DNA of 64,000 nucleotides, from NCBI GenBank assembly GCA_963813335.1, contig CAWEYL010000003.1, positions 224,001 through 288,000 of the forward strand, read 5' to 3'. The position numbers and the translations under genes were made by a program. The notes below the pieces were generated by a model. It was not told the origin of the DNA. It searched no databases and saw only the letters and a list, made by a program, of their open reading frames with translations. Below, one piece after another: positions 1 through 64,000 of this stretch (positions within the stretch are counted from its first letter, which is position 1; the number at the start of each line of letters is the position of its first letter). The DNA is from an uncultured Chloroflexia bacterium (GTDB lineage: Bacteria > Chloroflexota > Limnocylindria > Limnocylindrales > CSP1-4).

Positions 1-872
1 CGAAGGCGGGGACCAGGGCCTGGATCGTGATGACCCGCGTCGGCCCGAGCCAGCGCACGCCGTTGAACACGACGACGTTCGCGAGGGCGGCGGCGAGGAT
101 CCCGGAATACGCGACCGACAGGACGATCTGCTGGAGCGCCCCGGGCGCCGACAGGTCGACCGCTCCGGGCGCCACGAGCTGGCCGATGCCGGGGATCGCG
201 AGGACGAGCGCGCCGCCGACCGTGCCCCAGGTGGTGAGGACGAGCGGCGAGCGACGCTGCAGGATCCGTGCGCCGACCGCGGTGAACGTGCCCCAGCAGA
301 CGGCCGCGCCCAGGGTCAGCGCGAACCCGATGGGCGAGCCCGTGAGATCGATGCCGACCCCGGCCCCGATGACGATCACGACGCCGATGAACGAGACGGC
401 GACGCCGAGCGCCTTGGTGGGGCTCAAGCGTGTCCGTCCCGACGAGCACGGCGAGGACGGCCGTGACGACGGGGGTCGAGGCGATCAGGAGGGCCGAGTC
501 GCCGGCCGGGATGGACTGCAGCCCGACGGTCCACAGGATCTGGTACAGGCCGAAGCCGACACCACCCAGCGCGATGATCCGCCACCCGTCGGGCCGGGGC
601 AGCCGCAGGCTCCCTTCCGACCGCCACAGGATGAGCAACAGGGTGAGCGAGGCGAGGACGTACCGGGCGAACGTGAACCCGATCGGCGGCATGATCTGGA
701 GGACGTCCTTCACCACGATGAAGTTCGCCGCCCAGACCACCATGACCCCGGCGACGCTCAGCTCGACGAGGCCGCGATCGGTCCCGAGCCGGATCGCCGA
801 CGCCCGGCCGGCAGGCGCGCGGTCGCCGGACGCTCGGACGCCCGCCGGTCCACCGGCGGGCGTCTGGGTCAC
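1..872 (-). CDS. DMT/EamA family transporter (runs off left edge; apparent frameshifts near 430 and 600)
   Basis: Minus-strand translation gives VMVVWAANFIVVKDVLQIMPPIGFTFARYVLA and FGLYQILWTVGLQ, typical of EamA repeats; start position approximate. Confidence 0.75.
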   Translation of the reverse strand, partial: MTQTPAGGPAGVRASGDRAPAGRASAIRLGTDRGLVELSVAGVMVVWAANFIVVKDVLQIMPPIGFTFARYVLASLTLLLILWRSEGSLRLPRPDGWRIIALGGVGFGLYQILWTVGLQSIPAGDSALLIASTPVVTAVLAVLVGTDTLEPHQGARRRRLVHRRRDRHRGRGRHRSHGLAHRVRADPGRGRLLGHVHRGRRTDPAASLAARPHHLGHGRRRARPRDPRHRPARGARSGRPVGARGAPADRPVGRVFRDPRRRPRERRRVQRRALARADAGHHDPGPGPRL

Positions 873-919
873 CTGGTCCGAGGTTCCCGCCGGGTCGTCG
901 GCGGGTTCGACCGAGTCGA

Positions 920-1075
920 TCAGGCGCCCTCGCTATCGAGTTCCAGGATCTCCTCGTCGGCTTCCTCGGTCAGCTTGAGCCAGACGAAGAGGCCCGCGAG
1001 CACGGCGAGCGGGATGACGATGAGCGCGCCGAGCGTGATGCCAAGCGCCACGGCGACCGTCTTGAGTGCCTTCAT
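920..1075 (-). CDS. Small single-pass membrane protein (51 aa)
   Basis: MKALKTVAVALGITLGALIVIPLAVLAGLFVWLKL plus acidic tail; GGAGGA RBS upstream. Confidence 0.7.
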   Translation of the reverse strand: MKALKTVAVALGITLGALIVIPLAVLAGLFVWLKLTEEADEEILELDSEGA

Positions 1076-1097
1076 GGCTGAGTCCTCCGAGCTGCGA

Positions 1098-1637
1098 TCA
1101 GGACGCTGCCGGGGCACTCGCCCCGGATCCCTTCTCCGGATAGCGAAGGCTGGGGCCCTTGGCGACCAGTCCGTCGATGTCGTCCTTGGTGAATTCGGTG
1201 AGCGTGTGGCGGCTGCCCGAGGTCCCCCCGGCGCCGGAGACCATCAGCCGGAGGACGAATGCGCCCTCCTGCTCGAAGAAGAAGACGTCGAGCGGCTTCT
1301 GCTCGTCGATGTAGCGGCCCATCACGCGGAAGGCGGCCTCGTAGTGCCCGGCGACGTGCGGCGGGGGCGGGGGCGTCCGGTTGCGGCGCGCGGCCGCCTC
1401 CTCCATGAACCGGGCGATGTCGTCATCGACGAAGGTCAGGGTCTCCTTGACCAGCGTGCCCATGGTGTCGCTCCACGAGGAGCTGCTCGCTCCGGAGATC
1501 ACCAGGCCCTGGACGATGAACCCATCCGGCGCCTCGACGAGCAGGACGTCGCGCATGCCGCGCTGGTCGATGAACGCGCCGATGCTGCGAAAGACCTCTT
1601 CGAAGTCCTGCCGTGGACTCCCCTCGTAGATCCGCAT
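1098..1637 (-). CDS. Hypothetical protein with two tandem homologous domains
   Basis: 179 aa with GGAGGA RBS; halves FEEVFRSIGAFID...GFIV...DDDI and YEAAFRVMGRYID...AFVL...KDDI align. Confidence 0.85.
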   Translation of the reverse strand: MRIYEGSPRQDFEEVFRSIGAFIDQRGMRDVLLVEAPDGFIVQGLVISGASSSSWSDTMGTLVKETLTFVDDDIARFMEEAAARRNRTPPPPPHVAGHYEAAFRVMGRYIDEQKPLDVFFFEQEGAFVLRLMVSGAGGTSGSRHTLTEFTKDDIDGLVAKGPSLRYPEKGSGASAPAAS

Positions 1638-1748
1638 GTCGGGTTCGATCCTCCGTCAGGAGCAGGGTGTCGAGCGGTCGACGCCGGTCGGCCGAGTGTA
1701 CCAGCGCGCCACGCCCGGGCAAGGCGGATGGGTGCGTCGGCGCACCCG

Positions 1749-2706
1749 TCAGTTGCTGAAGTCGACGGCCGCGACCCGGCGCGCGATCTCCCCGCGCGAC
1801 CCGGGCGTCGTTGACGATCAGGGCGGTGTTCGCGCGCACGGACGCGCCGTCGGTCAGGGTGGCGATGCGGGCCAGCAGCCAGGGCGTGAGCGCCGGTCCG
1901 CCGATGCCCTCGGCGTCCGCTTCGTGGACGGCCTGGTCGACGACGGCTCTCACCTGCTCCTCCGGGAGCGCGACGTCCGCTGGCACCGGGACGCAGACCA
2001 GGATGCCGCCGCCGAGCCCCATGGCGAGGACATGGCCGACCTGGTACGCGGCCATGGCGATGTCCGGGACGCTCTGGAGCGCCTTGATCCCCGACGAGCG
2101 GGCGTAGAAGCCAGGCACGTCTTCCTGGCCGACGGCGACGACCGGCACGCCGCGGGTCTCGAGGTATTCGAGCGTCGCCGGGACGTCCAGGATGGCCTTC
2201 GGTCCGGCGCAGACGACCGCGACGGCCGTGCGGCCGAGCTCCTCGAGGTCCGACGAGATGTCGAGCGTCGGGGGGACCGTCGAACCCGGGACGCCGAGCG
2301 CCCCGCGGTGGACGCCGCCGATGCCGCCGGTCGCATGGACCGAGATGCCGGCGGCATGCGCGGCGATCATCGTCGCGGAGACCGTGGTGGCGGCGAGCCC
2401 GGGCCAGGAGAGGGCCTTGGCGAGGGTCGGCCGCGACGCCTTCTGGACCGTCCCCGCGGGGGCCGTCGCGAATGCCTCCAGCTCCGAGGGCGGCAGCCCG
2501 ACGAGCACCCGGCCGTTCATGACGGCGACCGTCGCCGGGACGGCGCCCGCCTCGCGGACCGCGGCCTCGGAGGCGAGGGCGACCTCGAGGTTCGCCGGGT
2601 ACGGGAGGCCATGGCTGATCAGCGTCGACTCGAGGGCGACGACCCCCTGGCCGTCGGCAAGGGCCTGGGCGACCTCGGGTTGCACGAACAGGCGGTCCTT
2701 GAACAT
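1749..2706 (-). CDS. psuG: Pseudouridine-5'-phosphate glycosidase (frameshift near 1795)
   Basis: VVALESTLISHGLPYPANLE, ATGGIGGVHRG, DISSDLEEL, AGPKAILD and LTPWLL motifs. Confidence 0.93.
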
Positions 2707-2802
2707 CGCGGTCAAGCGTAGCCACTCGCCCGTCCCACGACGTGGGGCAAGTGACGCCGGGCATGCCGGGGCGGACTGCCTCCCGGTACCCTGACCGCTG
2801 CC

Positions 2803-4884
2803 ATGGCCCACCGACCCGACCGTCCCCCGATGACCCCGGCCGACATCCGCCGCCAGGTCGTCGTCGAGGAGCTCGACCTCGCGCGCGATGGCTCCATGGC
2901 GGTCGTCGTCCGCCGGACCATCCGCGGCATCCGCTATCACGGCCACCTGCTGGCGGTCCCGCTCGACGGGCGCCGCGCGGGCATCCCCCGGCCGCGGACC
3001 CTGACCAGCGGCGTCGTCCGCGACACGCGGCCGCGCATCTCGCCGGACGGGCGGACCGTCGCGTTCGTCCGGACCGACCCCGCCGACGACGACGCCCCCG
3101 CGACCCTGCGGCTCATCGGCATCGACGGCGGCCGCGTCCGCACCGTCCGGCGCGGCCGCCACGGTGGGGTCGGCGAGATCGCCTGGTCGCCTGACGGGAC
3201 CCGGATCGCGTTCACGGCCGAGGTCGACCCGCCACGCTGGCTCGTCGGACCGGTCGCGCGTGTCGGCGCCACCGACAAGGACAGCCCGCGGGCGCGCCGG
3301 ATCACCCGGACCGATTGGCGTTGGGATGAGGAGGGCCACCAGGACCGCTGGTCGCACCTGTGGGTCGTGGACGTCGTTCGGGGTGCCGTGCCCCGCCAGG
3401 TCACCGCCGGCGACTGGGGCGTCAGCGACATCGCGTGGCATCCCGACGGGCGGACCGTGGTCTTCACGAGCGACCGCGGACCGGAGCCGGACCTCGCGCC
3501 GCGCACCACGATCTGGGCGGTGGACGCCGGCGGCGACCCCGGCACCTCGGTCCCGCGCGAGATCCTCGCTCCGGGCGGCTGGGCGATCAAGCCGGCGGTC
3601 TCGCCCGACGGGCGCTGGGTCGCGGCGATCGGCGTGCTGGAGCCGCTCCCGATCGACGACATCAGCCCGACCGTCCTGGTCGCACCCGCGGACGGCAGCC
3701 ATGCCGCGACGCCGGTCGACCTCGCGCCGGACCTCGACCGGCCGATCGCGAACTGGACCGACAGCGACCTGACCGGCTGGATGGTCTCCGGCCGGCACGG
3801 CCCGACCTGGATCGACCCGGCCACCCTCGTCGCCACGGTCTCGGATCGCGGCCGGTCGCGACCGCACCTCTTCACGCTCGATGCGACGGGCCAGCCCGCC
3901 GGCCATCGGGCAGCCGTCGCCGGCGAGATCGTCACCCACACGATCGCGGCGAGCCAGCGCCGCGATGACGGCTCCGCGACGGTCGCCTACCTCGCGACGG
4001 ACGGCCCGCGCGCGATGGAGCTCTCCACCGTCGAGCTGCCCGGCGACGCGCCGCGGCGGCGGACACGGATCGGCTCGGCGTGGCAGGACCGCTTCGCGCC
4101 GATCGCGATGCGGCTCGTCCAGGCCCCCGGCGCGGCCGGGCCGATCGACGTCTGGATGGCGACCCTGGCCGGCAAGGCGGACGAGCACCTGCCGACGGTG
4201 GTCGACATCCATGGCGGACCGCTCGGGGCGTGGGCGCCGTCGCCGCACGTGGAGGTGATCCTCCTCGCGTCGGCGGGCTATCGCGTCGTGCTCCCCAACA
4301 TCCGCGGCTCGGCGACCTATGGCCGCGACTGGATCCGTCCGCAGTTGGGCGATTGGGGCGGGGTCGATGCCGACGATGTCCACGCCGCGGTCGACCATGT
4401 CGTCGCCCTCGGGCTGGCCGACCCGGATCGGCTGGGGATCCTCGGGCTCAGCTACGGCGGGTTCATGGTCAACTGGATGGTCGGCACGACCGACCGCTTC
4501 CGCGCCGCCGTGTCCGACAACGGCGTCGCCAACCAGGTGTCCGCGTGGGCCAACTCCGACTCCGGACCGGAATACACCCGGGCGGCGCTGATGGGCGACA
4601 CGCTGTCAGCCGAAGGCGTCGAGAAGCTCTGGCGCCAGTCACCGCTGCGCCACGTGGCCGACGTCCACACGCCGCTCCTGATGCTGCAGGGCGAGGCGGA
4701 CCTGCGCTGCCCGGCCGCCGACAACGAGCAGTTCTTCATCGCCCTGCGGCACCTGGGCCGGACCGTCGAGTACGTCCTCTACCCCGAGGAGTACCACGTG
4801 TTCGGGAACGCCGGCCGACCCGACCGGCGCATCGATCGGCAGGAGCGGATGCTCGCCTGGTTCGACCGCTACCTGCGCGACTAG
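2803..4884 (+). CDS. S9 family (prolyl oligopeptidase/acylaminoacyl) serine peptidase
   Basis: SPDG beta-propeller repeats, IHGGP, nucleophile motif GLSYGG, D(LRCP) and H catalytic region. Confidence 0.93.
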   Translation: MAHRPDRPPMTPADIRRQVVVEELDLARDGSMAVVVRRTIRGIRYHGHLLAVPLDGRRAGIPRPRTLTSGVVRDTRPRISPDGRTVAFVRTDPADDDAPATLRLIGIDGGRVRTVRRGRHGGVGEIAWSPDGTRIAFTAEVDPPRWLVGPVARVGATDKDSPRARRITRTDWRWDEEGHQDRWSHLWVVDVVRGAVPRQVTAGDWGVSDIAWHPDGRTVVFTSDRGPEPDLAPRTTIWAVDAGGDPGTSVPREILAPGGWAIKPAVSPDGRWVAAIGVLEPLPIDDISPTVLVAPADGSHAATPVDLAPDLDRPIANWTDSDLTGWMVSGRHGPTWIDPATLVATVSDRGRSRPHLFTLDATGQPAGHRAAVAGEIVTHTIAASQRRDDGSATVAYLATDGPRAMELSTVELPGDAPRRRTRIGSAWQDRFAPIAMRLVQAPGAAGPIDVWMATLAGKADEHLPTVVDIHGGPLGAWAPSPHVEVILLASAGYRVVLPNIRGSATYGRDWIRPQLGDWGGVDADDVHAAVDHVVALGLADPDRLGILGLSYGGFMVNWMVGTTDRFRAAVSDNGVANQVSAWANSDSGPEYTRAALMGDTLSAEGVEKLWRQSPLRHVADVHTPLLMLQGEADLRCPAADNEQFFIALRHLGRTVEYVLYPEEYHVFGNAGRPDRRIDRQERMLAWFDRYLRD

Positions 4885-4899
4885 GGCCGTCGCCCGGCC

Positions 4900-5889
4900 T
4901 CAGGCGAGCGGCAGCTCCGGGCGCGGGACCGAGATCTGCCGGCCCGCGGCCCGATGGCCGGCGAGGGCCGCCCGATGCAGCGACGCGGCCACGGACCGCC
5001 CGCTCGAGCGAGCGGCGAACCACCCGACCAGGAACCCGGCATCGAACGCGTCGCCGGCCCCCGTGGTGTCCGTGGCCAGACGACGTTCTGTGGCCACCTC
5101 GAAGCGGACGCGCTCCGCGCCGTCCCGGGCGAGGACCGTGGCGCCCTTCGCGCCCCGCTTCACGACGGCGATCGGCGCCGACTCCAGCAACCCCTCGACC
5201 GCGTGATGTCCCAGGAACGCCTGGGCCTCGGCGGCCGTGGCGAAGAGCAGGTCGGGGGCGATGCCATCGATGCGCTCGCGCGCGGCGCGCCGGCCGTCCG
5301 CCAGGAGCGGCCCGATCGACGCCAGGTCGAGGCTGACGATCGCCCCCGCTGCGCGCGCGAGCTCGATCGCGCGGAGACCGGCCTGGCCGAGCGGCTGGCC
5401 GATCAGCGAGTAGACCGGCAGGTGGAGCGCATCGGCGCCGGCGAACCATGCCGCCTGGAGGTCGTCGGGGCGGAGCGCGTCGGCAGCGCCGCGGTCCGCG
5501 ACGAAGCTGCGCTCGCCGTCGGGCGTGACCAGCACGCCGATCCGGCCGGTCCGCGCGCCGGCGACACGCATGACCCGGGGCGTGACCTTGTCCGCACGGA
5601 GGACCTCGACCAGCGCCCGGCCCGCGGCGTCCCGTCCGACCGAGGCGACCAGCGTGCTCCGCGCCCCCAGCCGCCCGATCCACCGGGCGGTCGTCGCCGC
5701 CGATCCGCCCGCGACCAGCGCCACGTGCCCGGGTACGTCGGAGCCCGCCAGCATCGGCGTGGCCGGCGCGAGCACGACATCGACCATGAGGTCGCCCAGG
5801 ACCACGATCCGCGGCACGGACGCCGCGGGGCCGCGGGGCCGCCGAGGTCGGCTCGGACGATGCGGCCGGGGCGGTCGGAGGCTCGGCAT
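4900..5889 (-). CDS. PfkB family carbohydrate kinase (possible pseudouridine kinase)
   Basis: GGSAATTA and DTTGAGDAFDAGF PfkB signatures. Confidence 0.88.
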   Translation of the reverse strand: MPSLRPPRPHRPSRPRRPRGPAASVPRIVVLGDLMVDVVLAPATPMLAGSDVPGHVALVAGGSAATTARWIGRLGARSTLVASVGRDAAGRALVEVLRADKVTPRVMRVAGARTGRIGVLVTPDGERSFVADRGAADALRPDDLQAAWFAGADALHLPVYSLIGQPLGQAGLRAIELARAAGAIVSLDLASIGPLLADGRRAARERIDGIAPDLLFATAAEAQAFLGHHAVEGLLESAPIAVVKRGAKGATVLARDGAERVRFEVATERRLATDTTGAGDAFDAGFLVGWFAARSSGRSVAASLHRAALAGHRAAGRQISVPRPELPLA

Positions 5890-5942
5890 ATCGGGATGGT
5901 AGCGGCGCGACCGGGCGTGGCGAGCCGCCGCGGACCGCGACC

Positions 5943-5948
5943 TACAAT
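5943..5948 (+). promoter_or_regulatory. Candidate -10 box (TACAAT) for tkt
   Basis: Near-consensus hexamer in GC-rich DNA about 40 nt upstream of the tkt ATG. Confidence 0.4.
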
Positions 5949-5986
5949 GACGCCCTTACCCCTCGCCCCGACACCGGAGCTGCCCG

Positions 5987-8053
5987 ATGACCGCCGTGAC
6001 GCCCGACCTCGACCGCCTCGCGATCGACACCATCCGCACGCTGTCGATCGATGGCGTCCAGCAGGCGAACTCCGGGCACCCGGGCGCCCCGATGGGTGCC
6101 GCGCCGATGGCCTACACGCTCTGGACGCGCTTCCTGCGCCATGCCCCGACGCACCCGGACTGGGCGGATCGCGACCGCTTCGTCCTGAGCGCCGGCCACG
6201 CCAGCATGCTGCTGTACTCGCTGCTCCACCTGACCGGCTACGACCTCTCGCTCGACGACCTCAAGCAGTTCCGCCAGTGGGGCAGCCGGACGCCCGGCCA
6301 CCCGGAGTACGGCCTGACGCCGGGCGTCGAGGCGACCACCGGCCCGCTCGGCCAGGGCCTCACGAACGCGGTCGGCATGGCCATCGCCGAGCGCCGGCTC
6401 GCGGCCGAGTTCAACCGCGCCGGCCACGACCTCGTCGACCACTGGACCTACGTGATCGCGTCGGACGGCGACCTCCAGGAGGGCATCGCGTCCGAGGCGT
6501 GCAGCCTGGCCGGGCACCTGCGGCTCGGCAAGCTGGTCGTCCTCTACGACGACAACCACATCCAGCTCGACGGCCCGACCTCGATGGCGTGGTCGGAGGA
6601 CGTGATCAAGCGCTTCGAGGCCTACGGCTGGGACGCCCGGCGGGTCGAGGATGGCAACGATGTCGCCGCCATCGAGGCCGCGATCGAGGCCGCCCGCGGC
6701 GACGACCGACCGAGCCTGATCGCCGTCCGCACCCACATCGGGTACGGCAGCCCGAACAAGCAGGACAGCCAGAAGGCGCACGGCTCGCCGCTCGGCCCCG
6801 ACGAGGTCCGCCTCGTCAAGGAGGCGTACGGTTGGGACCCGGACAAGACCTTCTACATCCCCGACGACGCGCTCGCGGTCTTCCGCGAGGCCGTGCCCGA
6901 GGGCGACCGGCTCGTCGCCGAGTGGGAGGCGCGGTTCTACGCGTATCGCGACGCCTATCCCGCGGAGGCGGCGGAGTTCCGTCGCCGGATGACCCGCGGC
7001 GGGCTCCAGGCCGGCTGGGACGCCGACCTCAAGGTCTACGAGACCGGTTCCGAGGTCGCGACGCGCAACGCGAGCCAGGACGCCATCAATGCCCTGGCGA
7101 CGCGGGTGCCGGAGCTGTTCGGCGGCGCCGCCGACCTGTCGGAGTCGAACCTGACCGACGTCAAGGGCGAGCCGAACTTCGAGGCCGGGCAGCCGGGCCG
7201 GAACCTCCGCTTCGGTGTCCGCGAGCACGCGATGGGCGGCATCGCCAACGGCATCGCCTACCACGGCGGCTTCATCCCGTACGACGCCACGTTCCTGACC
7301 TTCAGCGACTACATGCGCGGGTCCGTGCGGCTGTCGGCGCTGGCCGGGCTCCACGTCATCGATGTCTGGACGCACGACTCGGTCGGCCTCGGCGAGGACG
7401 GGCCGACGCACCAGCCGGTCGAGCACTACGCGGCGCTGCGGGCGATCCCGAACCTGTGGTTCGTTCGGCCAGGCGACGCCAACGAGACGTCGGCGGCCTG
7501 GGCGATGGCCGTCGAGCGCGGCGACGGCCCGGTCGCCCTGGCGCTCACCCGCCAGAAGCTCCCGACGTTGCCAGGGACCGACACGCTCGCGCGCGAGGGA
7601 GTCCGACGCGGCGGGTACGTGTTGCGCGAGGCGAGCGGCGGCGCGCCGCAGCTGATCATGATCGGCACCGGGTCGGAGCTGCAGCTGGCGTTCGCGACCG
7701 CCGAGACGCTCGAGGCCGAGGGGGTCCCGACGCGAGTCGTCTCGCTCCCCTGCTGGGAGCGCTTCGACGACCAGGACCAGGCGTATCGGGACGCGGTGCT
7801 GCCGCCAGCCGTGCGCAAGCGGGTCAGCGTCGAGATCGGCGTCTCGCTCGGCTGGGAGCGGTGGGTCGGCGACGAGGGCGCGATCATCGGGCTCGACCAC
7901 TTCGGCGCCTCGGCGCCGGCCGGCACGATCTTCGAGCACTTCGGGTTCACCGCGGACCGGGTCGCGGACGTCGCGCGGCGCGTGGTGCGCGAGGGCCTGC
8001 GCGGCCGGATCCCGACGGTCGATGGCGGTCACTTCGGCGCGAGGCACACCTAG
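5987..8053 (+). CDS. tkt: Transketolase
   Basis: [34 protein letters not shown] and [16 protein letters not shown]. Confidence 0.98.
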
Positions 8054-8073
8054 GCGGGAGGTCTGACGACCAA

Positions 8074-8106
8074 GATATGCAGAGATGCCTTGACCGTCTG
8101 CATATC
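8074..8106. promoter_or_regulatory. Inverted-repeat operator upstream of vapBC
   Basis: Perfect 10-bp arms GATATGCAGA (8074-8083) / TCTGCATATC (8097-8106) just before the antitoxin ATG. Confidence 0.7.
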
Positions 8107-8114
8107 ATTCGGAC

Positions 8115-8336
8115 ATGAAGAAGCACACCACCATCGACCTCGACATGGTCCTGGTCGGAGAAGCCGCCGTCGTCCTTGAGACCAAGCGGGTCACCGAAAC
8201 GGTCCACGCGGCGCTCCAACGGGTCGTCGATGCGGAACGGCGGCTGCGCCTCCTCGAGCTTGATCCAGCGCTGTCGCTCGACGATCTCGCTGCTGACCGA
8301 CGCGGGCGCTTCGACAAGTCGATCACGCATCCGTGA
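8115..8336 (+). CDS. vapB: Type II antitoxin, VapB family
   Basis: 73 aa, KHTTIDLD...TETVHAAL RHH-like; GTGA overlap with the PIN gene. Confidence 0.85.
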   Translation: MKKHTTIDLDMVLVGEAAVVLETKRVTETVHAALQRVVDAERRLRLLELDPALSLDDLAADRRGRFDKSITHP

Positions 8337-8752
8337 CGGAAGTCCTCGATACGAGTGCCCTGATCCTCGCGAGGCGAGATCCGGCGGTCGCCGAGTGGCT
8401 GCGGGCGGCGATCGTGGCCGACCGAGTCGCCATCTGCGATCAGGTCGCGATCGAGTACCTGCGTGGGGCACGAAGCGCGGCTGAGTTCGACGAGTACGAC
8501 GACGTCCTGTCCGCGTTTCCGCGGCTCCGGATCGAGCCCGTCGATTGGGATCGGATCCGCGTCGTGTATCGATCCTTGAGCGCGATCACCGGCGGCTATC
8601 AACAGAGCGTGCCGATCGCCGACGCACTGATCGCCGCGGTGGCCGAACGGCATGGGCTCACGGTCGTCCACTACGACCAGGACTTCGACCGCATCGCCGC
8701 CATCACCGGACAGGATGTCCGCTGGGTCGCGCCCCGTGGATCAGTCGCCTAG
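8333..8752 (+). CDS. vapC: PIN-domain toxin VapC
   Basis: VLDTSALI, IADALIAAVA and VVHYDQDF motifs. Confidence 0.92.
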   Translation: MTEVLDTSALILARRDPAVAEWLRAAIVADRVAICDQVAIEYLRGARSAAEFDEYDDVLSAFPRLRIEPVDWDRIRVVYRSLSAITGGYQQSVPIADALIAAVAERHGLTVVHYDQDFDRIAAITGQDVRWVAPRGSVA

Positions 8753-8763
8753 GCGACTCGTGA

Positions 8764-8782
8764 CGCAACGGAATCCGTTGCG
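8764..8782. promoter_or_regulatory. Palindromic operator upstream of the Xre/RES TA pair
   Basis: CGCAACGGA-A-TCCGTTGCG followed by TAGACT (-10-like) and ATG at 8796. Confidence 0.7.
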
Positions 8783-8795
8783 CTAGACTTCAGGC

Positions 8796-9128
8796 ATGGC
8801 CATCACCGCGGCAGACCGGGTCCGCTCGCTCGTCGAGGATTTCGGGGGGCAGGCGGAGGTCGCCCGGGCGCTCGGGGTCGACCGGTCGCGCGTCACTCGC
8901 TGGCTCCGCGATGCGGCGCCGGATGCCGCCAACAAGCGCAAGCTCGAATCGATCGAGTTCGCGATGGCGCGCCTCCTGCAGACCTTTCACCGCGAGACCG
9001 CGGTCTCGTGGCTCTACGGCATGAACGCCCACCTCGGCGACCGGCGGCCGATCGACCTGCTCGCCGCCGGGCGCGTCTCCGAGGTCCTCGCGGCCATCGA
9101 GGCCGAGGAGACCGGCGCCTACGCGTGA
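8796..9128 (+). CDS. Xre/MbcA/ParS-type antitoxin
   Basis: N-terminal HTH (QAEVARALGVDRSRVTRW) and C-terminal WLYGMNAHLGDRRPIDLL (DUF2384-like). Confidence 0.88.
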   Translation: MAITAADRVRSLVEDFGGQAEVARALGVDRSRVTRWLRDAAPDAANKRKLESIEFAMARLLQTFHRETAVSWLYGMNAHLGDRRPIDLLAAGRVSEVLAAIEAEETGAYA

Positions 9129-9670
9129 CCCTCTACCGGGTCTTCCCGTGGGCGCCGCGGCGGTTCGTCCGCCCTCTCGACGTCCCGCGCGACCGCCAGG
9201 GCGCGAACCGGCACGACAACCCGGACCTGTACACGGCCCTCTACCTGGCGCGTGAGCCGGACGGCGCCATCGCCGAGGCGATCCAGGGGTTCCGCGGTCG
9301 GACGCTGACGGACCGGGACCTGGAGCGGGCGGACGGCCGGCGGCTCGCGCTGGCGACGCTGGACGACCGCGAGGTCCCGCCGCTCGTCGACCTCGACGAC
9401 CCGGCGGAGCTGGTCGCCCGGGGCTGGCGGCCGTCGCAGGTGGCGACCCGGCATCGGGCCACGACCCAGTCGATCGCGCGGACCCTGTTCGAGGACGGCG
9501 CCGTCGGCTGCTCGTGGTGGTCGGCGCTCGAGGCGTCGTGGACGAACGTCACGCTGTTCGGGAGCCGCGGCGGCCGGCTGGCCCTCGAGGCCCCGACGGA
9601 GCCGCTGACGATCTCGCATCCGGCCCTGGTCACCGCCGCCGAGCGGCTCGGCATCGCCCTCGGTCGGTGA
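9125..9670 (+). CDS. RES-domain toxin
   Basis: GTG overlapping the antitoxin stop; [29 protein letters not shown] and NVTLF motifs. Confidence 0.85.
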
Positions 9671-9692
9671 CGGCCGTATCCTTCGAGGCCTG

Positions 9693-10151
9693 ATGCGCAT
9701 CGCGTTCGCTGCCGACCATGCCGGGGCCGCCCTCAAGGACGAGCTGCGCGCGCGGCTCGCGATCTCGGGCCTCGACCACGAGTGGATCGACCTCGGCGGC
9801 GACGGCTCGGACCCGCTCGACGACTACCCAGACTTCGCCGAGCGGCTCGGGCTCGCGGTCGCCGGCGGTGAGGCGGACCGCGGGATCTTGATCTGCGGCT
9901 CGGGCGTCGGCGCGAGCGTGGCGGCGAACAAGATCCGCGGCATCCGCTCGGCCGTCTGCCACGACACGTACTCGGCCCACCAAGGCGTCGAGCACGACGA
10001 CATGAACGTGCTGACGCTGGGTGCGCGGGTGATCGGCCCGGAACCCGCCTACGAATGCGCGGTCGCCTTCATCGGCGCCTCGTTCAGCGGCGAACCGCGC
10101 CACCGGCGCCGGCTCGACAAGGTCCTCGCCATCGAGGCCCGCGGGGACTGA
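9693..10151 (+). CDS. rpiB: Ribose-5-phosphate isomerase B
   Basis: [23 protein letters not shown] and HDDMNVL. Confidence 0.96.
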
Positions 10152-10297
10152 CGCCGCTCCCCGTTCCCTCGCCGCCCGGCCGTGCGGCGTACCATGGGCC
10201 TCCGCTCAGCGATGGGCTCCGCCGTGCACGTTCCGGGACGTCGATACCGACCCGTAACCGTCCGTTCACACACGACTGCCTATCCTTCGGAGGCCAC

Positions 10298-12061
10298 ATG
10301 ACCGACTCCGCCTCGACCACCATCGACGCGCCCCAATTCGCCCTCGGCGACGGCGCCGCCGCGTTCGCCGCGGCCGTGGAGCGCGCCCGATCCGAGGACT
10401 GGGTCAACCGCCTCTTCGCCCGCGACGCGACGCTGTGGTCCTCCGACGCCCGCGTCCAGGAGGCCATCCTCGACCGGCTCGGCTGGCTCGACGCGCCGGC
10501 CCACTTCAGCGAGCGGACCGCCGGGCTCGAAGGCTTCGGCGACAGCGTGGTCGACGAGGGCTATACGACCGCGATCGTCGCCGGCATGGGCGGCAGCAGC
10601 CTCGCCCCGGACATCCTGCATCGCACGTTCGGCAGCCAGGATGGCTACCTCGCCCTGCGGATCCTCGATTCGACCGACCCGGCGTACGTGGCGGCGACGC
10701 TCGACGACCTCGATCCGCTCAAGACGCTGATGATCGTCGCCAGCAAGTCCGGCACCACCACCGAGCCGAATGCCTTCCTCGCCTACCAGTGGAAGCGGGT
10801 CCAGGACGCCCTCGACGCCGTCGGGCATCACACCTACGACCGGCCCGGCGCCTTCTTCGCGACCGTGACCGACCCGGGCAAGAGCCTCGACGCGATCCCC
10901 CATCACGACGACTTCCGCGAGGTCTTCCTGAACCCGCCCGACATCGGCGGGCGGTACTCGGCGCTCACGTATGTGGGGCTCGTGCCGGCGTCGCTGATCG
11001 GGCTGGACCTCGACGCCCTGCTCGCCTCGGCGAGCACGATGGCCGGCGCCTGCCGAAACCCGGACCCGGCGACCAACCCGGGTGTCTCGCTCGGCCTCGC
11101 CATCGGGAGCCTGGCCGCCAACGGGCGTGACAAGCTCACGTTCCTCGCCGACGACGAGATCGGCAGCTTCGGCGCCTGGCTGGAGCAGCTCATCGCCGAG
11201 AGCACCGGCAAGCGCGGGGTCGGGATCGTGCCGATCGACCTCGAGCCGCTCGGCGGCGTCGCAGACTACGGCCCGGACCGCGTCTTCGTGCGCATCGACC
11301 TGGGCGAGTCCGACAACGGCGGACGAGACGAGCTCGCGGCGGCCCTCGAGGCGGCCGGCCATCCGGTGATCCGCATCTCGCTCACCGACCCGATCGACCT
11401 CGGCGCCGAGGCCTGGCGCTGGGAGATCGCGACGGCGGTCGCCGGGATCGTCCTCGGCATCGACCCGTTCGACCAGCCCAACGTCGAGGAGGCCAAGCAG
11501 CTGACCCGTGACCTGCTCGCCAAGGGCGGGACGGTCGAGACGGCGCCGCCACTGGCCGCCGACGGGCCGCTGACCCTCTACGGCGATGCCGCGCTCCGAC
11601 TCACGTCGGGCGATGGCGGCGTCACCGGGGAGCTGGCCCGCCACCTGGCCCGCCGCAAGGCGAATGCCTACCTCGCCATCCAGGCATTCATCGACCCGAC
11701 GCCCGAGACGGACGCGGCCCTCGCCCGCATCCGCACGCTGCTGCGGGCGAAGACGGGTCGCGCGACCACCGCCGGCTACGGCCCGCGCTTCCTCCATTCG
11801 ACCGGGCAGCTCCACAAGGGCGGCGCCCCGATCGGCTGGTTCCTCCAGCTGACCGCGGACCACCCGGCCGACCGCGAGATCCCCGGCTGGCCGTACACCT
11901 TCGGGCAGCTCATCGACGCGCAAGCAGCGGGCGACCTCGCGGCCATCGAGTCGCACGACCTGCCGATCGTGCGGATCCACCTGGGCGCCGACCCGGCCGC
12001 CGGGCTGGCCGCGCTCGAGACCGCCCTCGCGACGGCGCTCGACCAGGCTCCGGAGGGCTGA
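10298..12061 (+). CDS. pgi: Glucose-6-phosphate isomerase (PGI domain of the Tal/Pgi type, no Tal domain)
   Basis: GMGGSSL, SKSGTT, IGGRYSAL, EQLIAESTGK, PFDQPNVE and GPRFLHSTGQLHKGG; GGAGG RBS before ATG 10298. Confidence 0.9.
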   Translation: MTDSASTTIDAPQFALGDGAAAFAAAVERARSEDWVNRLFARDATLWSSDARVQEAILDRLGWLDAPAHFSERTAGLEGFGDSVVDEGYTTAIVAGMGGSSLAPDILHRTFGSQDGYLALRILDSTDPAYVAATLDDLDPLKTLMIVASKSGTTTEPNAFLAYQWKRVQDALDAVGHHTYDRPGAFFATVTDPGKSLDAIPHHDDFREVFLNPPDIGGRYSALTYVGLVPASLIGLDLDALLASASTMAGACRNPDPATNPGVSLGLAIGSLAANGRDKLTFLADDEIGSFGAWLEQLIAESTGKRGVGIVPIDLEPLGGVADYGPDRVFVRIDLGESDNGGRDELAAALEAAGHPVIRISLTDPIDLGAEAWRWEIATAVAGIVLGIDPFDQPNVEEAKQLTRDLLAKGGTVETAPPLAADGPLTLYGDAALRLTSGDGGVTGELARHLARRKANAYLAIQAFIDPTPETDAALARIRTLLRAKTGRATTAGYGPRFLHSTGQLHKGGAPIGWFLQLTADHPADREIPGWPYTFGQLIDAQAAGDLAAIESHDLPIVRIHLGADPAAGLAALETALATALDQAPEG

Positions 12062-12066
12062 CCTCG

Positions 12067-12972
12067 ATGCGCATCGGCTTCATCGGACTCGGGCGCATGG
12101 GCGCCAACATGGTCCGCCGGCTGGGCCGCGACGGGCACGAGATCGTGATCTTCAACCGGACCCCGGAGAAGACCACCGAGCTCGCCGGCGAGGGCCAGGG
12201 CGCGATGGCGACCTACTCGATCGCCGAGCTCGTCGAGCACCTGCCGAAGCCGCGCGCGGTCTGGATCATGGTCCCGGCCGGCGACGCCACCGAGGCGCAG
12301 ATCCACGAGCTCCTCGAGCACCTCGAGCCGGGCGACACGATCATCGACGGCGGCAACACCAACTTCCACGACGACGTCCGCCGCCACGCCGAACTCGCGG
12401 CCAAGGGCATCGGCTACGTCGACGCCGGGACCTCGGGCGGGATCTGGGGCCTCCAGGTCGGCTACTGCCTGATGGTCGGCGGCGACGCGGCGACGGTGAC
12501 GCCGCTCGAGCCGGTCTTCAAGACGCTCGCGCCGGACGGCGGCTACCTGCACGTGGGCGGACCGGGCGCCGGCCACTACGTGAAGATGGTCCACAACGGC
12601 ATCGAGTACGGCCTGATGCAGGCCTATGCCGAGGGCTTCGAGATCATGCACGCGAGCGACTACCCGCTCGACCTCGCGGCCATCTCGGAGCTGTGGATGC
12701 AGGGCTCGGTGGTGCGCTCGTGGCTGCTGGAGCTGGCCGGGCGGGCGTTCCGCGCCAACGGCCAGGACCTCGAGCACCTGAAGGGATTCGTGGCCGATTC
12801 CGGGGAGGGCCGCTGGACGGTCCAGGAAGCGATCGACCACGACGTCCCGGCGCCGGTCATCACCCTCTCGCTGCTGACCCGCTTCCGCTCGCGACAGGAC
12901 GACTCGTACGGCGCGAAGGTGCTGGCGGCGCTGCGCAACGAGTTCGGCGGTCACGAGGTCAAGAAGGAGTGA
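12067..12972 (+). CDS. gnd: 6-phosphogluconate dehydrogenase, decarboxylating (short form)
   Basis: GLGRMG, DGGN, VKMVHNGIEYGLMQ and SGEGRWT. Confidence 0.96.
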   Translation: MRIGFIGLGRMGANMVRRLGRDGHEIVIFNRTPEKTTELAGEGQGAMATYSIAELVEHLPKPRAVWIMVPAGDATEAQIHELLEHLEPGDTIIDGGNTNFHDDVRRHAELAAKGIGYVDAGTSGGIWGLQVGYCLMVGGDAATVTPLEPVFKTLAPDGGYLHVGGPGAGHYVKMVHNGIEYGLMQAYAEGFEIMHASDYPLDLAAISELWMQGSVVRSWLLELAGRAFRANGQDLEHLKGFVADSGEGRWTVQEAIDHDVPAPVITLSLLTRFRSRQDDSYGAKVLAALRNEFGGHEVKKE

Positions 12973-12982
12973 GCCCACTCCG

Positions 12983-14674
12983 ATGGTGAAGACCGTGGGC
13001 GACCCGCCGGCGACCAAGGCGCCCCCTGGCAAGCCCGAGTCGAGCCCGCCCATCCCGGCCCGGCCCGCGCCGCGCGCCAAGGACGCGCCGCGGACGATGC
13101 GCGACCTGCGGATCGCCCAGCAGGGCAAGCGCCCGTCGCGGGCGAAGCCGATCGAGAACGTCCTCCGCGAGGGCCTCCGCCTGGAGCGCATGGCCGACCC
13201 GGCGATCCTGGTGCTGATGGGCGCGACCGGCGACCTCGCCCATCGCAAGGTGCTCCCGGCGCTCTACCAGCTGTGGCGGACGAACCTGCTCCCCCACGAG
13301 TTCGTGGTGCTCGCGGTCGGCCGCCGACCGTACGACGACGAGACGTTCCGTGCCGAGATCCGGACCTCGCTCCAGCAGTACAGCCGCGTCCTGCCGATCG
13401 ACGAGGCGGCCTGCGACTCGTTCGCTGAGCGGATCTGCTACCACCGCCTGGACTTCGCCGACAACGACGGCTTCGACGGGCTGGCGACCCGTCTCGACGA
13501 GCTCGACGAGGAGCGCGGCACCCGCGGCAACCGGCTCTTCTACCTCGCGACGCAGCCCTCGCAGTTCGCCGAGATCGTCGCCCAGATCGGGCGGGTCGGG
13601 CTGGACCACGAGCACCACGACGGCGGGTGGCGGCGGATCGTCATCGAGAAGCCGTTCGGCCACGACCTCGAGTCCGCGAAGCGGCTGAACCGCGAGGTCG
13701 GCAAGGTCTTCCGCGAGTCGCAGGTCTACCGCATCGACCACTACCTGGGCAAGGAGACCGTCCGGAACCTGCTGGTCTTCCGCTTCGGGAACGGCATCTT
13801 CGAGCCGCTGTGGAACCGCCGTTACGTGGACCACGTGCAGATCACCGTGGCCGAGTCGATCGGCATCGAGAACCGCGGGGCGTTCTACGAGGAGACCGGC
13901 GCGTCCCGCGACGTCCTCCAGAACCACCTGCTCCAGCTGGTCAGCCTCATCGCGATGGAGCCGCCCGCGACCTTCGATGCCGATTCGCTGCGCGACGAGA
14001 AGGTCAAGGTGCTGCGCGCCATCGCCAACGACCCCGGCGCTGCGGCCAGGGACGTCGTGCGCGGCCAGTACGGCCCCGGCTGGGTGGCGGCGACCAAGGT
14101 CCCGGCCTACCGCGACGAGCCCGACGTCGACCCGCACTCCGAGACCGAGACGTTCGTGGCGGCGAAGCTGACCATCGACGACTGGCGCTGGTCCGGCGTG
14201 CCGTTCTACGTCCGGACCGGCAAGCGCCTCCCGAAGCGCGCCACCGAGATCGCCATCCAGTACCGCGAGGTACCGCACCGGCTCTTCCGGGACGCCGCCG
14301 CCGACCCCGACCCGAACCTCCTCGTCATCCGCGTCCAGCCGGACGAGGGGATCATGCTGCGCTTCGGGGCCAAGGTCCCCGGGCTGGGCATGGACGTCCG
14401 GTCGGTCACGATGGACTTCACCTACGGGTCGGCGTTCAACGTGGACTCGCCCGACGCCTACGAGACGCTCATCCTCGACGCCCTCCAGGGCGACGCCTCG
14501 CTGTTCACCCGGGCCGACGAGGTCGAGGAGGCATGGAGCATCGTCGACCCGCTGATCGACGCCTGGGCGTCGAGCCCGGAGCCGGCGCTCCCGAACTACG
14601 ACGCCGGGACGTGGGGACCGCCGGAGGCCGACGAGCTGCTCGCCCGCGACGGACGGCGCTGGCGGCGGATCTAG
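12983..14674 (+). CDS. zwf: Glucose-6-phosphate 1-dehydrogenase
   Basis: GATGDLA, EKPFG and RIDHYLGKE. Confidence 0.97.
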   Translation: MVKTVGDPPATKAPPGKPESSPPIPARPAPRAKDAPRTMRDLRIAQQGKRPSRAKPIENVLREGLRLERMADPAILVLMGATGDLAHRKVLPALYQLWRTNLLPHEFVVLAVGRRPYDDETFRAEIRTSLQQYSRVLPIDEAACDSFAERICYHRLDFADNDGFDGLATRLDELDEERGTRGNRLFYLATQPSQFAEIVAQIGRVGLDHEHHDGGWRRIVIEKPFGHDLESAKRLNREVGKVFRESQVYRIDHYLGKETVRNLLVFRFGNGIFEPLWNRRYVDHVQITVAESIGIENRGAFYEETGASRDVLQNHLLQLVSLIAMEPPATFDADSLRDEKVKVLRAIANDPGAAARDVVRGQYGPGWVAATKVPAYRDEPDVDPHSETETFVAAKLTIDDWRWSGVPFYVRTGKRLPKRATEIAIQYREVPHRLFRDAAADPDPNLLVIRVQPDEGIMLRFGAKVPGLGMDVRSVTMDFTYGSAFNVDSPDAYETLILDALQGDASLFTRADEVEEAWSIVDPLIDAWASSPEPALPNYDAGTWGPPEADELLARDGRRWRRI

Positions 14675-14675
14675 C

Positions 14676-15917
14676 ATGGCCATCGACACCCCGGCCAAGG
14701 TCGGCGAGCCGGTCCTGCGCTGGTCCGGGCGCGCCGACAGCATCGCCGGCTGCGAGGCCCTGCTCGCGCGCATCTGGGCCAGCAAGGACCTGACGGTCAA
14801 GGCCGACGATGCGCCGGCCCGCCATATCGCCGCGCGGACCAGCGTGATGAACCTCGTGGTCGTCGCGCGGCGGCCCGAGGTCGCCGAGCATTGCGCCGCG
14901 ACCATCCAGGCGCTGACCGGCCGCCACCCGTCGCGGACCATGATCATCGGCTCGGCCGACCCGGACGGCCCGTCGTGGCTGGATGCCCGGGTCGAGGCCT
15001 TCTGCGTGCTGCCGCGCGAGGACGCCCCGGAGACCTGTGCCGAGATGATCCGCCTCACCGCCGGCGGTGAGGCCGGACGGCACCTCGGGGCGATCGCCAC
15101 CCCGCTCATCCTCCACGACCTGCCGGTCACGGTCTGGTGGCCGGGCGAGCCGCCGTTCGGGACGGAGCCGACCCGCGAGCTGCTCGAAGGCGCCGACCGC
15201 CTGGTCGTGGACGGGTCCACCTGGAGCGGCGACGGCCTGGCGCGGCTGGCCGAGATGGCGCAGCTCCTCTCGACGACCTCGATCTCGATCAGCGACTTCG
15301 CGCTCGTCCGCCAATCGCGCTGGCGCGAGGCGATCGCCTCGATCTTCGACGATCCGGACTTCCTCCCGTACCTGCGCTCGCTGCGCCGCATCGCGGTGAC
15401 CTTCGGGACGCACGACGAGGCCTGCGCGCCGCGGTCGGCGAACCTGGTCAAGCCGGTCTACCACGTGGGCTGGCTGGCCTCGCGGCTCGGGCTCTCCGTG
15501 GTCAAGCCGCTGACCGAGGTGGCGGGGCACGGACCCGCGACATCGAGCCGGCCGGTGCGCGGTCCCGGCGCCAAGCCGGTCGTCGGCCGCGGGCTCGCCG
15601 CGACGCTCTCGGACGGCCGGAGCGAGGTCGGGGTGGTGGTCCGGCCCACCGTCTCGACGATGCCGGCCGGGACCACGTTGCGCGTCGAGCTGCTGGCGGA
15701 GCGACGGGGCTCGGAGCTGCGCGCCGACGTCACGGCCGAGGCCGAGACCGTCCACGTCCGGGTCTGGCAGGACGGGGTGGAGGCGCTCGAGCGGCACTTC
15801 CTCGCCCCCCGCCGGACGGAGGTGGACCTGCTCGCCGAGGCGATCGAATCCGGCCGACGCGACCCGGTGGCGGTCGGCGCGCTCCGGTCCGCGGCCGCGC
15901 TGACCGGCCTGACGTGA
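14676..15917 (+). CDS. opcA: G6PDH assembly protein OpcA
   Basis: HPSRTMI, DLPVTVWWPG and DRLVVD motifs; directly after zwf. Confidence 0.9.
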   Translation: MAIDTPAKVGEPVLRWSGRADSIAGCEALLARIWASKDLTVKADDAPARHIAARTSVMNLVVVARRPEVAEHCAATIQALTGRHPSRTMIIGSADPDGPSWLDARVEAFCVLPREDAPETCAEMIRLTAGGEAGRHLGAIATPLILHDLPVTVWWPGEPPFGTEPTRELLEGADRLVVDGSTWSGDGLARLAEMAQLLSTTSISISDFALVRQSRWREAIASIFDDPDFLPYLRSLRRIAVTFGTHDEACAPRSANLVKPVYHVGWLASRLGLSVVKPLTEVAGHGPATSSRPVRGPGAKPVVGRGLAATLSDGRSEVGVVVRPTVSTMPAGTTLRVELLAERRGSELRADVTAEAETVHVRVWQDGVEALERHFLAPRRTEVDLLAEAIESGRRDPVAVGALRSAAALTGLT

Positions 15918-16735
15918 GCGACACGCTGCCCGCCGCGGACGAGCCCGAGATCCGGGTCGTCGCGGACCCCGCGACCGCCTCCGCGCTCGCGGCGGAGCTG
16001 ACCGCGGCGTGGCTCACCGAGGCGGTGGCAGACCGCGGCCGCGCCGACTGGACGACCACCGGCGGGTCCTCGCCCATCGGGATGTATCGGCGCCTCATGC
16101 GGCCGCCACTGGTGGACCAGGTCCCCTGGTCCGAGGTCCGCGTCTGGTGGGGCGACGACCGCTTCGTGGGCCGCGACCACCCGCTCTCGTGCGTCAAGGC
16201 GCTGGACGACATCCTGCTCGGGATCGGGCGGACCGAGGAGGGCACGGCCGGCGGCGCCGTCGAGGTCGGGATCCCTGCGGCGAACGTGCATCCATTCCCC
16301 ACCGGCGAGGCGATCGGCCGCTCGCTCGGCGCCGACTGGTGCGCGACCCAGCTGGCCGCCACCCTCCGATCCGACGGGCCGCCGTTCGCGGGCGGCTGGC
16401 CCGCCTTCGACGTGCTCATGCTGGGGATGGGCGCCGACGGCCATGTCCTCTCGGTCTTCCCGGGCTCGGCGGCCTTCGACTCGACCGAGCTCTGCCTCGC
16501 GATCCCGGCGCCCACGCACATCGAGCCACATGTCGAGCGGGTGACGATGAACCCCGCGGTCATCGGCGCCGCCCGGCGCGTCCTGGTGGTCACGACCGGG
16601 CCGGGCAAGGCCGCCATCCTGGCCGACGTCTTCGGCGACGCCCGCGACCCGCGCCGCTGGCCCGCCCAGCTGGCCAGGATCCCGACCGCCACCTGGATCC
16701 TCGACGAGGCCGCGGCCGCGGGACTCGCGCGCTGA
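15914..16735 (+). CDS. pgl: 6-phosphogluconolactonase
   Basis: TGGSSP, WWGDDRFV, LGMGADGHVLSVFPG and ERVTM; GTG overlapping the opcA stop. Confidence 0.92.
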   Translation: MSDTLPAADEPEIRVVADPATASALAAELTAAWLTEAVADRGRADWTTTGGSSPIGMYRRLMRPPLVDQVPWSEVRVWWGDDRFVGRDHPLSCVKALDDILLGIGRTEEGTAGGAVEVGIPAANVHPFPTGEAIGRSLGADWCATQLAATLRSDGPPFAGGWPAFDVLMLGMGADGHVLSVFPGSAAFDSTELCLAIPAPTHIEPHVERVTMNPAVIGAARRVLVVTTGPGKAAILADVFGDARDPRRWPAQLARIPTATWILDEAAAAGLAR

Positions 16736-16739
16736 CCCG

Positions 16740-17579
16740 ATGAGCTGGCCGGAAGGGGTCGCGGCGCGCCATATCCCCGCGCCGGACGGCGTCCCGATCG
16801 GGGTCTTCACGAGCGGCACCGGGCCGCCGCTGGTCCTCGTCCACGGCACGGCCGGCGACCACACGACATTCCGGATCGTCGGGCCGATGCTGGCGGGCGT
16901 CCGGACGGTCCACGCGGTCGACCGCCGCGGACGCGGCGCCTCCGGCGACGCCGAGCCATACGCGATCGAGCGCGAATACGACGACCTGGCCGCGGTCGCG
17001 AGGGCGATCGCCGACGCGGACGGCCGGGCGGTCGAGGTCGTGGGGCATTCCTACGGCGGCCGTTGCGCCCTTGGCGCGGCGCTGCGGACCGACGCGATCG
17101 CCCGGGTCGTCTGCTACGAGGGCGCGCCCTCGCCACCCGACGTGCCCTACCAGACCGCTGGCCTCGCGGCCGACCTGCGCCGACTCCTCGATGCCGACGC
17201 GAACGACGAACTCTACGCCGCGTTCCTGACGCGGGTCGTGGGCATGTCCGCGGCCGAGCTGGCCGCCTACCGGGCGGACCCGGTCTGGCCGGTCCGGGTC
17301 GCCACGGCCGCGACCATCGTCCGCGAGCTCGAGGCGGAACGGACGCCCGCCGCGGGGCTCGACGCCCTGGCCGGGGTCCGCCAGCCGGTCCTGCAGATCC
17401 TCGGCGGGGAGAGCCTGCCCGCCTTCGCCCGCGCGACCGCGGCGCTCGACGCGCGGCTGGCGGACGGCCGCGTCACGGTCATCCCGGGCGCCCGGCATGC
17501 CGCCCATCACACCCATCCCGAGGCGTTCGTGGCGGCCGTGCTGGGCGATGACGACCGTCCGGCTCCCGTGCGAGACTGA
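16740..17579 (+). CDS. Alpha/beta hydrolase
   Basis: LVHG, DRRGRGAS, GHSYGG and C-terminal catalytic His. Confidence 0.9.
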   Translation: MSWPEGVAARHIPAPDGVPIGVFTSGTGPPLVLVHGTAGDHTTFRIVGPMLAGVRTVHAVDRRGRGASGDAEPYAIEREYDDLAAVARAIADADGRAVEVVGHSYGGRCALGAALRTDAIARVVCYEGAPSPPDVPYQTAGLAADLRRLLDADANDELYAAFLTRVVGMSAAELAAYRADPVWPVRVATAATIVRELEAERTPAAGLDALAGVRQPVLQILGGESLPAFARATAALDARLADGRVTVIPGARHAAHHTHPEAFVAAVLGDDDRPAPVRD

Positions 17580-17584
17580 GCGAC

Positions 17585-17845
17585 ATGCTGGACATGGGCT
17601 GGCTCGGCTGGATCGTCGTCGGCCTCCTGGCGGGCGCGATCTCGGGAGCCATGCTCGGGGGGACGACCGCGCGCGGCTGCCTGCCGAACGTGGTCGTCGG
17701 CATCCTCGGCGGCGTGCTGGGCGGCTGGCTGGCGACGCAGATGGGCTTCGGGCCCGCGCAGGGCTTCCTCGCCGCGCTGGTCGTGGCGATCCTCGGCTCG
17801 CTCGTCGTCCGCCTCGTCCTGAACGCCATCTCCACCAAGGACTGA
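17585..17845 (+). CDS. GlsB/YeaQ/YmgE family stress-response membrane protein
   Basis: WIVVGLLAGAI...GCLPNVVVGILGGVLGGWL pattern. Confidence 0.88.
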   Translation: MLDMGWLGWIVVGLLAGAISGAMLGGTTARGCLPNVVVGILGGVLGGWLATQMGFGPAQGFLAALVVAILGSLVVRLVLNAISTKD

Positions 17846-17895
17846 CCCGTGCCCGGCGGACCGACCGGGCGCCCGATGTGGACTACCATCGACGC

Positions 17896-19032
17896 ATGAG
17901 CGACGCCGCGACCACCGCCCCTCCCGCAACCGCGACACCGGCCGCGGAGCCGGCCTACTCCCCGGGGCTGGCCGGGGTCATCGCCGGCGAGACGGCCCTC
18001 AGCCTGGTTGACGGCGAGCGCGGCCGGCTCCTCTATCGCGGCTACCGCATCGGCGACATCGTCGACCACGGCTCCTACAGCGCCGTGGCCAACCTGCTGT
18101 GGACCGGCGACTGGGATCCGGCGGCGCGCCTCGCCACCGCGCCCGTGCCGCCCGAGGTCATGACGGTCCTGCGCACGCTGCCGCCCACCACCAAGCCGAT
18201 GGACGCGCTGCGGACCGCCGTCTCGGCCTGGGGCGCCGTCCAGAACCCGACGTGGCCGCCGACCGTCGATCAGGCGCGCGCGATCACGGCCGCCTCCCCA
18301 TCCGCGCTGGCCGCGTTCGCCCGGCTGCGCCAGGGCCTCGAGCCGATCGAGCCGGACCCCTCGCTCGACCTGGTCTCCGGCTTCCTCTACCAGATCAACG
18401 GCGTGGTGCCGGAGCCAGCGACCGCCAAGGCCCTCGACGCGTACTTCATGGTGGGCGCGGAGCACAGCTTCAACGCCTCGACCTTCACCGCCCGGGTCGT
18501 GATCTCGACGCGGTCGGATATCGCCTCGGCGGTCGCCGCGGCCATCGGCACGATGAAGGGCCCGCTCCATGGCGGCGCCCCGACCGAGGTGGTCGACCAG
18601 CTCTCCCAGATCGGGACGCCCGAGCACGCCGAGGCGTGGCTGAACGGTGCGCTCGATCGCGGCGAGCGGCTGATGGGCTTCGGCCATCGCGTCTACCGCG
18701 CCTACGACCCGCGCGCGGCCGCGCTGCGCAAGGTCGCCGAATCCATGCCGAACGCGCCCGACTGGCTGCAGACCGCGATCGCCGTCGAGGATGTCGCCCT
18801 GCGCGTGCTGGCGGAGCGACATCCGGAGCGGGCCCTCAAGACCAACGTGGAGTATTACGCGGCCCCGGTCCTGCTCGGCGTCGGGCTCTCGCCGGACCTC
18901 TTCCCGGCGACGTTCTCGCTCGCACGCCACGCGGGCTGGACCGCGCATGCCCTCGAGCAGGCCGGCGCCGACCATCTGATCCGCCCGTCCGTCCGCTACA
19001 TCGGCCCCGCGGAGCGCGATCTGCCCGCCTGA
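17896..19032 (+). CDS. Citrate/2-methylcitrate synthase
   Basis: GLAGV, LLYRGY, EHSFNASTF, GPLHGGA, MGFGHRVY and NVEYY. Confidence 0.93.
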   Translation: MSDAATTAPPATATPAAEPAYSPGLAGVIAGETALSLVDGERGRLLYRGYRIGDIVDHGSYSAVANLLWTGDWDPAARLATAPVPPEVMTVLRTLPPTTKPMDALRTAVSAWGAVQNPTWPPTVDQARAITAASPSALAAFARLRQGLEPIEPDPSLDLVSGFLYQINGVVPEPATAKALDAYFMVGAEHSFNASTFTARVVISTRSDIASAVAAAIGTMKGPLHGGAPTEVVDQLSQIGTPEHAEAWLNGALDRGERLMGFGHRVYRAYDPRAAALRKVAESMPNAPDWLQTAIAVEDVALRVLAERHPERALKTNVEYYAAPVLLGVGLSPDLFPATFSLARHAGWTAHALEQAGADHLIRPSVRYIGPAERDLPA

Positions 19033-19038
19033 CCCCTG

Positions 19039-20049
19039 CTACAGCCAGCCGCGGCGCCGGAAGTAGGCGACGAGGGCGATGAGCAGGATGCCCATCAGCA
19101 GCAGGATCCCCAGGAACGCGAACTCGGCCGTCTGCCCGGGGACCGGCACGTTCATCCCGAAGATGCTCGCGATCAGCGTCAGCGGCAGGAGCACGACGCT
19201 CGCCGCGGTCAGGATCCGGAACGAATCGTTCAGCCGGTGCGACAGCACCGATTCGTTGGTGGACTCCAGCGCCTCGATGACCTCCTTGTGGTTCTCGAGC
19301 GTGTCCCAGATCCGCTCGGCCGCGTCGGAGATGTCGTCGAAGTAGATCTCCAGCTCCTCCTGGAGATAGCGCTGCTTCGTCCGCTCGAGCTCGCGCAGGA
19401 CGGCGCGCTGGGGCCGGACGATGCGCCGGAAGTTGATGATCTCCTGCTTCGCTTCGGAGATGTCCCGCACGATCTCGCCCGATCGCCCCTCGAAGATGTC
19501 GTCCTCGATGCGGTCGAGCTTCATCTCCATCTTGCGCAGCATCGGGAACGAGGCGTCCACGCAGGTGTCGACGATCTTGTAGAGCAGATAGCCCGTCCCC
19601 TTCGAGAAGGTCGCCTCGCGCAAGTCCGCCTTCTCGCGATAGCGCTCGAACATCGCGGTCAGCGGCGGGAGCGGCATGTTCGGCAGCGTGATGAGGTAGT
19701 CCGGGCCCATGAACAGGTCCATCTCCGCCGTCAGGATCCGCGAGGTCTCCTTCTCGTAGAGCGGGAAGTGCAGGACGATGAAGACGTAGTCGTCGTACTG
19801 GTCCAGCTTCGGGCGGTTGTTGCGCGAGTAGACGTCCTCGTAGTCGAGCGGGTGGAAGTCGAAGTTGTCCTCCAGCCAGTCGCGGTCGGACGTGCGCGGC
19901 GATTCGATGTGGATCCAGCGGATGCCGGACGCCTCGATGATCTCGGGTGCCGCGACCTCGGGCTGGAGCGTCGGGCGCCACGCCGCCGCGCGCTCGGCGG
20001 CCGCGCGGTCGCGGGAGGGGCGGCAGGACGAGGTTCGGCACGCAGCCAT
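19039..20049 (-). CDS. corA: CorA family Mg2+/Co2+ transporter (start uncertain, possible frameshift near 19985)
   Basis: FHPLDYED, RPKLD and LIASIFGMN followed by TM2. Confidence 0.92.
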   Translation of the reverse strand: MAACRTSSCRPSRDRAAAERAAAWRPTLQPEVAAPEIIEASGIRWIHIESPRTSDRDWLEDNFDFHPLDYEDVYSRNNRPKLDQYDDYVFIVLHFPLYEKETSRILTAEMDLFMGPDYLITLPNMPLPPLTAMFERYREKADLREATFSKGTGYLLYKIVDTCVDASFPMLRKMEMKLDRIEDDIFEGRSGEIVRDISEAKQEIINFRRIVRPQRAVLRELERTKQRYLQEELEIYFDDISDAAERIWDTLENHKEVIEALESTNESVLSHRLNDSFRILTAASVVLLPLTLIASIFGMNVPVPGQTAEFAFLGILLLMGILLIALVAYFRRRGWL

Positions 20050-20267
20050 CGTAGCGGTCACCGCGCGACGCGCGACGCCCCGCGCGACGTCTCGCAGTAA
20101 TGAGTACAGTCGTATCTGACAATTCGAAGTCTTCTGACAACACAACCACGGGCCCCGACCGGGGCGTCCCCCGAACGGTGGGCCCGCGGCAACCGACGGA
20201 TGATCGCCGTCCGATCGCCTTGTGGAGGGATGACGATGACGACGACACCGCCGGACGACGCGCCGCG

Positions 20268-21215
20268 ATGACCGAACTGGTCTCGCCGGGCACTGTCGGT
20301 CCCGGCCAGGTGACGTGGTGGTCCGACCTACGCGACCGGCTGCCCAGCACCCCGCTGAGCGGCTGGATCGTCGCGGGCGCCGTGTGGCTGGGCATCGTGG
20401 TCCTCGCCCGGCCGGAGATGGGCCCATGGCGGACCGGACAGGACGCGATCTCCTACTGGGCCCCGCGTCTCGCGGCCCCGTACGCGCAGGCCGACTGGAC
20501 GACCGTCGGCGCGTACGTCTACTCGCCGGCCTTCCTGCAGCTCGTGTCGCCGCTCCAGCACCTGCCCTGGCTGGTCTTCATGGGCGTCTGGACGGCGCTG
20601 CTGCTGGCCGCGGTCCGGTTCCTGACCGGGCCGTCGCTGTTCGCGATCGGCGTCCTGCTGGCCACGGCCGAGCTGATCGGCGGGAACATCTCCCTGCTGC
20701 TCGCGGTCGCGATCGTCATCGGCTTCCGCTGGCCGGCTGCCTGGGGCCTGGTGCTGCTGACCAAGGTCACGCCCGGCGTGGGCCTCCTGTGGTTCGCCGT
20801 GCGCCGCGAATGGCGGAGTCTCGGGATCGCCTTCGGCGCGACCGTCGCGGTGGCGGTCGTCTCCTACACGATGATGCCGTGGGCCTGGGCGGAATGGGTC
20901 TCGGTCCTCACCAACGTCGCGGGTCGCAACGGCACGTGGGCCGCTGTGCCGATCCCGCTCGTGGTCCGCCTTCCGGTCGCGGTCGCGATCGTGGTCTGGG
21001 GCGCCCGGACCGATCGCCGCTGGGCGGTGCCGGTCGCCTCGATGCTCGCGCTGCCCGCGCTCTGGTACGGCGGCCTGTCGATGCTCCTGGCGGTCATCGT
21101 GCTGCAGCGCGAGCCGTGGAAGTCGGTCGGGCCGGGCGGCCCGTCACCGGTTTCGAGCGAGGTGCCCGCCGTCGCGGCATCCGCGGTCGAATCGGTGTCC
21201 GCGACCGCGTCCTGA
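20268..21215 (+). CDS. GT87/DUF2029-like polytopic membrane glycosyltransferase
   Basis: DAISYW, YVYSPAF, GNI and LLTKVTPG motifs; multiple TM helices. Confidence 0.7.
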   Translation: MTELVSPGTVGPGQVTWWSDLRDRLPSTPLSGWIVAGAVWLGIVVLARPEMGPWRTGQDAISYWAPRLAAPYAQADWTTVGAYVYSPAFLQLVSPLQHLPWLVFMGVWTALLLAAVRFLTGPSLFAIGVLLATAELIGGNISLLLAVAIVIGFRWPAAWGLVLLTKVTPGVGLLWFAVRREWRSLGIAFGATVAVAVVSYTMMPWAWAEWVSVLTNVAGRNGTWAAVPIPLVVRLPVAVAIVVWGARTDRRWAVPVASMLALPALWYGGLSMLLAVIVLQREPWKSVGPGGPSPVSSEVPAVAASAVESVSATAS

Positions 21216-21294
21216 CCTTCCCGGGGGGACGGCCGGCCCGTACCATGCCGGCAGGGCGGCCCGATCGACGAGGCCGAGCGCGACGGGGGACGGC

Positions 21295-22186
21295 GTGGCG
21301 ATCCTCGAGACCCACGACATCGGGAAGCGCTACGGCCGGCGGAACTGGGCCCTGCGCCACCTCGACCTCGTCGTCCCCGACGGGAGCATCACCGCGCTCG
21401 TCGGCCCCAACGGCTCGGGCAAATCCACGCTCCTCAAGGCCTGGGTCGGCTTCGAGCGGCCGACCGAGGGCCGCCTCACGGTCGACGGGATCGACCCGTG
21501 GAAGGACCGCGGCGGCGCACTCGCGCGGATCGGCTACGTCCCCCAGGCACCGTCGCTGTACCGCGAGCTGACGGTCGACGAGCACGTGCGGATGGCCGAG
21601 ACGCTGCGGCCGGGCTTCGAGCCCTCGATCGCCTACCGGCGGCTGGACGACCTGGCCATCCCGCTCGGATCGCAGGCGGACGAGCTGTCCGGCGGGCAGC
21701 AGGCCCAGGTGGGGCTGGCGCTGGCGCTCGGGACGCGCGCGCCGGTGCTGCTGCTCGACGAGCCGCTCGCGAGCCTGGATCCACTGGCACGCCGCGAGTT
21801 CCTCCACGTCCTGGTCGACGCGGTCCGGGCCGACGGCGCGACCGCCCTCCTGTCGTCCCACGTCATCACCGACATCGAGCAGGCGTGCGACCGGCTGCTG
21901 GTCCTCGGCGGCGGGCGGACCCTCCTCGACGTGTCGATCGCGGGCGCCATCGCCGCCCATCGCGTGGTCGAGGTCGGCGCCGACGGCGCGATCGCCGGAC
22001 TCGCGGCCGGCGGTCCGGCCTCGGTGGTCGGGACGGTTCCCCGGTCCCGCCGGCGAGCGGCTGGCGCTCGTGCGCGAGGCCGGCGACCTCGGACGCGCCT
22101 CGACCCTCGAGGAGGTCGTCCTCGGCCACCTGGCGGCCGGACGGACCCCGGCGACCCGCGTGACGGCAGGAGCGCAGGCAGCATGA
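21295..22186 (+). CDS. ABC transporter ATP-binding protein (frameshift near 22045)
   Basis: GPNGSGKS, LSGGQ, LLLDEP and SSH; shifted frame ends TLEEVVLGHL at an ATGA overlap. Confidence 0.88.
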
Positions 22187-23131
22187 CCCTCCGGCGGATC
22201 CGGCTGACGCTGCGACTGCACCGCTTCGAGGTCTACAGCTTCGGGATCGGGCTGGTGCTGGTCTCGATCGCCGCCTTCGCCGTGGCGACCTACATCGACA
22301 GCCTCAAGCCCGGGATCGAGTGCTTCCCGGACACCGGCGAGGTGACGCCGGCCTGCCAGCGCGCCCTGGACAAGTACTGGGGCGCCCAGCAGTCGCTGGG
22401 CACGCTGCTGGGGACCCCGACGCTGATCCTGACATCGGTCATCGGGCTGTTCCTCGGCGTGCCGATCGTCGGGCGCGAGATCGAGCGCGGCACGACCCGG
22501 CTGGCCTGGTCGCTGAGCCCGTCGCGCTGGAGCTGGTACCTCTCGCGGGTCCTGCCACTGGCGGTGGTGGTCGTGGTCGCCTCGTTCGTGGCGGGTGTCG
22601 CCATGGACCGGTTCTTCGGGGCGAGCACGCCGAACCAGGACCTGACCCAGTCGTTCGCCGGCTATGGCGCCCGTGGCGGCCTGCTGGCGGCTCGGGCGAT
22701 CTTCCTCTTCGGCCTGGCGGTCGTGGCCGGCGCATTGATCGGTCGGGCGCTGCCGGCGCTCATCGTCGCCGGGCTGCTGAGCGCGATCGCGCTCTCCGCC
22801 GGCGAGAACTTCTACCAGCAGGTCCTGCTCCGCCCGGAAGCGATCCCGGTGGCGATGACCGACTACTCGTACCGGGGCAACCAGCCCCTCTACTTCGACA
22901 CGCGCTGGCAGCTCAAGGACGGGACACTGGTCGGGTACGAGTACTTCGGCGACCAGGGGCCGCCGTTCGACGAGAACACGGGCGAACCGCTCTACCCACA
23001 GTTCCAGCTGGTGATCCCCGGCACGCAGTACCGCTGGGTCGAGACCCGCGAGGCGGCGGCGCTGGTCGGCGCGTCGGTCGTGGCGCATCCTGATCGGCGG
23101 CGTCGTCGTCCAGCGGCGCCGCCCGGGCTAG
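22183..23131 (+). CDS. ABC-2 type permease (frameshift near 23085)
   Basis: GVPIVGREIERGTTRLAWSLSPSRWSW and several TM helices. Confidence 0.82.
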
Positions 23132-23173
23132 ACGGGGCGGTCGCGGAGCAGGCGCCGGCCGCCACCGAGCGGA

Positions 23174-24430
23174 TCAGGCGCCGGCCGGCACCCTCGATCC
23201 GGCGCCGACGCGTCGCGCGAAGACGGTCGCCGCCCCGAACAGGAAGACCGTGCCGCCGGCGATGAACGGCCCGGCCACGCCGCCGACCGAGGCCAGCGCG
23301 GCGCCGATGGCGGGGCCGACGATCCCCGCCGCGTACAGCGGCAGGTAGACCAGATTGAGCGTGGCCGAGCGGCGGTCGGCCGGCACGTCGAGCGCCAGCA
23401 GCCCGAAGATCATCGAGCTGACGGTCGCCGTCGAGACGCCGAGGACCACCGCGAGCAGGGCGAGCGCCGGGACGGCGGGCGCGAGCGGCATGAGCAGCAG
23501 GATCACGCCGCCACAGGTCAGCGCCGCGATGAGCACCGGCCGGAAGCCGATCCGGTCGCCCAGGAGTCCGCCGAGCGGCGAGAACAGCGCGCCGACGAGC
23601 GCGGCCGCGCCCATGACGAGCGCGATCGCGGAGGCCAGGCCGGCGCCGCTGCCGGTCAGGTCCTCGACCAGGACCGGGATGTACGGCCGGCTCATCTGCG
23701 TCGCGAGGTACGAGATCCCGAAGATCAGGAAGATGCGGCGCACGGTCTTGTCGGTCAGCACCGAGCGCATCGCGCCGAAGGCCAGCCCGATCACGCCACC
23801 GGTCGGGATGATCTCCGGCCGGATCTCGCGGGTCAGGGCCACCAGCAGCGCGGTGCCCACCGACAGCCCGGACGACAGCCAGAAGACCGCGGGTAGCGAC
23901 CAGCCGAGCCCGTCGACGAGGATCCCCGCGAGCGCCGGCCCGAACGCGAAGCCGATCGGCCCCGACGAGCCGAACAGCGCGATCGTCACCCCGAGGCGGC
24001 GCAGCGGCGTCACGTCGCGGATGCCCGCCAGCATCACCCCGGTGTTGCCCAGCTGGAACCCGATGAGGAGCATCGAGAGCGCGAGCTGCCATGGCTCCCG
24101 CGAGAGCGCCACCCCGGCGAACACGACCGCTTCCACGAGGGCGCTGCGGATGATGACCGCCTTGCGGCTGTACTTGTCCGCCCACACGCCCCACAGCGGG
24201 ACCAGTGGCAGCCCGACCACGAAGACCAGCGAGCTGAAGAGGCCGACGAACGCCAGGCGGTCAGCCTCCTCGACCCCCATCTGGCGGAGGTAGGCCGGCA
24301 GCAGCGCGAAGATCTGGGCCACGCCCATCCCCTCGACCAGGCTCGTGACCCAGAAGACGGCGACGAGGAACCGCCAATCCTGCGCGGGGCGCGCGTCGAC
24401 ATGGGGTTGAGTGGGAGGGAGGTCGGGCAC
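23174..24430 (-). CDS. MFS transporter (DHA1-like)
   Basis: WGVWADKYSRK and GDRIGFR motif-A loops; 12-TM pattern. Confidence 0.9.
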   Translation of the reverse strand: MPDLPPTQPHVDARPAQDWRFLVAVFWVTSLVEGMGVAQIFALLPAYLRQMGVEEADRLAFVGLFSSLVFVVGLPLVPLWGVWADKYSRKAVIIRSALVEAVVFAGVALSREPWQLALSMLLIGFQLGNTGVMLAGIRDVTPLRRLGVTIALFGSSGPIGFAFGPALAGILVDGLGWSLPAVFWLSSGLSVGTALLVALTREIRPEIIPTGGVIGLAFGAMRSVLTDKTVRRIFLIFGISYLATQMSRPYIPVLVEDLTGSGAGLASAIALVMGAAALVGALFSPLGGLLGDRIGFRPVLIAALTCGGVILLLMPLAPAVPALALLAVVLGVSTATVSSMIFGLLALDVPADRRSATLNLVYLPLYAAGIVGPAIGAALASVGGVAGPFIAGGTVFLFGAATVFARRVGAGSRVPAGA

Positions 24431-24515
24431 GGGGGAAGCCTAGCGGACGTCCGGCTCGGTCCGTTGCGGTCCGGGTCCGGGTCCGGCGGCCGTCACCTGG
24501 CGGGACGCGCGAAAG

Positions 24516-24701
24516 CGCCCGAAGGAACTGGTGGGAGCCCAGCCGTTCAGCGGGTCCAGTGGCTACGAACAAGTCCGCAGTCCCTGGTCGCCGCCGGGTC
24601 CCTCGCTCGCTGGCCTTGCGGCCGGCGAACCCGGTTCCCGGGACCGTCCCGTGGATCACTCCTCGGACCGGTCTGGCGGTTCACATCTGCCCCTTCGGGC
24701 A
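24516..24701 (-). ncRNA. ssrS: Probable 6S RNA
   Basis: About 186-nt intergenic segment folding by eye into one long interrupted hairpin: GCCCGAAGG/CCUUCGGGC closing stem, GGUCC/GGACC, GGUCCC/GGGACU, CCGGGUUC/GGACCCGG and a GGCC-GCAA-GGCC apex; TACATT -10 box 7 nt upstream. Confidence 0.7.
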
Positions 24702-24707
24702 AGACGA

Positions 24708-24713
24708 AATGTA
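24708..24713 (-). promoter_or_regulatory. -10 element (TACATT) for the putative 6S RNA
   Basis: Correct spacing to the 5' end of the closing stem. Confidence 0.55.
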
Positions 24714-24727
24714 CGGTGCGAGGTCCG

Positions 24728-24817
24728 ACATCCACAACGGGCTTATCCACGAACTTCGTGGTAACGGGTCCGACCTTATCCCCAAGTTCGTGGACGTTGT
24801 GGACGAGTTGTGGATAC
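24728..24817. promoter_or_regulatory. Cluster of DnaA-box-like 9-mers
   Basis: ACATCCACA 24728, TTATCCACG 24743, TTATCCCCA 24776, and reverse-oriented TGTGGACGA 24798 and TGTGGATAC 24809; each has 1-2 mismatches to TTATCCACA. Confidence 0.6.
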
Positions 24818-24838
24818 TCGTCGTGGAGGTTGCCGCCC

Positions 24839-25708
24839 ATGGCCCACCTGCTCAGCCGGCTTGTCGCCCTCAACGATCGCTGGGCGCAGCCGTTCGGGGA
24901 CTTCAACCACCGCTGGCTGAACGCCTTGTTCCGCCCGCTCGGTCCGGTCAAGGACCTGCTCCACGGTCGCTGGCTCGGCCACCCGCTCCACGGCGCCACC
25001 ACGGACCTGCCCATCGGGCTGCTCCTGGGGACCGTCGTCCTGGACCTCGTCGGCCAGCGCGCGGCCGCGGACATCGCCCTGGTCGCCACGATCCTCGCGA
25101 TCCTGCTCGCGGCGATGTCCGGCCTGGCCGACTATGCCGACACGGATGGGACGGCCCGGACCCGCGCGACGACCCACGGGACCCTGATGACGGTCGGGCT
25201 CGTGGTCCTGCTGGTGTCGCTCGTCGCGCGGGCCGGCGACCCGGCCGACCGGACCATCCCGGTCGCGCTCTCGATCGTCGGGCTGCTCGTGATCACCGCC
25301 GGCGCCTTCGTCGGCGGCGACGTCGTCTACGTGCTCGGCAACATGGTCAGCCGGCACGCGTTCCGTGGCGCGGGCACCAAGTGGATCAAGCTCGACACGG
25401 GCGAGATCGCCGACCTCGCCGCCCTGCCCGAGGCGACCCCGACGAAGATGCGGGCCGGCATCAACGACCTCCTGGTCGTGCGCATCGGCGACACCGTCCA
25501 CGCACTCCACGCCGTGTGTGCGCACGCCGGCGGTCCGCTCGAGAAGGGCACCGTCGCCGACGGCTGCGTGCAGTGCCCGTGGCACGCCTCCCGGTTCCGG
25601 CTCGCCGACGGCCACGTCGTGCGCGGGCCGTCGGTCTACGACCAGCCGTCGTACGAGATCCGCGCGGCCGAGGGCGGCGGCTACGAGGTCCGGCGCGCGA
25701 GCGCGTGA
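24839..25708 (+). CDS. DUF2231 membrane domain + Rieske [2Fe-2S] protein
   Basis: LHGRWLGHPLHG membrane domain; Rieske ligands CAHAG and CPWHASRF. Confidence 0.9.
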   Translation: MAHLLSRLVALNDRWAQPFGDFNHRWLNALFRPLGPVKDLLHGRWLGHPLHGATTDLPIGLLLGTVVLDLVGQRAAADIALVATILAILLAAMSGLADYADTDGTARTRATTHGTLMTVGLVVLLVSLVARAGDPADRTIPVALSIVGLLVITAGAFVGGDVVYVLGNMVSRHAFRGAGTKWIKLDTGEIADLAALPEATPTKMRAGINDLLVVRIGDTVHALHAVCAHAGGPLEKGTVADGCVQCPWHASRFRLADGHVVRGPSVYDQPSYEIRAAEGGGYEVRRASA

Positions 25709-25729
25709 CGCGAGCCGCATCATCGCCGG

Positions 25730-26257
25730 ATGCGGACCGTCGAGATCCCCGACCCGTCGCTCGTCCTGCTGGTCGGCGCGGCCGGCGCCGGGAAGTCCAC
25801 CCTGGCCGCACGGCTGTTCGAGGCCGACGAGATCCTCTCGTCCGACGCCTACCGCGCGCGGATCTCGGGGGACGCCGCGGACCAGCGGGCGACGCGCGCC
25901 GCGTTCGAGCAGCTCCACCGGGCCCTGGCGGCCCGCCTCGCGGCGGGCCGGCTGACCGTGCTGGACGCCACGAACCTCGAGCGCAGCGCCCGACGGGCCG
26001 GGATCGTCCGGGCCAGGGCCGCCGGCGTGCCGGTCGTGGCGATCGTCCTGGACCTGCCAGCGGCCGTGGTCCTCGCCCGGAACGCGGGCCGGACCGAGCG
26101 GGTCGTCGACCGGGCCGTGGTGGGCCGGCACCTGGCGGCGGTCCGCTCGACCCTCGACGGCGGACAGCTGCCCGTCGAGGGGATCGACGCGATCGTGCTC
26201 CTCGGATCGCCCGGGGCCGTGGATGAGCTGCGGATCGAGCGCCGCCGGCGGGCCTAG
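25730..26257 (+). CDS. AAA_33/polynucleotide-kinase-like P-loop protein
   Basis: GAAGAGKST, ILSSD and VLDATN. Confidence 0.85.
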   Translation: MRTVEIPDPSLVLLVGAAGAGKSTLAARLFEADEILSSDAYRARISGDAADQRATRAAFEQLHRALAARLAAGRLTVLDATNLERSARRAGIVRARAAGVPVVAIVLDLPAAVVLARNAGRTERVVDRAVVGRHLAAVRSTLDGGQLPVEGIDAIVLLGSPGAVDELRIERRRRA

Positions 26258-27111
26258 GCGCTGCCGATCCCGATGAGCGCGACCGCCACCGACGCCAGCA
26301 CGATGCCGACCGCGTGCGAACGGGTGACCCGCTCGTGGAGGACGACGGTGGCGAGGATGACCGTCGTCACCGGGTAGAGCCCGGAGACCACCGCCGCGAT
26401 CGCGAGCGCCCCGGTCTGCACGGCCGCGATGTAGCCGGCGTTGCCGGCCATGTCCAGGACGCCGATGGCGAGCAGGACCGGCAGGAGGTTCGCCGTCGGG
26501 CGCCACGCCGACCGGGTGACGAGGATGACCGCGACGATCAGCACCGCCTCGGACCCGCGGACGATCGCGAGCGGCGCGAACACGTGCCCGTCCGAGATCT
26601 GGTTGATGACCACGCCGAACAAGCCGATGGTCGTGCCGGCCAGCAGCGCGAGCCCCAGGCCCTGGCGCCCGCCGCCCTCGTCGGTGACGCGCGAGACCAG
26701 GACGACGGCCACGAGCGCCAGGCCGATCCCGACCAGCACCATCGTGGCCGGGAGGCCCTCGAGGACGATCCCGGCGACGACCGGGATGAGCGCGGCGAGG
26801 ACGCCGGTCACCGGTGCGACGATCCCCATCCGGCCGACGGCGAGGCCGCGATAGAGCGCGGTGATGCCGATCCCGCCGAGGATCCCGCCGAGGACGGACC
26901 ACGCGATGTCCGCCTCCGTCAGGCCCGGTTCGTGGCGCAGGATCGCGAGCCCGGCGGCGATCGCCATGCCGGTGAGCTGCGAGACGAGGACGACGCCGTA
27001 CACCGGCGTGCGCCGACTGGTCAGCCCGCCCGCGAAGTCGCCGGCACCCCAGGTGATCGCCGAGGTGAGCGCGAGCAGGAGCGTCGCGACCGACGGGTCG
27101 AGACCGGTCAG
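26254..27111 (-). CDS. DMT/EamA family transporter (possible CTG start)
   Basis: The frame extends past the track start through WGAGDFAGG to a CTGA overlap with the upstream stop; YRGLAVGRMGIVAP and SGLYPVTTV motifs. Confidence 0.85.
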   Translation of the reverse strand: MTGLDPSVATLLLALTSAITWGAGDFAGGLTSRRTPVYGVVLVSQLTGMAIAAGLAILRHEPGLTEADIAWSVLGGILGGIGITALYRGLAVGRMGIVAPVTGVLAALIPVVAGIVLEGLPATMVLVGIGLALVAVVLVSRVTDEGGGRQGLGLALLAGTTIGLFGVVINQISDGHVFAPLAIVRGSEAVLIVAVILVTRSAWRPTANLLPVLLAIGVLDMAGNAGYIAAVQTGALAIAAVVSGLYPVTTVILATVVLHERVTRSHAVGIVLASVAVALIGIGSA

Positions 27112-29400
27112 GGGGCGGGCTCGGTGGCGGGCGCGGCCGATGCGGCCTCTGGCGAGGCCGACGCGACGGGCTCTGGCGTTGCCTCCGGAGCCGCGGGTGC
27201 GGCCGGCGCGTCGGGCAGGATCGGGTCGGTCACGGGCGCCGGCGCGTCGTCGACCAGCGTCGGGCCGGGCAGCTCGACGACCGAGGCCGCGACCTTGTCG
27301 TAGCGGTCCGAGGTCGTCAGGTAGATCACCTGGAAGTCGGACGCCACCGCCCGCAGCAGCTCGAGGGCGCGGGCGGCGCGCTCGTCGTCGAGCGTCACGA
27401 ACGGGTCATCGAGGATCAGCGGCGGCCGGCGGTCGCCGGTCACGAGCCGGACCAGGCCGAGCCGGGCGGTCAGGTAGACCAGGTCCATCGTCCCCTGGCT
27501 CAGGGCCGAGACCTTGACCCAGTCGCGCTTCTCGGGAGCGCGGACCTCGATGTCCAGCGTCCGGTCGTCGACCCGCACGTGCCGATACCGGCCACCGGTG
27601 ACGATCGTGAGATCGCCGACCATCCGCGCCTCGAGGAAGCGGGTGGCGGTCTTCATCGTGGCCTGCTCCGCGCGGTCGATGGCCGCGAGCGTGCCGCCGT
27701 AGACGCGCTGGCGCCGCTCGAGCGTCGCGTATTGCTCGCGCCACATCGCCAGGCGTTCGGCCTGCCCGGCGACCTGCTCGGCATCGACGGTGTTGGCCTC
27801 GACTCGGGCCCGCGCATTGGCCTCGTCGTCGCGGGTCCGCTCCAGCGCCGATTCCTGCTCGCGGACCTCCACCTCGAGGCGCTCGCGCGCCCGGGGCTCC
27901 TTGGCGATCGGCCCGAGCGCGTCGATGGCGCTCGCTTTCTGGGCGATCTCCAGGGCGGCCGCGTCGCGGACGGTGGTCAGGGAATCGGGCGGCTCCTTGC
28001 CGACCAGGCCGTCGCGCTGGGCCGTGAGGCGGTCCATCTGGGCGACGTGCGCCTCCTCGGCCGCGAGCAGCGTCTCCGCCGCGGGCAGGTCGTCGAGGCC
28101 GAGCGAGGCAAGGCGGCGGGCCGTGTCCGCCTCGCACTGGGCCAGCTCGGCCTCCATCTCGGAGCGGCCGCGCAGGCGGCGGTCGATCTCGACGTCGCGG
28201 AGCTGCTCCCCCATCGAGTAGCTGCGCCGCTGGCCGACCGCGACCCCGCCGAGGATCAGGCCGATGCCGGCGATGATGCCGCCGACGACCGCCGGGATGA
28301 TCCCGAGGCTCGCGATCTTGAGCACGTTGGCGGCGACCGACACGATCGAGACCAGCAGGCCGATGACGATCAGGGCGATCGAGATGCGCGAGACCGACCG
28401 CCAGGTGGTGGGCTCCGGCGCGACCTCGAACTTGACGTTGACCTCGCCGGCCAGCGCGGCCCGCAGCTCCCGTGCCCGCACGTCGAGCGAGCGCAGCCGG
28501 TCGACGCCGGCGCGGATGACGGGCAGCGGGTTCAGCGACGGGTGGGTGCTCGCCAGCTGGTCCAGCTGCGCGGTGACCTCGACCGCCTGGCGGTAGCGCT
28601 CGTAGCGCTCCTGGGCCGCGTCGCGCTCGGCCATCAGGCGCTCCGCCTGCCGCGCCTTCTCGAGCATGCTCCGGCGCTCGGCGAGGATGAGCTCGGTCTC
28701 GGCGCGCCGGTCGTGCGCGCCCGCGAGCGCGTCGCGGTCCGCTGCCAGCTGGGCCAGCGCCGCCTCGCCCTGCTCGACCGCGGTCTGGGCCTTCCCGACC
28801 GCCTGCTCCGCCACCTTGAGCCGGCCCGGGTTCTTGTCGCCCTTGGTGGTCAGGTCGTGGATGGCCTTGTCGAGCTTCTTGCGGGCCCGGCTGGTGCCGC
28901 GGTCGGCGCCGCTGATGGAGGCCTGCAGCCGGTCGCGCAGGGACGCCTCGTCGCGCGTGAGGTCGTCGAGCTCCTGGTGGCGGATCGAGGCCGTGGCGCG
29001 GAAGAAGCCCTCGGTGGGGATGCCGGTCAGCTCCGCGATGATCTGGTCCGCCAGCGCCGGGTCGTCGATCGACTGGCCGTCGTATTCGAGGCGGACCGTG
29101 CCGCGTGAGCCCGCGAATGTCTTCTCGAGCGTGCCGCGCTTCTGGCCGTCCTCGTCGTCCTGCTCGAACTCGATGGTGACGACGGACCTGCGCCTCCGGC
29201 GCGGCGTCCCACGGTCGAAGGGATTCGAGGTCGCTGGCCGCGCTGGTGACGCGACGGGTGATGGCCAGCTCGATCGCGCGCTGGATGGTGGTCTTGCCGG
29301 CCTCGTTGGGCCCGCGCACGACGGTCAGCCCGGGTGCGAGGTCGATGTCGAGCTCGCGGTAGCGGCGGACCTCCCTGAGCTGGAGGCGGCGGATCCTCAC
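27108..29400 (-). CDS. SMC/Rad50-like ATPase (YhaN/SbcE-like) with internal TM hairpin (frameshift near 29190)
   Basis: N-terminal GPNEAGKTT, coiled coil, C-terminal LSQGTMD signature and PLILDDPFV Walker B. Confidence 0.88.
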
Positions 29401-30567
29401 AGCGAGATCTCCTGCCCGGCGAGCAGCAGACGGCCGAGCCGGAGCGAATCGCGGAGCTCGGCGGCCTCGTCCACCTGGCCGGCCTTCTCGCAGGCGGCGA
29501 TGCGCGCCTCGAGGTCGCGGATGAAGGCGCCGGCGACGGTGTCGGGCGACGGCAGCGACGCCGCTCGTGAGCGCCGGCATCGACCGGTCGCGGACGCGCA
29601 CCTTGAGGAACGAGGGCGCGAGGCGCGCCTCGACCTCGTCGATGTCGAGGTCGAGGTCGTCCGGCCGGACCCCGACGAGCCGGACGTCGAGCACGAGGTC
29701 CGGGTCGGCGCGCTTCTCGAGCGTGTCGATCAGCGTGGGTTGGCTCTTGATCGTGGCGGCGTCGAGCTCGGTCCGGTCGAACCGGGTCCGTCCGACGACG
29801 CGCTCCTCGACGGTCACGATCCGCTTGCCGGGCGCCTCGTCCAGCTCGATCAGCAGCACCTTGCCGGCCCGGTCCTGGTCCAGGGCGACCGGCTCCGGTG
29901 CGCCCGAGTACGCATACGTCACGGTCCCGCCGCGCCCCTGCTGGGACGAGTGCCAGTGCCCGAGGGCGAGATAGTCGAGATGGCTGGCCGCGATCTCGTC
30001 GACCGTGAAGACGACCTCGTCGCGGTCCGTCTTGCCCGGGATCGACAGCGAGCCATGGATCATCCCGATGCGCCACTTGCCGGCGGGCTCCGCCTTGGCG
30101 GCGTCGAACCCAGCGAGCGGACTGGCCGGGGCACGCTTGGTGGCGAAGACCCGGCCATGGACGACCGTGTCGATCGCATTCAGGTAGACGGCCGGCTGGT
30201 CCGGCGTGAGGACCGTCAGGAAGTCGTCCGCCTCGGTGCTGCCGGCGAGGGTCTTGAGGTCGTACGCGCGGTAGATCGACGCGCGGTCGTAGACGTCGTG
30301 GGTGCCCGGGATGATGACGGTCCGGATGCGCGCCTCGACCAGGCGAGCCAGCTCGGCGGCGACGCGCTCCACGGAACGGCGCGGCTGCACGTTGGAGTCG
30401 AACAGGTCGCCGGCGATCAGGACCAGGTCGACGCGCTCCGCGATGGCGAGGTCCACCGTGGCGGTGAACGCCGCGAACTGACGCTCGCGCTGGGCAGCCG
30501 CCTGCTCTCCGAGGTCATCGTGACGGGCGCCGAGATGGACGTCGGCGGTGTGGATGATCCGTAGCAT
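29397..30567 (-). CDS. SbcD/Mre11-family DNA repair metallophosphoesterase (frameshift near 29560)
   Basis: HTADVHLG, AGDLFD, PGTHD, HGS, YLALGHWH and YSGAPE. Confidence 0.92.
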
Positions 30568-30961
30568 CCGGTTTGTGGCGGGCCTCCCTCGACGGTCGCG
30601 GCCGGACGATGCGCCACCCGGGATTCGCCGGGCCCCGATCGGACCGCCGGAGCGGCCCGCGGGTCCGGCGCGAGCGAGGCGCCCCCATGACTCCCCGCTC
30701 GCCACCCCGGATGCTCGGCGGTCATTGTGACAGGTACGGTGTCACGGCCGCCACCGCAGCCGGCCCCGCTCCTGCCGGATTCGGCGACTCGTCGTATCAT
30801 CCCCGACCTACCACCCGGTGCGCCCCGAGACGCGGGCCGATACGGCACTTGGGTCGCGCGCCCCGGCTTCTCCCGCCAGACCTCGCCCGTCCCGTCCGCC
30901 GATGCGGCTGCCCTCCGGACGCACGCAGTACCAGCGAGCACCCGCCGCCCGGAGGACCCAA

Positions 30962-31300
30962 GTGACCTTTGTCGATCGAACCCTGAGCTGCGTCGACTGC
31001 GGTGTGGAATTCATCCACTCCGTCGCCGATCAGGAGTACTACGTGCAGAAGGGGTTCACCAGCGATCCGAAGCGCTGCACGAGCTGCCGCGCCAGCCGCC
31101 GTGCGGCCAGGGAGACGGATCCCGATCTGCGCGAGATCGGCGGACCGCGCGGCTACGAGCGCGGCGACGACCGTGCCAACCGCGAGTACTTCGCGGTGAT
31201 CTGCTCGTCCTGCGGCAACCAGGCGCAGGTCCCCTTCAAGCCGCGCATGGACCGCCCGGTCTACTGCTCGGACTGCTTCCGGACCGTCCGCCCGGACTGA
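30962..31300 (+). CDS. Zinc-ribbon / CxxC-x17-CxxC domain protein
   Basis: GGAGG RBS and GTG start; CVDC...PKRCTSC and CSSCG..VPFKP..RPVYCSDCF. Confidence 0.9.
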   Translation: MTFVDRTLSCVDCGVEFIHSVADQEYYVQKGFTSDPKRCTSCRASRRAARETDPDLREIGGPRGYERGDDRANREYFAVICSSCGNQAQVPFKPRMDRPVYCSDCFRTVRPD

Positions 31301-31320
31301 CCTCCGGCCTCGCCGGGGAG

Positions 31321-32037
31321 CTACGCCTCCTCGACCCGGAAGACCTCGCCGGCGCGATGCCGTTCGCGCCGGCGCCCCCGCCAGACCGTCACGCGCGCGG
31401 CGCCGTGGACCTGACACGTGCCGTCGCGGCCGATGACCGCGGTGTCCTCGTCGATCCCCAGCACCACGGATCCGCGCGGCGCCTGGAGCGCGACGAGCGC
31501 GGACATCGGCTCCGGCCACGCGTCGTAGTGGGGCACGACCGACACCCCCGACGCGAACCCCAGCCCTGACCGCCACCTGAGCGGCCATGGCAGCAGCCGG
31601 ACGCGGAAGTCGAAGGTGTGGCCGGCGAGGACCATCGCGCCCGCCGAGCAGCCCGCGAGCACCGCGCCGCGCTCGTGTGCCGCCGCGATCGCCCGGCCGA
31701 CCGCGCTGCCTTCGAGCGTCTGGAGCAGATAGCCCGGCTTGCCGCCGGAGAGGTAGACGAGGTCAGCCTCGCCGACCGCCTGGGCGAAGCCGGTGTCGTC
31801 GGCCGAGGCCCGGTCGCGGACCAGGACCGGCTCGACCTCGGCGCCGAGGCCGCCGAAGTGGGCGACGCCCATGGCGGCCCAGCGGTCGAACACCTCCTCG
31901 CCGTCCGGGTAGGAGGCGGTCGGCAGGATCGCGACGCGCGGACGCGGGCGGCCGGTCGCGGCGAGCAGCTCGAGGTCGAAGTCGAGCATCGCAGGAAGGA
32001 ACTCACCGGCGCCTACGAGCGCCACCGGGCCGGGCAT
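31321..32037 (-). CDS. Peptidase S51/cyanophycinase-like (class I glutamine amidotransferase fold)
   Basis: ILPTAS, YLSGG, GCSAGAM, VPHYD and GIDEDTA. Confidence 0.88.
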   Translation of the reverse strand: MPGPVALVGAGEFLPAMLDFDLELLAATGRPRPRVAILPTASYPDGEEVFDRWAAMGVAHFGGLGAEVEPVLVRDRASADDTGFAQAVGEADLVYLSGGKPGYLLQTLEGSAVGRAIAAAHERGAVLAGCSAGAMVLAGHTFDFRVRLLPWPLRWRSGLGFASGVSVVPHYDAWPEPMSALVALQAPRGSVVLGIDEDTAVIGRDGTCQVHGAARVTVWRGRRRERHRAGEVFRVEEA

Positions 32038-32108
32038 GGCGGAGAGTCTAGGGCGGCGTGCTCGCGACCGTGTTGCGGCGCCTCGGACGCGCTGCGACAC
32101 TGGCCGCA

Positions 32109-33701
32109 ATGACCAGCCGCCAGCGATGGACCCTCATCGCCGCGATCATCGGATCGGGCGCCGTCTTCCTTGACGGGACCATCGTCAATGTCGCCCTCAA
32201 ACGGATCGGCCAGGACCTCCCGACGACGTATATCGGCGTCCTCGAGGGCCAGGCCTACGTCGTCAGCGGGTACCTCGCGGTCCTCGCGGCGCTGCTGATC
32301 CTCGCTGGCGGGCTGTCGGACCACTACGGCCGCCGCCGCGTCTTCGCCATCGGGCTGGCAGGCTTCGGCGCCACGTCGGCGCTGTGCGGCCTCGCCCCGA
32401 CCCTCGAATGGCTCGTGATCTTCCGGCTCATGCAGGGCGCGACCGGGGCGCTGCTCGTCCCGGGGTCCCTGTCGCTGATCACCCAGGCGTTCCCCGGTGC
32501 CGAGCGCGGCCGCGCGTTCGGGATCTGGGCGGCCGCCACGTCGGCGCTGACCGTCCTCGGGCCGATCGTCGGCGGGACGATGGTCGACACGATCGGCTGG
32601 CGGAGCGCATTCCTCATCAACGTGCCGCTCACGGCGTTCGCCCTGTGGGTGACGTTCCGCTATGTCGCCGAGTCGCGCGACACGGAGGCCCCCGGGCGGT
32701 TCGACTGGCTGGGCGCGCTGGTGGCGGCGCTGGCGGTCGGCGGGCTCGCCTTCGGCCTGATCCGCGGGCAGGCCCACGCCTGGAGCGACGCGCTCGCGTG
32801 GGGCGCGATCGTCGTCGGGGTCATCTCGCTGATCCTGTTCCCGATCCTCATGGCGACGCGCCCCAATCCGCTCGTCCCGCTCAGCCTGTTCCGGAACCGG
32901 GCGTTCACCTCGATCAACCTGACGACCTTCTTCGTCTACGGCGCGCTCTACGTGAACTTCTGGTACACGAGCCTGGTCTTCCAGGGCGTGCTGGGCTACA
33001 CGGCGACGGGCGCGGCGATGATCGGCATCCCGACCGGGGTGATGCTGTCGCTGCTGTCGACGCGGATCGGGACCCTGGCCGGGCGCATCGGCGCCCGGCG
33101 CTTCCTCGTGGCCGGACCGATGCTGATGGCCCTCGCGCTGCTCTGGTATGCGCGGCTGCCCGCCGATTCCGAGCCATGGCTGGCCGCCCTCGAGACCCCG
33201 TCGAGCCTCATCCCGCCGACGGACGTCTTCATCGACGTGCTGCCGGCCGTGCTGCTCTTCGGGCTGGGGATCTCGCTGGTCGTGGCCCCGCTGACGGCCA
33301 CCCTGATGAACTCGATCCCGAGCCGGTTCTCCGGCCTGGGCTCGGCGATCAACAACTCGATCTCACGGGTCGGCCAGCCGCTGCTCGGCGCGTTCATCTT
33401 CATCGCCGCGAGCGCGACGTTCTACGCGACGCTCGGGAGCCTGGCGCCCTCGCTGGACACGTCCTCGGCCGAGGTGCAGGCGGCGTTCCAGCCACTCAAC
33501 CCGCCGCCGGCGAGCGCCACCCAGGAGCAGGTGACGGCCGCCACCCAGGCGTCGATGGACGCGTTCCACCTCGCGATGCTCGCATCCGTGGTGCTGCTGG
33601 TGGTCGGCGGGCTGATCTCGTGGGTGGGCCTGCGCGAGCCGGAGAGCTCGGCGGCGCAGAGCGGGCTGGATCCCGGGGAGGGCGTCCCGGCGGTCGGCTA
33701 G
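32109..33701 (+). CDS. MFS transporter (DHA2, 14-TM)
   Basis: LDGTIVNVAL, GGLSDHYGRRR, WRSAFLINVP and FDWLG. Confidence 0.92.
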   Translation: MTSRQRWTLIAAIIGSGAVFLDGTIVNVALKRIGQDLPTTYIGVLEGQAYVVSGYLAVLAALLILAGGLSDHYGRRRVFAIGLAGFGATSALCGLAPTLEWLVIFRLMQGATGALLVPGSLSLITQAFPGAERGRAFGIWAAATSALTVLGPIVGGTMVDTIGWRSAFLINVPLTAFALWVTFRYVAESRDTEAPGRFDWLGALVAALAVGGLAFGLIRGQAHAWSDALAWGAIVVGVISLILFPILMATRPNPLVPLSLFRNRAFTSINLTTFFVYGALYVNFWYTSLVFQGVLGYTATGAAMIGIPTGVMLSLLSTRIGTLAGRIGARRFLVAGPMLMALALLWYARLPADSEPWLAALETPSSLIPPTDVFIDVLPAVLLFGLGISLVVAPLTATLMNSIPSRFSGLGSAINNSISRVGQPLLGAFIFIAASATFYATLGSLAPSLDTSSAEVQAAFQPLNPPPASATQEQVTAATQASMDAFHLAMLASVVLLVVGGLISWVGLREPESSAAQSGLDPGEGVPAVG

Positions 33702-33704
33702 CGG

Positions 33705-34253
33705 CTAGCGCGGCACCCGGAATGCGCCGCCGTGGCCCGGGATCACGATGTCGGCCACCTCCAGAACGCGGGCGCGACCGGCCTCGATGGCCGATTGGTC
33801 GTCGGCCAGCGGGTCGACCTCGGGCGTCTGGTCGGCCCGCCACCACAGGTGGGTCAGCGCGTAGGTCGCGTCGTCGGCGGTGACGATCAACGACGCGTCC
33901 TCGTTCGTGTGACCCGGGGTCAGCCACAGCTGGGCGTTCGGCGAGAGCTGGTAGCCGTCGCCGTCGTGGTCGAGCCACAGGTCGTCGCGATAGCGCGCCC
34001 AGAAGTCCACCACCTCGGCGTTCGGGAAGAGCGCGATGTTGACCGTGTGGTCGGGGTGGTGGTGGCTGATGAATACGTGTGTGACCGCGCCGGGCGAGAC
34101 GCCCAGGGCCGCCAGCGGATCGAGGATGCGCGAACGGTTCGCGACCATCCCGGGGTCGGCGACGATCAGGGCGTCGCCGTCGCGGACGAGCGTGACGCTG
34201 CTGCCGACCCGGTCGTCCGCGTAGCCGGCGTGGAGGAGATGTACCGAGGCCAC
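33705..34253 (-). CDS. MBL-fold metallo-hydrolase
   Basis: SHHHPDH, TPGHT and IPGHG. Confidence 0.9.
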   Translation of the reverse strand: MASVHLLHAGYADDRVGSSVTLVRDGDALIVADPGMVANRSRILDPLAALGVSPGAVTHVFISHHHPDHTVNIALFPNAEVVDFWARYRDDLWLDHDGDGYQLSPNAQLWLTPGHTNEDASLIVTADDATYALTHLWWRADQTPEVDPLADDQSAIEAGRARVLEVADIVIPGHGGAFRVPR

Positions 34254-34374
34254 GTCCGGATGCTACTGCCCGCCGCCGCCATGTCCATCGGTCGTCGCGG
34301 CACGCGCGATGCGGCGGCGTGGCGCGGTTCGCGGTGCGAGACTCGGGGCCAGATCCCGAACGAACGGAGGCCAG

Positions 34375-36030
34375 ATGCCCGCCGAACGCCCCGCCGACCT
34401 TGTCCTGACCGGCGGACGGATCGCCACGATGGACGCCGCCCGCTCCTGGGCCAGCTCGATCGCCGTCCGCGACGGGCGGATCGTGGCGGTCGGGACGGAC
34501 GGGCTGGTCCGTCCGTTCATCGGACCCTCCACCCGAGTGATCGAGCTGCGCGGGCGGACGGCGACGCCCGGCTTCCAGGACGCGCACGTCCACCCCGTCC
34601 ACGGCGGCCTCACGATGCTCCGCTGCGACCTGCACGAGGACGAGGAGTCCGGGCCCGGCCTGGACGTCATCGAGGCGTACGCCCGCTCGCATCCCGACGA
34701 GCCGTGGATCCGCGGCGGCGGGTGGTTCATGGCGGCCTTCGAGGGCGGGACGCCGCGGCGCGAGGACCTCGACCGGATCCTGCCCGACCGCCCCGCCTTC
34801 CTGACCAACCGCGACGGCCACGGGGCGTGGGTCAACTCGAAGGCACTGGAGCTCGCCGGGATCACCGCAGCGACCCTCGATCCTGCCGATGGCCGGATCG
34901 AACGCGATGCGGACGGCACGCCGTCGGGCACGCTCCACGAGGGGGCGATGGCCCTGGTGGAACGCCTGCTCCCCGACGACACCCCGGCGGAGCTGGAGGA
35001 GGCCCTCCGGCTCGGCCAGCGCCACCTCCACGAGTTCGGGATCACCGCGTGGCAGGACGCCATCGTCGAGCCGCACGTCGAGGAGCGCGCCTATGTGGCG
35101 CTGGCGAGCCGCGGCGAGCTCACGGGCCGCGTGGTCGGGGCGCTGTGGTGGGACCACCACCGCGGTGCGGACCAGATCGAGGAGTTCGTGGCGCGGCGGG
35201 AGGCGACCGCGATCGGGCGGTACGCGCCGACCAGCGTGAAGCTGATGATGGACGGCGTCCTCGAGAACTTCACCGGCGCGATGCTGGAGCCGTACGGCGA
35301 CGGCCACGGCGGGACCACCGGGAACCGCGGCCTGCTCCAGATCGATCCGGACGGGCTCGCGAGCTGGGTCCCGGCCCTCGACGCGCTCGGGTTCCAGCCC
35401 CATTTCCACGCGATCGGCGACTGGGCGGTCCGCGCGTCCCTGGACGCGGTCGAGGCCGCACGCCGCGCCAACGGGCCGTCGGACACGCGGCCGCACATCG
35501 CCCATATCCAGGTCATCCACCCGGACGACATCCCGCGCTTCCGCACCCTGGACGTGGCCGCGAATGCCCAGCCACTGTGGGCCTCGCACGAGAGCCAGAT
35601 GGACGTCCTGACGATCCCGTTCATCGGCGAGCGGTGGCGCTGGCAGTACCCGTTCGGGTCGCTCAAGGCGGCCGGCGCGCTGCTGGCGATGGGCTCGGAC
35701 TGGAGCGTCTCGAGCGCGAACCCCATCTGGGAGATGCACCTCGCGATCGAGCGGCAGACCCCGGCCCGCTACGCGGGCGAGCGCGACGTGTTCCTCCCCG
35801 ACGAGCGACTCGACCTCATCGATGCGCTCGCGGCGTTCACGATCGGCTCGGCGTACGTGAACCACCTCGAACGCGAGACCGGCACGCTCGAGGTCGGCAA
35901 GCTGGCCGACCTGGCGATCATCGACCGCGACCTGTTCGACCGCGGCGCGGGCACGGTCTTCGACGCGCGCGTCGTCGGGACCTTCATCGAGGGTGTGCCG
36001 GTGCACGAGGACCCTGCCCTCGACGGGTGA
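34375..36030 (+). CDS. Amidohydrolase 3 (YtcJ-like)
   Basis: PGFQDAHVH, KLMMDG, HAIGD, HIAHIQ, GSDW and GKLADL. Confidence 0.92.
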   Translation: MPAERPADLVLTGGRIATMDAARSWASSIAVRDGRIVAVGTDGLVRPFIGPSTRVIELRGRTATPGFQDAHVHPVHGGLTMLRCDLHEDEESGPGLDVIEAYARSHPDEPWIRGGGWFMAAFEGGTPRREDLDRILPDRPAFLTNRDGHGAWVNSKALELAGITAATLDPADGRIERDADGTPSGTLHEGAMALVERLLPDDTPAELEEALRLGQRHLHEFGITAWQDAIVEPHVEERAYVALASRGELTGRVVGALWWDHHRGADQIEEFVARREATAIGRYAPTSVKLMMDGVLENFTGAMLEPYGDGHGGTTGNRGLLQIDPDGLASWVPALDALGFQPHFHAIGDWAVRASLDAVEAARRANGPSDTRPHIAHIQVIHPDDIPRFRTLDVAANAQPLWASHESQMDVLTIPFIGERWRWQYPFGSLKAAGALLAMGSDWSVSSANPIWEMHLAIERQTPARYAGERDVFLPDERLDLIDALAAFTIGSAYVNHLERETGTLEVGKLADLAIIDRDLFDRGAGTVFDARVVGTFIEGVPVHEDPALDG

Positions 36031-36159
36031 CCGACCCGCGCACCGGCATGGACGGATGACGATGCCTGTTTGGCATCGGACGTCAGTGTCGCGGCCGTGG
36101 ACGTCGGCGCATCTTCTCCTTGCGCCCCGGACCTACCGGGAGCGGGAAAGGAGAAACCA

Positions 36160-36348
36160 GTGAACGCCTACGCACTCCTCGCGGTGAACGAACACCTGGA
36201 GTACATGCGGGCCGAATCCGCGAGGCGCTATCGCTTCGCCCAGCCCGGACCGAGCCTCCGCGATCGGATCGCGTCGGTCACGAATGGTCTCCGCCGCTCC
36301 CTCGGTGGCGAGTCCGCGGCTCCGCTCCTCCCGACGCTCCAGGACTGA
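36160..36348 (+). CDS. Small hypothetical protein (62 aa)
   Basis: AAAGGAGA RBS and GTG start: MNAYALLAVNEHLEYMRAESARR...LLPTLQD. Confidence 0.65.
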   Translation: MNAYALLAVNEHLEYMRAESARRYRFAQPGPSLRDRIASVTNGLRRSLGGESAAPLLPTLQD

Positions 36349-37037
36349 CCGTACCGAGGCTGATCTCCCGCAGCAACGGTCCTCCTCCCTCCGATACGCG
36401 ACCGACCTCCGTTCCTCCGACGGGGGTCGTCGTGTGTCCGGCGCCCGTTGTCCGGGCTGAGGCCAGCGAGGTCGTCCGGGCGGTCGATGTCGCGAAGGGT
36501 CGCGCCGGCCGGGTCGTCCGCCCGCCAGTCCGCGTCCGGGACGACCGCGAGCGCGAGGCCGTCGCGCAGCGCGCGCAGCCGCCGCTCGTCCGATGCCAGC
36601 AGGGTCTCGGTGATGGCGATCGCCGGGCTCCGGCGAACGGCCATCGGCAACGGCCGGTGGCGGCCGCCGGCTTCCAGCACCGCGGCATCGACCGATGGGT
36701 CTCCGAGCGCGTCGATCAGCCGCCGCAGCACGGCCGGAACCAGCGTGGGCATGTCACCGCCGACGACGAGCACGACCTCGGCGTCGGTCGCGGCCAGGCC
36801 GGCATCGACGCCGGCGAGCGGGCCTTCGAAGGCGCGGGCATCGTCGATCCGGCGGGTACCGGCGGGGATCACCGTCGCGGCTCCCGGGGCCACGACGACC
36901 AGCACCTCGTCGACGACGCCGGCCACAGCGCCGACCGCGCGCGCCAGCATCGGGATGCCGTCGACCGGCTCGACGAGCTTGTCGCGGCCGAAGCGCGACG
37001 ACCGGCCGCCCGCGAGCACGATCGCGGCGGTCGTCAT
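36228..37037 (-). CDS. mobA: Molybdenum cofactor guanylyltransferase (3' end uncertain; homology ends near 36460)
   Basis: IVLAGGRSSRFGRDK, GPLAG, GDMP and DIDRPDD; ATGA-coupled to selB. Confidence 0.88.
   Translation of the reverse strand: MTTAAIVLAGGRSSRFGRDKLVEPVDGIPMLARAVGAVAGVVDEVLVVVAPGAATVIPAGTRRIDDARAFEGPLAGVDAGLAATDAEVVLVVGGDMPTLVPAVLRRLIDALGDPSVDAAVLEAGGRHRPLPMAVRRSPAIAITETLLASDERRLRALRDGLALAVVPDADWRADDPAGATLRDIDRPDDLAGLSPDNGRRTHDDPRRRNGGRSRIGGRRTVAAGDQPRYGQSWSVGRSGAADSPPRERRRPFVTDAIRSRRLGPGWAKR
36393..36438. terminator. Stem-loop between the convergent small gene and mobA
   Basis: GACCTCCGT/ACGGGGGTC arms with extended flanking pairing. Confidence 0.55.
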
Positions 37038-38862
37038 CGGGTCGTGGCCGAGGCGACGACCCCGGCGCGCGGTCCGGGGCGATGGCCCTCGGGCGTGCGG
37101 CGGAGGACGCCGCGGCGGTCGAGGTCCTCGAGGATGGCCATCACGTACCGACGGCTGGTGCCGGTGGCATCGCGCAGGGCCGCCGGGGTGAGCGGCGCGG
37201 CCGCCGCCAGGGCGAGCGCCTGGGCTGCGAGCGTGCGGTACGTGTCCGCGGCGTAGGCGAGGGACGGCTCGAGGATCACGATCCGGCCTGCGCGCTCGAG
37301 GGCCCGGATGCCGTCGGGCGGGCACCCGACCGCGCGGGCCGCGTCCGCGAGGGGCGGCGGCGCGACGACGGACAAGGCACGCTCGAGGCGGTCCATCGCG
37401 GCCAGCACGGCGGGGTCCGCGGCGGCTTCGGCGGCGCCGGGCAGCGTGACGCGGTCGCCGGCGCGGACCAGCCGACCGTCACGGACCAGGGCGTCGACCA
37501 GCGAGCCGGCCGCGGTCCGCGCGTCGTCCCAGGCGAGAGTCACGGAGCGGCGGATGGCACGGGCCGTCGCCGTGCGCAGGTCGGCCAGGCCCGTCCCACC
37601 ACCCACGGTCGACAGCGCCGCGTCGGCGGCGGACGCGGCGACATCGGGCGCGAGGCGGACGCCATCGATATCGACGACGGCGCCGTGGAGGTCGAGACGG
37701 GCGGCCGCGGCGGCCGAGCGATCCCCCGCCGCCACGGCCGCCGACGAGGGCCGCGACCCGCTCCACTGTCTGCCGACGCCGCGAGACCCCGCGCGCCGGC
37801 GCGACGTCGATGACCTGCCCGCCGACCACCTGGTGCGCCCCCGACGGCCGGCGCAGCACGAATCGATCGCCCGGCGCGGCGGCGACCGGCTCGGCGAGGC
37901 GCAGGATCGCGGCGGCGCCCGCGCCCTCGGGCAGGTCGATGGCGTCCCGACCGCTCCGACCGATCGCGGCATCGACGGCCGCCGTGCCGAGGTGCAGACG
38001 CGCCCGCGTCCGGTCCGGCAGGGCCGCGCGGAGCCGCACGAGCAGCCGGTCCGTCGCGACGACGCCCGGGTCCGCGGTGAGGACCTGGCCGCGCGAGAGG
38101 GTCGAGGCGTCGGCGCCCGCGAGGTTGACCGCGGTCCGCCCCGGCCCGGCGGCATCGACCGTCGCGTTGTGGACCTGGAGCTCGCGCGCGCGGACCTGTG
38201 CGTCACCCGGGACGCACGCGCAGGGAGGCGCCGCGCTCCAGCGGTCGGCCGCGGAGGCTTCCGGTGACGACCACCCCGCGGCCCTTGACGGCGAAGACGC
38301 GGTCGACCGCGACGGTCGATGGCCGCGCCGGCACGACGGCGGTCCGGCTCGCGACGGCGTCGCTGACGTTGCGCAGGGCCGCGCGCACCGCATCGATCCC
38401 GGTCCCGTCGATCGACGACACGGCCAGGACCGGCACCCTGTCGAGCGACGTCCCGGCGAGCAGCGCCCGGACCGCCTCGACCACCTCGTCGCGTCGTCCG
38501 TCCTCGACGGCGTCGATCTTGGTCACGACCGCCAGGCCGTCGCGGATCTCGAGCGCGTCGAGCAGCGCGAGATGCTCGAGCGTCTGTGCGCGCGGGCCGT
38601 CGTCCGCGGCGACCACCAGCAGCGCGGCATCGATCTCGCCCGCCCCGACGAGCATGTTGCCGACCAGCTTGTCGTGCCCCGGGACGTCGACGAAGTCGAG
38701 CTCGACGCCGTCGTCGAACGTGAGATGGGCATACCCGACGTCGATGGTCATCCCGCGTCGCCGCTCCTCGGGCAGGCGGTCGGCGTCGATGCCGGTCAGC
38801 GCGCGCAGCAGCGTCGTCTTGCCGTGGTCGATGTGCCCGGCCGTGCCGACGACGACGGTCAT
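37034..38862 (-). CDS. selB: Selenocysteine-specific elongation factor (frameshifts near 38215 and 37745)
   Basis: GTAGHIDHGKT, EERRRGMTID, DVPGH, TKID, RTAVNL and C-terminal WH4 motif LRDATGTSRRYVMAILEDLD. Confidence 0.94.
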
Positions 38863-40178
38863 GTCCGTCCGTCGAGGGCCGTGGAGATGGCGCTGGCGAG
38901 CACGCCGTCCGCGTCGGGTTCGACGGTTCGCAGGTCGAGCACCACGCGGTCGCCCTCGATGCGACCGATGACCGCCGGGTCGCCGTGGCGAAGGGCGGCG
39001 AGCAGCCCGTTCGCCGAGCGCGCCTCGAGCGCGAGCCCGAAGGACGCGAGCGTTTCGCCCGGCAGCGAGCCGCCGCCGACCGTCGAGCGGAGCTCGACGA
39101 CCGACGCGCGCGAGCCGATCGTGCCCACAAGCGCCTCGGCCCTCGCCCGCAGCGTGTCCGCGGGGGTCGAGATCATCCGCCAGACCGGGATCGCCTCGAC
39201 CGCCCGGCCGGACCGGTACAGCCCGAGCGTCAGCGCGACCGCGGCGAGCGTGGCCTTGTCCGGCCGCATCGCGCGGGCCAGCGGGTCGCGCCGCATCCGC
39301 GCGACCAGGTCGGCCCGCCCGACGACCAGCCCGGCCTGCGGGCCGCCGACCAGCTTGTCGCCGCTGAACGTGACGATGTCCGAGCCGGCCGCCAGCCGCT
39401 CGCCGGGGAGCGGCTCGTGCGCGAGCCCGAAGGTCGCGGTGTCGAGCAGCGCGCCGGAGCCCAGGTCGTCGATGACGATGGCGCCGTGGCGATGGGCGAT
39501 CTCCGCGACCTCGCCGGGGTCGGGCGCCTCGGTGAAGCCGGTCATCGAGAAGTTGGACGGGTGCACGCGCAGGACGGCCTTCGCCCGGCCCTCGGCCAGC
39601 GGGGCCTCGAAGTCGGCGGCCCGGGTGCGGTTGGTCGTGCCGACCTCGATCAGCTTCGCGCCGGCGCGCCGGATGATCTCCGGGATGCGGACGCCACCAC
39701 CGATCTCGACGAGCTCGCCGCGCGAGACCACGACGCCGCCGCGTCCGGCCAGGCCGACGGCGAGCGCGAGCGCGGCGGCGTTGTTGTTGGTGACGAACGC
39801 GTCCTCGGCGCCGGTCAGCGCGATGAGGTGCTCCTCGGCGGTGCGGACGCGGGCGCCGCGGCGGCCGGTGTCGCGATCCAGCTCGAGCAGGAGGTAGCGA
39901 GCGGCGAGCGCGGCCGTGGCGTCGGCGACCTCCGCGGCCCATGGCGCCCGACCCAGGTTCGTGTGGACGATCACGCCGGTGGCGTTGAGGACGGGGAGCG
40001 GCCCGGACTCGGCGAACGACTCGATCCGGGCGGCGACCTCTGCGCCCAGCGCCTCCGTGGACCGCGCCGCCTCCCCCGCCGCCAGCCGCGCCCGCTCGTC
40101 GTCGACGACGGCGCGGGCCGCGTTCACGACCGCATCGACGCTGGGTGGTCGCGGGCGGTCGCTGGGCTTCGTCGACAT
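38859..40178 (-). CDS. selA: L-seryl-tRNA(Sec) selenium transferase
   Basis: NATGVIVHTNLGRA, SRGELVEIGG, VGTTNRT and FSGDKLVGGPQAG. Confidence 0.97.
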   Translation of the reverse strand: MSTKPSDRPRPPSVDAVVNAARAVVDDERARLAAGEAARSTEALGAEVAARIESFAESGPLPVLNATGVIVHTNLGRAPWAAEVADATAALAARYLLLELDRDTGRRGARVRTAEEHLIALTGAEDAFVTNNNAAALALAVGLAGRGGVVVSRGELVEIGGGVRIPEIIRRAGAKLIEVGTTNRTRAADFEAPLAEGRAKAVLRVHPSNFSMTGFTEAPDPGEVAEIAHRHGAIVIDDLGSGALLDTATFGLAHEPLPGERLAAGSDIVTFSGDKLVGGPQAGLVVGRADLVARMRRDPLARAMRPDKATLAAVALTLGLYRSGRAVEAIPVWRMISTPADTLRARAEALVGTIGSRASVVELRSTVGGGSLPGETLASFGLALEARSANGLLAALRHGDPAVIGRIEGDRVVLDLRTVEPDADGVLASAISTALDGRT

Positions 40179-40192
40179 CGGGCCTCCGTGAC

Positions 40193-40201
40193 GCGGGAAC
40201 G
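40193..40201. repeat. 9-bp copy of the tRNA-Sec 3' end (possible att remnant)
   Basis: GCGGGAACG, identical to 47961-47969, 14 nt upstream of the selA start. Confidence 0.4.
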
Positions 40202-40271
40202 GGCTGGCCCGATGGAGTCTAGGTCGCCGGCGCCCTCACCGGTCGCACCGTCGCGGCATCATGGTCCCGAC

Positions 40272-40484
40272 ATGATCGATCCGACCGGCAGCATCCGACT
40301 CATCCGCGTCGAGCCCGCGGGGGTCTGGCACGTCGTCGCGCGGGATGGCGACAGCATCGCCGTCACCGCGTGCAGCATCGACCTCCCGGCCGGCGCCGAG
40401 CAGCGCGCGATCCCCGTCGAGAGCCTGCTTGCCGCGGGCCGCATCTGCCTCGACTGCGCGCAGGCGCTGCTCCACGCTGGCTGA
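40272..40484 (+). CDS. Small putative zinc-binding protein (70 aa)
   Basis: WH...TAC...CLDC ligand pattern. Confidence 0.55.
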   Translation: MIDPTGSIRLIRVEPAGVWHVVARDGDSIAVTACSIDLPAGAEQRAIPVESLLAAGRICLDCAQALLHAG

Positions 40485-40577
40485 CGACGCGGATCGAGCA
40501 GGTTCGGAGAAGCCGGCGCTCGGCCGGCGAACGTAGCATCAGGTCACTTCAACGGATCCAGGACAGAGGAGACCGAT

Positions 40578-41018
40578 ATGGCTGACACCACGAAGACCAG
40601 CAACGGGTTCAGCGCCGACGAGAAGGCTGCGATGCGCGAGCGCGCCAGGGAGCTGAAGGCGGAGTCGCGAGCGAACGCCGATCGCGAAGCCGGGCTGAAG
40701 GACGTGCTCGCGAAGATCGCCGAGATGCCGCCGGCCGATCGCCACATGGCCGAGCGGATCCATGCCGTCGTCACGGCGGCCGCGCCAGCTCTCTCCCCGA
40801 AGACCTGGTACGGGATGCCCGCCTACGCGAAGGACGGCAAGCTCGTGTGCTTCTTCAAGGCAGCGTCGAAGTTCGACTCGCGCTACGCCACGTTCGGCTT
40901 CGAGGAGGCAGCCCGCCTCGACGACGGCTCGATGTGGCCGACGTCCTATGCCCTGACGGAGCTGACCGCCGCCGACGAGCAGCGGATCGGCGAGCTCGTC
41001 AAGCTGGCGGCGAGCTGA
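40578..41018 (+). CDS. DUF1801 (YdhG-like) protein
   Basis: FSADEKAAMRERA, PKTWYGMPAY, RYATFGF and MWPTSYAL. Confidence 0.9.
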   Translation: MADTTKTSNGFSADEKAAMRERARELKAESRANADREAGLKDVLAKIAEMPPADRHMAERIHAVVTAAAPALSPKTWYGMPAYAKDGKLVCFFKAASKFDSRYATFGFEEAARLDDGSMWPTSYALTELTAADEQRIGELVKLAAS

Positions 41019-41026
41019 GGACCGAC

Positions 41027-41056
41027 CCGCTGTCCCGTTCGACGCGAGGACAGCGG
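41027..41056. terminator. Stem-loop between convergent genes
   Basis: CCGCTGTCC/GGACAGCGG inverted repeat. Confidence 0.5.
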
Positions 41057-41072
41057 CCGGTTCCTGAAGTGG

Positions 41073-41255
41073 CTAGAAGCGCCGGCGACCTGGCGTGACG
41101 GCCGCGCCCACCACGGCGGCCTTGGCGACCGGCGATCGACCGGGATTGGACACGACCCCGCCGACGACGGCTGCCTTGGCGACCGGCGAGGGGCCGGGCT
41201 TGACCGCCGCGGTCACGACCGCGGCCTTGCCGAGACGGGACGACCTGAGTGGCAT
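41073..41255 (-). CDS. Small basic repeat protein (60 aa)
   Basis: AAGGAG RBS; three KAAVV-containing repeats. Confidence 0.65.
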   Translation of the reverse strand: MPLRSSRLGKAAVVTAAVKPGPSPVAKAAVVGGVVSNPGRSPVAKAAVVGAAVTPGRRRF

Positions 41256-41256
41256 G

Positions 41257-41715
41257 TCAGACTCCTTCGGCCACGAGGGCCTCGTCGGCCTCGATGGCGG
41301 CGATGATGGCCTGGACGGGGATCCGCCCGTTGGTGACCAGCTGCCCGCCGGCGTGGCGGATGGCCGCCCCGAACGGGGCAGCCCACAGGTTCTCGTAGAC
41401 GAGCACGGCGCCCAGGCTCCCTGGCGCCATGATCTCGCCGAACGTGAGGACGTCCTCCTCGGCCAGGGTCTCGGCCAGCTGGGTCTCGAGTCGGGCGAAG
41501 GCTCCGAGATCGTCGAGATCGCCCAGCTCCTGGGCCATGACGGTCCCATCCGTGCCCTTGCCGATGATCACCAGGTCCATGACCCGGATGATCCCGGCAT
41601 CGTGGAGCCGCAGTAGCTCCTCCGCGGCCTCGCCGGTGAACCGCTGCTCTCCAGCGGGGAATTCCACGACCAGGTAGTCGACCGGCCCCAGGCGGTCCAA
41701 CTCCGATTCGCTCAT
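41257..41715 (-). CDS. DUF6325/DUF1269-like protein
   Basis: LGPVDYLVVEFP, IRVMDL, VYENLWA and GRIP; GAAAGGA RBS. Confidence 0.85.
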   Translation of the reverse strand: MSESELDRLGPVDYLVVEFPAGEQRFTGEAAEELLRLHDAGIIRVMDLVIIGKGTDGTVMAQELGDLDDLGAFARLETQLAETLAEEDVLTFGEIMAPGSLGAVLVYENLWAAPFGAAIRHAGGQLVTNGRIPVQAIIAAIEADEALVAEGV

Positions 41716-41898
41716 GACCATTCCTTTCCGTGCGCTCCGGCGTCGGGCGATCGAGCTGCCCGTTGCGAAGCTGCGAGGACGGTCTGGGGGCCGTCACCTC
41801 GACAGTCTCGGCCGCGGCAGGCGCCGTCGCCCGAGGTCGATGCCGCTCGATGGTACGTCGGACCGCCGGCGGCGTCGCGGGCCATACGGCGGGAACGC

Positions 41899-43372
41899 TC
41901 AGACCGACCAGTCCGCGATCAGCGTCCGGCGGTCCTGGTCGCTGATCACCGCATGACCGGCGAGGAGATCGACCTCGAGCGTGAGTGCCGCATCGTGGTG
42001 GAGCCAGCGGAGCCGGAGCGAATGCGCCACCTCGGTCTCGACGCAGAGCTCACCCTCGAACGCGGGGTGTGAGTTTCGAAGCCGGACCAACTCGAGAAGT
42101 CGGCTGACCACCGGGCGCTCCAGCGCCGCACCGATCTCGTTCGAGGTGTAGTCATGGCGATTGATGGCCCGGCCCTCGCCGGTCCGCTCGACCGCCGTGG
42201 TGTCGTTCTCGCCGGCGAGCAGACCCACGTAGTAGACCTGCGGGACGCCCTTGGCGAACAGCTGGATGGCCCTGGCCGCAAGGTACCGCTCGTCGTCACC
42301 GTCCAGCGCGGAGTAGTAGGTGCAGTTGAGCTGGTGGACGTCGATCTCACCCGGGTCCCGGTCGGAGAGGATCCGGTTGACATTCCCACCCTGCCGCTGG
42401 ACCCGGTCCGCCAACGCCTGCATCTCGACCGGCTCCAGGATCCCGATGAGGTCCGGCCAGACGGGGATCCCGTCGTGGCAGTCGAGGGTCGTGAACTGGT
42501 GGTCCGGCGAAGCCGGCAAGGTGCGCGCCCAGGCGCGTCGCGTCGCCCGTGTGGAACGAGTGCAGGAGCAGCGCCGGCAGCACGAAGTCGTAGGTCCAGA
42601 AGCCGTGCGCCGCGAGTCGCTCGTGCGTCGCGAACACGTCGTGGACCTCGGGCAGGACGACCAGTCCGAACGAGGCGGCGACGTCGGTCACCCACGTGAG
42701 GAAGGCGTAGATCTCGGGCTCGACCATGAAGCAGGTCGTGCCGGGCTTCTTGATCACGTAGCCGACCGCGTCGAGCCGGACGATCCTGACGCCGTGCGCG
42801 GCGAAGTCCCGGAGCCAGTCCGTGATCAGTGACTTGGTCGCGCCAGAGGTGACATCGAGATCGATCTGCTCGGACCAGTCGGCGGTCCCGAACGACGTCC
42901 AGATCCGCTCCTGTCCACCCGAGTCCTCGATCGTCACGGTCGAGAAGGGCGCCTCCGGCTTCCGCAGGAAGATCCGCGCGACATCGCCGTCCGGCGGGTT
43001 CCCATCCGGCCACACCTTGTCCAGCGTGATGAAGAGATCGGCCGAGGTGGATCGGCGCCCGTGTCGCTGGAAATCCCGGAATTCCGGGCTCTGTCGCGAC
43101 AGGTGGTTGATCATCACGTCGAGCAGGACGTCGTGGTGCTCGCTGAGCCGCGCGATGTCCCCCCAGGTCCCGAATCGCGGGTCGATCTCGCGGTAGGTGA
43201 TCGGCGCGAATCCTCGGTCGCCCGACGAGGGGAACGGCGGCAGCACGTGGACACCTCGGAAGTACCCGGCAAGCGGACCGTCCAGCAGGTCGCCGAGCGC
43301 GTGGAGGTCGCCGCCGAGCGAATCCGGGTAGGTCAACAGCTGCGGGCGGGGCTGGACGCTCGGTGGTCGCAT
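41899..43372 (-). CDS. GH13_18 sucrose / sucrose-6'-phosphate phosphorylase (frameshift near 42510)
   Basis: QLLTYPDSLG, SGDRGFAP, DVMINH, RLDAVGY, LPEVH, TLDCHDGI, HQLNCTYYSAL and GRAINRH. Confidence 0.92.
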
Positions 43373-43517
43373 CGACGGTCCCGGATCGCGGCTCAGGCGC
43401 CGGTCGAGACGGGCAGCGCGGTGGTCGGCTCGCATCCCTGTGAACCGCGGGCACACATGTGGGCATCACGGTACGCGAACCAGGCCGGCCGGATCCGCCG
43501 CAGGACGGGCCGCATCG

Positions 43518-44342
43518 TCATCCCTTGACCGACCCTTGCAGCAGCGCCGAGATGACATGGCGCTGGAACACGATGAAGACGCCGAGGGTCGGCAGGAGGA
43601 TCAGGACGGTCCCGGCGCACAGCAACGGGATGTTCGTCGCGTAATGACCCTGGAAGGCGCCGAGGGCGCCGGCCATGGTTCGCTGGGTCGGGTCCTCCAC
43701 GAGGACCAGCGCGAGCAGGAACTGGTTCCACGCCCACACCGCCATGAGGATCCCGAGGGACGCCATGGGGGCGCGCGCGAGCGGCACGTGGATCCGCCAG
43801 AAGAGGTCCCAGGTGCTCGCTCCGTCAACCACGGCCGCCTCGGAGATCTCCTTCGGCATGTTCACGAAGTGGGCGCGCATCCAGAAGACCGCGAACGGCA
43901 TGAAGAGGCCGATCAGCGGCAGGACGATCGCGAGCCGCGTGTTCAGGATGCCCATCTGGCGCGCAAGGAAGTAGAGGGGCGTGATGATCCCCTCGAACGG
44001 CAGCGTCAGGCCGAACACGAACAGGAGCAGCAGCAATCCGGCGCCCGGGATGCGGAGCAGGCCGATGCCGAAGCCGGCCATCGTCGAGATCACGAGCGCG
44101 ATCGGCACGACCGCGAGGACGATGAACACGCTCGATCCCAGGAGCGCGCTCATGTTGGCGACCTTGAAGGCCTCGATGAAGTTGCCCCACTGCGGGTCGG
44201 CGGGGAGGCTGAGACCGCTCGGCACGCTGCCAGACGGGTAAAGGGCGGTGGTGAAGATGCTGACGAACGGCACGATCGTGAGGGCGATCAGCGCCAGCAG
44301 GAGCACCCGACCCGTGTAGAGCTCGCCTCGCGCGACCCTCAT
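43518..44342 (-). CDS. Carbohydrate ABC permease (MalG-like)
   Basis: EISEAAVVDGA EAA motif and WNQFLL. Confidence 0.9.
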   Translation of the reverse strand: MRVARGELYTGRVLLLALIALTIVPFVSIFTTALYPSGSVPSGLSLPADPQWGNFIEAFKVANMSALLGSSVFIVLAVVPIALVISTMAGFGIGLLRIPGAGLLLLLFVFGLTLPFEGIITPLYFLARQMGILNTRLAIVLPLIGLFMPFAVFWMRAHFVNMPKEISEAAVVDGASTWDLFWRIHVPLARAPMASLGILMAVWAWNQFLLALVLVEDPTQRTMAGALGAFQGHYATNIPLLCAGTVLILLPTLGVFIVFQRHVISALLQGSVKG

Positions 44343-45314
44343 CGCTCGCCACCTCGGCTCAGGCGCTGGATCGGCAGGATCACGATGAGGACCAGGATCA
44401 CCAGGACGACGGCCAGGGCGGATGCCAGCCCGACTTGGCGCTCGAGGAACGCGAGGATGTAGATCTGGATGCCCGGGCACGGCCGTCGCGTTCCCTGGGC
44501 CGCCACCGGTCGTGACATAGACGATGTCGAACGCGGCGAGCGCCGCGATCACCGTCACGGTGAAGCAGATCCCGATCTCGTAGCGGAGGCTCGGCACGGT
44601 GATCGCCAGGAACTCCTGGCGCCAGCCCGCCCCATCGAGCCTGGCGGACTCGAAGAGCGCGGAGTCGATCCGGGTCATGCCCGTCAGCAGCAGCACGGTG
44701 CAGAAGCCGAGCAGCACCCAGACGCCGATCAGGCCGACCGCCGGGAGGGCGGTGTCGAAGTCCCCGAGCCAGGCGCGCGCGACATCCCCGAGGCCGATCG
44801 CGGTCAGCCCCTGGTTGATCAGGCCGGTCAGCGACAGCAACCTGCCCCAGATGATCCCCGCGGCGACGAGCGGGATGACCTGGGGCAGGAAGAGGACGGT
44901 CCGCGAGACCGTCCCGAGCCTCCCGCGTGCGATCCGGTGGATCACGCTCGCGGTCACGAGGCCCAGCGTCACCGGGATGAGGCTGTAGAACAGCACGAGC
45001 CGGAAGGCGTTGAAGAGCGTCTCGACGAGCTTGGGTTCGCTCAGGACCGTCGCGTAGTTCGAGAGGCCGACCCACGTCGCCGGTCCGACGCCGTCCCAGC
45101 GGTACAGCGAGTACTGCACCGTCAGGGCCAGCGGCTGGAGCACGAACACCGCGTACATGACGAGGGCCGGCAGGACGAACAGCCAGCCGACCACGGTCTG
45201 TCGGCGGATCCCCAGCATCCAGGGGATCCGCCGGTCGAGCCGCCGACGGGCCGCCGAGTCAGTGGGTGGGGGCACCCCCTGCCTCGGCCGGACCTCGTCG
45301 GCGGCATGGGTCAA
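44339..45314 (-). CDS. Carbohydrate ABC permease (MalF-like; frameshift near 44470)
   Basis: WVGLSNY, LFESARLDGAG and FDIVYVTTGGGPG. Confidence 0.88.
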
Positions 45315-46742
45315 CGGGAGAGCTCCTTCTGGTACTCGGCCTGGACGGCCTTCAGGAGGCCGGCGGCATCCTGCTTGCCACCGACCATCTTCTGCAGTTC
45401 CGGCGTCCAGCCCTGCGCGAAGATGGAGCCAGTGGCGTTGGCGATGAAGTCCATCGCCCCATTGTCCTTGGCGACGCTGGCGCCCGGCGGCCAGCGTTTC
45501 ATTGGTGACGGAGCCGGCTGCGGCCGGCGGGACGGCCAGGTCGGTCGGACCGCCCGGGTTCGAGCCACCGACGGTGACGTCGATCTGGCGGGCCGTCTCG
45601 TTGGTCGCCACCCAGTTGAAGAACGAGGCGGCGCAGTCGGCGTTCTTGGCCGTGTTGCCGATGCCGTACGTCAGGGGCGCCGACATCGCGGCCACGGACC
45701 CGCCGGCCTCGGCAGACGGGAAGACGAAGAAGCCGACGTTGCCGGCAAGGTCCTTGTCATAGACGGCGTTCTGCCAGTCGCCATTGAACATGAACACGCC
45801 CTCACCCTTGCCGAAACGGGCATTGGCGTCCGTGTACTCGGTGGCGTTCGCGTCCTTCGGGAAGTAGCCGGCCTTCACCCACTGCTCGAGGTGCTGCGCG
45901 GCCGTGAGGTTGCTCGGCGTGTCGATGGTGGCTGCGGGCTTCTGGAAGATCCAGTCGTTGATCGGCTGGGTCGGCCCGTAGGCGGCCATCAGATTCTGCA
46001 GCGGGAAGGCGAGGCCACCGCCGCTGGCGGTGGCGTTCCAGGCCATGATCGGCAGCAGGCCGGCCGTCTTGGCCTTGGCCAGGAGGCCGTCGAACTCGGC
46101 CACGGTCTTGGGTGGCTCGGTCATGCCGAGCTGCGCGGCGAGCTTCTTGTTATAGAAGACGCCGGTCAGGCTGTAGTTGAGGCCCATGGCATAGAGGGAA
46201 CCGGAGCCGCGGGTCCCGTCGGATCCCACCCGGTTCTGGGCCAGCTGCGCGGCCGGCCACTTGTCCCAACCGTAAGCCGTCGCGTAGCTGTCGAGGTTCT
46301 TGAGCAGCCCGTCCTTGACGAGCGAGACCATCGACGGCAAGCGGATCAGGTCCGGGGGATTGTCGCCGGACAGGAGCCGCGGGGTCGCGGTCATGAGGTT
46401 CGTGAACTGGTCCTGGCTGATCTTCCAGGTGACATTCGGGAACTGCTTGGTGAACTCGTCGGAGAGCTTGAACGGCAGGTCGAACCCGGTCTCGAAGTAG
46501 GCGTTCAGCTGGACTGGGGCGGTCCCGCAGCTCGGGCCTGCCGCCGCGCTCGGCGACGGAGCAACGCTGGCCGCGGTACTTGCGGACGGCGCCACGGTGG
46601 GCGCCGACACGCTGGCCGCGGGGCTTGGGGTGACGGCGCCCGGAGCGGCGCACGCGGCCGCAAGGACCGACGCGACCGCGATCGCTGCGAGGCGCGCCGC
46701 GGGCGATGTCGCCCCGGTGCGCGGGAAACGGACTCTGGCCAT
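45311..46742 (-). CDS. Carbohydrate ABC substrate-binding lipoprotein (frameshift near 45485)
   Basis: Lipobox LAAAC, Ala/Pro/Ser linker, VFYNKKL and FMFNGDW; GGAGGAGGAG RBS. Confidence 0.88.
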
Positions 46743-46799
46743 GAACACTCCTCCTCCTCGTGTGTCTTCCCTAACGGGAGCCAAGCCCTGCGGGCGTCG

Positions 46800-47834
46800 T
46801 CATCCACGGCCCTCCTTCGGGGGCGCCGTGGTCGCACGGACCACCAGCTCGGGTGTCAACGGGACGACCGTTGGCTGTTCGGAGCGCGCCTCGATCTCGG
46901 CGAGCAGGACCTCCGCCCCGCGACGACCGGACTCGAGCAGTTGCTGGCGGACGTCGTCAGGCCGACGTAGTCGGCGGCCTCGATGTCGTCGTAGCCGATG
47001 ACGGACAGGTCGTCGGGGACGTGGAGCCCGATCTCGCGGGCGGCGGCGATGACGCCGAGGGCCTGCGTATCGCTCGCGGTGAAGATGGCCGTGGGGCGAT
47101 CGGCGCCGGCCAGCATCCGATGGGCGAGGTCGCGGGCCTCGTAGCGGCCGTGGGCCCCATGTCCGATCCAGGCGGTCGGGGATCGAGACCCCTGCGCGAG
47201 CCAGCTCGCCTGTCAAGCCGGCCTCGCGGTCTCGACTCGACGTGAACCCGAACGGGTCCGCGACCGCGTCGCCGATGAACCCGATGGCCGTGTGACCAAG
47301 GTCGAGGAGGTGTCGTGCTGCGAGCGCGCCACCGGCCGCGTCGTCCCCGATGACCCGCGGCATCGCGGCGATCGACGGCGTATGGACGTCGATGAACACG
47401 ACCGGGACCGGCGAGCGCACCAGGAGCGGGACGGCCGAGTCGAGCGGCGGCAGCGACATCACGAGCAGTCCGTCGGTCCGCTGCGACTGGGCCAGGGTGC
47501 CCAGGTAGTGATCGCGCTTCTGGACCGACTCGACGTTGTAGATGACGAGGTCGAACTCGCTGTCCGACAGCACCGCGTCGACGCCGCGGAGGCGTTCGGC
47601 GGCCTGCGGCCGGGTCAGGAACGACACGACCACGCCGATGGTCAGCGTCCGACCGAGACTGAGCCGCCGCGCCGCCGGGCTCGGTGTGAACCCGAGCTCC
47701 CCCATCACCGCCAGGATCCGCTCACGGGTCTGTGGGTTGACCACGTCCATCCCGTTCAGCGCCCTCGACGCCGTCGCGACGCTCACCCCCGCGTGGCGGG
47801 CGACATCGCGGATGGTGACGGCCTTCTTGGTCAC
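46800..47834 (-). CDS. LacI family regulator (two compensating frameshifts near 47165 and 46950)
   Basis: TIRDVARHAGVSVATASRAL; PTAIFTASD and VPDDLSVIGYDD lie in the shifted frame. Confidence 0.92.
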   Translation of the reverse strand: MTKKAVTIRDVARHAGVSVATASRALNGMDVVNPQTRERILAVMGELGFTPSPAARRLSLGRTLTIGVVVSFLTRPQAAERLRGVDAVLSDSEFDLVIYNVESVQKRDHYLGTLAQSQRTDGLLVMSLPPLDSAVPLLVRSPVPVVFIDVHTPSIAAMPRVIGDDAAGGALAARHLLDLGHTAIGFIGDAVADPFGFTSSRDREAGLTGELARAGVSIPDRLDRTWGPRPLRGPRPRPSDAGRRRSPHGHLHRERYAGPRRHRRRPRDRAPRPRRPVRHRLRRHRGRRLRRPDDVRQQLLESGRRGAEVLLAEIEARSEQPTVVPLTPELVVRATTAPPKEGRG

Positions 47835-47845
47835 GGCTGCCTCAT

Positions 47846-47874
47846 ATGTAACCGGTTACATGAGACCGGTTACA
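47846..47874. promoter_or_regulatory. Tandem LacI-type operators
   Basis: Perfect palindrome ATGTAACCGGTTACAT (47846-47861) and a second site TGAGACCGGTTACA (47861-47874). Confidence 0.8.
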
Positions 47875-47958
47875 ATACGGTATCAGCCACGTCAAGATGT
47901 CCGGTTGCGAGGGTGTGGCCTGGCGCCCGGCGATGCTCGATCGAGCAGCGGTCCGTCA

Positions 47959-48055
47959 TGGCGGGAACGCGTGGGAGTCGAACCCACCGCGCCGCGCCGA
48001 GCGCCGCGCCACTGGTTTTGAAGACCAGGGGACCCACCGGGACCCGACCGCTCCC
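47959..48055 (-). tRNA. selC: tRNA-Sec (UCA)
   Basis: 6-bp D stem with CGGU loop, CUGGU-CUUCAAA-ACCAG anticodon arm, long variable arm, GUGGG-UUCGACU-CCCAC T arm, encoded GCCA end. Confidence 0.96.
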
Positions 48056-48092
48056 GCGCCGATGGTAGCGCGGCCGGACCTATCATCCGGAC

Positions 48093-49161
48093 ATGACGAC
48101 GCTCGAGGCCCCGCCGCCGAACCCGTTGCGCCTGACCGACCTCACCGACTGCGGCGGCTGTGCCGCGAAGCTCGGGGCGGACCTGCTCGCTGACGCGCTC
48201 AGCGGACTTGGCGCCGACGCCGCGGCCCACGCCCCGGACGAGCTGATCGCCGGCCTGACCCCGCCGGACGATGCCGCCGCCTACCGAGTCAGCGACGACC
48301 TCGCGATCATCGGCACGCTCGACTTCTTCCCGCCGCTCGTCGACGACCCGCGGACCTACGGCGAGATCGCAGCCGCGAACGCGCTCTCCGACGTGTTCGC
48401 GATGGGCGGCCGGGTGCTGTTCGCGCTGTCGATCGCGGCGTTCCCCGAGGACCTGCCGCGTGACGTGCTGGCCGAGATCTTCGACGGCGCCTCGGCCAAG
48501 GTCCGCGAGGCCGGCGGGACGCTGGCCGGCGGCCACACGATCCGCGACCCGGAGCCCAAGTACGGCCTCGCCGTGGTCGGCGCCGCCCACCCCGACAAGC
48601 TCCTGCGCAAGGGCGGGGCGCGACCCGGCGACGTCCTGCTCCTCACCAAGCGGCTCGGCACAGGCGTGCTCGTGTCGGGCGCCCGTCAGGGCCGTACCGC
48701 GCCCGACCATCTCGCTGCCGCGATCGACCAGATGCGCACGCTCAACCGCGCCGCGGCCGAGGTGCTCGTCGCACACGGGGTGTCCGCCGCCACCGACGTG
48801 ACCGGCTTCGGCCTCCTCGGCCATGGGCTCGAGATGGCGCGCGCGTCCGGCGCCCGCTTCGTCTTCGATGCCGCCGCCCTCCCGGCGCTCGACGGCGCGC
48901 TCGACCTGGCCGCGGCCGGCGTCGAGACCGGCGGTGCCGCGCACAACCGGCGGTTCGTGCTGCCCGCGCTGACCGATCGCCGACGGCGTCGCGCCCGAGC
49001 TGGTCACGCTCGCCCACGACCCGCAGACCTCCGGCGGGCTGCTGGCGGCCATCGACCCGGTCACGGTCGCCGCCGTCGAAGGGGACCTCGACGCCCGCGG
49101 TGTCCCGCATTGGCGGGTCGGCCGGGTCGACGCGGGCGACCCTGCCGTCGTCCTCGCGTAG
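48093..49161 (+). CDS. selD: Selenide, water dikinase (Cys form; frameshift near 48975)
   Basis: GCAAK, DDAA, DFFPP, NALSDVFAMGG, GGHT and TDVTGFGLLGH; DPQTSGGLL in the shifted frame. Confidence 0.95.
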
Positions 49162-49171
49162 GCCGCCGACG

Positions 49172-49897
49172 ATGGAGATCGCCCCGGGGATCCGACGGAT
49201 CGGCGCGCAGAAGGTCAACGCCTACCTCATCGAGGAGCCGGGCGGGATCACGATCGTCGACGCCGGCCTTCCCGCCTACTGGAGCGACCTCCAGGACGAG
49301 CTCGCCGCGATGGGCCGCTCGATCGAGGACGTCCGAGCCGTGCTCCTGACCCACGCCCACGACGACCACATCGGCTTCGCCGAGCGGATCCGCTCGGAGC
49401 GCGGCACGCCGGTCCACGTCCACGAGGCGGACGCCGCCCTGGCCCGCGGCGAGACAAAGGCGACCAACGAGGGCGGCGGCCCGATGAGGCCGATCCCGAT
49501 CCTCGCCTTCCTCGTCTACGCCATCCGCAAGGGCTATCTGCGGACGAAACGCATCGCGGAGGTCTCGACGTTCGGGGATGGCGCGACGCTGGACGTGCCC
49601 GGGACGCCCACGGTCATCCATGTCCCGGGCCACACGGCGGGGAGTGCCGCGCTGCTCGTCCCGTCGCACGACGCGATCCTGGTCGGCGATGCGTTCGTGA
49701 CGCTCAACGTGATGAGCGGCTCGACCGGGCCGCAGCCCTTCCCGAACTTCAACGCCGACAACCGCCAGGCGCGCGAATCGCTGGGCCGCCTCGATCGCGT
49801 CGAGGCCGCACTCGTCCTGCCTGGTCACGGCGAGCCGTGGACCGGCGGCCTGGCGGAGGCCCTGCGTCTGGTCCGGGCCACGGGCCCGGTCGGCTGA
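49172..49897 (+). CDS. MBL-fold metallo-hydrolase
   Basis: THAHDDHIG, PGHTAGS, GDA and PGHG. Confidence 0.9.
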   Translation: MEIAPGIRRIGAQKVNAYLIEEPGGITIVDAGLPAYWSDLQDELAAMGRSIEDVRAVLLTHAHDDHIGFAERIRSERGTPVHVHEADAALARGETKATNEGGGPMRPIPILAFLVYAIRKGYLRTKRIAEVSTFGDGATLDVPGTPTVIHVPGHTAGSAALLVPSHDAILVGDAFVTLNVMSGSTGPQPFPNFNADNRQARESLGRLDRVEAALVLPGHGEPWTGGLAEALRLVRATGPVG

Positions 49898-49901
49898 CCC
49901 G

Positions 49902-51229
49902 ATGATCCCGCGACGGGTGCGCTGGCTCGCCGTCGTCCTCCCGGCCGTCGTGGTCGGGGCCATCGAGCTGCTGAGCGATACCGTCCTCGACCCGTTCCTC
50001 CCGTTCCCATGGGACACGATCCTCGTGATGCTCGTCGTCGGGCTCCTCGCCGCCGGCTTCGCGAGCTGGACGTTCGGTCGGATGGATCGGCTCACGACGT
50101 CGCTCGAGGCCCGGAATCTCGAGGTCGAGAACCGCGCCGCGTCGGCCAATGCGCTGCACGGGGTCTCGCAGGCCATCGCCTCGCTCGCCGACCTCGAGGA
50201 GATCCTCGAGGCGACCGTGAGCAGCGCCCGGACCCTGCTCGGCGCCGACCTGGGGCTGCTCGTCCTGATCGGCACCGACGGCGAGCCGGTCCTGCGCGCG
50301 ACGAGCGGACCGGACGACGCCTTCGATCGGAGTGGGTCGGGCGGCGGCGACGAGGCAAGCCGGTTCCTGCGAACCCCTCACCCGCCCACCATGCTCGGGT
50401 GCGCCGCTGCGGCGAGGCGGGACCACGATCGGCACGCTGGCGGTCGCCGGCCGCTCGATGCCGAGCCACCAGGTCGGCGACGTCGAGACGCTCTCGTCGC
50501 TCGCCAACCATGCGGCGATCGCGATCGAGAACCATCGCCTCGAGGCCGAGCTTCGCCAGCTCGCCGTCCAGCACGAGCGCGAGCGGATCGCCCGTGAGAT
50601 CCACGACGGGCTGGCCCAGCTGCTCGGCTACGTCAACACGAAGTCGCAGGCGGTCGAAGGCCTCCTCGCGGCCGGGCGGCTCGACGAGGCCATGGTCCAG
50701 ATGGCGGAGCTGAGCGCGGCCGCGCGGTCGAACTACGTCGACGTCCGCGAGGCCATCCAGGGCCTGTCCGAGCCGGTCGGCGCCGAGGTCGACCTGGGTG
50801 CAGAGGTCCGCCACTACGCCGACCGATTCGCCGAGGCGTCGAAACTCGTCGTCTCGGTCCATCTCGAACCAGGGCTCGAGACGGCGGGGATCGCGCCCGC
50901 CGTCCGCGACGAGATCTTCGGGACGATCCGGGAGGCCCTGACCAACGTCCGCAAGCACGCCGCGGCGCGGCGCGTCACGGTCGCGATCGGCACCCGGGAT
51001 GGGCGCCTCCTCGTCACGGTCGCCGATGACGGGCGCGGCTTCGACCCGGACCACGTTGACGGCGGACCGGGCGACTGGCCGCACTACGGCATGACGACGA
51101 TGCGCCGCCGGGCGGCCGCCATCGATGCCCGGATCGGCTGGACGAGCGCCCCCGGCGGGGGCACGACCGTGGAACTGGTCGTGCCGCTCGACGGGGCCGG
51201 CGCCGCGGCGCGCCGAGGCCGCCCGATGA
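49902..51229 (+). CDS. Sensor histidine kinase, 2 TM + GAF + HisKA_3 (frameshifts near 50400 and 51208)
   Basis: ERERIAREIHDGLAQ, EALTNVRKHA, DDGRGFD and GGGTTV. Confidence 0.88.
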
Positions 51230-51897
51230 GGATCCTCATCGCCGACGACCACGCCCTCTTCCGCGACGGGGTCGCCTCGCTCGTCCGGGCGTGGGGTCAC
51301 GAGATCGTGGGACTCGCCGGCAGCGAGGACGAGGCGGTGGCGCTGACCGCCGAGGTCGAGCCGGACCTGGTGCTCATGGACGTCCGGATGCCGGGCGGGT
51401 CCGGGCTCGCGGCGACGTCGCGCATCAAGGCCGCCCAGCCCGCGGTCGCGATCGTCATCCTCACCGTGTCCGAAGACGAGGACGACCTCTTCGAGGCGAT
51501 CAAGGCCGGCGCCCAGGGGTACCTCCTCAAGAACCTCGAGGCGGCGGAGCTGCGATCGATGCTCGAAGGGGTGGGTCGCGGCGAGGCCGCGATCAGCCCG
51601 GCGACGGCCATCCGGATCATCGAGGAGTTCGGACGCCGCGAGCGCCTGTCGTCCGGCGCCGAGGCCGTGCGCCGACCGGCCGGGCCGGATCGGCTGACCG
51701 AGCGCGAGCTCGACGTCCTCGCGCTCGTGACCCGCGGGCTGCGCAACAAGGAGATCGCGACCGAGCTCGGGATCAGCGAGAACACCGTCAAGTTCCATCT
51801 CCGCAACATCCTCGAGAAGCTCCACGCCGGCAGCCGCGCGGAACTCGCGGCGCGGGCCGTCAGGGAGGGGCTCGTCCCGGCGCCGGAGGCGGACTAA
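51226..51897 (+). CDS. NarL/LuxR family response regulator
   Basis: ILIADDH, DLVLMD, GYLLK and LTERELDVL...NKEIA...TVKFH. Confidence 0.93.
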   Translation: MRILIADDHALFRDGVASLVRAWGHEIVGLAGSEDEAVALTAEVEPDLVLMDVRMPGGSGLAATSRIKAAQPAVAIVILTVSEDEDDLFEAIKAGAQGYLLKNLEAAELRSMLEGVGRGEAAISPATAIRIIEEFGRRERLSSGAEAVRRPAGPDRLTERELDVLALVTRGLRNKEIATELGISENTVKFHLRNILEKLHAGSRAELAARAVREGLVPAPEAD

Positions 51898-52055
51898 GCG
51901 ACACCGCCCAGGCGCCGTTGCTGCCGGCTCCAGGGGGCCATATGGCAGGGGTGCCCCTACCCGGTCTGACGGGCGCCGTTCCCACCCGCATGCGTGTGGT
52001 CGCCGCCGGCCGCTGACGCCACGCTCCGTGGGACTCGGCCGCAGCGGAGGCAGCC

Positions 52056-54047
52056 ATGGGCTACCGCATCGACATCAACCAGGCGGGCTGCATCAACTGC
52101 GGCGTCTGCATGGACGTCTGTCCGGTGCAGGCGCTCGACATGACACGGCCCGATCATCCGGGCATCGAGGCGGGTCCCGGCGGCGGACCGCTGCGCTGGA
52201 CGATGGAGCATCCGGTCCAGGTCGGCGAATGCATCGGCTGCTCGATCTGCATCCGCGAGTGCCCGGTCGAGGTCATGGACCTCGTCAGCGTCGACGGCCC
52301 GACGCCCCTCGCCGAGCGCCAGGGGCCGATCACCCGTCCCGAGCCCACTACCGGGTGGATCCCGTGGTCGGCGATCACGCGCGAGGCGCTCAAGCCGACG
52401 AGGGTTTCGCCGTTCGAGGGCGGCTATCAGACCCGCAACCGGCCGAAGCCATGGCAGGTCTGGTCGACCATGGTCGAGCCGGACGTGGCCCCGCTGGCCG
52501 CGCCGTGCCAGGAAGCCTGCCCCGCCGGGACCGATGCCGGCCGCTACGTCGGGCTGATCGCCCAGGGGCGCTACGACGACGCGTATGCGGTGGCGGCCGA
52601 GGTCAACCCGTTCCCGTCCGTCTGTGGCTGGATCTGCACCGCCCCGTGCGAGGCGGCCTGCCGGCGCGGGACGCTCGACGAGCCGATCGCGATCCGGACG
52701 CTCAAGCGGTTCGCCGCCGAGCACGGCACCCTGCCGCCGGTCGATCCCCCCAAGGTCCGCCGCGAGGAGCGCGTCGCCATCGTCGGCGGCGGTCCCGCCG
52801 GCATGTCGGCCGCCTACTACCTGATCCGTCTCGGCTACGGCGTGACGGTCTTCGAAGCCATGCCCATCCCCGGCGGCATGATGGCCATCGGGATCCCCGA
52901 ATACCGGTTGCCGCGCGAGACGCTCCAGGCCGAGATCGAGCGCATCGTCGGGCTGGGCGTCGACCTGCGGCTCGACGCGGTCATGGGTCGGGACTTCACG
53001 CTGAGCGGCCTCGAGCAGGAGGGCTTCAAGGCCATCTTCCTGGCCACCGGCGCCCCCAAGAGCCGGCGCCTCGGCGTCCCCGGCGACGGCTCGCGGGGCG
53101 TCGTGCCCGCCACGGTCTTCCTCAAGCAGGTCAACCTCGGCGAGCGGCCGCGGCTGTCCGGTCCGGTCATCGTCGTCGGCGGCGGCAGCACGGCGATGGA
53201 CGCCGCGCGATCCGCCCTGCGCAGCGGCGCCGAGTCCGTGACGGTCATGTACCGGCGCGGGTTCGCCGAGATGCCGGCCCAGGCCGAGGAGGTCGAGGCC
53301 GCCCGCGCGGAGGGCGTCGCCTTCCGCATCGGCGCGGTCGTGACCGAGGTCATCGCTCCCGACGGGACGACGACCGGGGTCCGGTACGCCGAGCAGGCCC
53401 CGACCGGCGAGAGCCAGGGCGGACGCGCGGTCTGGGCAGCGGTCCCGGGCAGCGAGGCCACCATGTCGGCGTCGACGATCCTCGTCGCGGTCGGCGAGGA
53501 GCCCGACCCGTCGATCCTCCCCGAAGGCGCAGGCATCGAGGTCAGCGCCTTCGCCGGGATCGTCGCCGACCCACGGACCCTCTCGACCGGACATGCCGGG
53601 GTCTTCGCCGGCGGCGACGTCGTGTCGGGTCCCAAGACCATCATCGATGCGGTCGCGTCCGGCCGACGGGCCGCCGGCGCCATCCACGAGTACCTCGCCG
53701 GCGCTCGCGACGGCGAGGCCGAGATCATGGCCACGGTCCGCTATCGCACCCCGGTCGAGACGAGCCTCACGCTCGACCTCGCGCCGCGCGCCCGGGCGCG
53801 CCAGCCGCTGCCGATCTACGAGCCCGGCTCCTTCCGGGCCGGCCAGGTCGGCTTCGACGCGACGACCGCGATGGCGGAGGCGTCGCGCTGCTTCCGCTGC
53901 GACGCCGTCTACGGATGCCCGACGGTGGCCGTCACGACGGGCCGCGGCCCGGCCGACGGACCCGGCAGGCAACCCGACCTACCCGCGCCGGTCGTCGGCG
54001 CACCCACCCCCACGTCCACGTTCCCGGCAGCAGGAGGAGATCGATGA
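52056..54047 (+). CDS. Ferredoxin-fused GltD/NfnB-like FAD/NADPH oxidoreductase
   Basis: CINCGVCMDVCP and CIGCSICIRECP (2x[4Fe-4S]), PCQEACP/CGWICTAPCEAAC, GGGPAG, GGGSTAMD, YRRG and C-terminal EASRCFRC. Confidence 0.88.
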   Translation: MGYRIDINQAGCINCGVCMDVCPVQALDMTRPDHPGIEAGPGGGPLRWTMEHPVQVGECIGCSICIRECPVEVMDLVSVDGPTPLAERQGPITRPEPTTGWIPWSAITREALKPTRVSPFEGGYQTRNRPKPWQVWSTMVEPDVAPLAAPCQEACPAGTDAGRYVGLIAQGRYDDAYAVAAEVNPFPSVCGWICTAPCEAACRRGTLDEPIAIRTLKRFAAEHGTLPPVDPPKVRREERVAIVGGGPAGMSAAYYLIRLGYGVTVFEAMPIPGGMMAIGIPEYRLPRETLQAEIERIVGLGVDLRLDAVMGRDFTLSGLEQEGFKAIFLATGAPKSRRLGVPGDGSRGVVPATVFLKQVNLGERPRLSGPVIVVGGGSTAMDAARSALRSGAESVTVMYRRGFAEMPAQAEEVEAARAEGVAFRIGAVVTEVIAPDGTTTGVRYAEQAPTGESQGGRAVWAAVPGSEATMSASTILVAVGEEPDPSILPEGAGIEVSAFAGIVADPRTLSTGHAGVFAGGDVVSGPKTIIDAVASGRRAAGAIHEYLAGARDGEAEIMATVRYRTPVETSLTLDLAPRARARQPLPIYEPGSFRAGQVGFDATTAMAEASRCFRCDAVYGCPTVAVTTGRGPADGPGRQPDLPAPVVGAPTPTSTFPAAGGDR

Positions 54048-54676
54048 CGCCAGAACAGGTCCCGGGATTCTTCGACTTCGGCGAGGGGTTCATCGAAGGG
54101 ACGATCGGCGCGGCACTCGTCGCGCTCTGGATGCTCGCCCTCGCGCTGTTCCTGGCGCGGCCGTACATGGCCGCGAACACGCACAAGTTCACCCTGCGGC
54201 TGGGTGCCGACCTGTGGTGGATGATCTACGTCGCCCTTCGCGACATCCTGCTGCTCCAGGTCTTCCTGGGCAGCTTCATCTTCTTCTACCCGGACGTCGT
54301 GAGCGGCAAGGAGCTCCCGATCACCGGCGGGATCGCCGCGGTCTGCGCCTTCGCGGTGCTGCTCATCAAGCTCATCAAGGGCGACCGCGAGCTCAGCTGG
54401 TACCGGGCACAGGTCCTGCTGCTCGGGCTCGGGGCGACGCTCTACATCGTCCCGTACTTCCTCGGGGTCCAGGTGACCAACTTCGCCGGCGACAACGACG
54501 TCGCGAACACGCTGTCCTCGGCGCTCGTCAGCAGCAACAACGTGGACGTCGCCCTCTACCTCTGCTACCTGTCGGCGTTGCTCGTCGGCATCCTCGCCGC
54601 GATCGCGGTGATCTACAACTTCCGCCAGACCGCAGGCCACGCGCGCCTCGACCAGGGAACGGAGACCGCCCGATGA
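54044..54676 (+). CDS. Uncharacterised polytopic membrane protein A (210 aa)
   Basis: AGGAGGAG RBS, ATGA overlap, about 5-6 TM helices, ARPY...TLRLGADLWW...RD motif. Confidence 0.85.
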   Translation: MTPEQVPGFFDFGEGFIEGTIGAALVALWMLALALFLARPYMAANTHKFTLRLGADLWWMIYVALRDILLLQVFLGSFIFFYPDVVSGKELPITGGIAAVCAFAVLLIKLIKGDRELSWYRAQVLLLGLGATLYIVPYFLGVQVTNFAGDNDVANTLSSALVSSNNVDVALYLCYLSALLVGILAAIAVIYNFRQTAGHARLDQGTETAR

Positions 54677-55332
54677 CCGGCGACGAACTCGCGACCGCGC
54701 TGACGTCCGGTGGGTCCGCCTGGCTGGTCCTCTCGATCGCAGCGATCCTGCCGATCCTGTGGTCGTTCGCGATGGTCCTGCACTTCGCGCGACCGTACGT
54801 GATCCGCTTCCTCCAGACGCTCACGCTCCGCTTCGGCGGCGACGTCTGGTGGCTGTCCTACGTGCTCATCCGCGACGCCCTGCTGACCATCGTGCTGGCG
54901 ATGAGCGTGATCATGCTCATGCCGAACCTGTACATCGGGCTGGGGCTGCCCCTGACCGCCCCGTTCGCCGTCGTCCTCCTGCTGTGGGCGATGGTCATCA
55001 AGCTGATCCGCGACGCGGACGACGACCCGGCGGCGTTCCGGCTCGTGAGCGGCCTGCTCGTGGCCGCCTCGGTCCTCTACATCGTCCCGCAGATCTACGG
55101 CCTGGAAGCGGCCGACCAGGTCGAATGGCTCGACCAGTACGGCCTCGGCTGGATCCCTGGCGCCCTGAGCGCCTCGAGCGGCGACCCGGCGGTCGTGAAC
55201 TCGTGGGCCTGGCCGATCCTCATCATCAGCCTGGTGCTGTTCGGCCTGACGGCCGCCGCCCTCTTCTTCCGGTACCTGCTCGGTCTCGGCCGGGTCGAGA
55301 CCGCGCCAGTCGAGGCGCCGGCCGCCAAGTAG
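54673..55332 (+). CDS. Uncharacterised polytopic membrane protein B (219 aa), paralogue of A
   Basis: ATGA overlap; ARPY...TLRFGGDVWW...RD, IKLI and LYIVP shared with A. Confidence 0.85.
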   Translation: MTGDELATALTSGGSAWLVLSIAAILPILWSFAMVLHFARPYVIRFLQTLTLRFGGDVWWLSYVLIRDALLTIVLAMSVIMLMPNLYIGLGLPLTAPFAVVLLLWAMVIKLIRDADDDPAAFRLVSGLLVAASVLYIVPQIYGLEAADQVEWLDQYGLGWIPGALSASSGDPAVVNSWAWPILIISLVLFGLTAAALFFRYLLGLGRVETAPVEAPAAK

Positions 55333-55344
55333 GCTCGAGGCGCG

Positions 55345-55379
55345 GACCGGGCGGACGGCCGAAGCCATCCGCCCGGTTT
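55345..55379. terminator. Stem-loop terminator after the oxidoreductase operon
   Basis: ACCGGGCGGA...TCCGCCCGGT arms followed by TT. Confidence 0.65.
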
Positions 55380-55400
55380 CGGGCTGGTCGGACCAGAGGG

Positions 55401-56063
55401 TCAGGCCTTCGTGGTCGCCTCGTCGGCCGTGTCTGCAGCCGTGTCGTCCGCCGTGTCGTCGGTCGTCCCGTCGTCGGCGAGGATCCGGTAGAGGGACCGG
55501 CGCGCGTCGGCGAGGACCTTGCGCGCCTCGTCCCGAGCGGCCGGTGATCCGACCCGATTCACCTGGGTGGCCGCGACGTTGAGCTCCCGGATGAGCCCGC
55601 CGAGGTCGTTGCCGCCCTCGTGCCGCGTCCAGGGGCGATCCGCCGGGACGGCCTTCGCGGCCGCCTGCCCGGTCTCGGTGAGCGAGAACGTCTTGCGGCC
55701 GTCGCGATCCTCGGCCGTGACGAGGCCCTCGTCCTCGAGCTGCTGAAGGGTGGGATAGACCGAGCCGGCGCTGGGGTGCCAGCGGCCGCCCGACCGGTCC
55801 GCCAGCTCCTGCATGACCTGGTAGCCATGCATCGGCTGCTCGGCGAGGAGGCCGAGGATCGCGTCGCGGATGATGCCGCGCCGCATCTGGAAGCGGCCGC
55901 CATGGGGACGGGGCGGGCGGCCGTGGCCGTGGCCGCCGAGTCGGCCGCCGAGGCCGCGCATCCGGCGGCTGCCGGGACGCTCGACCGACAGGGCGTCGTC
56001 GGCGTGGGGGTGGTGGTGCGGGCGGCCGTCAGGGCCGGACCCGTGTGTCCTGAAATCGATCAC
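55401..56063 (-). CDS. PadR family transcriptional regulator
   Basis: RDAILGLLAEQPMHGYQVM, PSAGSVYPTL and ARRSLYRILA; AAGGA RBS and GTG start. Confidence 0.9.
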   Translation of the reverse strand: MIDFRTHGSGPDGRPHHHPHADDALSVERPGSRRMRGLGGRLGGHGHGRPPRPHGGRFQMRRGIIRDAILGLLAEQPMHGYQVMQELADRSGGRWHPSAGSVYPTLQQLEDEGLVTAEDRDGRKTFSLTETGQAAAKAVPADRPWTRHEGGNDLGGLIRELNVAATQVNRVGSPAARDEARKVLADARRSLYRILADDGTTDDTADDTAADTADEATTKA

Positions 56064-56117
56064 TGGGATGTTCCTTGGGTCTGGTATGGGTTGGTTCGTT
56101 GCTTGCGAGCTCGCGCT

Positions 56118-56150
56118 ATCACGATATATCGAGTTATGTCGTGATGTCAA
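56118..56150 (-). promoter_or_regulatory. PadR promoter with palindromic operator
   Basis: TTGACA (56145-56150, minus strand); ATCACGA/TCGTGAT inverted repeat enclosing CGATATATCG. Confidence 0.7.
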
Positions 56151-56187
56151 GCCCTCCTCCTTGCCGCGGGGACGCTACTGTCTCGAC

Positions 56188-56655
56188 ATGCGGATCGAAG
56201 GGGCCAGGTTCGGCCATGTGAACGTGACCTCTCGCGACTGGCGGCGCCTCGCCGACTTCTACCGCGATGTCTTCGGGATGGAGCAGGCCGGTCCCGAGCG
56301 GGATATCTCCGGCGCCGACCTCGACCGTGCGACCGGCCTGGTCGGCGCGCACCTGCGGGGAGCCCACCTTCGCCTGCCGGGCGGCGGCGACGATGGCCCC
56401 ACCCTCGAGATCTTCAGCTATGAGGTCATGGCGCCGGATCCGGGAACGGCCACGCCGCACCGCGCCGGCTGGGGTCACATCGCGATCATGGTCCCGGACG
56501 TCCCCGCGGCCCAGGAGGCCGTGGTGGCCGGCGGCGGAGCGATCCTCGGCGATGCCGTCACCATGGCGACCAAGGACGGCCGGCGCCTGACGTGGGGCTA
56601 CGTCACCGACCCGGACGGCAACATCCTCGAGCTGCAGACCTGGCACGCCGGGTGA
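56188..56655 (+). CDS. VOC/glyoxalase family protein
   Basis: FGHVNV, FYRDVFG, GWGHIAI and DPDGNILEL. Confidence 0.88.
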   Translation: MRIEGARFGHVNVTSRDWRRLADFYRDVFGMEQAGPERDISGADLDRATGLVGAHLRGAHLRLPGGGDDGPTLEIFSYEVMAPDPGTATPHRAGWGHIAIMVPDVPAAQEAVVAGGGAILGDAVTMATKDGRRLTWGYVTDPDGNILELQTWHAG

Positions 56656-56709
56656 CCCCTCCCCGGCGCTACACTCGGACGGTCAACCGCTCCGCAGGAG
56701 GCCGCCCCC

Positions 56710-58623
56710 GTGGCGAGACCCTACGTTCGACTGACCCAGCCCCTCGTGCGCGACGCGAAGGGCGGCGAGCTTCGACCCGCGACGTGGGACGAGGCGCTGG
56801 ATCGCGTGGTCGCCGGGTTCGAGGCCGCGAAGGCGGCCCACGGCCCGACGACCTTCGGGACCTTCAGCTGCTCGAAGGCGACCAACGAGGTCAACTTCGC
56901 GGCCCAGAAGTTCAGCCGGGCGGTCCTGGGCAGCAACAACATCGACAGCTGCAACCGGACCTGACACGCCCCGAGCGTCGCCGGTCTGGCGACCGTGTTC
57001 GGTGCCGGTGGTGGCACGAATTCATACCGTGAGGTCGAGGACGCCGATCTGATCGTCCTCTGGGGCAGCAATGCCCGCGAGACCCATCCGATCTTCTTCC
57101 ACCACGTCCTCAAGGCCGTGCGCAAGGGCGCCCGCCTCTACGCCATCGACCCGCGGCGGACGTCGTCCGCGGAGTGGGCCGATGTCTGGCTGGGGCTCGA
57201 CGTCGGCTCCGACATCGCGCTCGCCAACGCCATCGGTCGCGAGATCATCGATGCCGGGCTCGAGGACGAGCGCTTCATCGGCCGCGCCACCGAGGGCTTC
57301 GAGGCCTATCGGACCAAGGTCGACGCGTACACGCTGGACTACGCCGAGCGCGAGACCGGCGTCCCGGCGGAGACCATCCGCGAGCTCGCGCATGCCTTCG
57401 CCACGGCCGACAAGGCGATGATCTGCTGGACGCTCGGCATCACCGAGCACCACAACGCGGTCGACAACGTCCTGGCCCTGATCTCGCTGGTGCTGCTGAC
57501 CGGCCACGTCGGGCGGTATGGCAGCGGCGTGAACCCGCTGCGCGGCCAGAACAACGTCCAGGGCGGCGGCGACATGGGCGCGCTCCCCGATCGCCTCACC
57601 GGGTTCCAGCACGTGGAGAACGACGCGATCCGCGCCAGCTTCGATGCCGAATGGGGCGTGACGGTCCCGCCGAAGCGCGGCTGGCACCTGTCGGGGATGT
57701 TCGATGCGATGGAGCGCGGCGACCTGACCGCGGTCTACTGCATCGGCGAGAACCCGGTCCAGTCCGAAGCCGACCAGAAGCGCGCGATCGAGCTCCTGTC
57801 CGGGCTCGACTTCCTCGTCGTCCAGGACCTGTTCCTGACCAAGACTGCCGAACTGGCCGACGTGGTCCTGCCGGCCACCGCGGCCTGGGCCGAGAGCGAG
57901 GGCACCGTCACCAACTCCGAGCGGCGCGTCCAGCGGGTCCGCAAGGCGGTCGAGCCGCCGGAAGGTGCACGCGACGACCTCGCGATCGTCTTCGAACTCG
58001 CGAACCGGATGGGCGCGGGCTGGGGCCAGCCGGACCCGGAGGCCGTGTGGGACGAGGTCCGCCGGCTCTCCCCGGTCCACGCCGGCATGAGCTACGCCCG
58101 CCTCGAGTCGGAAGGCGGGCTCCAGTGGCCGTGCTGGGACGAGACCCACCCGGGCGAGCTGTACCTGCACAGCCGGCTGTGGGAGGACCCGATGCCCGGC
58201 GACCGGGTGCCGTTCGTGCCGGTCGACCACGACCCGCCGGTCGACAAGCTCGATGCGGACTTCCCGATCCGGCTCACGACCGGCCGCCGGCTGGACTCGT
58301 ACAACACGGGCGTCCAGACCGCCGGCTACACGTCGCCGCTGCGGCGCGGGGAGTCGCTCGACATGTCGCCCGAGGATCTCGCGCGGTTCGGCCTCGCCGA
58401 GGGCGAGGTGGTCCGGGTGGTCTCGCGGCGCGGCCAGGTCGAGGTCGCGGTGCGCCTCGACGAATTGCTCCGCCCGGGTCTCACGTTCATGACCATGCAC
58501 TTCCAGGACGAGGTCGCGGTCAACCTGCTGACCATCGACGCCACGGACCCGAAGTCCGGCACGGCCGAGTTCAAGGCCACGGCCATCCGCATCGAGAAGC
58601 TCGAGGTGCCGGTCGGGGCCTGA
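56710..58623 (+). CDS. fdhF: Selenocysteine formate dehydrogenase catalytic (Mo/W-bisPGD) subunit; in-frame UGA at 56962-56964
   Basis: NNIDSCNRT-U-HAPSVAGL joins two track ORFs in frame; RGQNNVQG, EGTVTNSERR and LTTGR motifs. Confidence 0.93.
56977..56993 (+). promoter_or_regulatory. Bacterial SECIS element
   Basis: GUCGCC-GGUCU-GGCGAC hairpin 12 nt after the UGA, resembling the fdhF SECIS loop. Confidence 0.85.
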
Positions 58624-58634
58624 CCGGCACGCTG

Positions 58635-59894
58635 CTACCCGGTGGTCGTGGGCGTGTCGTCGTCCGCGGGTGGGGCGGTCGGCGGCGTGGCGGGCGGCGC
58701 GACGGGTGCCGGTGCCGCAGGCGGGGCGGTCGGCGTCGGTGCGGGAGTGGTCGGCGTCGGCTTGAATGCGGTCGAGCCGGCGCGACTGGCCGCGCTGCTT
58801 GCCGCGGAACCGGCCGCCGTGGTCGCCGAGGTCACCCAGGCCGGACGGCCGGAGAGGTAGGCCACGATCCCGACGATCGCCACGCCGATGAGGACGAGCA
58901 GGGTCAGACCGCGCAGGTCCTCGAACGTCGCATCCATCACCGTCCGGACCGCGCCGGCGACGCCGAGGTTGGCGATCCCGCCGACCAGCACGTCCTCCAT
59001 GGTGCGGATCGCGAAGCGGGCGATCAGGAACGCCACGATGGTGCCGATCGCGAGATAGACCACCATGTGCCGCCGGTTGCGCGCGAGCCACAGGCTCACC
59101 GCCAGCAGCACCACGCTCAGGATCACCAGCAGGATGACGATGATGTCGAACGCCTTGACCGCGGCGCGCGCCGCCTCCAGTCGCGCGGACGGCATCAGCT
59201 GGATGGTCCCGAAGTCAGCGGGCACGGTGATGCCGAGCGCGCTGTTGAGCCGCTGGGCCAGCGTCCCGGGTGCCTCGGGTGCGGACAGATCCGGGAGCAC
59301 GACCTCCGGCGGGATGATGCCTGCCGCCTGGAGCTGCTCGAGCGCCTTGCCCACGATGGGGAAGACATCGAGCGTGACGTAGCCGTTCACCACGTTGACG
59401 TTGTCGGCCTCGTCCCGGAGCAGGCGCATCACCTGCTCGTGCGTGAACGACAGCGAGTTGACGAGCGCGTCCTGCGTCCGCGGGTCGGCGAGGACGACCT
59501 GCAGCCGCTTGTCGACGCCGTCCTGGACGGCCAGTGCGATCGTCCCGGCGAGCGGCTTGAGCGCATCGGGGAGACGCGCCTCGAGCCGCCCCTGGACGTC
59601 GATGGCCTCGACGACCTGGGCGCTGATCCGCGCGCTGACCGGGTCGATGATCGTCGGGTCGGTGACGACCGTCTCGACGAGGGCCGTGAAGCGCTCGGTC
59701 TTGAACGCGACCTGGTGCGCCCAGACGGCCACCGTGGACACGACGACCGAGAGGCACGCCAGGACGAAGACGACGGCGAGCAGTGCACGTCCGCCGCGCG
59801 ACAGCGGCGCCCTCGCCGGCTTGGCGGGTGGCACCGGCGTGAACATGTGGGGCTCCGGAACCGCCGGCGTCGCTGGCTTGTTGGCTGCGTCCAT
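58635..59894 (-). CDS. Hypothetical membrane protein with Pro/Thr/Ala-rich tail
   Basis: GGAGGA RBS; N-terminal TM, large extracellular domain, then 3 TM helices. Confidence 0.8.
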   Translation of the reverse strand: MDAANKPATPAVPEPHMFTPVPPAKPARAPLSRGGRALLAVVFVLACLSVVVSTVAVWAHQVAFKTERFTALVETVVTDPTIIDPVSARISAQVVEAIDVQGRLEARLPDALKPLAGTIALAVQDGVDKRLQVVLADPRTQDALVNSLSFTHEQVMRLLRDEADNVNVVNGYVTLDVFPIVGKALEQLQAAGIIPPEVVLPDLSAPEAPGTLAQRLNSALGITVPADFGTIQLMPSARLEAARAAVKAFDIIVILLVILSVVLLAVSLWLARNRRHMVVYLAIGTIVAFLIARFAIRTMEDVLVGGIANLGVAGAVRTVMDATFEDLRGLTLLVLIGVAIVGIVAYLSGRPAWVTSATTAAGSAASSAASRAGSTAFKPTPTTPAPTPTAPPAAPAPVAPPATPPTAPPADDDTPTTTG

Positions 59895-60052
59895 CCCGTC
59901 CTCCTCGCGGATCCGTCGGAACGACCTCCAACAGTAGCAGGGGCCCGACGGCACCGAACGGCGCACGGGGACTCCCTTGACATCGACCCCTCCGGTGCGA
60001 GGATGCAGGTTCGTCGTCCGACGAGGACCTGCAGCGCGTGGAGGAGTCCGTC

Positions 60053-60376
60053 GTGGCCAAGTACCTGTTTCATGGGTCGTACACCCAGGCCGGCATCAAG
60101 GGGGTCCTCAAGGATGGGGGCACCGGCCGTCGCAAGGCCGTCGACGCGCTCGCCAAGAGCCTCGGCGGTTCCGTCGACTCGATGTACTGGGGGTTCGGCA
60201 AGGACGACTTCTACGTGATCGCCGAGCTGCCGACCGCAGCCGCCGCGGCAGCGCTCGCGGCCACGACCGGCGCGTCCGGCGCGGTCTCGATCAGCACGGT
60301 CGTGCTGCTCACGGCGAAGGACATCGACGCCGCCGCCAAGCTCCATCCGGACTACCGGGCGCCCGGCGCGAAGTAG
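60053..60376 (+). CDS. GYD domain protein
   Basis: SYTQAGIKG, MYWGFGKDD and YRAPG; GGAGGAG RBS; TTGACA at 59977. Confidence 0.88.
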   Translation: MAKYLFHGSYTQAGIKGVLKDGGTGRRKAVDALAKSLGGSVDSMYWGFGKDDFYVIAELPTAAAAAALAATTGASGAVSISTVVLLTAKDIDAAAKLHPDYRAPGAK

Positions 60377-60403
60377 CCGATCCGGTCGCGGCGTGGCCGC
60401 GAG

Positions 60404-60793
60404 TCAGGCCGGCTGGACCACCGGAAGGCCTGCCTCGCGGGCCGCGGCCGCCAGGCGTTCGTCGTACGTGACGAACGCATCGAGCTCGGGGCCGATCTCG
60501 AGCGCGGTCGCGAGGTGGATGGCGTCGAGCGTCCGCAGGGTGGCCGGCGCCAGGCTGGCGGCGATCGAGCCGACGGCCGGACTCAGCAGGACGATGGACA
60601 CCGACCGGAGCACGGCGTCGACATGGCCGGGGGCCACGACCTTCCGGGCGACCGCGCGTCTGGTCTCGATGGCACCCACATGGCTCGTGACGACGCGGTC
60701 CGCCTCGACGTACCACCGACGCATCGGGGCCGCATCACGTTCGTCGAGGACGAGCTTGACCAGGGCGGACGAATCCACGTAGGCAAGCGTCAT
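60404..60793 (-). CDS. vapC: PIN-domain toxin VapC
   Basis: YVDSSALVKLV, LRTLDAIHLATA and TYDERL. Confidence 0.92.
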   Translation of the reverse strand: MTLAYVDSSALVKLVLDERDAAPMRRWYVEADRVVTSHVGAIETRRAVARKVVAPGHVDAVLRSVSIVLLSPAVGSIAASLAPATLRTLDAIHLATALEIGPELDAFVTYDERLAAAAREAGLPVVQPA

Positions 60794-61098
60794 CGATCAT
60801 CCTCGTCTCGCATCCGGAGCAGGAGGTCCGTCAAGGTGGGGCCATCGGGATCCGGATCCGGGAGCGGCTGCGGGATGTCGGCCGGCCGGATCTTGGCCAA
60901 TGCGATCCGGCCGTCGGCGATCATCTGGTCCACCTTCGAGGACAATGTCGAGGGCCGCGGGCCGAGCTGCGCGACGGGCTGCCCGTGCTCCGTGACGTCG
61001 AACGATTCGCCGGCCTTCACGCGGTCCAGGTAGACGCTCAGGTTCTGGCGCAACTCCCGAACCCCGACGCGGGCCGGCCGGTCGCCGGTCTCGCTCAT
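60790..61098 (-). CDS. Phd/YefM family antitoxin
   Basis: VGVRELRQNLSVYLDRVKAGE..VTEHGQPVA; ATGA overlap; TAGCACA direct repeats upstream. Confidence 0.9.
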   Translation of the reverse strand: MSETGDRPARVGVRELRQNLSVYLDRVKAGESFDVTEHGQPVAQLGPRPSTLSSKVDQMIADGRIALAKIRPADIPQPLPDPDPDGPTLTDLLLRMRDEDDR

Positions 61099-61181
61099 GT
61101 AGCACATGGTAGCACAATCGCCCACCCGACTCGCGAAACGGCGGCGGGCTCGGCCTGGCGCCGGCGCTACACTCGGCCGCG

Positions 61182-63036
61182 ATGGACCTGCACGTCATCG
61201 GGCCACTGGCCTCGCCCGCCGAGCGGGCCGCCGTGGACGCCGTCCTGGGGCCGCCGGAGTCGGGCTGGGTCGGCGGGCGGCGGGACGCCGCGAACCAGGG
61301 CCATGCCGCCACCGGCGGCCACGCGGTCCGAGCCCGCCGCTCGCAGCTGCTGCCGGCGCTGCACGCCGTCCAGTCGCGGGTCGGCTGGATCAGCCAGCCG
61401 GCACTGAACTACATCTCGAAGCGCCTGGCCGTGCCGCCCGCCGAGGCCTATGGCGTCGCGACCTTCTATGCCATGTTCGCGACCAAGCCGCGGCCACCGG
61501 TCGTGGCCCATGTGTGCGACGACATCGCCTGCCGGATCGCCGGCGGGGAGGAGATCTGTGCGGATCTGACGCGGTCGCTTGGTGCGGCCGGCGAGCCGGC
61601 ACGGGACGGGCGCATCGGGTGGCTGCGCTCGCCCTGTCTGGGGCTGTGCGACCGGGCCCCAGCGGCCCTGATGACAGCGGCCGGTGAGACGCCCGCGACG
61701 ATCGGCGTCGGGCCGGTCGATGCGGCGACGGTCCTGGCCCTGCTCGAGTCAGACCACGGCTGGAACGAGTACCGCTGGACCGACGGTGACGAGCGGGAAA
61801 CCGCCGACCTCCGTCTGCTGCGACGAGTCGGCGTCGTCGACCCGTCGTCGCTCGACGACTACCGGGCAAACGGTGGCTACGCGGCGCTCACCCGGGCGCT
61901 CGGGATCGGTGCCGAGGCGGTCATCGCCGAGGTCACCGCATCGAAGCTCATGGGGCGCGGGGGAGCGGCCTTCCCCACCGGCCGCAAGTGGGCCGCGGTC
62001 GCGACCCAGCCCGCGCAGCCGCACTACCTCGTGTGCAACGCCGACGAATCCGAGCCCGGCACGTTCAAGGATCGCGTGCTGCTCGAAGGCGATCCGTTCG
62101 CCGTCGTCGAGGCGATGACGATCGCCGCATTCGCGACGGGCGCGTCGATGGGCTACCTCTACATCCGCGGCGAGTACCCGGCGGCCGAGGCGAGCATCCG
62201 CGTCGCGATCGAGTCAGCGCGCCGAGGCGGCCTGCTCGGGACTGACATCCTGGGCTCCGGCTTCGCGTTCGACATCGAGCTCCGGCGCGGCGCCGGGGCG
62301 TACATCTGCGGCGAGGAGACCGCGCTCTTCGAGTCGATCGAAGGCAAGCGCGGCGAGCCGCGCAACAAGCCGCCGTTCCCGGTCGAGGTGGGGCTGTTCG
62401 GCAAGCCGACGGTCGTCAACAACGTCGAGACGCTGGCCAACATCCCGCTGATCCTGTCGATGGGCGGCGAGGCCTACGCGAGGATCGGCACCGAGGGCTC
62501 GACCGGTCCGAAGCTCTTCTGCCTGTCCGGCCACGTCGAGCGGCCCGGGACCTACGAGGTCGAGTTCGGGGCGACGCTGCGCGACCTCATCGAGCTGGCC
62601 GGTGGCGTCCAGGGCGGCGCGCTCGATCAAGGCGATCCTCCTGGGCGGGGCGGCCGGCGTCTTCGTCGGGCCGGAGTCGCTCGACCTGCCGCTGACGTTC
62701 GAGGCGACGCGCGCCGCCGGGGCGACGCTCGGGTCGGGCGTGATCATGGTCTTCGACGAGACCGTCGACCTCGTGGACACGCTCCGGCGGATCGCCCAGT
62801 TCTTCCGCGACGAGTCGTGCGGCCAGTGCGTCCCGTGCCGGGTCGGCAGCGTGCGCCAGGAGGAGCTGCTGGCGCGGCTGGCGGCCGGGAGCCGCGTCCG
62901 GCCACGGGACGAGGAGCTGGCACTCCTCAAGGAGATCGGCCAGGTCATGCGCGACGCGTCCATCTGCGGGCTGGGACAGACGGCGTCGTCGGCGATCGAA
63001 TCGGCGCTCCGCCAGCCGGACCTGGTGGCGATATGA
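61182..63036 (+). CDS. NuoE/NuoF-like fused diaphorase subunit (FDH gamma/beta; frameshift near 62615)
   Basis: LLPALH, VATFY, CDDIAC, CLGLC, GRGGAAFPTG, NADESEPGTFKDR, GAGAYICGEET, ESCGQCVPCR and SICGLG. Confidence 0.92.
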
Positions 63037-64000
63037 CCCACGATCCGGGCGGACACGCGCCGCGCCAGGAGCCGCCGCCCGTGCCGCTCACGCCGATCCT
63101 GCTGTCGCCCCCGGCACGGGCCACGCGCACGCCGATGCCGCCACCCGTCGAGGCGCCGCCCGCGATCGGCCTGACCATCGACGGCGAGGCGGTCTCGGTG
63201 CCCGCCGGCACGACGATCCTCGGCGCCTGCCGCCAGCAGGGCATCGACACGCCGACCCTCTGCTACGCCGACAACCTGACGCCGGTCAACGTCTGCCGGG
63301 TCTGCGTCGTCGAAGTGACGGGATCGCGCGTGCTGGTCCCCGCCTGCTCGCGCCCGGTCGAGGCCGGCATGGAGGTCCAGACCGACTCGGAGCGGGTGCG
63401 GACGTCGCGCAAGATGGTGCTCGAGTTCCTGGGGTCGTCGGTCGACATCTCGCTCGCCGGCGCCGCCGCGCCGGACGGCTCGACCGCGGCGTATGCCGAG
63501 CGCTATGGCGCCGATCCGACGAGGTACGGGCCGCCCGCGACGCCGGCTGCCGCAGGCGAGCGCGATGCGCACGAGCCGGGCCACCACCACGCCGCGGCCG
63601 GGGACGCGACGGCGGCGACGGTCGCCCAGCCCACCAAGATCGACAACGAGCTCTACGTCCGCGACTACTCGAAGTGCATCCTCTGCTACAAGTGCGTCGA
63701 GGCCTGCGGCGAGGACGCCCAGAACACGTTCGCGATCGCGGTCGCCGGGCGCGGCTTCGATGCGCGCATCTCGACCGAGCAGGCCGTCCCCCTGCCCGAG
63801 AGCGCGTGCGTCTACTGCGGCAACTGCATCGGCGTCTGCCCGACCGGGGCGCTGATGGCCAAGCCCGAGTACGACATGCGCGAGGCCGGGACGTGGGACC
63901 CGTCGCAGCAGACCGTGACCGAGACCATCTGCCCGTACTGCGGCGTCGGCTGCGTCGTGGAGCTCCACGTCCAGGACGAGAAGATCCTCAAGGTGACCTC
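63033..64000 (+). CDS. FDH Fe-S subunit (NuoG N-terminus-like; runs off right edge)
   Basis: PTLC..CRVCVVE..C (2Fe-2S), CILCYKC, CVYCGNCIGVCP and TICPYCGVGC. Confidence 0.9.
   Translation, partial: MTHDPGGHAPRQEPPPVPLTPILLSPPARATRTPMPPPVEAPPAIGLTIDGEAVSVPAGTTILGACRQQGIDTPTLCYADNLTPVNVCRVCVVEVTGSRVLVPACSRPVEAGMEVQTDSERVRTSRKMVLEFLGSSVDISLAGAAAPDGSTAAYAERYGADPTRYGPPATPAAAGERDAHEPGHHHAAAGDATAATVAQPTKIDNELYVRDYSKCILCYKCVEACGEDAQNTFAIAVAGRGFDARISTEQAVPLPESACVYCGNCIGVCPTGALMAKPEYDMREAGTWDPSQQTVTETICPYCGVGCVVELHVQDEKILKVT

Follow-up and report, generated by a model that had tools for sequence, protein, structure and literature searches.

The locus described here raises the question of what a flavoprotein carrying its own ferredoxin does together with two hydrophobic proteins encoded directly downstream of it. 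All coordinates are positions within the window, i.e., the whole analysed stretch of 64,000 nt (forward strand of contig CAWEYL010000003.1, 224,001 to 288,000). A first-pass annotation had described a three-gene operon of flavoprotein and membrane pair, and its open reading frames were found exactly as claimed, spanning 52056-55332, with the reported ATGA coupling seen as an overlap at both gene junctions (flavoprotein/MA and MA/MB). The locus is composed as follows:

49902..51229, plus strand: sensor kinase with two transmembrane (TM) segments and a short loop, a degenerate GAF, HisKA_3 and HATPase (Pfam)
51226..51897, plus strand: response regulator of the NarL/LuxR type, not DevR
51934..51949, unstranded: weak copy (GGGCC-ATAT-GGCAG) of a DevR/OsdR-type palindromic box, 122 nt before the flavoprotein ATG
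51956..51998, unstranded: CCYAYCC-N4-GGRTRGG box, present twice (51956-51973 and 51981-51998) with two mismatches each
52056..54047, plus strand: ferredoxin-GltD-like FAD/NADP(H) flavoprotein, 663 aa, with YRR and C-terminal RCxxC cluster ligands
52056..52496, plus strand: ferredoxin module, 2x[4Fe-4S] plus conserved tail (flavoprotein residues 1-147)
54044..54676, plus strand: membrane protein MA, 210 aa, five TM segments, N-out/C-in, without named family
54673..55332, plus strand: membrane protein MB, 219 aa, five TM segments, N-out/C-in, paralogue of MA
55346..55377, unstranded: possible terminator, a G+C-rich hairpin separating MB from the convergent PadR gene

The terminator said to close the operon was borne out in part, as the G+C hairpin is strong (fold of 55336-55395, -38.3 kcal/mol) but its tail holds only three T and a consensus terminator scan was negative.

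The assignment of the first gene product to the GltD-type flavoproteins held, whereby Pfam identified the N-terminal 2x[4Fe-4S] domain, Fer4_20 (E 8e-18) and Pyr_redox_2 (E 1e-33), and PDB sequence matches ranged from E 1e-98 to 1e-40. The previously noted YRR motif (residues 399-401), which PMC7596348 gives as a sign that DsrL-2 and NfnB use NADP(H), and 14 Cys of the putative electron wire are present in 87/87 full-length homologues, and the likewise noted C-terminal RCxxC (residues 611-615) keeps both Cys (C612/C615) in 85 of these 87. FAD and NAD(P) Rossmann folds, Fer4_20 ligands and YRR, which together characterize a GltD-like NADPH module, are hence all present, and the protein reaches none of the NCBIfam cut-offs (closest PRK12771, 445 of 516 bits). 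Within the ferredoxin module, eight Cys as well as D20, P53, E68 and T108 are invariant in 48/48 aligned rows. A second GltD-like gene of the same genome resides inside the complex I cluster, after nuoF.

Paralogy of MA and MB, as claimed earlier, was documented by 49/135 identical residues (36%, E 3e-22). Each protein possesses five hydrophobic peaks, and the K/R bias (2-5 K/R in loops 1, 3 and the C-terminus versus 0.1-0.4 in other segments, for MA, MB and single-copy forms) predicts the same N-out/C-in topology for 38 MA, 38 MB and 20 single-copy rows. Invariant residues of the family fall in loop 1 and TM2 and cluster on the predicted cytoplasmic side (R39, L51, R52, D56, W59, R66 and D67), while no His, Cys or Met is invariant across the whole family; Cys columns are limited to C101 (34/38) and C174 (21/38) of MA, with none in MB at 50%. 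That the pair belongs to no named family was upheld by the searches carried out: Pfam returned 0 families for MA and MB at E<=0.1, NCBIfam gave no match, querying the PDB sequences with the membrane profile yielded 0 matches at E<=10 and Foldseek against the PDB none at E<=0.001. VIA-align against 48,161 chains found generic four-helix bundles only, the best at Z 9.9 (residues 4-151), a value that falls short of the roughly 13 advised by the tool for helical bundles and does not show a new fold. The plasmid collection searched held no match, and near matches in the ESM Atlas are unnamed Chloroflexota clusters, whereby row AF_1499 (0.78) lies below lead level. No description of the family was found in the literature searched, including for the motif TLRLGAD (subscription journals not covered), nor do the accessible parts of PMC5898192 and PMC12419801 describe it. 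The D56-D67 spacing was also considered as rhodopsin-like, a reading that was discarded, there being five helices only and the Lys residing at a cytoplasmic helix end.

The suggested conservation of synteny was confirmed by a neighbourhood survey, in which the three genes occur together in 67/70 related loci, the other three being cut by contig ends. Furthermore, the membrane profile and the ferredoxin-module profile mark the same 28 of 301 genomes (ferredoxin at E<=1e-22). In the 38 archaea-like loci (L110-L147; the label carries no phylum, as among the hosts only P0206 bears the name 'archaeon') no GltD match was found, and the single membrane gene is followed downstream by a stand-alone ferredoxin in 35/38; the module is a separate gene in L095, too, a locus of genome G110 that encodes ferredoxin, MA and MB without GltD. 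Membrane protein and N-terminal ferredoxin module thus form the conserved core, and the GltD part is not a fixed partner. The first reading had overlooked the ferredoxin module as fixed partner of the membrane proteins. Long flavoprotein-membrane 'fusions' (P0132, P0228, P0269, P0270, P0124 and P0177) were read as frameshifted assemblies and set aside. Genes for selenocysteine-dependent formate dehydrogenase (Sec-FDH) had been pointed out nearby, and the window indeed holds tRNA-Sec (47959-48055), a selD-like gene (from 48093 onward) and FDH with its in-frame TGA at 56963, but this neighbourhood is not conserved: FdhA, SelD, metallo-beta-lactamase and PadR, searched for in 70 related loci, gave no match in any, and a functional link to the FDH/selenocysteine genes was rejected (0/70).

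Control of the operon by the adjacent two-component system, as proposed by the first-pass annotation, is likely, as the presence of this system tracks the CCYAYCC-N4-GGRTRGG promoter box (52/54 promoters with the adjacent regulator versus 1/6 without), which is likely the site of this regulator. The best PDB match of the latter is NarL (1a04), with DevR absent from its four matches at E<=1e-25. In this assembly a frameshift near 50396 breaks the kinase, whose 3' part runs on in frame into the regulator; since one independent contig holds one base fewer at 50396, another holds four gap letters within 51038-51301 and the kinases of relatives are intact (443-453 aa), the breaks near 50396 and near the 3' end are likely assembly errors. 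Six of 60 Limnocylindria loci hold the operon without this kinase and regulator, and the two-component system, absent from the distant Chloroflexota loci, is a Limnocylindria add-on to the operon, which the first reading had not noted.

A further promoter element, overlooked in the first reading, is the DevR/OsdR-type box. GGGCC-N4-GGCCC, which matches the OsdR/DevR consensus given in PMC5069765, was found within one mismatch in 43/60 promoters (dinucleotide shuffles: mean 7.25, maximum 15) and exactly in 27/60 (shuffles: mean 0.5). With a matrix built from the sites of 41 relatives, the genome's own box scores 10.2, below every training site (lowest 10.5), and the genome holds 181 sites of at least 9.5 in 2.54 Mb. 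The genome encodes a DevR orthologue (contig C4, 44077-44751; best PDB match DevR 3c3w, E 1e-60), located in a fermentation island together with genes for USPs, PFOR, phosphoketolase, acetate kinase and a group 3b-like hydrogenase; sites scoring at least 8 are modestly enriched there (8 observed, 4.8 expected). At two loci (L015 and L017) the operon itself adjoins this DevR-type regulator, the copy in L015 being 81% identical. Island-type genes lie near the operon in 3/6 regulator-free Limnocylindria loci, which are not independent of each other, and in 6/16 distant loci, where 3/10 island queries derive from two loci (L103 and L105) themselves and the queries of this genome alone yield 5/16, as compared to 3.8% of the 20-kb windows in this genome; none were found near the operon in 43 loci with their own regulator or in 19 archaea-like loci. 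The distant families f8, f23 and f27 possess neither a DevR/OsdR-type box nor a DevR-like match. Promoter box and orthologous regulator, the two marks of a DevR/OsdR regulon, thus coincide at clade level, with the own box weak, and the operon is probably induced at low oxygen.

Two RNA runs (X18 and X19) share a fraction of only 0.05 of words with the window; as they consist of contigs and look like one data set filed twice, they inform neither expression level nor co-transcription. One of their contigs joins 49882 to 55464, one side resting on 37 letters, which hints at a possible empty site without the operon; five relatives gave no confirmation of such a site, the genes on either side being missing or lying apart there.

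Considering these findings, a model for the operon function is suggested, in which the flavoprotein and the two parallel five-TM paralogues likely assemble into a membrane-anchored oxidoreductase. Electrons are predicted to pass from NADPH via FAD and four [4Fe-4S] clusters to a quinone bound on the cytoplasmic face of MA/MB, whereby the ferredoxin tail would dock onto loop 1 of an MA/MB heterodimer that may derive from an ancestral homodimer. Complex prediction for MA, MB, ferredoxin module and two 4Fe-4S clusters returned 0.05 and 0.07 (mark 0.32), values that are neutral on binding. The acceptor would be menaquinone, held without obligatory heme as in FrdC/D, and E. coli Frd serves as precedent for a paralogous anchor lacking heme (PMC3290573). 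A search for the futalosine marker PF02621 was negative in this genome (81% complete), which encodes two UbiA-family genes over cut-off, of unassigned role. Fold searches found only generic four-helix bundles, therefore no homology supports the quinone site. Physiologically, the quinone pool may serve as outlet for surplus NADPH or reduced ferredoxin while oxygen limits respiration, a role which fits micro-oxia better than anoxia, because NADPH-to-quinone transfer without terminal acceptor has no sink. The GltD part would serve as exchangeable input, and the core without it would be a ferredoxin:quinone reductase. This likely heme-independent, FrdC/D-like anchor for electron transfer from NADPH or ferredoxin to quinone under low oxygen is the favoured reading and is given close to an even chance.

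A redox-coupled H+/Na+ translocator, in which electron flow via the docked ferredoxin drives, or is driven by, ion movement (e.g., quinol reducing NADP+ or ferredoxin at the expense of the membrane potential), appears unlikely. It would account for the charged residues that span the predicted membrane, with E14/E18 at TM1's outer end, R66/D67 roughly ten residues deep in TM2 and D56/K109/D114 at the inner face, and it is in line with the association with PFOR and fermentation genes and with a genome devoid of any Rnf-Nqr match. However, while E14/E18 are found in 113/113 MA rows and E18 in 32/34 single-copy rows, both are absent from MB; K109, invariant in the bacterial MA/MB pair, is kept in only 22/34 single-copy rows; and neither invariant intramembrane cofactor ligands nor homology to any ion-pumping subunit were found. 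Slightly less probable still is a minimal energy converter shared by bacteria and archaea, in which a ferredoxin on a five-TM dimer would couple electron transfer to H+/Na+ movement with no membrane-embedded cofactor, its own Glu, Arg, Asp and Lys providing the ion path. If true, it would constitute a new class of redox-driven ion translocators, far below the size of Rnf, Ech and complex I, by which aerobic soil microbes could hold membrane potential or regenerate NADPH/ferredoxin under hypoxia.

Rather improbable is an enzyme of the reductase or desaturase kind that receives electrons from its own ferredoxin and acts on a lipid-soluble substrate other than quinone (membrane lipid or isoprenoid). 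The two-gene core of the archaea-like loci behaves as a free cassette whose neighbours are unrelated between loci, as such an enzyme might, and the invariant R/D/W/Y cluster could serve as active site, but no lipid-pathway gene recurs among the annotated neighbours, no metal-ligand motif was found and the Lipocone motifs in the accessible part of PMC12419801 are not evident.

The earlier statement that no heme His is conserved applies to this genome's MA, which holds Phe36, but not to the family as a whole, where His is prevalent at the cytoplasmic end of TM1 (His36/37 in 101/113 MA and 116/120 MB rows). This prevalence would suit an SdhC/D-like cytochrome b with heme b at the MA/MB interface, one His per subunit, in most Chloroflexota and optional elsewhere, and Sdh variants without heme stay active (PMC3290573). 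Nevertheless, given the Phe in this genome, the His missing in 12/113 MA rows and the Gln at this position in 32/34 single-copy forms, such a cytochrome was considered quite improbable.

A sensing module, whereby the Fe-S wire reports redox or oxygen state via the membrane pair to the adjacent kinase, was considered very improbable. Short loop, TM acidic residues and degenerate GAF are what is expected of an intramembrane-sensing kinase, and among six aligned kinases, whose two TM segments flank a very short loop, E22/D26 are invariant in TM1 with no conserved His or Cys in GAF; yet this kinase is missing beside the three genes in 6/60 Limnocylindria loci and in distant Chloroflexota loci, and the core stands on its own in archaea-like loci. 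In some homologues an N-terminal extension, His/acid-rich or Ig-like, comes after a start that resembles a signal peptide (P0143, P0157, P0160 and P0161; P0136, P0145 and P0150), the majority being without any. A metal uptake or metal-reduction module, to which these extensions might point, is just as remote, as most members lack them, the TM part holds no invariant metal ligands and no metal-handling gene recurs among the neighbours.

Of the initial interpretation, the undescribed membrane-associated redox module with conserved synteny is retained, whereas the analogy to RnfA/E-NqrD/E and the FDH link are not. The operon defines an unnamed membrane family with dedicated ferredoxin and swappable NADPH input, which also occurs in archaea-like sequences, and its two- and three-gene forms are small enough for direct expression and assay. 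Little is known of the metabolism at low oxygen of Limnocylindria and related Chloroflexota, which are uncultured bacteria of soils and wetlands. If quinone reduction by the favoured oxidoreductase proves true, an unrecognised respiratory-chain entry and a candidate route of ferredoxin/NADPH reoxidation in aerobes would be at hand. Independently of this condition, the promoter analysis indicates that a DevR-type hypoxia regulon exists beyond Actinobacteria.

Among known systems, the GltD-like modules, namely NfnA/StnC-type proteins (PDB 9bov_A, 9n5u_A and 8oh5_C), NfnB/NfnL (4ylf_B and 5jca_L), GltD (2vdc_G) and DsrL-2, share with the flavoprotein the FAD/NADP(H) Rossmann core, two [4Fe-4S] clusters and YRR, and the C-terminal RCxxC aligns with 9bov_A and 9n5u_A. 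In contrast to them, the operon flavoprotein possesses an extra N-terminal ferredoxin, and its partners are membrane proteins, the operon being devoid of molybdopterin, GltB, NfnA and DsrAB partners. Identity with the glutamate synthase small subunit was rejected, the protein being under all glt cut-offs and the operon neighbours being regulator and MA rather than gltB. DsrL, described in PMC7596348 by a C-terminal 2x[4Fe-4S] domain on a linker of about 100 aa in a dsrAB organism, was likewise rejected, since the flavoprotein carries its extra ferredoxin N-terminally and has no C-terminal dicluster domain.

RnfA/RnfE and NqrD/NqrE resemble MA/MB in being encoded side by side in a redox operon as paralogues, each hydrophobic and about 200 aa long. 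They form an inverted 6-TM pair with an intramembrane Fe-S centre bound by Cys of both subunits, while MA and MB share the same orientation and no conserved Cys, and the analogy drawn earlier failed as PF02508 matches 0/28 diverse members; nothing in this genome matches it either, while 4/14 control genomes do. Genes for RnfB/C/D/G are absent, too. The archaea-like form recalls HgcA/HgcB in that a membrane gene is followed by a dedicated dicluster ferredoxin, but HgcB identity was rejected with 33 of 99 bits required and no corrinoid domain on MA/MB. The anchors of Frd and Sdh possess three TM segments per subunit as compared to five in MA/MB, show no sequence match to them (Pfam, NCBIfam, PDB E<=10) and are absent from the rows shown by Foldseek and VIA-align; furthermore, the operon's flavoprotein is of the NADPH type and a single-gene membrane form exists in archaea-like loci. 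E. coli FrdABCD and SdhCDAB are nonetheless alike in combining a flavin, an Fe-S wire and two small related membrane subunits, with Frd lacking heme (PMC3290573).

Finally, the DevR/DosR (Mycobacterium) and OsdR (Streptomyces) regulons differ in that the operon is not among the targets described in the accessible parts of the sources, the host here is a Chloroflexota member and a second, dedicated NarL-type regulator is added. As in those regulons, so far as these parts go, a palindromic box like AGGGCCGATCGGCCCT lies about 80-145 nt upstream, the orthologous regulator resides among USP genes and a group 3b hydrogenase belongs to the same setting.

The operon consists of three genes, which had been described from the DNA alone as ATGA-coupled, and ATGA overlaps were indeed found at the junctions of the ORFs called:

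52056-54047, flavoprotein, 663 aa
54044-54676, membrane protein MA, 210 aa
54673-55332, membrane protein MB, 219 aa

The conserved synteny looked for in the neighbourhood survey was recovered, as the three genes are adjacent in 67/70 genome loci and contig ends cut the remaining three. Of the terminator proposed to close the operon, a strong hairpin at the 3' end was retrieved, but it comes with only three T and the terminator scan made no call. Family-profile searches identified a sensor kinase gene and a NarL-type regulator gene upstream of the flavoprotein gene, a pair present in 54 of the 60 loci with full promoter (window counted). In this assembly the kinase ORF is frameshifted near 50396 and reads in frame into the regulator; because independent contigs differ (one base fewer at 50396, four fewer within 51038-51301) and the kinases of relatives are intact, an assembly error is likely. 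One contig from an RNA run joins the flanks of 49882-55464 and omits all five genes, a weak hint that these were gained or lost as a block. The suggested association with the Sec-FDH genes had to be abandoned, since FdhA, SelD and the flanking genes recur in 0/70 related loci; the window itself carries tRNA-Sec with a frameshifted selD-like gene (47959-48900) and a formate dehydrogenase alpha subunit gene (56710-58623, in-frame TGA at 56963), for which relatives revealed no link to the operon.

Residues 1-147 of the flavoprotein constitute a 2x[4Fe-4S] ferredoxin bearing an insertion and a conserved tail, which reaches no NCBIfam cut-off among the matches listed, and residues 148-617 a GltD-like FAD/NADP(H) module, which stays below all NCBIfam cut-offs and in the PDB sequence search was closest to NfnA/StnC-type chains (9bov_A, E 1e-98; also 9n5u_A and 8oh5_C). 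Across 87 full-length homologues from fetched loci, 14 Cys and the YRR motif never vary and 85 retain the C-terminal RCxxC, in agreement with the first-pass annotation of a GltD-type flavoprotein with N-terminal ferredoxin; according to an excerpt of PMC7596348, YRR in DsrL-2 and NfnB is a mark of NADP(H) use. The sequence carries the ligands of FAD and NADP(H) as well as those of four clusters. Elsewhere in the same genome (G000:C5:91000-106000), a complex I cluster holds nuoB, nuoH, nuoF and a GltD-like PRK12814-type gene, then nuoL and nuoN, and possibly encodes a complex I with an NADPH-type or bifurcating input module.

Within the phylum sample the membrane family was found in 28/301 genomes, including 9/15 of the same family and 0/2 of the same genus. 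The ferredoxin-module profile, which was built partly from these genomes and applied to no more than 12 candidates in each, marks precisely the same 28, and in the genomes searched the module was never encountered without the membrane family. Gene order is kept without this kinase/regulator pair at 17 loci in 15 distant genomes, in one of which (G110) a ferredoxin alone replaces the flavoprotein. A metagenome scan seeded with divergent members (best 80 of 369 kept) revealed 38 loci with a single membrane gene, L110-L147, labelled archaea-like because one seed protein bears the name 'archaeon' and the neighbours are archaeal in type. A stand-alone ferredoxin lies downstream in 35 of these (two exceptions end at a contig edge, one shows no match within 400 nt), and a GltD match was found in none. 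Because both parts mark the same 28 genomes, and G110 and L110-L147 do without GltD, comparative gene content identifies membrane protein plus ferredoxin as the fixed unit, with GltD and the regulator pair as additions. Further arrangements were noted: MA, stand-alone ferredoxin and MB in this order at L152, with the flavoprotein absent from its 2.9-kb contig; the membrane-ferredoxin pair with an unknown ORF plus a V4R protein behind it in one archaea-like group (L111-L114), with a divergent HTH_10 regulator in 3/4; a serine hydrolase after the pair in another (L127, L132, L133, L135, L143); and a nearby hemerythrin at the archaea-like L146.

MA and MB, taken for paralogues at first sight, are 36% identical across 135 residues. 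Neither matches Pfam or NCBIfam, no Pfam family recurs across 28 diverse members, no sequence match exists in the PDB, and fold searches returned generic bundles only, in keeping with the earlier remark that the family was not a recognised one. The AlphaFold2 model of MA shows five long helices (pLDDT 92.7), and K/R bias assigns MA, MB and the single-copy forms one common orientation, N-out/C-in, with which signal-peptide-like extensions of some homologues agree. Such a start together with an Ig-like or His/acid-rich extracellular extension was seen in two sets of MA-side homologues, P0136, P0145 and P0150 on the one hand and P0143, P0157, P0160 and P0161 on the other. The family profile retrieved 302 representatives at E<=0.001, and conservation was assessed on 267 distinct rows (113 MA, 120 MB, 34 single-copy) from 336 hits after gappy and duplicate rows were dropped; no exception was seen at L51, R52, D56, W59 and R66, and few at D67 and R39. 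In a 47-row tree, midpoint-rooted for drawing only, a supported branch sets apart each of the three sets of rows (MA, MB, single-copy), which is consistent with one duplication.

The reading tentatively preferred, on which we are almost evenly divided, assumes that NADPH would donate electrons to FAD and from there to the clusters, which would pass them to quinone at the MA/MB dimer in the manner of a heme-less Frd anchor (such an anchor is described in part of PMC3290573); the module would serve as a reductant valve when oxygen is low, with the GltD part as optional input to the ferredoxin/membrane core. Ion-coupled electron transfer by the membrane pair is an unlikely alternative. A lipid-modifying enzyme is considered improbable. 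A conserved polar and aromatic patch lies on the cytoplasmic side of the membrane proteins. The family alignment holds no invariant cofactor ligand inside the membrane, and the assertion that conserved His is lacking was found to apply to the window's MA, with Phe at position 36, but not to the family, as most MA and MB rows have His there (Gln in the single-copy form); a heme-b anchor is given little credence. A sensor module and a metal handling module are both very doubtful.

Regulation was addressed with 60 promoters, 54 with and six without adjacent regulator. A CCYAYCC-N4-GGRTRGG box at about -100 was found in 52/54 loci with the regulator and 1/6 without, there elsewhere in the promoter (shuffles: mean 13); as regulator presence tracks the box, it is the likely site of this regulator, and the presumed control by the adjacent two-component system is likely. 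A second palindrome, GGGCC-N4-GGCCC (at most one mismatch), occurs in 43/60 promoters (37/54 with regulator, 6/6 without) versus a mean of 7.25 and maximum of 15 in dinucleotide shuffles, and matches the OsdR/DevR consensus AGGGCCGATCGGCCCT as quoted in part of PMC5069765. The window's own DevR-type box is weak (10.2, lower than all 41 training sites), sites scoring 9.5 or more occurring about once per 14 kb of its genome. In the distant Chloroflexota carriers L091-L106, this box is replaced by repeated TGTGA(T) words ahead of the operon, which at L091 form the palindrome TGTGA-TATT-TCACA.

In the window's genome, G000:C4:28000-48000 harbours a DevS/DevR-type system among USPs, phosphoketolase, acetate kinase, PFOR, a DHOD-like protein, CoA transferase and a group 3b-like NiFe hydrogenase, an island that is likely a hypoxia regulon of the DevR type within Chloroflexota; the group 3b hydrogenase of M. 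smegmatis is activated by DosR under hypoxia (excerpt of bioRxiv 2023.09.11.557286). The DevR orthologue is preceded by a strong box, DevR-type sites being only modestly enriched in the island. Orthologues are present in 30/32 other genomes of the class; G110 has a DevR-like hit and a box in the operon promoter, and in families f8, f23 and f27 neither hit nor promoter box was found. At L015 and L017 the operon lies beside the DevR orthologue. Genes of the island's kinds were found near the operon in 3/6 regulator-free loci of Limnocylindria and 6/16 distant ones (5/16 with queries of the window's genome only), versus 0/43 loci with own regulator, 0/19 of the archaea-like ones and 3.8% of windows taken as background, counts in which queries were picked after neighbours were seen and related loci are not independent. 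At another locus, G000:C1:370300-376900, a 697-aa ORF encodes an NfnB/gltA-type flavoprotein; it diverges from a double-USP gene and has a P-type ATPase as neighbour, and the locus may represent a second stress or hypoxia-type cluster.

No description of the system was found in the literature searched, with supplements and subscription journals outside its scope; within these sources the system is real, conserved and undescribed, as had been surmised for the window. By sequence, MA and MB belong neither to the Sdh/Frd anchors nor to Rnf/Nqr, so the likeness to RnfA/E and NqrD/E drawn earlier was not upheld; the flavoprotein is a member of neither DsrL nor glutamate synthase, and membrane protein plus ferredoxin fall outside HgcAB. 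In its working, the proposed module would come closest to a complex II-type anchored oxidoreductase.
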